Source: Catajapyx aquilonaris
Taxonomy: Eukaryota
Direction: 5' to 3'
Assembly: GCA_000934665.2 (NCBI GenBank)
Contig: KZ538127.1
Location: 62,001-118,553 of the forward strand
Length of the DNA: 56,553 nt
The notes beneath the pieces were generated by a model. That model was not told the DNA's origin and made no database searches. It was given only the letters and a program-made list of their open reading frames with translations. Position 1 is the first letter of the stretch; every line of letters begins with the position of its first letter. Below are positions 1 through 56,553 of the stretch, one piece after another. The position numbers were made by a program, and so were the translations under genes.

Positions 1-696
1 TGTGTTTTTGTTACTTCTTGCAGTACAGTTAGCATTACTGATTTGTTCACAAGTTGTGAATTGGCCTATTTTGTGCTTCATTATTATTGAAGGTTATGCA
101 TATTTAAAACAGCTTTATTATAATTGTATTTGGTTATGCTACTACCACGTAACACATGCCGCACGCTCAATATTGACCTACAACCAGCGCCATTACAAGA
201 AGTACATGCCATATGCTATTCCAGCGGTCAAATCTGCTACCACTCTAGCCTTCAAAGATTATGACAAACCGGTAGAATTAATCAAACTCATTCTTCCGCA
301 CTAGACATACATGCGCAGTTCGCTGTGTACGTATGTATGGCGATTGCAACAGTCGACTCTGCAGAGGAAGTTAATTGATGCCTCCTTGAGAGACATGAAT
401 TATGGACATCCACCAGCCTTGCTTTATTGATAAAGCAATAATTGTCTTCTTCTTTTTTTAAAATACAAGCCCCGATTTCCCGCAAGCTCCTATCATAAAG
501 TACCTCTTACAAAATGTTGCAACTCATGCGGTGTACATTCCCCCAGAGTTCAGATCGCATTCTCAGACAGAATGAGCGGCTTTTCCTTTAGCAGGTGATT
601 CACGCACAGATGACCTTAAACAAGGTCACCTTCCCCTTACCCAATCCGAAACGGCCTTCATACTGCGAATCCAACCTGTTTTTCTTTTTAAACGTA

Positions 697-1321
697 CAAG
701 ATGGTCCAGCCCAACACAATCTATACGAGGGAGGGTAGGCCAGTGCAGAATACAAGCGCCAAAAATTCCTCTGTGATTACCCGCCTATGCCAAGGACCCT
801 CAAGTTAACTCCTACCTGTCAAAAAATTCTCCAGAGAAACGGCCATACAAATTTTTCAAATTTCTGGCTCAGATTATTATTCACGTCCCTGTCCACACTC
901 TTATCCCATGCAATCACGGCATGACTTGCCCAGACCGAAAACTTGGCTCCTAGTATATTATGCAGTTAAGAAAATAGACGCTCCATTCTTTTTTATTCCT
1001 GGCTATATTGGCAATGCTCTCTCTTTTTCGCGTACTTTCTTAACAGATCTCACCATGATTGCGGCGAGGGTGCCAAAAATCCACTATTTCCGCATGCTAC
1101 CATATCGATTGCTCTCCGACTACATCATGCGGAACCAGGGTCCGAGTCATAAGGAAATTACTATGAGAAATCCATGTAAGAGGACCCAGCACTTGACCAT
1201 TACGAGAGAGTCCATTTCCCACTCTGAACTATTCGTGCAAATACATACCAATCGAGTTTATTGCTTCATTCAATGAGAACCGGAATTAACAGGAGCCATA
1301 ATTACGAGTTGAAATACCCTG
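697..1321. mobile_element. Degenerate non-autonomous Tc1/mariner-type element (tentative)
   Basis: Left end TA|CAAGATGGTCC and right end GAAATACCCTG|TA resemble a decayed TA-flanked CAGGGT-type terminal inverted repeat pair. No transposase ORF. Confidence 0.3.
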
Positions 1322-3881
1322 TACTTTTTGCTGCTACTGGGTATGAGAAGTCATCATGCCAATTTTTGTTGCAAAACCCACGATCTGCCAGCATAATTTT
1401 GGAAGTCGGATTTCAGCACCACAACCCTACGACATAAGTTATGACAGCCTAAGTGATACTAAAAACGCTGTACATTCCCGACATATCTGTATCGTTGGCA
1501 GTCAGCGTGTCCTCTTTTCCCTCGTTGCCAACCCCTGCCCTTTGACATCGCCCGAATGATGAATATGCAATAAGTGTGACTTTTTCGGCTGCAGTCGGCC
1601 GTCTCTGTATAAGCGAATGGTGCCAAGGTGGTCCCTGGCAATGCTCCAGTCTCTGGTGGAAAAGAAAGGGTTCGGTATGGTCTGGGAAACCACACTCCCC
1701 TAAGAAGTTCCTTGCATTTTTTTTTTTTTTTCGTCAACATTTAAAAATCACTCATTCTCATACATACTGTAGACATCAAATTTAATGTGATGTCTACAAT
1801 ATGTCCTTGCTGTAGTGTGTTCGTATATACCTCGTGATGCAGTCCCATTTACCTGCATGCGCATAACTGTGCCAATCCGAAGGCGGAGTATCGGTACGGT
1901 CATTCACAATATTGTTTTTGGCACACCTCATTAGAGAACGCTTACAATGCAGGTTGGTATATTTACAACGATTTCAAGTGTTGTGTACAAATTACCCTGG
2001 GGGGGCCTCTCATGAGGAGATTGACATGCGGAGGTGGGGGCGGAAACACTTAGTAATTTGGCGTTCCCAGCAGTAGGGAAAATAATGTCAACTTGTTGTC
2101 AGTTTGCTTTCTGAGGAAATTACATATCATTCAACCTCAAAGTGGTTCGTAGAAATTGCGTGCGATCCCCATCAGAAACATATCTAACGCGTATGCATAT
2201 ATATTTTTAAATCAATGCCACTTTCTATGAAATGTACAGTACACTCCACAAACAATGACCAGCAGGTTATTTCTCTTCTAAAATCTAAAAGTTGCCCATG
2301 ACAAAATGTTCAAGTCCATATTTTCGTAGCATCGCCCAACAGACCAACAAGTCCCATATAAAAGATATGATAACATATCTTCCAAAGTTTCTCTGATTCA
2401 TGTTACAAGGCTGAAGCCCAATGTTCTGATGATATTTTAATAAGCGGTGAAAACTCTTCAATTGTGAAGAAAAAATGGAAATCCCGCGACCGCTAAAATT
2501 TATACAATAAAAAAGTGGCGTTAAAAAGCAAGACATGATCTCCTCTTTGTTGTCATTGTTTCTGAGTAGGTTGTCATTGTTTCTGAGTAGATTGTCAGGG
2601 TCTATAGTACGAGAATCATCGATACGTGAAGGCTGAGGTCGTTCATTCTCTGATTAGCCAGCTGAATGAAACATAATTATCAATGGTACATGGTCCAGTA
2701 GGTCGGCATCGGTACCTGAAGTGTCTCGTTACACCTTCTGACATACTATACATCACCAGTCATATCTGTGACTTGTCGTGCTGACAGATACTGAAAAGCT
2801 ACACTCATTATACCCAGCTGAAATCTTTACGATCATATCGACCCCCCTAATGGCCGTAAAAGACAGTGACCATTGTTCCCAGAATGTACAAGGTTTATGG
2901 ATGGTACATGTACTGTACTGTGCACACCTCTTGCATAACAGTCCATTTTTAAATTTCATTCGGTGAGACTACACTTGTCCGCATAGGATTTACCGCACAG
3001 TGCGATGTTTGTAAATTATTATTAACAGCATTTATTTTCGAATTTCAACAAGCCTAGAAAGGAACAGGTAGAAGTAATTTAGTCGAAATTATTGTAGAGA
3101 AGTTTCCTTGTCGGATATAAAATATAAATGTTGGGCCACGAATTAAGGCGAGATTGCGTGGTTTATAGTAAATCTAAAACAGGTGGTTGGTCCTTGTTAT
3201 TCGCTGTTTCGAAAATTACACCCAACCCACTCTACTCTGAAGTGTACAGTATATACCATCAAAGTACGAGTTTGTAGACACTTCTCGTGATCGAAATCCA
3301 ATAACCACGTCAAACGGAGTACTCTTCCGCCTATAGGGATAGCACACATTTTTCAAATGGGGGCTTTAAAAAATTATAACGAGATGAATAATTTAAAAAT
3401 TTTACCACCGCATCATGCTGCGAAACCAACTTGGGCTTGTCAACAAGCTGCCGCGTAATACAGTACACCACCTGCATCCTTTATTATTTCTCTCACACAC
3501 TGAATATGCACGAGCGAAAGTATTTTAAAATTCCAGTTAATCTCCGAAGCTTTAAAACTAATGGCTTTCATAAAAACATACTAATATTGAAATAAACGAA
3601 ACTATATTATATACCATCAAAATCCTTATACACTTTCTATAAACCTAATTGACATTAGCACATTACATTTTTAAGGGTTAGCTATCTAAGCAAAATCCAT
3701 ATTGTGGAACACGAAATGACTTCGACAGATCCGTTGACAGTAGATGTAAGTCAATATTGAATCCATGGAATTTTACTTCAAAAGTGAGCATGGTTCCTCA
3801 TCTGTCTGTCACAGGCTGAAGCATCACTTTTACAACATCTGGAATGTCTACAATGTCAACATCTTTCTTTTCAGGCCACAC

Positions 3882-4170
3882 CTAGTTTCCTTGATTATGA
3901 TGAGCAAAGCATAAGCCAGTGAACCCATCTACCTTTAATTTGTGAAAAATCATTTTCTCAATCTCATTCGCTGGAACTGTGTGAGACATCCATACCATGT
4001 TATCTACACTGTGTGTCGACCAGCATATTGATAATTTGTATTTTATGGCAGCTTCCCTGTGATGAATGGATTTTCTTTTGATTTCCCTAATGGCTTTCTC
4101 AAGTTCTTCTGCACTGCACTCGTTAGAGCAGATCCTCAGCATCCCTTCTTTTCGTAATTCCTGACGCCAC
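3882..4170 (-). mobile_element. Decayed pogo-like transposase N-terminus (HTH_psq DNA-binding domain)
   Basis: Minus strand reads GVRNYEKK, then a frameshift, then SAEELEKAIREIKRKSIHHREAAIKYKL...TVPANEIEKMI...GF. This matches the pogo-type pattern MxRNY-x-YSEEDLxKAIxAI...REAAKKY...PTVL..EE..L...GF. Not an intact ORF. Confidence 0.6.
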
Positions 4171-5379
4171 TCTATATGCTTCTATAACCGCAAAACATTC
4201 TCAGTCAATCCACCGGCATGAAAACAATAAGTGCAAAAACTGCGCCCTCAAAACACATGTAGCCTATTGCCCATACTTGAATACTTGATTGATATCCTAC
4301 GGTTTCGTTCAGGATTGCCTCTCGTTCAGGCTTACCCCCATTTCTGTATGAAATGTACAGTACTACAATTACATTTATATTGCACAAAGACTTCAAAAGC
4401 GAATGAAGGAAAAAAGAACAAATTTAAATTACAAAACACTTAAAATAAGCGTACTCAGAAAATGAATAACTTGTCCAACAGTCACACTTGAATCATATAT
4501 GTTCAGCAACCATAACTTATTCCAAGTGTTGCCATTTTTTAAAACCATTTGCGTGTTCCCAAACGATTTTTTTTTAAATTGAAAGATTCTTAGCAGCATT
4601 ATGAAGGAATGTGTAAGCTATACATTCGCATTTAAATTATTCTAATTTGGTTACACATGAACACACAGGGGAACATGAAAAGTTTCCCCCTTTTTAGTTC
4701 AGCATTAGAGCTACCCCGTGAGACCCAGAATTATCCTGTTTGACGTTAATAAAAGTTACAAAGCCGTGCAAGAGTAATTTTACAAAAGAAGGAAAGAAAT
4801 ATTACAATCCTGTCCCCAGTCAGTCTGTCTAGAAAGCAAACTCCGCAGCAGTTTATTTGCATAACTAAAAGTTTAAACACTATAAAAACTACAATGGAAA
4901 CACTCCGCAGTGCAGTGGATCATAACTTCTCAAATAACATAACTTCTCAACATAATTTTTGTTCATTTTTATCTCACCCTTTATATTTAAACCTATACAA
5001 CATTATTTGCTTCCAAACCTTGTTGCCACCTGTGCTCTAATTTCCTCATCATTAAACGTTTTATGCAACACGAACTACATAACTGGACATTAGTCCTCTG
5101 GTTCAAAGAAGGATTAGGTGTTTAACTTCTGATTAGATTACCTACGTGTCCCTGGCACCTTGTGAATGAAACTTGGCCTTCGATATAGCACACTATACAC
5201 GCAATAATACAGTTACAGGTACCATCACACTTCGTTGTTTGGCCACCTCTGCATAACTTTCATTTCGGTGTACCGAATCATGATCCAATAAGTCAAGGCC
5301 AAAGTCCAAGGTAACAAGGTGTCGTACTCACATGTCAATACCCGAGAAACGTTCTACACCCAGCAAATGCATAAGCCCC

Positions 5380-5870
5380 ATCCAGTTTTTAAAATATATA
5401 CAGTATACAACACACGCATTCGTTGCGATAAAAGTGCACTTACCGGATCTGAACGTAAATTAAAATGCCCTTCCCGTGATTACGTATATGTCTGCAAGGC
5501 AAATCCGTTCGGCAAAGATGGCAGCAAAAGATTTCCGACCAAACACATAACAATATTGCGCTGTATTCCCTCTAGAGGCAGTATTCAAATCGCAGTATTT
5601 CGTGAGGGGCAAATAGTCATCCCACATGTCCTTGGCATAAACCGGCTTGGATATGCGTGAACGAAGCTAACATCATGTCTTCCGCTCGGACACCGGATCT
5701 TCTATAACATATTTTGTCCACAACCATCATTGAAACCATTCTCTTGGCATCCACGAGAATGAATTTGTAATCCGCTACTTGATGAATTATTTTTTTAAAT
5801 GGGAAGTATAAAAAAAATGAGGTGACCATTTCCAGCGTCGATGCCAGCGCATGATTTCATTGTCCTCTGT
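5380..5870 (-). mobile_element. Heavily decayed PIF/Harbinger-like transposase remnant
   Basis: Minus-strand fragments across frames occur in the expected order: CAGIDAGNGH (cf. CIGAIDGKH), VADYKFILVD...NDG (cf. DADYKFIYVD..SDGG), WDDYLPLTKY (cf. GDEAFPL), NACVV (cf. ACCVLHN). Many stops and frameshifts. Confidence 0.45.
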
Positions 5871-8800
5871 TCTTCTGCGTAGAATATATTAATTTGCATA
5901 ATGCGAGGCAGGGTATGATGACACCCAGTGTCACCCCATGCTAAATAATTCTGCGCATTTAAATATCCTCCACTTCTTTTATGTGTTAATTTCCAACTCA
6001 GGATGGCAGCCAGCTAATAAGGAATTTTAAAAGGCCCATTCTTTTCCTCCAATGGCGTGACATAAATTCCAGTCCATATACATGCGGTATGAGGCAATCA
6101 CATGTCATGTCACATTTGTTCAGGCAAATCAAGGTCAGGGGAAGACAGAAGGCAACCTCCATGAGCAATAATAATTAAGCCACGTTACGATATATCCTCA
6201 GTTCCAGACTGCACCATTCTAGCTGGGGTGTGAAGGAAACGTGGCAGAGGATATCATATGTGCAAGGGGGGGACAAGGAAGTTGAGGTCAGATTATGACC
6301 GAGATGTGGTTTGGGGTGTGGCACGTATGGATGTCATTTAATAGTATTTAAAATATCAGTCAGAAACGACATGATGACATTTCAACAGATGAGTGTGCAA
6401 CGTCCATAACACGTGTCCTTCGTGTTCACATGCTGCCTACTGCTGTTACCAAGAACTGTCCCGCAGCTGCAGCCGTAATCCAGCTTGATCGCATTAATCA
6501 CATAATAACATCTCGTAATGCAGCATTGCTTTGAAACGTCGCCCATGGATGCGCCCAGTGAGGTCTTTACTAAGGCGACATATTAAAAAATGTCCAGAAA
6601 TGTCGTGAACATGTCAACCGAAGGGTGTTTTTGAATAGAAAAAAATATGCAGCAAAATAATTTCAACACATGGCAACAGTCAGGTACGGATATTTCATAC
6701 GCTATCATGTCTGTCAAAAATGTCATAAAAAATACCAAGTCTCCAAAAAGATTGACAAGACGTTGAATTTCGCTACAATGCAAAATCGTCTATTATTGCG
6801 CGATATAGTGCATGTAAAAAAAACGCCATGCAAAATATCTATGACAGTTTTTTCTCTCTCTTGGAAAGTCCCCTCATTTGTCGTCTTTCTAGCCTGTTCA
6901 ATTCCTGCCAATATCTTGCAATTGAATGATAAGAAACTGCGAAGAAATAAGAATCACACATACACACCCCCCACTTTAAAATTGAGATAAGTCGAGTGCT
7001 CTGCACTTACACCAGTTTAGATATAACATATCAGGAAGGGCGGTAAACATTTGAAGGGCGTGGTAGAAAAAGGTGATAACCCACGAAGTTGTAATTTTTC
7101 AGGAGTTTGCACTCTCTTCACAAATCATAGGGTATTCTTCTAGCCTGTGTCGCCGTGCATGATACGTGAACTTGGAGTATATACCAAACTGTTTGTCATG
7201 TCGTTTACATAGTTGCTAAGTGTTCAGGTCAAAAAATGACGGTTTTCACCATTTTCCACTTCACCCCGGTCATTTCTCGCCACCTTTGGCGCAGAACAGC
7301 CGACTAAATAAATGTCACCTATCACAAAAGTCGAGGTCACATTGTGAAAACATTAATTGCAAACTGCTGCGCGACGTACTGCACATGGGGTGATTAAATG
7401 AACCGTTACGCAATATTGTAACCGCCCGTAACTCATGAAATGCCCCCAGAATTACTGCACTACAGTACTACACCTGCCTCTATCAAAATGCATTGATACA
7501 GTTATAGCAAAATATTCTTGTAAAACTGCCCACAGACTTTGCGCACTGTTGCTAAGAACACTACCTCTGATTCATTCACTCTGTGACGTCGGTTACCATT
7601 ACGAAACTGAATAGTTCAGCAAGAGGAGGAGAAAACTATAGAGACAGAAAACTTGCACATAATATAGAGGTGAATAGGGAGTGAAGGACACTTCGGGTTA
7701 AGTCACTTGGAATTCTTTTTTGGCATAAAATTAGAGCAGTGGGAGGTATAAACTCGACAGTCACCATTCCTACCTGTTTGCCCAGCAGCCTTGGATCGTA
7801 TCCAAGGTATACAAATCACGCCTTTTTTTTTGCAGCCAGATGCAATCATCTAGGGTCAACGAAACTACTCCGAATGTCATTACACGGTTTCTAAACATAT
7901 CATTGCACATCTAGCTTCTTATTCTTTTTTAAAAAAAAAATCGCGAATCTGACCCAGTCAAGGTCTGTCATTGTCATGTCCAATTTTGCTTGCTCATCCT
8001 TCCAACCTTTCTCACGCAAATTACCCTATGTTGATTTCATCTACAATTAGATCAGTTACATAAATAGGGCAAAAATGTGGCAACGTCTACCCCACACTAA
8101 CCATCCCCAGGCAAAGATAAGAATAAAAGCTGCGTCTTGAGTACACAATGCTGGTAGCAAAATGTTACATAAAACAGTTTTGGACCACGTTTCTAACTAA
8201 TTATCCGAATGAAGAAATGGTGTGCGAAAGGAGAATGTCCACCAGAAAAATAAAAAAAATGAAAATGAAAGAAACTCGCTGTGTCCACACAAGGCTTACC
8301 CATTTTTCTGACCCAAGGTTTTCCTATTCGGTTTCCAAGTAGGCCAGGTTTGGTCACGAAATTCGGTTAAGGCTGACACACAGAGGGCGCTTGCCAATGC
8401 GATGGTCAGTCCAAGGGCGGACCCAGCTCTATTTAATTTCGGCACAAGAAAATACACAAGATTTGTTTCTGATCGGACTGTCACCTTTTTCAACCAAGGG
8501 TGCATTTAAATAAATAATAAAAATATCTGCGAATCTGCATGGCATTTGCAAATTCACAAAATAATCATGGTGGTAAAATTAACCTGTGATTACAACATGT
8601 GTCACTCTTGTATACAGCATGTCAAACGAAAAAAAAATCTGCCTGGAATCCACCTGCTCTACTGGTCCAGTCGATAGGTCCTATACATTTTACAGACACC
8701 GACGATCCCAAATAGAGTACAGTGGATTATTGAAAAGAGCATTGGTAATTGAAAAAAATTTGATATTCAAATGAGGGCGGGTCAGTTTTTCGCACTGCAT

Positions 8801-10473
8801 ATTATTACCGGTACAAGCCTTTTGGAAGCAACCAATCTGTGAAGCGGATAAACATGGCGGTGCATTCACAGAGGGGTTGCATTAGGATACAGACCTCTTG
8901 GTCAATGACCCCCATTCGCTACACCCAAAGCCTTGAGTCGTGATTGAAAGGCCCCTTTCTCATTCACACGTTCACTTCAACGATAGGCACTCAAAAGTAA
9001 ATGAACTAGAGCCAGGTACTGTGGGCAATGAAATAATATATTCTCTATGCCTAAAGCTACCTATTTATGATGGAATTAAAATTAATTTGCAACTGGCACT
9101 GGCTATGGACTACAAATGTGGAGGATGTCAATTAGCATGCCTATGCGCACAACTATAATAGTCTGCCAAAGATCTAATAAACTTCTTTTACACACTGGTG
9201 TTGAAAACCTGAACAGCCGGTTTCAACCAAAGTCACCAATATGTTCAACCAATGTACAATTAAGAATAATATTAAACATTGTCGCCAACAATTATCAGTA
9301 GCAGGTACAGTAGGCTCAAAATTACAAGTTATAAATGTTTAGATGTCAACAAAAACAACTAACAATCATAAATGAGAGTTCATAACAACACGGTAGTGTG
9401 CTGTGATAAAAATACATACGTTACATTTTGCAAATATCATGTTTTAATTTAACATTTATGTCATACATTCAAACTGCACGTAACTGAAGTGTGGATAATG
9501 AGAAAGCAAATAACCTGAGGGCGAATGTAATTTAGTACAGAAATCATCAACTACTGCAGTACCTGTGCTGATGCATTATTTGTAATCAGCAACAAAAGAC
9601 TAGTACATACAAGCAAATCAACGTTTAAAAAGTTGTTAGGATATATTTTCAGCTGGGAAAATGATGTTTGAATGACTTTGGTGCCACCAGTCAAGTTAAG
9701 GTTCACAATAGTTTCTCAAGAAATAAATTTTATAATCCAAATTGACAGCAATGACATTCAGGTCCCTTTGTCTGATTCGCATGTAACTTACTTCAAATCC
9801 CTGCATGGCTATCATACTGTGTCTTTGCCCTGAATGTAACAGCAAAAATAAGTAATGACACACTACTGCATCTTGCTTGTGCTTATTGTAATGTACACCT
9901 GTAGTTGTCCTAGTGTGGCAGGCCACTAGCAAGCTGATTTTAAAGTTATAAATAAATGCAATACGAAGCTAAACTGTGCCCTTCCTTAGTGGCAAAAGTG
10001 CAAATCCAACCTCCGACAACCGAATTCTCAAATTTATCCTGTATACAGTACCTATTTCTCAACAGCTTCACGTCACCCATATTGGCATCACTCCCAAGTC
10101 TAACTTGCCTACACTTTTCATTCAAAGATGACACCGAGATAACGCCATATTTTCCCCCTATACTATTCATCGCAAGCTGTCGCAAGTGCTAACCTGAATA
10201 TTAATATACGTATCCCTTTGTTTAAAAAAAATCAAGTTCTGTCGAACGGTGTACCATATGTCAATAAATAGATAATAAATAGACGAATGACCCTCAATAT
10301 TGGCATCTTTCGCTTCCATGCATGGTTTGTCATTATGATACTTTAGTGTCCGATGGACGTTGACTGAACATTGTCCGTTCTTCAGTCTCGGTGTATGGCT
10401 TGACAACTCATGGAACGTTTTTTCCATCAATCCCCAATCGACATGACTGTTCTAATGATTTTTGCATGCTCAC

Positions 10474-10636
10474 CGGGTGTGTCTCCCTGCGTCGGTGCAG
10501 GGGGATGCCTCTGCACCTGCCCTGGGCAGCTTGGAGGCGGCGAGGGCGGCTCGGGCCTTCCATGTTGTTCATACTGCTGTCCCCCACGTACGCTCCTGAT
10601 GAGCAGCACCAGCAGCAGGTAGCAGGGTAGCCTCAT
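10474..10636 (-). CDS. First coding exon of a secreted or membrane protein gene (signal peptide plus Pro-rich linker); remainder probably left of the window
   Basis: ATG at 10636. MRLPCYLLLVLLIRSVRG has a signal-peptide-like h-region and VRG cleavage site. GC-rich island ending in a phase-1 donor G|GTGAGC at 10473. No convincing downstream exon found in 1-10400. Confidence 0.65.
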
Positions 10637-10639
10637 CGG

Positions 10640-11083
10640 TGCCTCCTTCTTATCCTTGGGCCACTAGTCCCCATTCGCACTACACTTTAAACGCACCACC
10701 AATATTTTTATACACACGAAAAAAAGAAATCAAGAGTCAACTCTCCTTAAAAAGTTACCGACTCATTCCAACCCAAAGGGACCACTGGACAGTTCTGGAC
10801 AGGACGAGAATGATGCTGAGGGGGACACACACCAGGTCGAAGCTTGGAACGAACACTACTCCGTTATATTACGGAGGATGTCTCCAGATGGCGGGTCGGT
10901 CTGCTGCAGGTGGCGACACTGTGCAATTCACCTTTTTTTTTGTAAAAAAAAAAGTACTGTACGATTACTTGAAGTGTAATGTCACATTTCATGCCGTTAT
11001 GTAATAAGGGTGGGTTGGTACATTCTTTCGATTCACGTTCCGAAAGGTGACGGTTGGCAGCACTTTTTAGCAGACGATCCAAG
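10640..11083. promoter_or_regulatory. Divergent promoter and 5' UTR region between the signal-peptide gene and SRA1
   Basis: Two start codons face away from each other about 450 bp apart (10636 minus, 11084 plus). Promoter function is inferred from this arrangement. Confidence 0.5.
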
Positions 11084-12225
11084 ATGGCGGCGCACTCTAA
11101 CACAGGTTTTTTTGAGTTAATTCTAATTTCTTATTGAAGTGTATTTGCACGAATTTTTTGGTTGACATATTTGGAACAAAGACGGCCGGTTTTTAAGTGT
11201 ATTTGTACATGTAACTGGCAAGCAAAATTGGCTTCTAAATGTAATGTAATGCAAATGTCAAAGAGCAATAATGCATTGAAATTGAGTCATATTATTAATT
11301 CAATATGGAACAGCAACAGTGCATTGCCTGTAGATGTGTGCCATATGCTCATCCGGCACTTCAAAGTATTCATTAACCATATCCATTTATTACAGGGAAC
11401 AATGCTGTGGCCTGGAACGACCCGCCATTGTTTGCGTACGAAGCGTCGCCTGTTCCGAACAAGGCTGCTCCAGGTCTCAAGCTCACAAAACGGGTCCCGT
11501 TTCCACAGTCAAGCAATGCTGCTACTGCCGAGACTAGTCAGTCGGAGTCAGATCCTCAACCGATCCCTGGAACATCGCTTCTGCCGCCTCCCTTGTCAGC
11601 CACTCCGCCTTCAGCAGTTACGTTGCTCCCGCCTACACCTCCGACATCATCATTCCCACCGCCACTGACTCCAGTTTGTCCCCTGGTAGTTAATCCCGCA
11701 GACAGCACTTCTGAAGCGTCTGCCAATGACGAGTTTGATTCAGAAGAGGCATGGAATCTGATCAACACCGTGCTGGCTAGCCTGGTTGAGAAGTGCACGC
11801 CTACTTTAGAGGTAACACCGGAACCAAAACAATTCTCATGCGACTGTTACATCCTACACTTTCGTTACAGAAAAGGACACTGGAAGACGTGCAGAAAAAG
11901 CTCAACATTCTGGAAACCATGTGGAAAGACGGAAAGCTCAATCAAGATGTGCAGAAGAAAATGCAGCAGCTTTGTCAAGGTAAGCCCATTTGCCTCGTAG
12001 ATACCACGAGAATGTGTCGAGCAAAATTAACGGACAGACTGAAACCCAAAACTTTCTTCCTCCTCCGCAGCACTGTCGAGCAGCGACTTCGAGAATGCAA
12101 ACCACATCCACATGGGGCTCATGGTGGACCACGTCAGCATATGTAGCTCATGGATGGTGGGTGTCAAGCACTTGATTCACCAAGGAAAAGTTGCCGAGGT
12201 TACCAGCGACAAAGAACAAGAATAA
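11084..12225 (+). CDS. SRA1: Steroid receptor RNA activator 1 protein (SRAP), 4 exons, ~233 aa
   Basis: Exons 11084-11105, 11396-11811, 11871-11979, 12071-12225; all GT-AG and phase-compatible (702 nt). N-terminal GNxxxAWNDPP and KRVPFP motifs, Pro-rich middle, and C-terminal DVQKKLNILETMWKDGKL...IHMGLMVDHVSICSSWMVGVKHLI typical of SRA1. Confidence 0.92.
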
Positions 12226-12323
12226 AACCTTATTTTTCGTACTCCCATTTCCCCTCTGAAATTCACGATAATAAATATGCAAGGCAAGACTGTGTTTGTG
12301 TAACTTAAGAAAAAAAAAACACA

Positions 12324-12329
12324 TTTATT
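12324..12329 (-). terminator. Candidate AATAAA polyadenylation signal of the OTU gene (distal end of long 3' UTR)
   Basis: TTTATT on plus strand equals AATAAA on minus, followed on minus by GTGT and a U-rich tract. The intervening 12330-15874 lacks exons and is A/T-tract rich like a UTR. Confidence 0.45.
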
Positions 12330-14040
12330 TACCAATACATACATATCACAACACGAAGAGGAATACTATAGTGCTGAAGTACAAGGTGTTGAGCTGACTA
12401 CCTTTTTTTTTCCTTTGAAGTTTTTATATTTTCTTTCATTCTTTTTTTTAAAGGGATGTATTAATGATACAAGAAAAAGATGAAAAAACAAAACAAGAAC
12501 GTAATACATGAACTGGACACGGACGGATCATCAAAACCACTTTCAGACCAGATTTGCTCAACTGAGCAAATTCGTATTAAACATATCTCAAGTGATGACG
12601 AATGGGAGTGTGTAACTTTGAATATCGTCGGTGATCGTGCAAAACCTCGTATGTTCCATTGGTTTTTGCAGGAGATACGAGGTTTTGCATGATCACTGAC
12701 GATATGTGCCATGTGGGTGCCCACTTTTTTTAAATATCTACTTTATGTTGAAAATAGTGCTTTCTGATAACATTTTTCCATTTCAAAAAAATGGCAGGAA
12801 CAGTAACAGGTTGCAGCCCTTTTATTACATTTTAAAACATTGGTCCCCTGCGAGTCTCTCTTAAAAAAAAAATTTATGTTAGTACAAACTTGGCCGCTTT
12901 GATTAGTGGCTGTCAATCTAGCTCTAAAACTAGTTTTGAGCTGCCCTATTTGTGAAAAAATGCACGTTTAAACTTTGTTAAGTCACGGAATGTCACGTTT
13001 TCTCTCTTACTAGGAAAACGGAGCCATCTATGCCATCTTCCATGTAGCAAAATAGATAATCAAATGTCATGTCGCAAAATTCCTTTGCAAGCTACAAAAA
13101 TACTGGCAAAATCAAACCTCCGTTTGAAAAAAAAAAAAAAAAAAATAAGCATCCCTTTGGGGGGGAAATAGACTATATCAAGTTCATCGTTTAACCAACG
13201 TAGCACAGCCCATAAAATCCAAGGCCACGCTCCTTCCAAGTCGATTTGAAATCTCTCTCTAGGCCAACATTTTTTCTAACAGGTTAAATGCAATGTTCGT
13301 GAAAAGGAAGAACAGTGTATACAGGGAGGGTGGGGGATGGCAGGGGGGGGGGGAAAAAAAAGAGTTCACAGTCTAACAATAAACTACTGCTTATCGCGGT
13401 TGTCACTTAAAAATATATCCAGGCTATACAATAACATGGAACGTATATACAAGCTACATACTGTATATACACACCGTTAAAAGAAAGTGCCTGACTAATT
13501 CACCTGAAGTTCTTGCAGGGTGAGGCAGTGCCAGAGTAATTTTTTAAAAAAGTCTGACGATTAAATGAACAGCCCTTGCGCCAAAAGTTAATAATTCGCA
13601 GCACCACACCTTCCATTCCGGCCAATCCGACCTTACAATCAAGAATGTAATTGCCTGGAAGGGGGGCACGGCAATTCAGCTATAAACTTCGGCAACAGTT
13701 GTTTGCTCCGATTAGCAATGTAACTCGGCTAATGAGGCAGTCCTGATTCATACCAACACGCTCTGAACCAAATATTCGAAACCAAGATCGAGTTGCCCTG
13801 TGATGTCTGCCAGGTCTTTGTAAAAGTACTTTTTTTAAAAAATATCTCTTGAAATAATCCTACACATCGCATAGCAACTCGCCCTGGTTTCTGAGGTCTT
13901 ACTGTCCCAATATATCTTGTTAGGTTCAGAACGGGAGGTCAGATTATAATAAGACAATGGGTCAGGACTGTGTGAGGCCTCTACGCTGAACTACATCACC
14001 ATCGTAGCACGTATAAGATGGAGGGAAAAAGTGCTGATCG

Positions 14041-14181
14041 TCTAGTGTCTAGAGCGATCTAGGAGGTGCAATTAGTCAACCAATATGGGAGCAGTGATGT
14101 TTCTTTTTGACGTAGTTAGTTAGAACCATCACTGCTACCATGGTTGACTCGTTCCAACTTCTAGATTGCTCTATAATCTAG
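14041..14181. mobile_element. Degenerate hairpin MITE or inverted repeat in the probable OTU 3' UTR
   Basis: CTAGAGCGATCTAG...AGTCAACCA...AGCAGTGATG pairs with CATCACTGCT...TGGTTGACT...CTAGATTGCTCTA. Confidence 0.6.
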
Positions 14182-15874
14182 TCGATGCGAAATGGGTGCA
14201 TTTGCAAGAAAAGACTTGTTGGTTTAAGCGTCATGTATAAATCCTGTTGTTACTTCGATGTTGCCTCTTAACATTTGGCACAGCCTCATCCTGCAGATGG
14301 ACAGGAAGACATGACAAAATAATAGCGATTAAACTTCAACAACATTACTAATGATATAAAAGGCATCAGCCTCTTTTTTTTTTAAAGCCCCTGAAAAACA
14401 TTGTTTTCGACGAGCATTTATAGACTCCAATGAACATATTATTGAAACCCCTAAAAACACCAGTATAACAAATGGCCATCTTTTTAAATATTTTGGCACA
14501 CACCCTGTGAATTTATATATATATATTTTTTAAAGGCTGAAAAGAGCGTCTCTCTTCCAGATCAACAAGAACAAAAACAAACATGTAATCCACCATTGAG
14601 CGGCAGTTCACAGTCAGGGTTGGCGGATGGGGGTGAAAAACCCGTGTGGTTTTTCCCTTAAAATATATTAAAATCTGGATTTGAGACACGCCTCTTTTAC
14701 GCTGCCCCTCTTTATCTCAAAATTTCTGAGCACAACCTTTAAAGCCACACAACCACGTAAACAAGTACTATCTGACTTAGAAAGCTGCATGACAGCACAA
14801 CACACACAAACACACGACAGAAAAACAAAAACCCAACAACTTCCTCATCTGCACCATCGGATATTTAAAAGAGAAATTCATACTGAGCAATTGCGATGTG
14901 AGTAGATCAAGGGAGAGAGGTAAAAAGCAGTTTCAGTCTTCAAACAGGGCAGTTTCGAAAAATATTGTGCCTCCTTCTTCATTGTTTTGCAAAGCGCTGA
15001 CTAAGCGTTCGCTTCTTAAAAATCTTAAGGCACAGCATTACGTTTTCCAGCCTGCAGCCCCATTTTTTCTTTTTTCCTTTTCATTGCCTGTAATAAGTCG
15101 TAATAGCCTGTTTTAATCGTTGCTAATTGCTCACCAAAACAATACGTAAAAAGCGAAAATACAAGCTATTAACCTTTCTTTACAGGCGGTGAAGCAAAAC
15201 GTCCCCTACATTATCAAATTAAACCTTTGCCCTTTTTTCGTGTCATAAAAAGATAAGGCGTGTAAAAACTCCTTAAATAGTAATTCAAAGTTTTTGTCTT
15301 ATCTTTTCGTGGGGGAAAAAGGCATGGTCGTTTGTATACTGTTATATTCTTTAAAAATCTATCAGATGGATGGAGGGGTGGGGAAGTGGGGTGTGTGGGT
15401 CACACCATATTTTAAATCCACTTGGGACCATCGTTGACTATCTAATCACACAGGACACGACGTGGAAACAAGGACGGGTGAATTCAACAAACAACAAATA
15501 CAACGAGGGATGGTGAGGGGGGGAGAAACAAAAAAAAAAAACATTTATCCTAAAGCTTACTAACATGGAATGATACCTTTTTTTTCTTCCTTTTACTTAA
15601 TTTTTCTGATGTTTTTTTTCCTTTTTCTTTTTTTTTTGCCTGTGCTGCATTGTAGAGGCAAAACTACTCTCCGATTCAAAAAAGAACGACCACAAAAAAA
15701 AATCCTAATCTCTAATAGTAAAAAAATTTTTTTGGGAGGATGAGAACTGATAGATTAATACACACAGAGACAGATGAATAACACTTAAACATTTCCTTTT
15801 TCGAAGAGGAGAGCTTTTTAAATGTTGAGCACTGACTTTTTTTTTTTTTACTTTTGCAAATGGTGATGTTTTAC

Positions 15875-18800
15875 TTAAGCGGCATGGTTTCCCCCGGACG
15901 GAGTGCTTGGTGGGGTTGGGCCAGAGCTGCCAGGCGCGGAGTAGACGTATCCAGCGGCTGTGGTGGGGGGGAGCCACTGCTGCTGCTGTGGCGCGTACGT
16001 GATGTAAGGTGAAGGGAAGCCTCCCATGGCTCCTTCAGGCGGCGGCTGCCCCGGAGTCATGTCGGGAGGCGGTGCGGGAGCCATCATCGCCTGTGGGGGA
16101 AAGGCTACTCCTGGTGGGAACATCGGTGCTGCCATAAACTGAGGCTGAAAGTTCTGCGAAAGGAGGAAGCAAGCTTATTAAACAGTACGGTTCAACTAGT
16201 GATCATTCACATCTCGCCATGTGAAGAAATGCCAGTGACTGACCATGATAGCTGGTGGTGTCACCTGCTGGTACACATGCTGCTCCTGAGGCTGCTGGGG
16301 ATGGTACACTTGGTATCCCTGGTCCGGTCCGCCCCCTCCCGGTCCTCTTCTGAACCCTCCGCCCATTCCACCACCACCTCCTCCGACAGTCTGCCATAGA
16401 GGCAGTCCTTCAAATTGGAAGCGGTGCTGGGCATAGTGCGAGGCAGGGGAGCTCTTCTGGAAGCGCGGTGGGACGTGACCTCCTCCGTTGTTTCCCCCGC
16501 CGCCGTTAGACCTGGGCTGCCTGTTGTAGCGTCTTCCGCCTTGTTGGTTCCCTTCCTCATACTCATACTGGGGCTGGTGTTGCTGTTGCTGCTGCTGTTG
16601 CTGCTGGGGCATTTGCTGGAGCGGAGGTGCCATGGGAAGGCTCATGAGGGGCTGCGGAGCAGGTATTGGAGGTGGAGGTATGGAGTAGTAGCACAACCCT
16701 GGCATCATGTGGCCCGTGATGGGATTGGCAGGAGGGGAATTGGGCACCTGCTGGGAAGGATGCGGTGGGTAGTACCCGCAGTTGTTGTTGTCGTTCAGGA
16801 CCAGAGACTGCTGCATATCCTGGGTCAGAGCATTCACCTGCATGTCATCCTGATAGTCTGAAGTAATGAAGGATGAACAACATTATGACAACCCATGGCA
16901 ATAGAAATAATCTCGACAACTCTCTGCCAGCACCATGCTTTGCAATCGCCAAGCAGACATCTCAAGTTACGGTAAGCTACGAGAAAGCCTCACCTAAGTT
17001 GCCTGACACTGACTCTGTGGTACTCTCTTCCTCAGACGGCTCTTCTTGACTAGGGGTAACGCTGGAAACCCTGCTATTGTCATCCACCTCAGAAACAGAA
17101 CACCCAGTCATGGCATCTTGCCCTGGCATTGGGCTTCCGTATACGATTGGCCCACCTGGATAACTCCACTGCGGATACGGTTGCTGAACAAAGACAAGTG
17201 ATTAGCAAGAATTCCTACAGAACTGAAGTGTTGTCAAACTGGCAAGGGCATTCAGATTAACAAATTTTGCCGCAAGCAATAAACCAGAGAAAATGAGCAC
17301 ATTCCTATATGAACTAGAGACACATACCTCATACGGTAAGTACACAAGCTTCATCCCTGGAACCTCTGCCAAAAGAAAGAAAAATTCCAGTTACACATTC
17401 ATCACAAAACATTCGAAACAAAGAGTACGAACCTTCTCCTGGAGTCCCGTCGCTCTTTGGTGGCAACCATCCCGTGATAGGTGCCTGCATCACAAGGGGT
17501 CCAGGTCCGTACATCCCGCTTATAAACGGATTGTAGCCGAATGGTAGCTGAAACTGCTGCTGTTGTGGAGGTGGAACCTGATATAGGCCAGGTGTCATCT
17601 GCATTCCCGTGACTGCAGGTGGCGGTGTGGGGTACACCACAGGAGGAGAGACTGAACTGGCTACCGATGAGAACTGCGACTCGCCTGCGACGCTAGCGTT
17701 CATGAAGATGGCCTTTGACGCTGATGTCCTGTCATCATCTGCAGTTTAACAACAAATTAAGGGGATCATTCACATATACGTTTAACATGCATTTTAAAAT
17801 GCAAAGGCATGCATTACTCACCAGGAGAGCTCTGTGTCATGTAACCTGATGTCGGAGGCGATTCAACCGAGATCTGCTGCTGGGGGGTCTGGGATGAAGG
17901 CACCTGGCCCTGCAACTGTCCCCAACCTGAGGGCTGTGATGGGGTGGCCACCTTTGGATCAGACTTTGGTGATGGTGAACGAGGAGATTTGACGTTACGA
18001 GACGGGTTGGACTGGCCGGGCTTGCCCTTGGACTGCCCTTGAGGCTGTGGCTGGACAGGCGAAGCCGGTGAATTCCCTTCACTCTGAATTATGGCAGGAC
18101 GCCCATTCCAAGCTCCAGCTTGGGTCACAGGAACAGTAGAAGAATTTCCGTTGACTTTCTAATGGGGGAACAAAGAAAGCGACACATGACATGTGACTCA
18201 TGATAGCGTAAGATTTAAATGCAACAATCCAATGCTTACTGGCAGAGCTGGAAATGCGTTCTGATCCTCAGGCTTGAAGGTATACGAGTTGCGACGAACT
18301 GGAGTGGCACCGGAGCCCTGGTTCATCCTGCTGGAAAGCACCCTTGGATTATTACGTGACTTGAAACTCATCTCTGAAGAAGCACTGCTCAGATCTGCCT
18401 GGAACTGGAGCGTGTCTGTTCCACCCAGTAACAGGCACACGTCCAGGAATACTTGCACGTACACACCTTGCATTCTTCAGCGTGTGCTGGTAGTACCAGT
18501 TCATTGTTTCCAAGAATGTGCATTGTCTACTGCCCTACCAAATAACTCAGAGTCTGCTTCCACAAATACTCCGCATGCCATAAATGACATCAGCATTTAC
18601 ATTGTCACAAATAGTACGTAAATATGCTGTGTTCTACTTTTTCAATTTTCAGCAATGTTAAATAATTGTACTCCACCAGTTGCTTCACTGGCAAAAAAAA
18701 GCACGATTTGCAACTGGAGACCTCACCTGGTGTTCTGGTTGGCGTTGGGTGCACCAAATCTTGTCCCACCAGCATAGGAACCATTTCTGGCACCACTTCC

Positions 18801-21800
18801 ACCCATCCCAACTCCCCTGCCCCTCCCCCGCCCAGAGTATGAGTCTTGCGGCTGGGTTGCAGGGCCAGCAGCCTTATTGTTCATTCCCATTCCTGTGGGG
18901 CCCATCGAGACAGCCATGAAAGGAACCGCCTCCCGACCTTTGCTTCGAGGTGCTTTGGCAGCCCTGGGCTTCCTGCCACGTCCAGCTGGGGGAAAACAAA
19001 AGCCTCCTAAGTTAACCTACTTCATAAAAATTTCCACTCTTCCATGCAAGAAGATTTATGCACAAACACTTCAAGCAGCATTTTACACCACATGATCCAT
19101 TCTGCGTTTCTATAGTAGTACACTTTATCATTAACATAATTTAATTGCATTTTAGCTCACAATACATAGATTTTGATGGAAGGTCCTCTCCCTGCAGATA
19201 CAGTGTCGACTGTACTTGCATTTTTTTTTTTACCTTTAATTTGCATTCAAACAATGGACCTTAAGTTCTCCCACTTAGAAAATTAGTTCATATCTTACGC
19301 TCACAAACATGCGATGTGAATTTAAAATGTACCAGTATCTTATTACATAATGCAGCCATAAACTAGTTACAAAATAGGTCTGCCATTATTATCCAGGAAC
19401 CGACTAGAGCTTCTTTTAAAAAAATTATTACAGAAAAACATGCAATTCAACAGGATAACAACAGAACCTGAATGTGCCTAGCTTAGCAAACCTTAGTACA
19501 AACTCGCAAATACAAAGCAAATTCTCTCTTCTTCCGTTTATAAGAGACACCTTGTGTGTGAACTGTCAAGTTGATCTGTCATTTAAAATTTATACCCACA
19601 GTGCAACAATACTGTCGGATGTTGTCAATTTCTAACTTACATCAAAACTCACCTCCTGCCATGTTCATGCACCTGGATGGGTCATGTTTCCATGGTAATG
19701 TCAAATGCAAGTATTGTTAACACTAACAATTTCTTTTAAAGTGAAAGAGATGCCCATGTTTTCATCGAACATGGTGGAAGTGAGAACTGTGCCTCAACAA
19801 AAACACATTCTTGGCCTTGTGAGGCACTCAGTAAGATTTTCCCTTAATAGTGCAGGTTCCAAGGGTTTAATTGTTGAAGACATGCATTTGCTGAAGATAC
19901 ATTGTCCAGGCTATGTTGCTATGGAATTTAGTTTGATGGACAATTTAAAAATAGATAAATGATTTGTGTTCATAATGGCGTTTACGACTGCCAGGCCCTT
20001 CTCATAATTTGATTACAGTTAGGGCAGGTCAGGCTATATTAGGTTCATTTCCCACTCCTGGACAATAGCAAATATTGAACACTTCTGTAAACATGGCCAC
20101 ATAAGGATATGCCTAAAGGCCATTTCACAAAAAAAATGCCGCGCGACAAATGGCACGACTTGCGGCAAATTTTTTATTTATATTTATTGTTGCCAATTGT
20201 TGGCAACAATAAATATAAATAAAAAATTTGCCGCAAGTCGCGCCGTTTGCCGCGCGACATTTTTTTTGTGAAATGGCCTTAAACCTCCTCAACATGACAA
20301 GTTTTGAATCACACATGACATGGAAACATCCATAACATCTCTTCTGGACTTAATTACAAGCAAAAATGAGAGTGTGGGATAAATCCAGAGAGATAACTGA
20401 TTCCACGAGAGGAAGAAGCAGTACTAACATTTAAATGGGATTAGACACAGGGTTCCAGCAAAGTATCCACCAGTACATCACTCGTCTAAAGGTCTAACAA
20501 GTGACAATGAACGATGCAAATCAGAACTATGAAAAATCAGAGGATAGTCTTGGCTGCTTACCATATTCCGGCAGATGCACGCTGGTCTTCTCATAGTACC
20601 CCGAGAGAGACTTGTAATGGTTGAAAGGTGGCTGGTAAGTCTTTGGTTCTGCCCTGGGGATCGGAGTCAAGTCTTCAAAGGCAACTACACGCCTACAGAC
20701 AGGACAAAACAACATATAATGGTACTAACAAAAAAACACACAAAATAATATAAATTGTGAACAAATCAAAAGAAACAAAATTTTGTGACATATTACACAA
20801 AAAAAACAAATTGGTTGTAACTATCAGATAAATAAAAGACACTATGGCAATTCACTTGCACATGACTAAAGTAAAAGGGCAATCAAATGAAACGTATCAA
20901 GTCATAAGTTAAATTGTGTGCATAGTCTGAATACTGACGAATAATGGAATCACGTAACACCCAAATCGCGAATGAACAGTTGCCATCATAACAGTAAAGA
21001 TAAACTTTGTCCAGAGCTCCATGGTTTGCGTAAAACTAATGAATTAATGAGTATTCCTACACTAATATCGAGTAGTCAAAGTCATACTCTCAATCAGTAC
21101 CCTACCATATAACAGCATAATTTTTGCACCTAATCAGAAGTGCTAATCAGGTTGTAATCATTTGTTACCAGTAAAACTGGTACATATTTTCATGAGAATT
21201 TCCCACCCTTTCTGGACAATTGTCTTCTCGTGCAAGAACTAATTGCTACCTCAATGCTACAACACAAAAGAACCATCATGCCAGAGGTGAAAATGTGCCT
21301 ACCATTCCACGAGCTCCTCTATATATACGGTGACAGGACCTTTGTTTGGAGCCATCTCCTGTATGTGCACATTGTAAGTGACGGGTTCCTTTGACGATTC
21401 CCCGTCAGCAGTGTCAGAAGCAGGAACCTTATACAGGCACTTTTCTCCAACTATGAGGGAATTGGACACAGAGTTTCGGTTGCCAGGTGAGTCAGATGAG
21501 TATGAGTGTGAGGTAGTGGAAGATGCAGGGGTCCAGTGGTTGCTGTCGCGAGGCCTCCAGTGGCCATTCCAGTGGCGCTGGTCTAAAAGCAGATTTGAAA
21601 AATCAGTCGCATTTCACAGCACAGTGAACAAACATACTTACAGTCAATTGCTCCTTTCGTTTCCCTCCACACGTCCAGGTCAATGTTCCTGTATACTTGT
21701 GGTACCAGGGCCTTGGCCACCTTATATGAGAATGGCTTTTGAATGAAAGGTGGAGGCTTCTCTTTAACCTCCTTCTCCGCCGCCGGTGCCTTCTCCAGAC

Positions 21801-24800
21801 TCTTCTCAGCTGCCGGAGGATCAGCAGGAGTGGAGGATGCAGTCTTGGAGTCGTCGCCAATAGTAAGCGTGGGTGGCTCCTGGATAATATCTGGTGAAGG
21901 GCTGTCAGAGATGAGTCTCTCTGCTGGCCCATCTTGAATGGGATTGGTGGGCGGCTGCAGGGCAAAGTAGAAATCGTCTGCCAGCATACGCTGGGCTGTC
22001 TCCTGCGCATCCTCCAGTTTGAACACATTCTTGTAAAGTATCTCATAAGCGATGGCTGTAAGAAAAATTCAGTTTAGGTCGTACTGGCATGATAAGCATA
22101 ACTCATGTCTTCAAAGTCAATGCTTACACTGGCACATCCCTGAGTTGTAGACATGATCCCTGAGGAACACTGAGTCATAGTGGCTGCCGCAGGTGTAGCA
22201 CAAGTGTATGTATCGGTTAAACCCATTGCGAGTTGCATTCTCAGGTGGCTTCCCAGCCTCACGGAAAATACAAAAGTCCCTCCTGGTTGAAAAATAAACA
22301 TTTTTTATACAAATTACTCGAGTGTCTGAAGTCATACACAAGGTAGGTATGCGCCTTAAAATCATACGTACTTGTACAAGAGAGACATGGCACAGATCTC
22401 AATGTGGCTTCCCCACTCTCGTGGCTTCTGCATCTGGTACAAGTAGTGGTCGAATCGTCCTTCTACAAACTGCTTATAATACAAGAAAATACATCGATCT
22501 AAAAGAGTGCCAACTACTATGCATGTTTACGTAAATCTGCAGGGAAGTGTAAGTGACAAGTGTCATTTGGAATATGGAGTGTTACAGAAAATTTATCATC
22601 ATCAAATGTGTGGAGGACCTTGAGCTGCATGATATTAAACATTTTTGTATTTTAAAATTGGTAAAACATCCTTTTCCAGACATTTATTACTATTTGCCTT
22701 GCATTCAGAGGCATATTTTTAACCGCCTAACTGCATCTCATGAAACAAATAAAACCTTCCCAATGAATTTTGGTTTAATTTTGTAACTGTATAAAAATTA
22801 ATCCAAAATAGCTTGAGAAAATGATGTAAAGTACTAACACTCACAGCACTAAATATGCAAAAGCAAATCCTTACATCAACAGAAATACTTACACTCTCGT
22901 ATTGTTCCCTGTGTCGTGCAATGTACCTCACAGTGGCCATCCTCACTTTCGTGTGTGCAGCTTGAGTATAAAAGAGCTGACAAAAAAAAAATTTTAAATT
23001 AATTCAGAGTCACAGATAAAAAATTGTTGAGGGTTCTACATAAACTGACAAATGCATGCTAAAATATGCTTTAATATGACTGTAACAACTATACTGCATG
23101 TTGGTATGCAAAATAATACTGCACTAATATGTAACATACTAGTCCTTACACCTGGCTTACGTAAAAAATATTTTTTTAGTTCTCTCAGTCATCACTCATT
23201 AAAAATTCAACTACCAAAATAGTACCATACAACAAAATGCAGCAAATTGTAACACTATATGTAACTCGTAACCAGCAATGAGATAATGTCCTCAACCATA
23301 CTTGTGTGCACAATGTTTACAGACCTGATAAATAATAAGTAACCATCCACTAAATACAGCAGATAGAGCTAATGTGTTCCAATAAACAGCAACATTCTCA
23401 AAAGGACCATACACAAGATTTGGCAATAATTTCTTGTTTGCCACTTTTTAAAAATATTGGCTCAACAACAATCACTATGAAATTTTTTTACAACACCATA
23501 AAGTGTGCTGTCATCGAGCTGTCATACATGTCATACAATCCAAATGTTGCACGGCTTCTGAACACCTGCACTTGCAGAAGTGAGATTAGCAACAAATCAA
23601 TAAAGCCTAGCGCGAGAGCTACAACAACAAGAGGGTTACATGTAGCTCTGCTCAATAATGCAAATTTCTCATGGTAGAACCCTTTAACTGACCTAAACCA
23701 TAGCATTAAAATCATTCTCTGCCAGAAATATGAGCAATTACAAAATTTCAGAACACTGTCAGGACATGGCAAAACCAATACCCAACAAAAACTAATTAAT
23801 AATGGCAGATTGTGAGTCTCCTTGAAATTATATTCATATCCCCATTGAATTACTAATGTAAAAACTCATTAGCAATGTGAATTTTTTAATGTGATAATTT
23901 CGCGGAATGTTAATATCCCCTCACTTCCCTTTACATGTTTTGAAAACAGCCATAAACCTGCAATTTCATTGCACCTGAATTGCTCGTGATCATTTCAAGG
24001 CCAAGGTTCCCGGATTCTTAGATCTCACCGACTGTAAAAACCACATCAGCACCGTATGAAACACAATCTTTCGTGAAGGTGATGCCCAATTCTGTTTACA
24101 CATTAGAGAGAATAACCTAAGCTCTTCCACATCTAACACCACACTCATTCATTGCACATTATTTGACGTGCACCTCATGACTTCTGAGTGTGTGTACAGC
24201 TAAAAAAAACTTATCCTGTAATGCTCAAGCACATCTTCCTGTACAATCTTGCTAGCATTTAAAAAATTGTCTATTCTTCTATCAATCTATATAAATTTTT
24301 TTTAAATTATCTCATGACTTCTGTGTGTGTACGCAGCTAAAAACTTATCCTATAATGCTCAAGCACATTTTCTGGTGCAATCTTGCTAGCATTTAAAAAA
24401 TTGTCTATTCTTCTATCAATCTATAAAAATTTTTTAAAAAATATCTCATGACTTCTGAGTGTGTGTACAGCTAAAAACTTATCCTGTAATGCCCAAGCAC
24501 ATCTTCCCATGGAATCTTGGTTCCCAAACTTCTTCACAAAATTATTCTAACGCTCTCAAAATTATGCCCACAAGTTTACAGATACTCTTCAACGAATCAA
24601 AAAGGTGCACATGAGACATTTTTTGGGGTCGTAAACGAAAATGATTCGGAAGCACTGATTTAAAAGCTTTGAATTGTCTTCCCTTCCACGCAGTAAATCA
24701 ACAAAAACTGCTGAATCCGCAACCTCTCATCCGAAGGCCTAATCCTGCAAAAATCTTGACAGTGAAATATTGTGGTCCACCCACAAACGAACTCATTAGT

Positions 24801-25124
24801 ATTTATGTGCATAACTCGAAGGTATATGTCAGTCCAAAAATGCTTCTTTCAAATTTTGAACCATGTCCGCCAAGTCAGTCCATCACGTCCACCTACAGAC
24901 TGCCAATCAGCGCGGCTGGATGCCAACCCTGATCCTCCGCAACGTTTTCCCATTCATTCCCGAGCAGTACGGAATTGTCTTCTCGAGCCTTTGCTTACCT
25001 GCTCAGCGACAGCCCTGAAGAGGCAGGACCCATCCCGAACAATGGGCTTGCGGTAGTAGCCCTGGCTCTCAAGCCAAGTGTCCATCGGATCTGGAGGCCT
25101 CAGGTACACTGGACGCTGACTCAT
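15875..25124 (-). CDS. otu: OTU-domain deubiquitinase with Tudor domain and low-complexity tail (ovarian tumor/OTUD4/ALG13 family), ~15 exons, ~1150 aa
   Basis: Exons (minus): 25124-24999, 22976-22893, 22469-22372, 22282-22128, 22055-21642, 21582-21303, 20692-20562, 18985-18727, 18384-18240 (acceptor least certain), 18158-17822, 17738-17433, 17365-17328, 17183-16994, 16857-16244, 16153-15875; total 3456 nt in frame. Motifs: MDTWLESQGYYRKPIVRDGSCLFRAVAEQ (Cys box), EWGSHIEICAMSLLYK, HYDSVF (His box), YKVAKALVPQVYRNI, and Tudor GEKC...HIQEMAPNKGPVTVYIEEL. Confidence 0.92.
20117..20279. mobile_element. Near-perfect palindromic MITE, PIF/Harbinger type, TAA target-site duplication
   Basis: TAA|AGGCCATTTCACAAAAAAAATG...CATTTTTTTTGTGAAATGGCCT|TAA. 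The arms are about 80 bp and pair almost to the centre with few mismatches. Confidence 0.85.
24174..24518. repeat. Tandem repeat, ~135 bp unit, ~2.5 copies, in an OTU intron
   Basis: Unit CTCATGACTTCTGAGTGTGTGTACAGCTAAAA...CTTATCCTGTAATGCTCAAGCACAT starts at 24174, 24311 and 24445. Confidence 0.9.
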
Positions 25125-25161
25125 CTTCACTCAAATCTTTTGTAAACAAAAAAAAAAAAAA

Positions 25162-25246
25162 NNNNNNNNNNNNNNNNNNNNNNNNNNNNNNNNNNNNNNN
25201 NNNNNNNNNNNNNNNNNNNNNNNNNNNNNNNNNNNNNNNNNNNNNN
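25162..25246. other. Assembly gap (N run) next to a poly-A tract
   Basis: Run of N. Smaller N runs lie in G/C homopolymers near 25601, 27446, 32297 and 44529. Confidence 0.98.
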
Positions 25247-25319
25247 AATGTTTCGAACAAACAATTTTCAGAATTTTTTGGCCAAAATTCCTTTGCAAAA
25301 AAAAAATATTTTATAGTGA

Positions 25320-25970
25320 GGGGGGGGGGTAGAGTGGGTGGTGTGGGAGGGCGGGGAGGTGGAGTGGGATGGAACGTCTGGGAGGGGGTCACAGGGTCAA
25401 GAACATTTTCAGCTCCCTTTTTCCGACCTGTATGTTTAAAGGGGGCTTAAGGGCGGCCCTGGGGCAGGCCCTTGGGGACTTACCCGGATCTCCAGGCGAG
25501 CTCTCTCTGACCCCCGGCTTTTTTGCTTACGTTTCACGGGCAGACGGGTGAGTTCAGTAATGGCTCACGTGCAGAGAGGCGAGAGGGGGGGGGGGGGGGC
25601 NGGGGGGGGGAGGAGGAGGAAGGAGGAGGAGGGGTGGACGGCGACGGTCGGAAATTTTTTTAAAAATGACGTCATAGCGGTGTTTAATTATTGCATGGAA
25701 TTCGACAGGTTCTAATTAATTAGTAATTAATTGTGACGTAATGTCTTTAATATTATAGTCGATTGTTCGCTTTGGGGGCATTGGTTGCGATTGCAGCCCT
25801 GTTGCAAGCCGAATTGCAATTTTTACAGTACTTAGTTAATGAGGGGGGCGTGGTTTATTCGTACCAGCTGATCATACGGGGTTGCCAGATGAAGTGGTGG
25901 CGATGCCCGGAAGTTCGGGAGTGTAAATCGGACCGCGTGGCTGTCCGCTGCGTCTGGTAACTCAGGTACG
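25320..25970. promoter_or_regulatory. GC-rich probable divergent promoter and non-coding first exons (OTU on minus, RhoGAP on plus)
   Basis: Local GC/G-run island; minus-strand donors GTAAGT (25483) and GTAAGC (~25530); plus-strand donors GTGAGT (~25548) and CAG|GTACGT (~25966); CRE palindrome TGACGTCA at 25667-25674. Confidence 0.5.
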
Positions 25971-26170
25971 TTAAAGGACGGGCGCGTTCGAACATTACAC
26001 GTAGGTGTGAGTGGTTGAAGATATTAATTTTTAAAATTATTAAAGAAATTAAAAAGTAATGGCTTGTTATTGTTAGCTACATGCTTAATTTAAAAAACAT
26101 TAACTATTCAGTGCAATTGAGAGAGCAAAGACTTGAACGCACCAGGCGGGACGTTTAAATGAAGATAAAA

Positions 26171-26410
26171 GCAGGCCACGCTAACTTGCCATTGACGTCA
26201 TCGTTTCGCTTAGCAACTCATAGTCAACGGAAATCTGCCGAACCCTGGAGATGTCCAGTGGTCGTTTTTGCTGACACTTGTTATTGTTGCACGAGGGAAT
26301 CTCCAAAGAAAACATGAAAAGTGGGTGGTTTCCTGGTTCGGCAGATTTCCGTTGACTATATGAGTTGGTAGGCGATACGATGACGTCAATGGCAAGTTAG
26401 CGTGGCCTGC
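26171..26410. mobile_element. MITE with ~75 bp terminal inverted repeats
   Basis: GCAGGCCACGCTAACTTGCCATTGACGTCATCGT...ATAGTCAACGGAAATCTGCCGAACC pairs with GGTTCGGCAGATTTCCGTTGACTAT...ACGATGACGTCAATGGCAAGTTAGCGTGGCCTGC; spacer about 90 bp. Confidence 0.85.
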
Positions 26411-29400
26411 CTAAAAATATGCAACCAATTAATTAAAACGCCATTATTTTCTGCAAGGTGATCCCGATTTCATTTTCTCCAACGTACAGTTCGCAATCGG
26501 ACGCGTAGATTGACAAGACGAGCGTAGAAGGTGTACGTATGTGCCACGCTTGCTGATGCACACATGACAACAGAGTATTTCGCCAGCAGTGACGTCACGA
26601 CGTCGAATGACATCAGCGTCCCTACTGGTGAAGTAATCCTTGCCAATAATAGCACCCATGGGTTTTCACACGCATTAATACACACACCGCTCACAGAAAT
26701 TTGCATTTGCTCATTTTCCTACCCAATGTGATATGACATTTTTTTAAAAAAAATTTAAAGCGCTTTATCTTTTGTTCCGCTCTGAAATGAGTTTGCATGC
26801 TATAAGGATCATTATGCCGAAGTTCTCCCCCTTTTTTCCCTTCGCGATCAGTGCCAAGCTTGGAGCGGCGCCACCAACACACGTCTTTTTCTCCTTGGAA
26901 GCCATTTGGACTCCTGGCTCGATTATTTCCCCCAGGAAGACAGACAGAAGCAGTAGGATACCAGACAAGTAGTGTGTATCATATGGTGTTGTCAGCAATG
27001 AGATGACTTCTCCTTGTTTAAAAATAATTTAAAACCAGGATTAGTAGCCACGGATCACCAAGGATTGCTGATGGGAGTCACGCCGAATGAGCATCTTTTG
27101 ACCAGAAACAGTGAGTTTTTTTCAATATTGAAAAAAAATTAATTGTCAACTTATCTGTGTCGATGGGACACTATTTTTGTAATGAGGCGGTCCACATGTG
27201 CATCAAAAATGGAAGATTGTAGATAAGGGCTCGATATTTTGGGACGCGGCACCCGCTTCTTGGGATTTTTCGCGAGCTGTGCCAAGACCAGTTAGGCCCG
27301 CTTCTTATTTACACGGATTCAAACACCGACGAGATATTTATGACCTCCTTTTGACCCCACGATATTTTTATTTCCACTGGCTAATAATTAAAACATGCGG
27401 GAAATATTTTTCTCCTACAGACAAAAAAAAGGGGGGGGGGGGGGGNNNGGGGTGGATAAAATATTTCAAACACTACTTATCAGGTGGCAACCATCCAAAG
27501 CATTTTGTCCTTTTCGGCTAATTCTGAAATGCAAAGTTCAAGTAGGGATTTGTTGAACTTGCGGCGTATGGTGTAGTCTACGTGCTATACTCGGCCTTGC
27601 TCATCTGACTGCGTATACAGACTCTTTGAACATAGTTGGCTTGCTTTTTTAGCATTGCAGCATATGACTAGGGTCAACATCAGCGTTAACTGCGCTTTTG
27701 TATACAGTACACTGGCATCCAATTGTTTCATACGTCACAGAATTATTAATATGAAAAAAATGGAAAAATTGTACTAACACACGACAATGCCTTATTACGA
27801 CTAGGTCACGTATTAGTAGTACACTATAACTTGGATATGAAGTCAGCACTCATATTTTAGTAGGCTAACAGGTATTCTTACAGCAAGGTGTGACAAATGA
27901 AATGATCAATTGGATTGAAATAAATTGCGCATAATCGCACACTTATAAAAATATGTAACGATATACTGAGGCTAGTTGCATGGCCGATAGTTTATAATCC
28001 AGAATAAGTGATTAACACATATTCAAGGTTTACTACCAATCACCCAACCTGCTGTATACTATTATTACGATGTTTAAAATATTCTGCAAGGATATATGCC
28101 TCTAGAGTTTGAATAAAAATAAATTTGTAATACGTACAAAGCCTACTTGACAGCACAGGAGTGACCGAGTGTAGAACCCAGTTGGACGGTTTGGTGGCAA
28201 TGCTTGCCTTGTATTTGGCAAGCCCCACTGATGCTGTCAAAATCAGCGCGAGTCTAGAGGAGGAAAAAAAAACGGCTAGATCCATTTAACTGTAAAATGT
28301 CCCCATGTATAGAAAAGTGAGCAGATGCCCCTCGATTTCCGCTGATAAAGTGAATTGCACTAATGATAAGTGACATCCTCATAGCTGTAGGGTCAAACAT
28401 AGCATTTGACTGGACGACACCACGTGAGTCTGTTGACCTATAAAATGAATCAGGTGTCATATTCAGTTAACATTACGGAGGATAAAACTACTGGAAGTTT
28501 CTGAATATATAGGTTTTAGGTCGTGAGTAATTTTGCGTCCGCCTTGTCTGAAATTAGACGTTTCAAGGAGGTGGTTTTTCTTAGAGAGACATGACGATAT
28601 AGTTGGGAATATGACAGTCTCAAGGTCTCGCATCTGGATACTTTTGGAGGATACTCTGGACCGAAAATAAGCGTTAGTCGTTAAAAATAATAGAGCATAA
28701 TAGTGCTAAATATGGAGTCTAATTTGTCATCACGTTATTTCTCCATCGTTATGGAAAATCAAAGGAAGTGGAAAATATGCGATACTATTTTTGTCGTTCG
28801 GACGTAATTGGGCGTTGTAACAGCAGTACCGAACAATAATTGGATCATTAACAGAATTTAATAAGTGGAACGATGCTGAAAAGAAGGATGGCCTCCTTTT
28901 CCACCCAAAGCATCATAAAGCTGCATTCAATTATGGAGTCCAGACTAAATATAGTCCAACGATGGCTCCACTTTCTGCACGCGAGGGTTTTTCAAATATC
29001 AAATGCTCTCAAGAATAGCGGTCATTTCTTCGAAAAATTTAACCTGAGCAGTAATGTTGATTAACAATCTTACGCATGTAAATTCAAACATTGTTCCGAT
29101 TATTATGCATGAATTGCAACTTAAATATTTTCAAAGCCACACAAATGTGTATTTTGCGTGTACGTATTATATTTTACCTTTTTATGACATTAAAATGTGC
29201 AAAATATAGCTGCGTCCTAATATACTTGTACAAGGGGTCGGCCATTGACACCTGTTGATGACATTTCGTATAGCAAAAATTTTGCCAGACACTGCGCTTA
29301 TTGGTGGTCAGTGAACTCTCATTACCCGTACACAAGTGAACTCTCATTACCCGTACACAAAGACAGAAAACAACGCATTTGGCTTCTGCTGTGCTTGTTC

Positions 29401-32400
29401 ATCGGCACACTGCATCATTAGTGTAGCATACACTTTTTGACCCGTGGTCATCACAACTTTACTTGCAAAAACCGGGGCCTAATTTTGTCCTGGTTGCTAA
29501 TTTTCTATTTTTGTTATTTAATATCCACTGTATTTTGAAGAGAGGGTTATTTAGAAAGCCGACACATCTGCCTTGCACCTTTACAGCTGGCCAAATATAC
29601 TAGAGTTCCCAGAATAGAAGCGAAGGCGTCGATTGTCAGTGGGAAAGATAGAGGATGGATCGTTTAGAGAAGTTGCTGATGCTGATGTTGATGGGATTAT
29701 GTGTTCAACCGGCGGTTTTTTTCTTTCCTTACAACTGAAGTTACCGCCTTGTTATATATTACAACGCAATTGTTGCACATTTGGGTGTGGCTGTCCGCAA
29801 GGGTGTGGCTCAACTTGCTTAGATATCGGTGTAATTCTTGGCGTGTTGAGTTAATTAAGTTTGGGGCGGTAGTGCAATTTGAAGCCAATTTTTAAGAGGT
29901 GGCGTATATGTCATTTGACGTCGTTAGCACTTGATTTTGTGAATAATTCAGCAATAAGGAGACACAACAATTAGACTTGCATCGGGTAATTTTAAAAAAT
30001 ATTTGGTATATTCTCGCCTGGCATGATTCTCGCTGTCGCAGTGTATAAGTGCAACAGTGTGATGGTGCGGTGCAATGTTTACCAGACATTTCAAGGACTG
30101 TGTACATGACCAGTGGCTATATACAGCTCCATGGATGCGTTATTGTGCCCCTTGACCAGCACGTCCGAGTTGGGAGAGCTGCGGTCTATTTTAGCGATCT
30201 CCATAACTCAAGTCGCATTGCGTCCAGTGTGTGTATAACTTCAGCAAGGGCGCCACAAGTCTGCGAAATCAAGGGTGAAAATAATGTGTGTTTCCCTGTC
30301 ACGCACAGCATAAGTGTGTAAGGTATATATAGGGAATGGCACGACACGTGGTTTGGCTTCCTCAGGGCTTCCTATAAGGTGTAGGGGGGAAGCATAGCAG
30401 GTGTTGTTTATTATGCTCCTATGGGACGCTTAATAATTGATTTTAATAATTTCGATGCGCTTCATTCTCAAATTAACGCAGCAAAAATGTAGGATTGTCA
30501 AAAGCTACACGCTATCACCATCATGTAGAGTTGGCTGTAATAATAATTAAGGATAAATATTTTACATTATTAAGGATAAATCTATTATCACTCTTGCCAT
30601 GAATGCTTATTTAAAGCGGCTGTTATTGCGTTAGTACTGTTTAATTCTGTCAGTGTGAGTTTGGAACACTTCATGGCCAGAAATACCTTGCTCTGTCATA
30701 TAGCTCTATAGAATGATGGCATCTAGAAATTGAAGTTCCACGAAATACTCAGAATTAGACAATAAATTTAGGACAACGTCAGAGACTTACAGATAAATTC
30801 ACCGCTGTCTACGATCCCGAATATTCTGAGTATTTCAGTCTCAAAGTGTCGTTGGGAAAAACCAAACGTACTATAGTTAGCTCCTCTTGAAAAAAGCGCA
30901 GAAAAAAAAAAATCTCTGACGTAAATCTGGTTTCACCTAAATTCACATGCATTGAAGACTTGCGTAACCCAAAGTACTTTAAATTTCAGACTATCAAAAA
31001 ATGGGCAGTAATTTTTTTGTTTATTTGATTAAAACAAACGTACCGGCGTTCAGCACCGAAACTGTCACGTCCAGAACTTTTATATCCACTACTATACTAC
31101 TCCACGATATCCTCCCCACCCCCTCCTCTCCCTATACCACCCTTTTACACAAGCACTCAAAATAGATATGCTGCACTAAAAAAAAAAATGCCTACTAGTC
31201 TTTTGCCAACGATTCTCGTATTTTGGCAAGTTCGTTGAACAGCTGATGCAGTGGGCGTCAGGGCCAAACTAAGTAGCATTCCAGGAACAACTCCTCTCAG
31301 GTTTTCGCCAACAGATGGTTTGGCCAGCCCTCTAACGAACATATGCAGGACTTAAAACCCATTTTCCTATCCGCTGAATCCAAGCCAGAGTATAGAGTTT
31401 GCCATCTTGCGATGGCGGGAAAAATTTTCTTCAACTAGAGAGAACTTTTCAAATGCATAGCAACATGTGTGCTGTAGGGCATGTAGCTTCATGATAAACA
31501 GCATTTTTGGATCTCAAAATGACGAGTGTCTTCATTTTTGCTGGATCAGTAACATTGCGAATAAAATAATATTTTTAACCTCGACTGGAAAAAAATGTCG
31601 CTTCATATGGGCTTCATAAAATATCTGAAATCCTTTTCACGATGCACAAAAATTATTTCACAGCGTGATGTAGGACATTATAATTATGAGCCTAAATTAT
31701 TAAAAACAATGTAAAACATTGTTAAGTAGTTAACTTTCACGCTGAAGTCTTTGCGTCATTGCTGAATTAGTTACCCATGTTCAAAAATAATGATGTGACC
31801 TTTTTTAGTGTCAATAAATGCCACGCGTGAGTAAAATATGACAGTGAAAGAAGGAGTGTGACATATTCGAATATATACACAACAAACTCCTAAAAATAGC
31901 ACATATGTTTTACAACCATCTGCTTATTTTTTAAAAGCTTATAGGTTATAGATGCTAAACACATAGCAGAAAGCGGAAGAATTTCAAATAGCTTTCCGTG
32001 TAAGTGCATAAATAATAATTTGTGAGATTTTTATGACGGGCAGCATTCATCAGAATTTCATGGGCCCTCTAAGAAGTCTTAATGAATAGGATAACTTATA
32101 ACCAAAGTGGTACCTTATTCTCACTACCATGCAATAGTTTGCACAGTACAAGAACCAGCATATGATTTTTCAGGACATTGCTGTGTGCCTATATATTCAT
32201 CATGCATGATTTCTGCAGGAAGAGAAGCAGATATCTTCAATTGATATTATTTATGTCTCATGTTGCAACCAGTTATTTTTTGCCCCCCCCCCCCCCNNNN
32301 NCCCCCCCCCCCCCCACAGCATTAGCATATACAACACGAATGCCATTAAAATGTAAGCTGCGTCGTAAATCGCGCACGAGCCGGGTGTGACTAACCTTGT

Positions 32401-35400
32401 GTCACACCGTCGTGCAGGATGCAGTATATTGCATTAAAAATACCCCATCAGGCAAAAGATACCGCCTCGAGCACATAGTGACCTGTCAACTGCCGATTAG
32501 TCACTGAGGCGTTAGTGACGTTTTATTTTCGACTTATTAATTCACACGTATTGCTGCACCCGTCAATGTTTTCACTGTAACATCATGCAATGCGAATGAC
32601 TTTCTCTGAACTGCACGTGTGGGTAACACAACTCCTGAGACATGAACGATTTAGAATGCATCTGATAATGATTTTAAAAATTCATCGCTTTTAAATTTGC
32701 ACATAATAATATTCTAATGCTGTAGGCTATTTTGTATGAGGCACATTCTGAGAAAATTCTAAATAATCAGACTCGCCTATTCAAGAACTAAAGAATGTGT
32801 ATGCATTGGCGAAGTGATTCACCACAGAACACATATTTGACCATGAATTTGACAATTTGTGAGGAATTTTTACATAATATAATTGGGATTTAAATCCCGG
32901 AGACGCTTCGCCGCATTTTGCCATACTATTTCTTCCGCAAGTGATGACAGCTGTAATAGGTCAGCAACCCAAAGTGAAGAAATTGCTTCCAGCAGGCTAT
33001 ATTTTGCTGGATCGGAATTCTGCCTGTCGTTGCATTCCAGTATAGGCTATAAACTAATGTGTGTATATATAGACAGAGAAAGTCCTGCTTATATACGAGT
33101 AAAATTATACGCCCATGTGTAAGCTATAGGTCCACCTTTACTTATAGAAAAAAATTACAGAATTTTTGATATTATGGAAGTGTTAATGCAGAGCGTAAAG
33201 GCCTATGGTGTTAAAATGATAAGAAGTTGATATTTTGATTTTAGCATTATATTGTACTTATGATCATATGCGTTCAAAATAACTTAACACTTGAATTTGC
33301 TTTTTCTAATTAATTTTGCACCACAAAACTTTTCTTTTTTATGTTGGAATTACCTTCTTTATGAGTTGTGACATGAACCTGTCAAAATATTTGTAATTTC
33401 GCAGAATAATTCTCCCATATTGCAATACTCGTCCACATGCGACAAAAGAAACTGCGTATAAATTTTTGGAAGGCAGATCAGCAAAAAATCTAACGCACAA
33501 GAAATAATATTGTGACTGGTGATGAAACCATAAAAATAAGACTCGTGCCATCAAACGTCCTGCACAATTTAGGGGACTGTGGGTTAGCTCAGTTCAGAAA
33601 TATTGACAAGGAGGGCAGCTAACTTTGCTGCTGTCAGAGTTATTTTTAAATTCCCTTCCGTATGAAAATAAACCTCCTTAAAATAAAAACAAAAACTTAA
33701 AAGGTTAGCAAAATATTTAATTTGGCATTTTGCTCTTTATTATTTTAATCTTCAAAACTTTGAACCAACCGGCTATAATTGCGTTATTGTTATTATTAGC
33801 ATTTAAAAAAACACTTTTTTAAATGACCCCAACAGGTGCAAATGTTGCAATACTCGGTGTAAAATAGCTGGTACTAAAGATCTAATGATAGACAAGACAT
33901 CCACATCACGCTGTACTTTTGCTAACTCGGTTATACTTGCAAAGGGCGGTTTCTAAACAAAGCCGGAGACAGGTTTACTCCACTTGTATTCTTTAGATGG
34001 ACGAGTAGCGCAAAAATAGACGTCCCACACCTTGTGGCGGGGATCTAGGAACACATCCTCTCCATACATACATCCCCAGCAACTCCTTACAGAGGAGTCG
34101 CAAAATAGCAGAGTTATTTTCAGTTTCTAACCATAAACATGCCCAGTTCGCTAATGATTGCGAATTCAATTAGTGCCTGAAATTATAATTGCAGTATTGG
34201 CTGAAGTACAAATGTCCAACTTCAACAAAGAGGCTCACTATATGATTCTTGTAGGATGAAGAACTTTTTTTTGGGTTTATTTTGAAGAAGGAAGTATATG
34301 GGCATTTACGTCTGACGTGTCTATACACACAAGCCTTTAAAATGGCTCGAGAGAATGGCGTGAATGAGATTTTTAAAATAGTCATCGCTTCCAAAGGGGT
34401 TAGAAGGATGCTGTCAGTAAAAAATGATAAGGCGCGTGCTTCGAACGCATAACATTCTGTAACCGAGTTATGAAAATGAAAAGTATAGCACAATACACTG
34501 TGCTTAATTTGCTACAAAAATATTGCCAAATTGGTCACATGGTACAGCTACCTGTGAAATTAACTTGTCACTAAATAGTGGCTGTACAGTGTAAAGATTT
34601 TTTGTGACAATTTCAACGCCATTATGGTGATTTTCTGGAAGAACATGAATGAAAATCCATTGTGGTTAAGTACTATTCCCAAGCAAACTTGGAAATAACT
34701 GAAAGCCTATCAACGAAAGATATATCACTCAAAAAGGACATTAAATTTCAATTAGCTTGAGTGAAAGATCACTCAAATTGAGCCGAAAACCACTCAAACT
34801 ATTTTAGACTAGAGGCTACGTACTTACAGCTATGCGCTATAGAAAACGGCCTATTCTAATGAGGGTGCTGTTTGTTTTAAAAAGTCTGGTACATGAGAGG
34901 CTATAAATTTACGATGCAACAACACCTAACTGGAACTAATAAATCACAAAAGAAGGATAATGACCCGATGTAAATTTTCTTTATTTTTTTGTTCCGAGAA
35001 TAGTGCTCAGGAATTCACTCAGGAATTTGGTCATCCTCTTGCAAAGGAGCAAGGTACTTTGGCCTACCTATATATGTACTGAAGGATAATAGTTTCTTTA
35101 ACAATCGCAGAAAAAATGCTGTAAGTCACGTGATTAGAAGCTTGTGATCAAAATTGAAAACACTCGGGGGGGAAAAAGACACAGAAATTTACCAGTGATT
35201 ATATCCTAATATTGGTCAACATTAAGGAATTTCCAAAACCTCACGCACAGCTGACTTGAACTTATTGCTCCAAAAGTCCCTGATTATTTTTATGACTCCA
35301 TTTTTTTTTGCTCCCCTACAAAATTCTATGGCTTGAACCGTGTCCTGAATTTAAAGCTCCAAATTTTACGGACCGATAGCTAATGAATTGGATTACTCAG

Positions 35401-35650
35401 AGCTAACGAGGAGAGTATCGTCTGACCGAACTGGTACGCCCGCTATTGCGAAAATACAGACCAAGTGGTGTGGAAGTAGGGCAGAGTTTTTTTTTGCAAT
35501 TTTTTTTTTTTATTTGGATGGTGGTAGTGGAGAGGGTTTTTAGAGGCGTGGGTGGGCTAGTCTTGTGGCCTCCTCGCGGGCGCCGCTTGAAACCAATTCG
35601 GATAGTGTTAGTAGCAGGATGGTGTCCGATGACTCCGGATCGTCCAGGTG

Positions 35651-38600
35651 ATGGACAGCCCTAGAAAGGGACGGAAGAAGGAGCGATGGCTCCTAACCAG
35701 GAAGACATGGAGGTACATGACCGACGCCGGTCGTCGACTCATCCCGGAAGGACTGTCTCCATCGAGCAAACCGGAAGAGGTGTTCGCACACGTCGAAGAA
35801 CATTTCCAAGAGGTGTGCAACAAGGAGAATCGATTCCTACTGTGGAGACGAACAAAGAAGAAGAAGGACGAGCGAGAAATCAGCTCAGAGGACCACTTGG
35901 AAGATGAGTATGACGATGACGAGGAAGACGAAGAGGAAGAGTGTGACCAACTGAAGAAGCATGTGGCGGTTCAGACCGAGCCGTTGCCTGACGAGTTTTA
36001 CATGTGGGTTGAACGAAGACAACAGGAGGAAGAGAAGAAGAAGGGTTGTCCCACTCCAGAGTCCGGATACTCCTCGTCAGTTAGTGACACTATCAAACGG
36101 TACCTCCGGATGGTGCGGAAGAACTCAAAGTCGGACAAGGAGAAAGCGGATAGGTTCAAGACTGTGAACTATGACAGATCTTTGAGGTACATTAAGTCTA
36201 AGAGGGTTCCTGTCGAGGGAGAGGAGGAGCTCGTGCCGGTACCGGTACCGCCTCCGGAGTTGGGTGTGCAAGCTGGGGATCCTTTAGTGCCATTCCTTCG
36301 TGACTTTAACTATGACACCAATTTGTTTCGTGTTTGTCGAAAAGATTCGAAGGTAAGGTGTGATGAAGTTGGTCAACTTTGGACGTTTTTTTTTTTTTGC
36401 TGAGATTCAAACATTTAACTGACCGTTAACAGCTAACTGCAGTTTAATTCCCGATTGCACCAACCGAAATTACCGATCCGATAGCTCCTAATGGATAGTT
36501 AGGAGCCCTTTTAACGTGTGTTAACGATCTGTTAGGAGCTATCGGTGCAATCGGGCATAAGGCCCGATTTCTAGAACAGCGGTTCAAATGTAAACCCTGT
36601 TCAAGTCCGGTTTAATCCCAGTTCCGAGTCCCTGAACTGGGATTAAACCCTCTGAACTGGGATTAAACCGGACTTGAACCGAGTTTACATTTGAACCACT
36701 GGCACTGTTCGAGAAATCGGGCTTGAGTAATTTTGTTGATCTGGAACTTAAACTACTGTTAACACTTAACGGACAGTTAAATGGACAAATAGGGTGTATA
36801 TTCTCTGTGGATTTGTGGAAATAAGTCGAAGTCCATTGATTAAATGAATCAAAATTGCACAAAAATAATTTAGAGAGCGGGTCGCAAATTTCGATTTAAT
36901 AATATCGTGCCTCGTGTAGTGAGCCGATATTTATGGAATCCGCTGACGTGTAGTTATTTTGCCAGTGAGGTTCCAAATCGCATTGCCAATTCTATGTTTT
37001 GCTTTACCCCGGAAGCGGGGTTGACTTTGTTTTAAAATGTTGCCGGTTCAAAATTAGTGGTGCTGAATAATACTCAAAACTATCCCCATTATCAATATGG
37101 TCCGGTTTATCTTTGGATTTTGAGCTCACAAAAAAAATTAACCTTGGGATTATTGCTAATAAAGGCCACCAGCGATTGGTCGAGCAGCGAAGAGAAAGCA
37201 AGTACCACGAGTCCCCGGTACTCCATCACCGTCAGCGACGAGTATGGTACACGCGACTACTTTTCGCCGAGTTCGGACAACGAAACGGACGGAGCTCGGT
37301 ACAGTCAGATGAGCAGTGCAAGGAGTAGCATAGACACCAACTACACAGGAGAGGACGACGTGTTCAGACCTTCCTCTGCCCTACTCCTTCACCCGAGGTC
37401 CTCCATCACCTCGACACACTCCCAGCAACTGTTCCTGTCCCAGCAGTACAATACTGGTCGTGGCACAAGCAGACGACGTCCTCCGTCCAATTTGCATGTT
37501 GGGATGACTCATGGCGCGTGTGTGTCATTCGCTCCGTCCACAGTGATGCAGAAGTCCAAGTCATCGTCCAACGTGGTGCACCACGGAGGGAAAATCATGG
37601 CCAAAAAGATGTGGCGCTCGAGGTCCAAGAGCCAGAGCAGGGCCAGCGCCAACTCCACCTGCACCTGGACGCCTCAGGTAAGAATTCAATTCATCAGACA
37701 CAGAGGAATGCGAAACGCAATTTGAATCATTTTAATCCATTTTTAAATGATTCGGCAGAAAAATTACGCGTCAAGAAACTTGGTATTGGGGCTAATTGCA
37801 ATTGGAGCAGGCAATGCTCTGTAGATATTGCATGCTCCAGTAACAACCCAGAGGCATTAGAGCTTAGAAACACAAATATGGGCAGGTTTCATGAAGGCAC
37901 TTGTGCACCTTAGGTATTTTAATCGATTTAAGTCAAACAATCGTATTTGACGTTTAAAACAATTTCATTCTGCAAACATGGTTGAAGCTGAAATATATCG
38001 CAATAAAATTATGCAGAGATTATTTATTAAAGTTTCGTATCTTTAAGTAAGTTTTGAAACTTATAATTAAAATGTTGAGTAGGCCTACTGTGATAGGCCT
38101 ATAGCGTGGGGAAAAACATTGCTAGATGATCCGTGTAGCAGGTTTATGCAAAGAGTGTAAAGTCAGGGACAACCACTTGTTGGTGTCTCTCTTTTCTGAC
38201 CTGTAACTTATAAATAACTGGTCTGTATATTTGCTTTTACTTGGATAAGAATAACAGGAAATTAGTGCCGATAATGCGTGGCAGGTGATTGTCCTGAAGG
38301 AAGAAGATTTTGACCTCAGTTCCCGGCATCACTTGTTCAGTTTATGCATACCTATAGCTAAAAAATTCATATCCTGGCTTGTGTCACCGGACGAGGCTTT
38401 TCCGTCACCCTGCTGGACATTATCATGAATTTACGAACTAGTTTCTACTTACTAATTACAGTAACGCAATGATTTTTGTAACTAAACAGCGGATTCTATG
38501 ACAATATTGTAAATATACATATTTGTAATAAGTAATTCTGTCCTATTGACATGAATATTTTTGTGCCAATTTCATATTTCAAATAATGATGAATTGCTGG

Positions 38601-41600
38601 CCGACACATTGATCATTTTAATTTCTGAATCGCTATTCCGGAATCAGGCTTGGTTTTTCCTGACTGCAATTAACCGGATCAGGTTTATAGGCAAAGTTAT
38701 CACTTATCAGTGCAAAAATTCAATTATTTTTTGTAGGGGTAACGACGCAAGAGAAGCAGCAGTTAGTATACGTGAAGGTTGCTGCATGTGTTTATTTAGT
38801 CTTGTCAGTATGGGGAAGGAGTACGAGGCAGAGTCCATATGAATATCCAGGCGGTCGAGTTATAGTTAGAACTGCAACCTGATAAAGGCCCCAGAGGTAC
38901 AAGCAGAACTGCTAACCTTCCTCGACACCTACCCATTTTTGAAATTCAATCATCATATTTCGGGTTTGGTGGCGCGCATGGTTTGCTGCTGCTCGTTATG
39001 CAACGTGGAAAAAGAGGAGTGCTGCGATGTGAGATAATTTCTGATGCTCCAGCGAGTAATATTTATGCCATACATGAATGAGTCTGCTTTATAACGCTTG
39101 TAACGCACCGTTAAAGCACATCGTAAAAATCTTGATCACTCAATAGTAAAGCTTAACAATGTTGCGGTAATGTTTTAATCACTCTTAAATTATTTTTAAA
39201 GTTTCAGTTCCAATCCAAAAGTTACAGACGGTATACATATTTAGCAGGTACAGATCTTGTTTGGAAAAACACATGTAACATTAACGCATCAGCAGTCCCA
39301 ATCAGTTCGTGTCATAATATCAATTGTGGTACATAATTATTCGACATCGCTCAAGAAATTTGCATAATTTTGCAGCTCAAGAGTTGTTGCCGCCAAAGCC
39401 TCTCTGCAACCGCTTTATAAAAGTACGCCAGCGGTCATCTGATAGCTTCGTTTATTTTTACTCGCGTATTTGGAAACTCTAGAGAACTGCTAAGCTAAAA
39501 TTTCGCAGAAAAATTTCTACAATATTGCCGTCATGACACTTCCCATCTTCGTGATTACTATTAGTAGTGCGGGGGAAAAAATGTTTGCTTTATTGTAAAT
39601 AAACTATGGTAAGGAAATGGCTTAAATGTGATGATGGGGGAAATAGAGTGACGATACATTTTTGGGTCGCAGGGTAGGTGTCGGTGGAGCAGCATAACAT
39701 CGAGACAGGTGTCCCTGACGGATACGACCCTCCTGCATCTCACAGATATCGAGAGACGCACACTTCAAAAGGTCGCTTTGGCCAAACTGCAGGCACTCAA
39801 CCTGGGTGCTGCCATTCGCATTCCTTCAGGTGAGTCTTATCCAATTGAAAGGGCTGTCACTGAACACTAATTTTCAAGAGAAAAACTGCCCAATAGGTCC
39901 TTATCACAATCCTATAGTTGCTCCTCTTGCAATTTGTTTCTGGATTAAACAACTATGTATACCTAACACATGGAGAGGATAATATTATTCTAGCAATGGC
40001 CTGATTTTATATTAATTTTTTGTAGAAAACTCCAATCCGACGCATAAACCAAAGAGGAGGCCATACTTGCTAAAGAAGAAGGCGCTGACCACAGGCTTCT
40101 TCGAGGGAAAAGACAAAGGTACAGTATAGGTATTGTACTCATTGCAGAATAATGAGTTCAACATAATCATGACCTATCACATTGTGCTGGATTGTGAACT
40201 ATTTTTGAACAAATTTTGACAGTTAAAAATGAGTTGCACAAAAATTTCGTGGACCTTTCAGACCACATTTACAAACCTTTTAAATCAGGCTGAACCCGGG
40301 CTTTTTGCCTCACTGGCTACGTCCTTGTCAACAAATGGTCACAAATAGCGCATCAATATTACGCGGATTATTGTGTGCCAAGTGCACAAAAAATTCTTGC
40401 CTTGGAACTCGTCGACACCTTTTTTTTAAACTGGGTCAGTAAGACTATTGACGCTACCTTACTAATGGAAACTGGCAGCTCAAAATAAACTTACGAGACC
40501 ATTCATTCGGGGGAAATAATGTTAATATCCGCATTCCGCTCCCAATTCCGTGAGCTCTGGTACGCAAGGCTACAAACAAAAGTTATGGTTTCAGCACGTT
40601 TATTGCCACGGAAAAATTCTGCAATGTTTCGTATTCAGTCTATCGCATTTGCAGTGTAATTGCATGATTGTAATATGAAAGCTCAAATACATTATGGCGA
40701 AAATAATTGTGTGGGATTGTGTATTGCAATATAAGCTGATATTGCAATAATTATTTCTTTCCCCAGGTCCTAAATTAGATTGAAATTCCACACAACCGCA
40801 GTCTTGTTTTGGTACGATCTATAAGATGTGTGTTGAGAGTAAAATGATCCAATTGTACGAATTATTGTTATGTATAGTGTATACTTGTGCTGATAAGTTT
40901 GATCTTACAGAATCATGTGGAGGGATGGTGTTCGGCATCTCTCTGAACCAGTGCATCAGCAATGACCAAGTTGCGAGAAGGGCAAGGGGCATAAGCCCTT
41001 GTCATCGGCATGGATCCGATGATACTGATCTCCACAAGAAAGCGCACCACGGCAGCAGAACCAGCTTTGGATCTTTACTCGACAGTCTCAGGAACGACAA
41101 GGTCAGTCGACTTGCCAAGGAAAATACTACATTATTAGTGGAAGGAATTTCTCACCATCTGTATAGTACTATAGTTCATTGATCGGAGCAACCTTCCCAT
41201 AAACGTGCATTTTTTTTCAGATTCCGTACCTTGTACTGACAAACGTTATTACTTGTTACTGGCCTTTTTTTTCAGAGTGAGTCTCAGCTACTAATCTAAT
41301 TTTGTTTGCCATTAAAATGAAAATACGACCATCATTATATTAGTAAAACCACTTTGTGGATGTGAATGTCATATCCTGTTTGGCTATAGACCAGGGGTTT
41401 TAAGCAGCAGAGTTAACATTTAACGTGGATTAATAAAGGAAAATTGACGTAAGATATTTTCTGTTGTGGCTTGTGGGTCCAAAGTTTCCAAATTCAGTCA
41501 ATATTCACAATTTCATAATTTTGGTAAATGAACAGGGAACATAATGTAGTTAAAAGGGTATATATATCCACCTCTCTCACATTACTTGTACACTAGATCG

Positions 41601-44600
41601 AGCGCAGTTATTAATACGACATGCACGCCATCAGAGATTTGAATTTGTAGTCACAGCCATATAAAGTGGTCTTTTCAGTTCATAATTACGGTACAATAAA
41701 TGACATTTTTTTTACATTGATATCCTGAGAAATTACTTTGGGATCACGAATCTTAATTTTTCCAGGGCTCCCTTATATATGTTGCACTGAGAAGATGCAG
41801 TCTGGGAAGTTTGTACTTGACAGTCAGTTGGCAAAGATCTTTTTATGCGAAACTTATCATGCGAAACTTATCATGTGCTTTATGGAAAAATAACAACAAT
41901 TCTGTGCAGGACTTGCATTAGTCAAGGAATTCTAGCTTCTAGTAAACATTCTTGCGCTTCACTTTGGCAGTATAACTATTCATTTCACCAATTGTACCCA
42001 GTTAACTGCATTATTATACTGTACTATACTGATGCATTCAGTATTCAAGTTATTTCATGATTATTTATATTTCAATACGGATAATTACTTCAAAACTGTT
42101 TCTAGTAATTAAATGAAACATGCCAATGCTTTGTTATACAGAGGATGTTGCACTATTCAAAAGGCAGCAGTCCATGCATGAGAAATGGAAAGTGGTATGG
42201 TTTATTTTCTCCACCAGCTAGTTTATAAACTGTCGAACGATGATTCCTGTTAAGGAGAAACAACAGTCACTACATAATGAATAAGGTCCTATACAACAAT
42301 TTAAAGCCATTGCTTGGGGTGCACAATCTCTAACATCTTCCCCAATAAAATGGACTGTGAATTATTATGACGAGATCGTGTTTAGCCATTGCAATTATTT
42401 ATTTTTGCGTGATTAATACCCAGTGTGCATTTACAATAATTATCAGAATTTACACTGAATGTGATGGTCAGTAACACCTACATTACCTCCACGTAATCTA
42501 TTACAAAATGTCACATTCATAATTTTTGGGGAGGTGTGCACTCTGTGCAGGTGTTGAGTGAGACATGCTGATAACAAGGAATATCCTGCTGCTTATCACA
42601 GATACTTGCAGGGTGACCTACTCAGACATTCACATAATTTATTTTTACTACAAATTGTCTGCATTTTGTCAATCCCTTATGTTTTGTAAACTATTGTCTG
42701 GTACCTGCTGTTAATTGTTTTTGATTTTGCGATTTCACAAGCACGGAAAAAATGTAGCACCCAGTAAGCAATGTACACAAAAGAGTCTGGTCTATTGTTA
42801 AGTTAATTAGTTCCTTTTGGCAGTGCATGTGATCCAGTTTATTCCCATGCCGAGCGAGTCCGAAGGAAACAAGGCGGAGAATACTGAAGGAGTGGCTTAA
42901 GAAAAGGACTCGTAGACGACCTGCTGTGGTTTTCAGATGATGATGAAGAAGTGTCTATTTTTGGGGAGTGCCCAGTATGCGGTGGGCACGAATAGAGCTG
43001 GCTAAAGGCCAGCATTGAACGGCGCCAGCCTCTTTTCTGCTCACTTTATTTATTCCTTGCAAAGAATCAACAGATGGCCATGCTTCTGAAGGCTTATTGG
43101 GGGAATTTCCAGGTGTGACCTCTGCAAAAGGCCTTAATCCTTAAAAATCCCAAAAAATGAGATTTTTTTTGGGTGGATTGTGAATGTAAAGGTTGGACTA
43201 TCTGTCGTTCTATATAGACTGGCTCCTGTGAGAGTCTGAATCTGGAGAAGAAGAGATGCAGCTTGGCAGGTAGTCTTGGAGGATTGGACAACCTCTCGTG
43301 CTCTTCTGCGGACGGAGTTGATCCTCCTGCTACGGAAGTGCCAAATTCATCTCCGTCCCCGTTGGTTCCTGGTATTGTCAACGCCTGTTTGCGTCACTTG
43401 GAAAAACACGGCCTTCAAACTTTGGGAATCTTCCGGGTCAGCAGTTCCAAGAAGAGAGTACGCCAGGTATGTGTCTCACATTTTTATTGCCAATAACTGC
43501 AACCCGGTATTTTTGGGGGTGTCTTGACAGATGAGACTCATCACACTCAGCAAAGTTCAAGTGCGATGTAATTGTTGTTTGTCATATTTTCAGCTAAGAG
43601 AAGAGTTTGACAGTGGAAAGGACATTCTGCTAACTGAGGACCATTGCCCACATGACATAGCTACCCTTCTAAAAGAGTTTTTCCGAGACTTGCCCGAGCC
43701 ATTACTGTGTAGAGAACTATATCCAGCCTTCCTTCAAATGCAAAGTAGGATTGCCAAATAATATTGCGGGAGCTGTAGATTATGGCGTCTAATGCTACAA
43801 CAACAAATCATTTCAGAAATCCGCAATCGGAAATTGCAATTCGAGGCATTGCAGTACTTGGTCCAGCTTCTTCCAGCTCACAACCGAGACACACTGTGGT
43901 CACTGCTGACATTTTTGGCCACTGTGGCCGAGAATGCAACAGATCACCGAAACAAAGCCGGTATAAATTCGTGAACGACCCTGTTTTTTTTCTATCATGT
44001 TCTAACTGCAAATTGTGTCAAACAGGAGAATGGGTACCTGGGAACAAAATGGACAGCAACAATCTGGCCACACTCTTTGCCCCAAATATCCTCCATTGCA
44101 TCAAGCCTGGAAGTGACAAAGAGCTTTCGGCTGAAAGGGCAGAAGAGCGCATTGATGTCATCAACGTTGTCCGAAGTATGATTGACCACAACAAGGAACT
44201 TTTTGAGGTATGCACCTGCTGGGTACCAATAACTCTCTGATTGTTAACACTGCTGTTTCTGTGCAGGTGTCTGCAGAACTTATGGACGAAGTGTACCTGC
44301 ACCTAATGGACACACATCCCGAATCATTGGACCAAATCCTAAGGAAGCGTTGCTCACAAGGAGAGGAAATACTAGACGATTTGGACACAAGCAGCAGCGT
44401 TTTCGAAGGCAGCGAAGCTTCTTCTTTGCCAAGGACCCCAACCGACGTCGCTTTGCATGAATCCGCGGTTGCCAACAGCACTGCAGCAATTGACAGGTAA
44501 TAAACATATCGGGGGGGGGGGGGGGGGGNNNNNNNTTTGTTTGATATACCAATATTTAGCAGGCATTTGGAAAGGAGTGGTTCCAAACCGGATGTTATAT

Positions 44601-45878
44601 CCAACACCACAGAGGATCACAACCGTCGGTATAGGAAAAGAGAGGAAATACTGCATGAAACTGGCGGTACTGGAGGGTCAGCAAGGTTTGTCTTGTAATT
44701 TCACATGTTTGTACGACAATTTAACAGAATTTGTTTGGTACAGGATGAGAGACCGGGGTCGTGATAGGACGAGACGAAAAGAGCGTGGGTCTACAGGCAG
44801 CATAGGAGACCACCCTGAAGCATCAGACCGGTACCGAAAGAGCTACTCGGATAAGGAGGACGCAGGATCATCGTCGACGACACCCGTGGCTGAAGAGGAC
44901 GAGCGTACCAAGTGGTTTCGACGACCATCGGGAGAAAGCAGCGACGGTTGGGAAGCTCATCGCAAACGGGAACGACGAGAAGGACAGTCCGACTCCGATG
45001 CGATTCGACCGTTGGTCCTGCGCGACGGAGAACTTCGGAAGCAACCTGGGGTGATCACAGCTAGTCTTAAAATTCCAGTGCCGATGCAGGCGACGTCAAC
45101 GACGATAGCGGCACCAGCGTCGCTTCCGTCGCCAGCACCCCCGTTCGCACTCAGCCTGGACGACACCGACATACCGTTCATCGAGGACACGGGCGAACGA
45201 TGCGACGACGTCGTTGCAGAGTTCAGGGTCGGATCAGCCCCTGCACGTGCGTCGCTTGAGCTGCACCAACGACGTCGGTCAGGCACAGGCAGCAGCAGTA
45301 CCGATTCCTCCATGGTTGTAGCGGTCCGTACCGGTACGTCATCAGGCACCAGCACTCCAGCCAGCGCATGTTCGTCCCCACCATGGCGATCAGAGTCCTC
45401 AACACCTGCATTGTCACCACCGACGTCCCCGACCACCCGATTTCCGTACGAGGAAATGACAGCTCGGATCAGCATCCCGACCAGATCAGAGGACACGGAC
45501 AGGATAAGTCCGACCATAACCGCGTACAGAAGCGGTGCAACAACAGGTACCGACAGAAGAGCGTTGCAGCAGGGACGTGAGACTCTCGGTGCGTGTGTCC
45601 TAGCCGGAGGAGGTGTAGTGCGATCACGTACGACCGACATCGGCGGTCTGGCCAGAGCACAGCATCAGCAGGAGGCTCCGATGATGAAGAAGACGACCAA
45701 GAATAAGTCGTACGTCGGTGGCAACAGGCATCAGACAGCGCATCTTCCGGACGTTCGAGGAAGAATAAAAGGCGACGAAGAGCAAGGCCATCAGGTGAGG
45801 CAAAGGCCTCAGGGAGCCATGTGGAAACGACAGGAGATCATAGCCAGTCATCCGAAACAATCGGAAACTTTTGTGTAA
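35651..45878 (+). CDS. ARHGAP6: Rho GTPase-activating protein, ARHGAP6/RhoGAP102A-like, 11 coding exons, ~1248 aa
   Basis: Exons 35651-36352, 37165-37677, 39673-39829, 40026-40118, 40911-41101, 43218-43466, 43594-43744, 43817-43960, 44026-44207, 44267-44496, 44744-45878 (3747 nt in frame). GAP domain: [23 protein letters not shown] (arginine finger intact), [42 protein letters not shown]6-like pre-GAP segment [11 protein letters not shown]...[14 protein letters not shown]. Confidence 0.92.
36412..36783. mobile_element. Nested MITE cluster: two adjacent hairpin elements inside an outer inverted repeat
   Basis: Inner A: CCCGATTGCACC (36450) to GGTGCAATCGGG (36555). Inner B: GCCCGATTTCT (36562) to AGAAATCGGGC (36722). 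Outer: CATTTAACTGACCGTTAA (36412) pairs with TTAACGGACAGTTAAATG (ends 36783). Confidence 0.8.
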
Positions 45879-47164
45879 CAATACGCGTGTAACAATGAAC
45901 TGTACACATTCATATGGTCCGCTACTTTTTTTTTTCACAACCGAGTGCGCACCACAGTTCGCGCAGCTTGCACGGTTGGCATTATCAATGACTGGTCAAT
46001 AAGAGATGCGCTTATTTCCAACGCTACCCTGCTTGGACGAGGGGAGGGAATAACAAAATGGGCACGTTTGCGACGTTGCCAAAAGCTATGAAAAGGCGTC
46101 CTTTTGGTAGTAACTCTGTCAACGTTTTTTGTCGGAACAATATAGCTGCGCGAGTGTGGGTGCGCACTCGGTTGCGTTCGTTAAAAATTCAATATGTGCG
46201 CCACTGCAGGTTGGTTATTGTTATATTAATTGTTGGCAGGAAACAATGGAAACATATTTTCTCCGTGTATTAGTCATTAAGCCGTCATTGAACTGTACTC
46301 TTGCCATTTCTACTGTACGTATAATATGCGGTGGACGTATTTCTCTTTAAATAACATGAGAAAAATGCGTGCAGCCTCGGTTCGGGATTAAGTTAATAAA
46401 TTATATAGTCACTTTATCGTGCCAAAGGTATTATGATTTTTTTGTAAATGTTATAACTGATGGTGACCGTTTTCACACTTAATTTTAAGAGAGAGAGAAA
46501 GAGAGAAATATAGGTGTACACACTTTTAAAACTGACGATGTAACCATGCAATTATAGTCATTGTTTTATGTCTTGCGAGGACATCAGCACAGGCTGACTA
46601 CAACCTTGCACCTCGCTCGTTCTTATTAAAAAAAATAAAGAGGATATTTGTTGAATTCAAGACTTAAATTATTGTTATATTTTTATTTACTCTTCACTTT
46701 CTGTTATAATTTCTGAATTTAAAAAAAAGAATAAAGTTTGTTACGTCTACGTGTATATTTCTTACGCCAACGGGCACCTGAACACATAGGCCTACGTACG
46801 CAATTTTAAAGCATTAATAATATGAACGCATTTTAACAATCACCCTCAGCCTCCTATTCAAAGGGTGAACATCATGAATAATAATAAGCGAATATCACTA
46901 TTGATTGTTGTTGCCTCACTTCAAACCAGTTGCTAGGGTAGACACTCCATAACGCTTTTTCTTTTCCTTCCTGCTTTTGAACTGAAGACAAAATCGATTT
47001 TTCTTAGTTGATCCTGCAGGTTATGCTTTCCGTGTGCCACATCCGAGAGTTGCATACAAGACAGGATGTAAATCTCTGCGACAACTAATAAAGAAAATAA
47101 CAAAATAATAATAATAATAAAATAATATAAAGAAAATAATAAAGAAAATAAAGACATACTGTCA

Positions 47165-47270
47165 TACTGATTGGCGAAGCCACAGTAATGTTCGTTGGCC
47201 TGTGACACAACTAAGGAAAATAAATGAAGAGCTACTGATTGGCAAAGCCACAGTAATGTTCGTTGGTCTG
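47165..47270. repeat. Direct duplication of ~37 bp upstream of the rumi fragment
   Basis: TACTGATTGGC(G/A)AAGCCACAGTAATGTTCGTTGG(C/T)CTG at ~47165 and ~47233. Confidence 0.85.
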
Positions 47271-47339
47271 CGGCAGGACAAGACGGACAGTATTGTTGGG
47301 CAGAAGACAAACCCACAATAAGCGCTGCATATTTGACAG

Positions 47340-47487
47340 GGGGACCAGATACCAAGTGATAAACCACCGTTTGCACCGCGATGCACCGGAGTCGAGGATT
47401 TCCTGCTGCCTCTCCTGCCCAACCTCCCGGACATGGAGTTTGTCCTGAATACGCGTGACTGGTCGCAGATACAGCGCCAGTGGTCCA
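47340..47487 (+). pseudogene. Isolated decayed exon of protein O-glucosyltransferase (rumi/POGLUT1, GT90)
   Basis: After the acceptor TTTGACAG: GTRYQVINHRLHRD, then a deletion/frameshift, then CTGVEDFLLPLLPNLPDMEFVLNTRDWSQI. This matches the POGLUT1/rumi motif GTxYQIxxxxLYRxxxCMFPxRCxGVEHF...LPDMExVINxRDxPQ. No other rumi exons seen. Confidence 0.8.
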
Positions 47488-47720
47488 ACCATGCGGTCAT
47501 ACTCGCAATTGCTCAAATTCAAGCCCATTCAAGACCATTAATTAATGGAAGTCAAGTCGAAGTCGTGATGATTAAATTTTTTAAACCCATAATTTATTTC
47601 AGGCGATGCAAAGTGCATTCTTGTTGATACTTTTTATAACACGCACGTAACCCATGATTCACATGCCTACTAGCAGTACCGATACTGCAATATGTTTGTA
47701 TTCCAGTCAATGTTCTGTTC

Positions 47721-49215
47721 ACGCCCAACTTAGTCGCCGAGTACTTGCAGCGGTATCCGGCCGCATTACGATTGTTCCTGGAGCATAATTATGATCTTTC
47801 AGGTTAAACTGGGGGTAAGTACCGACCGAATCTAATCGAATTTGGTTAACAACCGGTTTGTTACAGAGCAAGCAATTCCATAAGCACTTAGCGATGCTGT
47901 ACTTGGAGCAAGTAATATCGCTTCTGAACAAAGACGAATCGCAACCATCCGAAGCCAGACGCAAACTCCAGGAGTTGCTGGAAGCCTCGTCGAATTACAG
48001 TCCAGTTCATCCTCGGGAAAATGGCGAACACCGAACTGTATCCGGAGATGCCCATACTTTACGCGAAGGTATGTAAATGCAACGCACATTGTTACGTAAA
48101 TGTGATGTACATTGTTACGTGAATGTGACGCAAATTGTTATGCACAATGCGAGGGGAGGCGGAGTGGTGCTGTGGTAACGGATGCGCCCACGGATGTTAA
48201 GGTCCCGGGTTCGATCCCAGCCCGGGGACACCCCCTTCATCTCGTGCAGAGTTCAGGGTCACCTCTGGCTTCGTCTCGGGTGGTATTTCCACAGACTAAA
48301 CCACCCGGGGGAGTTCACTAAAAATGGCCACAGCGTAAGATGCACTGCACCTTGCACATCCCCTCCTGTCATCCTGCCCGTGGGCCCGGGCTTTAATTAA
48401 ATAGGCACCATGTACTGAACAACTCAAAATACAATAAAGGTCCATGCGATACACCCGGGAAGGGGTGAAAGCATTACCCACAAATTATTATTATTATTTA
48501 TTATTATTATTATGCACAATGCAGTACATTTCTGCAGAATTAATCGGTTGCATTACTGATGGAGGATCATGATAAAGAGTTTCAGATACTAGTGTACAAA
48601 CTGGGCGATCATAAAGCGGCCGAGGAGCACAGTGTACGTAATGCGAACGGACTTGACATGGCAAAGCAACAGAATATATTTTACACTCTTCTTCACGTCT
48701 ATCTCTCGCCATCTGGAGGGCAAGTGTATGACTCGTAATTTGTGCGGGAATCAATCATTTGTTTTTTTTTCAGAGTTGAGCAGTTGGATCCGGCACTGAG
48801 TCTGCTGAACAATCAAATACGGCTGAATTCGATGTGGTTCAGGTGATCAGCCTGCTTCCGCCGACCTGGCCGCTTTCATCGGTACAGCGGTTCATATGTG
48901 GTTGCCTCCGAAGCCACCTTCATGTGAGCCGCATGAAGAAAATCGAGAGCTCGTTAGTCAGAGGAGAAAACGTGCAGAACAAGTTCATCTGGCATGACAT
49001 GTGCCGTGATGCGCTGGTTCTACTCGAATCAAAGCAAGCGCAATGAATGACTTGCAGTACTAATCCGATCTCTTTACAGTTATTGTTGTGTTTGCAAAAA
49101 GCCGTTTGAAGACCCAGCTTGCGCAAGATATCCAAAAGGGCTTGTCATTCACACGTGGTGTGCACGACAACCCAACGTTTGTCTGCTAACCAGAGCCGTC
49201 TTTAGAGAATACTGA
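47721..49215 (+). pseudogene. TGFBRAP1: 5'-truncated, unprocessed TGFBRAP1 (Vps3/Vps39 family) pseudogene, five 3' exons
   Basis: Exon remnants 47721-47814 (VAEYLQRYPAALRLFLEH), 47867-48068 (FHKHLAMLYLEQV...ARRKLQELLE), 48559-48719 (HDKEFQILVYKLGDHKAAEE...FYTLLHVYL), 48774-49033 (AEFDVVQVISLLPPTW...LVRGEN), 49080-49215 (CCVCKKPF...RYPKGLVIHTWCA). Frameshifts near 47787, 48000 and 48817; acceptor mutated to TG at 48557-48558; two GC donors. Confidence 0.88.
48151..48509 (+). mobile_element. tRNA-derived SINE with 13 bp target-site duplication
   Basis: A box TGGTGCTGTGG, B box GGTTCGATCCC, (TTA)n tail, and TSD TTATGCACAATGC at 48138-48150 and 48510-48522. Confidence 0.9.
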
Positions 49216-49259
49216 TCTGTATACATATGTTTAATTAAATATATTTAAGCTGTACAGTA

Positions 49260-51436
49260 TTAGAAATTACGCTCTAATGGATGCGACACTTGGTAGCCCT
49301 TATGCGATACGATCTTCTCGGCGATGTTCATGTACATTGTGTCCGTCGTTGCGAATTGGCCGTCGTTCAGCTCGTTGACTAGTCGCTTCACGGCGGTGTA
49401 TGCATCGCAGCAGTACGTTTGCGCCAGGGTTATCTGCAATTAATATGCGATGTATTATTGCGGTACATAGCGACGAAGTACATACTTCCAAATCCGCGTT
49501 CCTCAGCCCGATGCAGTACGACCTGGACGATCTTGCTAATACCGCAGTCATACCGTATATCATCACAGCAACGTCTGATAGCCGCCGTAGCACCATATGT
49601 CGCTCGGCAACTTCAGCGCCATGATACGCAAACACCTGCTCCACACCGAACTCCAGTCGCGCCACGCAGTACTCCAGCATCTTCACGTATTTCTGCAAAT
49701 ACACACATCATCACACCCGATAATTTCAACCATCATTGTCTTACCTTCAGCGACGGATGGACGAACCCATCCAAGCCCATGTCCACCTTAGGGTTGTCCG
49801 AATGGTGCCATATTCGCTGCATCGTTTTCCGGAAGATGAACCCGGGGTGGAATAGCGGGTTTCGCATCTTCTTAACATCATCCTGCAGTTCAAGTCCGGC
49901 AAAATGTAGTCCCGCGAGTGCAACGTACGACCTCAGTACATCACTGCTGGTTTCAAATAGTTGCAAGGCACGTGCGTCTTGCATTATACGGTTTAGGTAG
50001 TTTGTAGGGTCGTACCCGGGTGATCCGACGATGCTAAGTGCTTCGACTACTGCGGTCCATAGTGCGTCGGTAGCCATTAGTTTAACCGCTGTCGACTCGA
50101 CGGTCGTATCGGCATCGGTTGTATCGATCAATCCGGCTGTCATGTACGTAGCGCTTTCCACCGCGTATGTAGCGACTGCCATTTTCGCTAACTTGGCTTG
50201 CGTTAACTGGTCTGTCCTCGCATGCTCCACGGTGTACTTCAGCACATCCCGCAACATCGCACTGCACACTCCGCCCCAGCAGAAACGATCCGCTGTAATC
50301 GCATTGACCGCCAGCTTCAATCCCTGTCCAACCGTACCCAACGTATTGGCAGCCGGAACAGGCGTGTCCTTAAACTGTACGGAGCACAAATCTGCTCCGT
50401 TGATACCAGGCGTCCCATGCGATTTGACCGTCACTCCGGGATAGTCACGCTCGACTATAAATGCAGTCAGTGCATCGTACTTAAGATGCTTATGATCCTG
50501 CATCTCCGTCTGGGCGAACACGACGTACAGACTGGCATTCCCACCGTTAACGACCCAGGGTTTGGTGGCGTTCAACGTCCAGGTGGTGCCGTCGTCTGAC
50601 AGCCTCGCTTGAGCCTTAATCTTCGTAACGTCGGAGCCGATGTCCGATTCGTTAAGGCAAAACGCAGCGATCCATTCGGCGGTGGACAGCAACGGAAGGT
50701 ACTTGGAGCGCTGTTGCTCGTTACCCTCAAGCAGCAGACTCTAATGAGAAAAAGAATATTACGCCATGGCAACGACACTGGTTCTTTGAAGCTCACCTTA
50801 ATGCCAAGGGCTTGGTGCGCATGGAGCATGACTGCAACGGACGCATCGCCCCCGACGGCCTCCACCATCCGGACGTACTCAGTCGACGTCGCTTCCGTCC
50901 CTCCGTACGCCTGCGGAACCTGCACTCCGCACAGCCCCTTCTGTCCCAGCGACCTCAGGTCATTCGCTGACCCTTCCAACGACCCGACCTTGCCCTTCAG
51001 CTGGGTCAGCGCCTCCCCGTCCAGCTCCGGGAAGGTCAGCACCCTCGGGTCCACCTTGCCCAGAAAGGCGCTCTTCACCACCGGCTGCATGCGGATCTTG
51101 GACGACTGGGCACCCACGCCCTCCTCCGCAGGCTTCACCTTCTCCACCTGCAATGGAATGTACCGGTAAGTAGTGTCCATTGCAACAGGCCCATGGCAAC
51201 AGTCGATGACAAGGGGTGTCCACACTTGCAATGGTACATGGCAACAATAATGTACTCTACATTTTTGAGCGGTTCACTCTGTTCGCAATGTACAGGGTTT
51301 CCCCCCCTTGTGGTGACCACAGTGCCCTGACCTGTGTTGCGAGTGTCCTCCTGCTGCATGGGGGCTGCTGGACGCACCTTCGTCTGACCTGATGACCCAG
51401 CAGCAGACTTGTTGACCTCAACACGTGCGAGGTCAT
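49260..51436 (-). CDS. ACAD9: Mitochondrial acyl-CoA dehydrogenase family member 9-like (complex I assembly factor; Egm-like), 5 exons, ~610 aa
   Basis: Exons (minus) 51436-51332 (Arg-rich, acid-free presequence MTSHVLRSTSLLLGHQVRRR...), 51147-50797, 50740-49745, 49692-49486, 49433-49260; 1833 nt in frame. Motifs AHQALGIK, AAFCLNE, AFIVERDYPGV, YGMTAVLARSSRSYCIGLRNADLE and C-terminal HPLERNF are VLCAD/ACAD9-class. Confidence 0.9.
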
Positions 51437-51633
51437 GCTTTTCTGATCACAGACGATAGTATCGACTACTTTTGATTCTACTACTTGATATCATCCATCA
51501 CTGACTGTGTGGACGATGCTGGTGCACGTCGGATCGATGGTATTATCATAGCCAAAAAAAAAAAGCCAGCTGTTTTTGCCACGTATTAGCAGCTGTGCTA
51601 CGTTCGGCCAGCCGGTTCGAGGTGGATGAAAAG
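51437..51633. promoter_or_regulatory. Compact bidirectional housekeeping promoter (ACAD9/TUSC3)
   Basis: Only 197 bp separate the opposing ATGs. Contains DRE-like TATCGA and GATCGATG, CATCACTG (Ohler motif 7-like) and two CAGCTG E-boxes. Confidence 0.7.
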
Positions 51634-54601
51634 ATGGCCGCTTCTCGTCGTTCCTGGTTTTTCCTTCTGCTTGGGACGTGTCTCCTTGCCGGTTACTGCT
51701 GCCATGGACAGGCCAGGAGGAAAGAGGTAGGCATGGTTGGATTTGGGAGGGTCACTTTGGGCATCGGTTGGGGGGACAGATTTTCCCAGGGGTGTCTTCA
51801 GGGCAGTAGGTACAGCGCAGTGTGATGTGTTCCCCGTTGCAGCCTGGTTCTAGTTTGGCGGATAGGGTTCAGCAGCTGGTGGACCTGAACTCGAAGCGGT
51901 CCGTGCTGCGGTTGAATGGGAACAAGTTCAAGGATCTGGTCAAGGCGTCGCCACGCAACTACTCCGTGGTTGTCATGTTCACTGCGATGGCTCCGTCCAG
52001 GCAGTGCTCCATCTGCAGACATGCGCATGACGAGTTTCAGATTGTGGCCAACTCCTACCGATACTCCCAGGTGTACTCAACGAAGCTGTTCTTCGCAATG
52101 GTGGACTTCGACGAGGCGCCCGACGTCTTCCAACTGGTCAGGTCGCTGTTTGCTTTCATGTGATCAGAGAATGACGTTAAACTTCCTTTTCAGCTGAGGA
52201 TCAACACAGCTCCTATATTTATGCACTTTCCGCCAAAGGGAAAACCAAAGAGTAGCGATACGATGGATATACAGAGGGTTGGGTTTGCGTCTGAAGCTGT
52301 AGCTAAATGGATCGGGGAACGGACAGACATACAGGTCAGTTTATTGCGAATATAAACAAATTCACAAATTAATACGAGATGGCCAGTTGGATTGTACCTG
52401 GTCATCGCTGGTATATCTTGATGGGATAAGGACGTTTTTTTAAAAAAACCTACATGTATTAATTTGTACAATTGCTTCTCCGTGTTAAAGATCCGTGTGT
52501 TCCGACCACCAAACTACTCTGGGACGGTGGCCCTGATTGTCCTATTCGGTCTGGTGGGTGGCCTTCTGTACCTGCGCCGCAACAACCTGGAGTTCCTATC
52601 GAACAAGACGGCATGGGCAGTGGGAGCTCTCCTCTTCATATTCGCCATGACTTCTGGCCAGATGTGGAATCACATCCGTGGACCTCCTTTTGTCCACAAG
52701 ACGGCTGCTGGGCACGTGGCATACATCCATGGCTCTTCCCAAGCCCAGTTCATCCTTGAGACCTATATTGTGATCATGCTGAATGGTGCTATTGTCCTAG
52801 GCATGATACTTATGACAGAGGCTGCCGCAGGGAAAGGGGATGTCCGGAAGAGAAGAATACTTGCCATGGTGGGACTCGCTTTCCTTGCCTTCTTCTTTAG
52901 CCTCATGCTGTCCATATTCAGGTCCAAGGCCCATGGATATCCATACAGGTGAGAATGCCATTACTGTACACACCTCAAGAAATGCATGCCTTACATATTT
53001 TTGCAGTTTGTGTATAAGTGTTGCTGAGCTAGTTGGAAATGCCCATGATAAGATGTAAAATGGTGCAAGCATGTACTTGTGTAAAAGAAATTGATGTTTC
53101 GGTATTACACAACTTATTGATCTTTTCAATTGGCGTCGGAGCTTAAAACATTGGGATTAATGTTTACAGGTGCTAAATAAGAAATTTATAAAAATGTTGT
53201 TGCCAATCACAGCTTGGAAAGCTTAGATCGCTTTACACTGCATTGTTTTCTTGGACCTAGCAATTTCTAAACCCAGTCTCTTCACTTGTGTACAATTTAA
53301 TTTACACATTACTGTCGCTAATGCCAACAGGAAATAGATCAAGCTTGGATGGAAAAGTAAAGGAAATCTTCACTGGTAATACAGCTTTTCATGTGAATAG
53401 ATTTGATGCTTTGTTTATGCTCGAATGTACCCATGATGATAGTAGGCTATTCTTGCCATCCTGTAATTAGTTTTTATGATATGGATAATCTTTTGCCTTG
53501 CTGGCTCATAGCTGGGAATATAATGGATGTCTGAAACTTTGGCATAATTACGAAGTTGAAGTGTCATGTGCAAAAAAGGGGCGTGCTTCCAGCTTCCTTG
53601 GAGCAGTGATTCTCAAAGTGTCACATGCAGCTCACTGGTGAGCCTTCAGCCCTCTCTTGTCGGCTGTGAATTGATCTGAAAGATCTTTCTTCGTTTTTAC
53701 AGGCCAATGGCATGTGCTTAATAATTGCAGGTCTAAGCATGCTTTGGTCTAGGCCACTAAGGAGTCGTTTGTTCCACCATAACTGGGCTGCATACAGAGT
53801 GTGAGAGTCACTGCTTTAGAGACGAAATGCTGTAAATAATGCCAGTAACTTTTGTGGGAAAATGGGGTGCATGGGTGCTAGTGAATGGGCAGAACAGTAT
53901 TTAGGTACAAAAACTACGTGGGAACCTGTGCGTAATGTACAGTGAAACTAGTCCAACGTGGAACCATTGCTTGAACTTGGCAAATGTTTTTCGGTGCACA
54001 TGCTAGAAACTTCTTCAGTAAGTATTTTCTGCTTCAGCACATCTTCATTTTTGCACTTTGTACTGCACTGCTGTGCATAACATTACCAGTAGCAGGCATG
54101 TAATTTTACTACATATTGCGGATATACTGTAAATAATTTAATATTAACTGTTGAAATTAGCTGTGATGTGCCCTTGGGTGTGATAGAGATAGTTTACAAT
54201 ACTGATGGGCTTCATCATGTGTCGAGTACTTACTACTCCAATAAGGTTTAATTTTCTCTGCTTGTACAAGTAGATTACTGGAAAAAATCGCTATCAGTAG
54301 TGTACTTGTCATGCCTTTCTAATCCAAACTCATATTGTTGTATGTGTAATTGTAAAATTAAAGTATGAAAACACACACACACGGGGTGTAAAGTTTGAGA
54401 TATGAGCATGGTATGTAATGAGGGCCTTTTGTATGGGCATCAGATAGTTAATTGCCAGGAGTAATAGTGCCAATCATTAAGGGCAGCATTACGCAATATT
54501 GTAAATATTATTATTATAAGTGTTTTTCAGCTAAACCTTTGGTTATTTCGCAATTAATAATTATTCCACTATGTTTTTGTTACAGTTTCCTGCTGAAGTG
54601 A
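51634..54601 (+). CDS. TUSC3: Oligosaccharyltransferase OST3/OST6-family subunit (TUSC3/MAGT1, Ost-gamma), 5 exons, ~333 aa
   Basis: Exons 51634-51726 (signal peptide), 51843-52136 ([22 protein letters not shown] thioredoxin-like CxxC, AMVDFDE), 52194-52334, 52491-52948 ([20 protein letters not shown] helices, [10 protein letters not shown]), 54586-54601 (SFLLK*); 1002 nt. AATAAA at ~54915. Confidence 0.95.
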
Positions 54602-55180
54602 TCTAGTCAACCGTTGTGATGCAAGATGGACATGGCACATTTCCAATTCCGTTTGTTTTGAACGTTTTCACTGCAATTAGAAGTCAGCTCAATGCAGCCT
54701 GTGTGGTACAGTAATATTGGGACCCAAGAGAATTTGATGCAAAATCTGTCCACTTTTGTACTCCTACAGTGTTTTCATGTCTAATATACATTGTATCAAA
54801 ATGCTTCCTCTTTTTATTTCATTTTCTCAAACTCTAATCAACTTTTTTTTCCAATTTTTTAGATATTGTATGTGAAAGGTACTCCGTAGGACACTTCCTG
54901 AAATCCATATTCACAATAAATTATTTCTCACTTGCAAACTCAGGTTCTTGCAAGCTTACAAAACTACCTTGAGCAGGTTCATTGCTTATTATGAGTAGAA
55001 AATTCCGAGTGCATGACACTCCATAGGAGAAAAGTAAAATATATTTCAATAGATTGAGCTAATTGGCTCCATATCCATATTTGCGGCCGTGACAGCGAGA
55101 GGAAGAAGTGTCAAACTCACGGGCCGGCCCGCGACGGGCTCCCCGAAACAATGGATAGCGCCCTTAAAATGTAGGCTTTG

Positions 55181-55320
55181 CCCAAGAGGGCCCTGCCCTG
55201 AAACGGGGTAAATAAATAAATAAATAATAATTTATTAGTGGATTTCTTCTCTTACATAATTATATCTGGAGCTGTCCCCCCAAGAGGGCTCTGCCCCATA
55301 ACGGGGTAGCATAAATAAAC
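55181..55320 (+). repeat. Two copies of a retroelement-like 3' tail fragment
   Basis: CCCAAGAGGGC(C/T)CTGCCC...AACGGGGTA followed by (AAAT)n at ~55181 and ~55278. Confidence 0.55.
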
Positions 55321-55386
55321 AAATTGAGTAAATGAATAAACACGGCCCTGGTTATATCATGCTATGTGCTGTCGGCCGCAGAAGTA

Positions 55387-55978
55387 CAGTAAAACTTCCC
55401 TAAGTCGAAGTTCTCTATAAGCCAATGAAAATGACGAGCTTGGTTGGTCACAATGTAAAAGAATAGGAAATAAACTTCCCTAACTCGAATTTCTATAACT
55501 CGAAGTTCTCCATAACTCGAAGTGCAGGCAGGGCCTTACGATGGGATATCAATGCATTTTCAGTCTCCCTAAGCACAAGTTCATGTTGGCGAGTACGGAA
55601 AATCTTCTCATTTCCCAACCGAAGGGTCGAGAGTAAGCCACGTGTACAGAAAGGCCCAATTTCCTGATCCCCGTCTACCATACGTACAGAAAGAAGTGTT
55701 TGACTCGATTTTGACAATTGAATCCTTGGATCTATCTAAGAGTAGGAAAATGTCCATCACGGAGTCTTTTTTTCACAACAAAACAACGTGAAACATTGTA
55801 AGTGTGATAGAGACAGTTATTTTCAAGTTATGAACACCTTTCGTCGCTGGATATAAAGGTATGCTTCCTTATAGAGTTATGTGCTTCAACAAAATCCAAA
55901 CTTCTCCAACTCGAATCTTCTATAACTCGAAGTTTTTTTTCAGGTCCCATGGAGATTCGACTTATAGAAGTTTTACTG
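55387..55978. mobile_element. Non-autonomous pogo/Tigger-type element, TA TSD
   Basis: TA|CAGTAAAACTTCCCTAAGTCGAA ... TTCGACTTATAGAAGTTTTACTG|TA, with subterminal TAACTCGAA repeats near both ends. Confidence 0.85.
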
Positions 55979-56306
55979 TAATTCGTGTCCTGAAAATAAT
56001 CTACTCTTGAATCTGCTTTACCGAAACATTGGCCTTCAAGCTGATAGATTTCTGTATAAGCAGCAGCTCGTTGGCAAACGTAATATCCGTGTTTTGCCAC
56101 AGTATAATTTCGGATAATGCGCCTGTGTTGCTTACGTGATAAATATCAAAATAGGTACGGTATTGGAGTAGAAACGCCCAATGCAGGAGACAAAGTGGAG
56201 GCCCATTTTTGGGACCTTCAGCAAGAGAATGTTTCTGTTGTATATATGGTGAAAGGCCACCACATCAGAAGGTACCCTGGAGCTGTCTTTGCCGCACGGT
56301 CGAGAC

Positions 56307-56553
56307 ATGATGCTGGCCATTGTTCAACTGCTTCTGGGGATACCATTGTTGGCAACGGGATTGCCGATTATCACTAATCGGGCCAATGACGAGGCTACGG
56401 GACTGGTGTCATCCCTGGTCCAGCAAATCCATGGCGAGAAGAAGGACTGCCTCCTGGTCCTGGGCCACGACTACGAGAAGCTGCCCTGGGAGATGAGGTC
56501 TCTGTTGCAGCAAGTGTCCGACCAGGGAGGGGCCTCCGCGTCCATCCGGTGGA
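56307..56553 (+). CDS. N-terminus of a signal-peptide-bearing protein, truncated by the window edge (possibly a divergent ionotropic receptor)
   Basis: Open frame MMLAIVQLLLGIPLLATGLPIITNRANDEATGLVSSLVQQIHGEKKDCLLVLGHDYEKLPWEMRSLLQQVSDQEGASASIRW reaches the end with no stop; GC-rich codon usage; TATATA about 65 bp upstream. The family assignment is a guess. Confidence 0.65.
   Translation, partial: MMLAIVQLLLGIPLLATGLPIITNRANDEATGLVSSLVQQIHGEKKDCLLVLGHDYEKLPWEMRSLLQQVSDQGGASASIRW

Follow-up and report, generated by a model that had tools for sequence, protein, structure and literature searches.

The window analyzed here is a 56,553-nucleotide stretch of the Catajapyx aquilonaris genome (contig KZ538127.1, here C239, positions 62001 to 118553; assembly of 285.6 Mb in 20,583 contigs). 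Between a RhoGAP gene and an OST3/OST6-family gene, it carries a block at 47133-51550 that reads, from left to right, the 3' part of rumi (POGLUT1), the 3' half of TGFBRAP1, the gene ACAD9, and a short segment that we call P. The RhoGAP gene, whose 3' part occupies 41500..45878 on the plus strand (the first coordinate being the edge of the stretch searched), gave a weak Pfam RhoGAP match (E = 7.8e-4) and is single copy (1/1 match in its own genome). The OST3 gene (51634..52952, plus strand) has its start codon 84 bp from the block boundary; elsewhere in the genome its only counterpart was an intronic repeat of 40 to 67 bp (best 40 of 109 candidates). The original prediction had singled out 47160..49215 as a junction of fragments from two unrelated host genes. 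That interval does lie within the block, but the block runs on to 51550.

The left part of the block derives from rumi. Positions 47133..47339 (plus strand) are a remnant of rumi intron 2, matched by blastn to contigs C1001, C5598, and C13308, and 47340..47490 (plus strand) is the 5' part of exon 3, preceded, as had been predicted, by its intron and an AG acceptor. Together, 47136-47490 align to intron 2 and exon 3 of an intact rumi gene on C1001 (421 aa). The window frame matches Glyco_transf_90 at an E value of 1.4e-4, below the curated cut-off, and the exon on C1001 matches POGLUT1/Rumi structures at 1e-56. A 25-bp frameshifting deletion lies near 47379, and at 47490/47491 (plus strand; junction J1) 1,430 bp of rumi has been lost, namely, the rest of exon 3, exon 4, and most of exon 5. 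To the right of J1, 47491..47723 (plus strand) is the end of the last rumi exon with its 3' flank, including a premature stop and the native stop at 47566-47568. These ~230 bp had been read as filler between the two genes; 47497-47723 align to C1001, and the segment differs from C1001:55895-55655 at 16 of 233 sites. On C1001, the same rumi 3' flank is the exportin-T 3' UTR on the opposite strand.

Upstream of the rumi exon, a direct duplication and an (AAT)n tail had been reported. Both are present in some form. The direct repeat (43 bp, 91%, at 47165 and 47233) represents two units of a ~68-bp minisatellite in rumi intron 2, of which the gene on C1001 has four units, C13308 four, C5598 three, and the window two; it is therefore not a target-site duplication. 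The A/T-rich run at 47083-47158 is not a tail, as its AAT run sits in the same A-rich minisatellite unit, expanded. The left boundary of the block may reach as far as ~47073, although this extension was not significant (13 and 27 of 300 shuffles), and rumi homology further left, into exon 2, was rejected because it was at chance level (127 and 158 of 300 shuffles). The motif WATCGATW, which we take to be DRE-like, lies at 46992; it is one of four in the window and does not tell which gene it served.

At 47723/47724 (plus strand; junction J2), the rumi 3' flank (C1001:55655) is joined to the middle of TGFBRAP1 exon 7 (C1468:39413) with 1 bp of microhomology and no flanking homology. The predicted last five exons of TGFBRAP1, starting mid-exon on the same strand with introns kept, were borne out: 47724..49215 (plus strand) carries exons 7 (part) to 11 of 11, beginning at codon 571 of 851, and the retained introns uphold an origin at the DNA level rather than by retrocopying. 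Positions 47723-49425 align to an intact TGFBRAP1 gene on C1468 (851 aa, 11 exons) apart from a young SINE-like repeat (48151..48509), flanked by a 13-bp target-site duplication (48138-48150 and 48510-48522). This repeat is absent from C1468, so it was inserted after the block was duplicated. The best named TGFBRAP1 homologues, among them an insect and molluscs, are 45 to 47% identical; a search of solved structures returned nothing for TGFBRAP1, and its name rests on domain matches and homologue comparison.

The TGFBRAP1 piece carries frameshifts of +4, -2, and +2 relative to the gene on C1468, and its splice sites are damaged (one acceptor AG>TG, two donors GT>GC). Between the two copies, dS is 0.155, dN is 0.049, and 29 of 288 noncoding sites differ. 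The pairwise dN/dS of 0.32, or ~0.45 against the corrected noncoding rate, would fit one neutral and one constrained branch, with a short period of constraint possible. Among 16 window-only amino acid changes in the last three exons, 6 fall at sites where the residue found on C1468 is shared by at least 21 of 23 homologues. The rumi and TGFBRAP1 pieces each differ by 6 to 7% from their parent genes and have private indels, and the rumi piece is without promoter and exons 1 and 2, with its own stop and 3' UTR preceding TGFBRAP1. Judged by their sequences, both pieces are pseudogenes. Neither an open frame nor an intact splicing path was found in the sequence across the join. Because the rumi piece is truncated, frameshifted, and stopped before the join, and the TGFBRAP1 piece has frameshifts and splice damage, the chimeric product suggested by their shared orientation is unlikely, and a rumi-TGFBRAP1 protein would not be expected.

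Beyond these remains lies an intact ACAD9 gene (49260..51436, minus strand; five exons, 610 aa), the only full copy found in the assembly. A DNA search of the genome found scraps alone elsewhere (5/5 candidates scored), and a protein search (16/16 scored) found other family members at no more than 42% and one stopped fragment. ACAD9 stands head-to-head with OST3, and between them is segment P (51437..51550), which at the parental locus lies between the start codons of ACAD9 and rumi. P forms the right boundary of the block: at 51550 it meets the leader of OST3, whose start codon follows 84 bp further on. From its position only, we infer that P is a compact promoter region that now drives OST3.

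Contigs from a second study (X5), treated as RNA solely because they skip introns, include one that matches ACAD9 of the window with 0 differences while skipping two modelled introns, and they show OST3 spliced (joint 51724-51841). Other X5 contigs, with the letters of the parent genes, correspond to TGFBRAP1 in spliced form and to the 3' end of rumi. Taken with the copy searches, these contigs indicate that TGFBRAP1, rumi, and ACAD9 each survive in one copy, and that ACAD9 has been relocated, being kept in the window and deleted at the parental locus. Window-type sequence occurs in X5 at 48590-48879 and 49174-50510; the former is an unspliced 290-nt contig on the side toward which the ACAD9 3' end points. 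X5 cover is absent in bins 46674-47234 and 51162-51535, and no X5 contig among those listed crosses J1 or J2; neither observation bears on expression.

Searches of the genome with 47150-47620 and 47600-49260 placed the parents of the two pieces on C1001 and C1468. Across these contigs (and also on C13308), the order is RpL18A, TGFBRAP1, ACAD9, P, rumi, and exportin-T. Beyond TGFBRAP1, C1468 retains ACAD9 as three scraps, followed by part of P (window 51449-51502). The end of C1468 and the start of C1001 together make up a single short insertion that duplicated 8 bp of its target; C5983 and C4937, copies of the surrounding repeat, show the site empty. C13308, a single 1.6-kb contig, runs from the TGFBRAP1 end through a deleted ACAD9 and P to the start of rumi and carries ACAD9 deletions identical to those on C1468. 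The shared insertion halves and C13308 establish the donor order. Within P at C1468/C1001 sits an ~11-kb multicopy mosaic repeat, itself carrying fragments of prolyl-tRNA-synthetase and tyrosine-kinase genes. C13308 may be a haplotype or a young duplicate; it differs from the donor with a dS of 0.025, a dN of 0.026, and a noncoding value of 0.125 that is probably inflated by repeats.

Thus rumi and TGFBRAP1 are unrelated in sequence, as had been stated, but they are near neighbors at the donor. The original prediction had noted that native neighbors would make the join a simple deletion; their order at the donor is opposite, so a simple deletion does not explain it. Its suggestion of a rearrangement breakpoint was right, except that there are two junctions, J1 and J2, rather than one. 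Since a rotation is symmetric, the direction of copying must come from the surroundings, and both the exportin-T tail and the RpL18A neighborhood point to C1468/C1001 as the source. On the exportin-T side, the block stops 3 bp beyond the inferred stop codon of that gene and contains the sole AATAAA on the exportin-T strand in 55540-55900 (360 bp), so that the tails of rumi and exportin-T are interlocked. At the other end, donor TGFBRAP1 lies head-to-head with RpL18A. Beside an RpL18A duplicate there is a TGFBRAP1 relic that has diverged at 31 of 173 sites versus about 7% for the window copy, although the dating of the relic is not clean, because the RpL18A duplicate differs at only 45 of 922. 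A metagenome scan for outgroup gene order yielded three loci with no neighbor match.

We conclude that in 47133-51550 the donor block has been duplicated at the DNA level, in rotated order and at a dispersed site, probably by passage through a circular DNA intermediate. The three junctions of the copy are shown, as are the donor and rotated orders. The block order is rotated with strand kept, the donor ends are joined inside the copy with 1 bp of microhomology and no flanking homology, and the copy is nontandem, with single-copy flanks and no flanking repeat of the block. Among the criteria set out for circular-DNA duplications are a flipped order, a kept strand, microhomology of 0 to 2 bp, a lack of flanking homology, and a nontandem position (PMC7450558, PMC7188851). 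On this reading, a circle would have formed from a segment that began within TGFBRAP1 or upstream of it and reached the rumi 3' flank, its tail joined to its head either through end joining or through excision from a tandem repeat. The circle would have opened in 5' rumi, with a loss of about 650 bp (exons 1 and 2), and inserted between RhoGAP and OST3, at a distance of 84 bp from the start codon of the latter. ACAD9 alone would have been transferred complete, together with its promoter. The truncated remains of rumi and TGFBRAP1 would then have decayed and the donor ACAD9 would have been deleted later, and OST3 would now stand behind the promoter segment that at the donor fronts rumi. J2 may be the original tail-to-head join or a deletion end formed later. 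Some observations count against a clean circle. The ends of the copy face each other at the donor, but the ~650 bp between them is missing, compared with losses of 1 to 27 bp at circle opening in human cases (PMC7450558), so the opening was not clean. The tandem duplication at the donor, seen as the RpL18A/TGFBRAP1 relic, weighs against a clean assignment as well.

Pieces of the block occur at at least six other places in the genome, while RhoGAP, OST3, and the exportin-T 3' end have no such dispersed pieces. The window junction itself was found once (best 40 of 529 and best 40 of 2,813 candidates), and the other fragments have different ends. One of them, C5598, carries P and rumi as far as mid-exon 3, to which 144 bp of TGFBRAP1-upstream sequence is joined tail-to-head with 4 bp of microhomology. 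In it, the two adjacencies of the cycle occur together, as they do in no single linear donor; it stems either from a second circle or, through a deletion, from the window's circle. The others are collinear scraps: C43 (TGFBRAP1 and ACAD9 ends), C537 (an ACAD9 piece), C2615 (P and the start of rumi, next to the promoter of an aminomethyltransferase gene), and C1227 (a portion of P next to spermine synthase). Five amino acid states are common to the window and C43 and differ from the donor; one of them falls at a position that is kept in 19 of 23 homologues. This suggests that the two are sister copies but does not separate the models. For rumi, a three-way comparison of shared changes gave a star-like pattern (8/10/5). 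We speculate, while regarding the full scenario as rather doubtful, that a single circle or rolling concatemer derived from this housekeeping cluster seeded several germ-line sites. It would have opened at different points in the window and C5598, left remnants in C43, C537, and C2615, and inserted preferentially at the promoters of other housekeeping genes (OST3, aminomethyltransferase, and spermine synthase), so that an essential gene was moved and the OST3 promoter was swapped in one step.

An unlikely alternative is that a tandem duplication at the donor made the join and that a linear piece spanning it was later copied or moved to the RhoGAP-OST3 site, without any free circle, through template switching or break repair. 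Such a duplication, with reciprocal loss, is present just upstream of donor TGFBRAP1; linear, nonrotated block fragments exist (C43 and C537); the 650-bp loss at the opening would need no special cause; and tandem duplication plus deletion is described as a false-positive route that mimics the circle pattern (PMC7188851). Yet no second TGFBRAP1-to-rumi unit has left traces at the donor, C13308 having just one clean unit, and the model requires one step more. The two models also overlap, as a collapsing tandem array frees an identical circle. We give little credence to transport by a Helitron or other gene-capturing element, in which rolling-circle intermediates would account for the rotation and the element ends would have been lost later. 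The genome does contain autonomous elements, with 54 Helitron_like_N matches (74/74 candidates scored), several in frames of >1,000 aa, and helicase-like scraps lie in related copies (a Pif1 domain on C6772; one on C524 below the cut-off). The multicopy, gene-fragment-carrying repeat sits in P at the donor, block pieces but not flanking genes are dispersed, and Helitrons form circles and bypass their own 3' ends (PMC4778049). The termini, however, lend no support to the Helitron or Pack-type capture that had been proposed. Helitrons begin with TC after an A and end with a hairpin plus CTRR before a T (PMC4778049); no hairpin plus CTRR was found on the block strand at any boundary, the single match near a boundary (51400, minus strand) is one of 40 in the window, neither join reads CTRR followed by TC on either strand, and a TC after A near 47073 is without a matching 3' end. 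No element sequence lies inside the block save the late SINE, and no copies with shared ends appear among the best 40 of 529 and best 40 of 2,813 candidates. Given the abundance of Helitrons and the repeat in P, they may have had an indirect role. A Pack-type element with terminal inverted repeats was rejected, there being no terminal inverted repeats, and no target-site duplication of at least 6 bp, above background at the block ends, and so was retrocopying or L1-type transduction, since introns are kept and the A-rich run is the intronic minisatellite rather than a poly(A) tail.

That the window order (rumi-TGFBRAP1-ACAD9-OST3) is instead ancestral, with J2 a simple deletion and C1468/C1001 the rotated copy, is very improbable. 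Rotation by itself gives no direction, ACAD9 and OST3 form a working head-to-head pair in the window, and C5598 has rumi followed by TGFBRAP1-upstream sequence, all of which speaks for this account. It would, however, need an insertion that hit within 4 bp of the exportin-T stop and brought in the exportin-T poly(A) signal, a second lucky join that gave rumi a promoter, and a landing by RpL18A, at a place already occupied by a more diverged TGFBRAP1 relic. It is scarcely credible that the junction is a misassembly. No contig bridges 47490 or 47723 among the matches listed for X1-X3 and X5, the assembly is fragmented, and X1-X3, which are one sample, are possibly its source. Against this, there is no N from 44536 to the window end, and the left and right block boundaries are bridged by X1 contigs with 0 differences. 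Window-type and donor-type TGFBRAP1 contigs both have single-copy depth in X1 (30.1 and 25.7 versus 26 to 33), with window-type letters at full depth on both sides of J2, and X5 carries window-type sequence too. The 6 to 7% difference from the donors and the private indels point the same way, and the 1 bp shared at the join could not mislead an assembler.

Duplication through circular DNA has been documented in yeast, tilapia, cattle, and humans (PMC7450558, PMC3245284, PMC7188851), in a literature that includes bioRxiv 10.1101/2022.06.22.497135. Like the window, the human segmental duplications so described (Chicote et al. 2020, PMC7450558; Takahashi & Innan 2020, PMC7188851) have a flipped block with strand kept, donor ends joined inside a nontandem copy, 1 bp of microhomology, and no flanking homology. 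The window block is now ~4 kb without the SINE, whereas the human blocks span 22 to 3,918 kb (PMC7450558), and it differs further in its opening loss, in lying in an invertebrate, in having no outgroup with the empty site, and in the subsequent loss of the donor gene. Nile tilapia vasa, with an ~28-kb circular intermediate (PMC3245284), is likewise an intron-bearing gene copied far away and rotated, and the cattle KIT serial translocation, as described in PMC3420103 and PMC7450558, is likewise a rotated distant copy; both, like the window, have other, nonrotated dispersed copies from one donor. In the window, unlike in these cases, the two flanking genes were cut and the middle gene alone survived, so that a gene changed place instead of gaining a second copy. 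Captures by the Helraiser Helitron (PMC4778049) resemble the window in their intron-bearing host fragments, dispersed copies, and circular intermediates with head-to-tail joins, and Helitron machinery is present in the window's genome; the window differs in that it has no TC/CTAG ends, no terminal hairpin, no demonstrated insertion between A and T, and a single-copy junction. Searching by title and abstract start, over partial literature coverage, we found no arthropod case of circular-DNA duplication.

Gene relocation by duplication and reciprocal loss is a known concept; here, three genes are each kept in one of two copies, and the rotation additionally points to the copying route. The flagged junction is real, dead DNA without function, the scar of a gene relocation. 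The copying itself had lasting effects: ACAD9 moved and disappeared from the donor, and a different promoter segment came to lie in front of OST3. What looks like a fusion of unrelated genes can be the tail-to-head scar of a copied neighborhood, and the window offers a compact, base-resolved example of a probable circle-type duplication whose interest lies in the ACAD9 relocation and the promoter swap. If the many gene-fragment chimeras of this genome used the circle route, possibly aided by its abundant Helitrons, shuffling by circles would be among the chief causes of altered gene order in this lineage.

Pieces of the block in the window, a rotated copy of the donor gene order TGFBRAP1-ACAD9-P-rumi, were also found on other contigs of the same assembly. 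On C5598 (6917-8732), a second tail-to-head junction of the block runs from rumi exon 3 into sequence upstream of TGFBRAP1, and is followed by a fragment of an Ulp1-type peptidase. Scraps of TGFBRAP1 and ACAD9 lie at C43:143235-146809, downstream of a gene labeled Hsp70-type by reading its translation, and are bracketed by two decayed copies (77-92%) of another coding-like segment. Finally, C13308 carries a 1.6-kb copy of the donor without the 11-kb insert described below; its exons are 97-99% identical to those of the donor, and it represents either a haplotype or a young duplicate.

Rearrangement was also evident at the donor locus itself. On its TGFBRAP1 side, we observed a tandem duplication with reciprocal decay (C1468:29651-36400), in which the left unit retains RpL18A, the right unit retains TGFBRAP1, and a TGFBRAP1-to-RpL18A junction lies at C1468:34027. 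The insert at this locus (C1468:40890-48570 and C1001:61833-58491) belongs to an ∼11-kb mosaic repeat family with further copies on C5983, C4937, C308, C10203, C6772, C260, C105, C1227, C524, and C43. Parts of these copies are 93-99% identical to one another, and the part order is swapped in some of them (C308, C260, and C105). The repeat carries a 5' fragment of a prolyl-tRNA-synthetase gene, with introns kept, fused to a 3' fragment of a tyrosine-kinase gene, and a perfect ∼12-bp hairpin is located close to one end. We consider this family a candidate Pack/Helitron-type element.

Two shorter elements are present in the window. The first (45938-46200) is MITE-like, with 31-bp inverted arms and many copies at 70-76%. 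The second (55381-55984), possibly a MITE, is bounded by 29-bp inverted arms that are separated by 546 bp, and it contains short internal repeats. The end of rumi intron 2 in the window (47236-47326) resembles a dispersed ∼87-bp repeat found on dozens of contigs at 83-86%. Intron 1 of the intact rumi gene has a GC donor (C1001:58218). The first six residues of rumi (C1001:58401) and OST3 (window 51634) are identical, with differing codons; this identity is probably coincidental.

Pieces of segment P, the inferred promoter region between the ACAD9 and rumi start codons at the donor, lie directly at the 5' ends of two other genes, encoding aminomethyltransferase (C2615:21332-21462) and spermine synthase (C1227:12102-12164). 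Promoters may be recurrent breakpoint sites.
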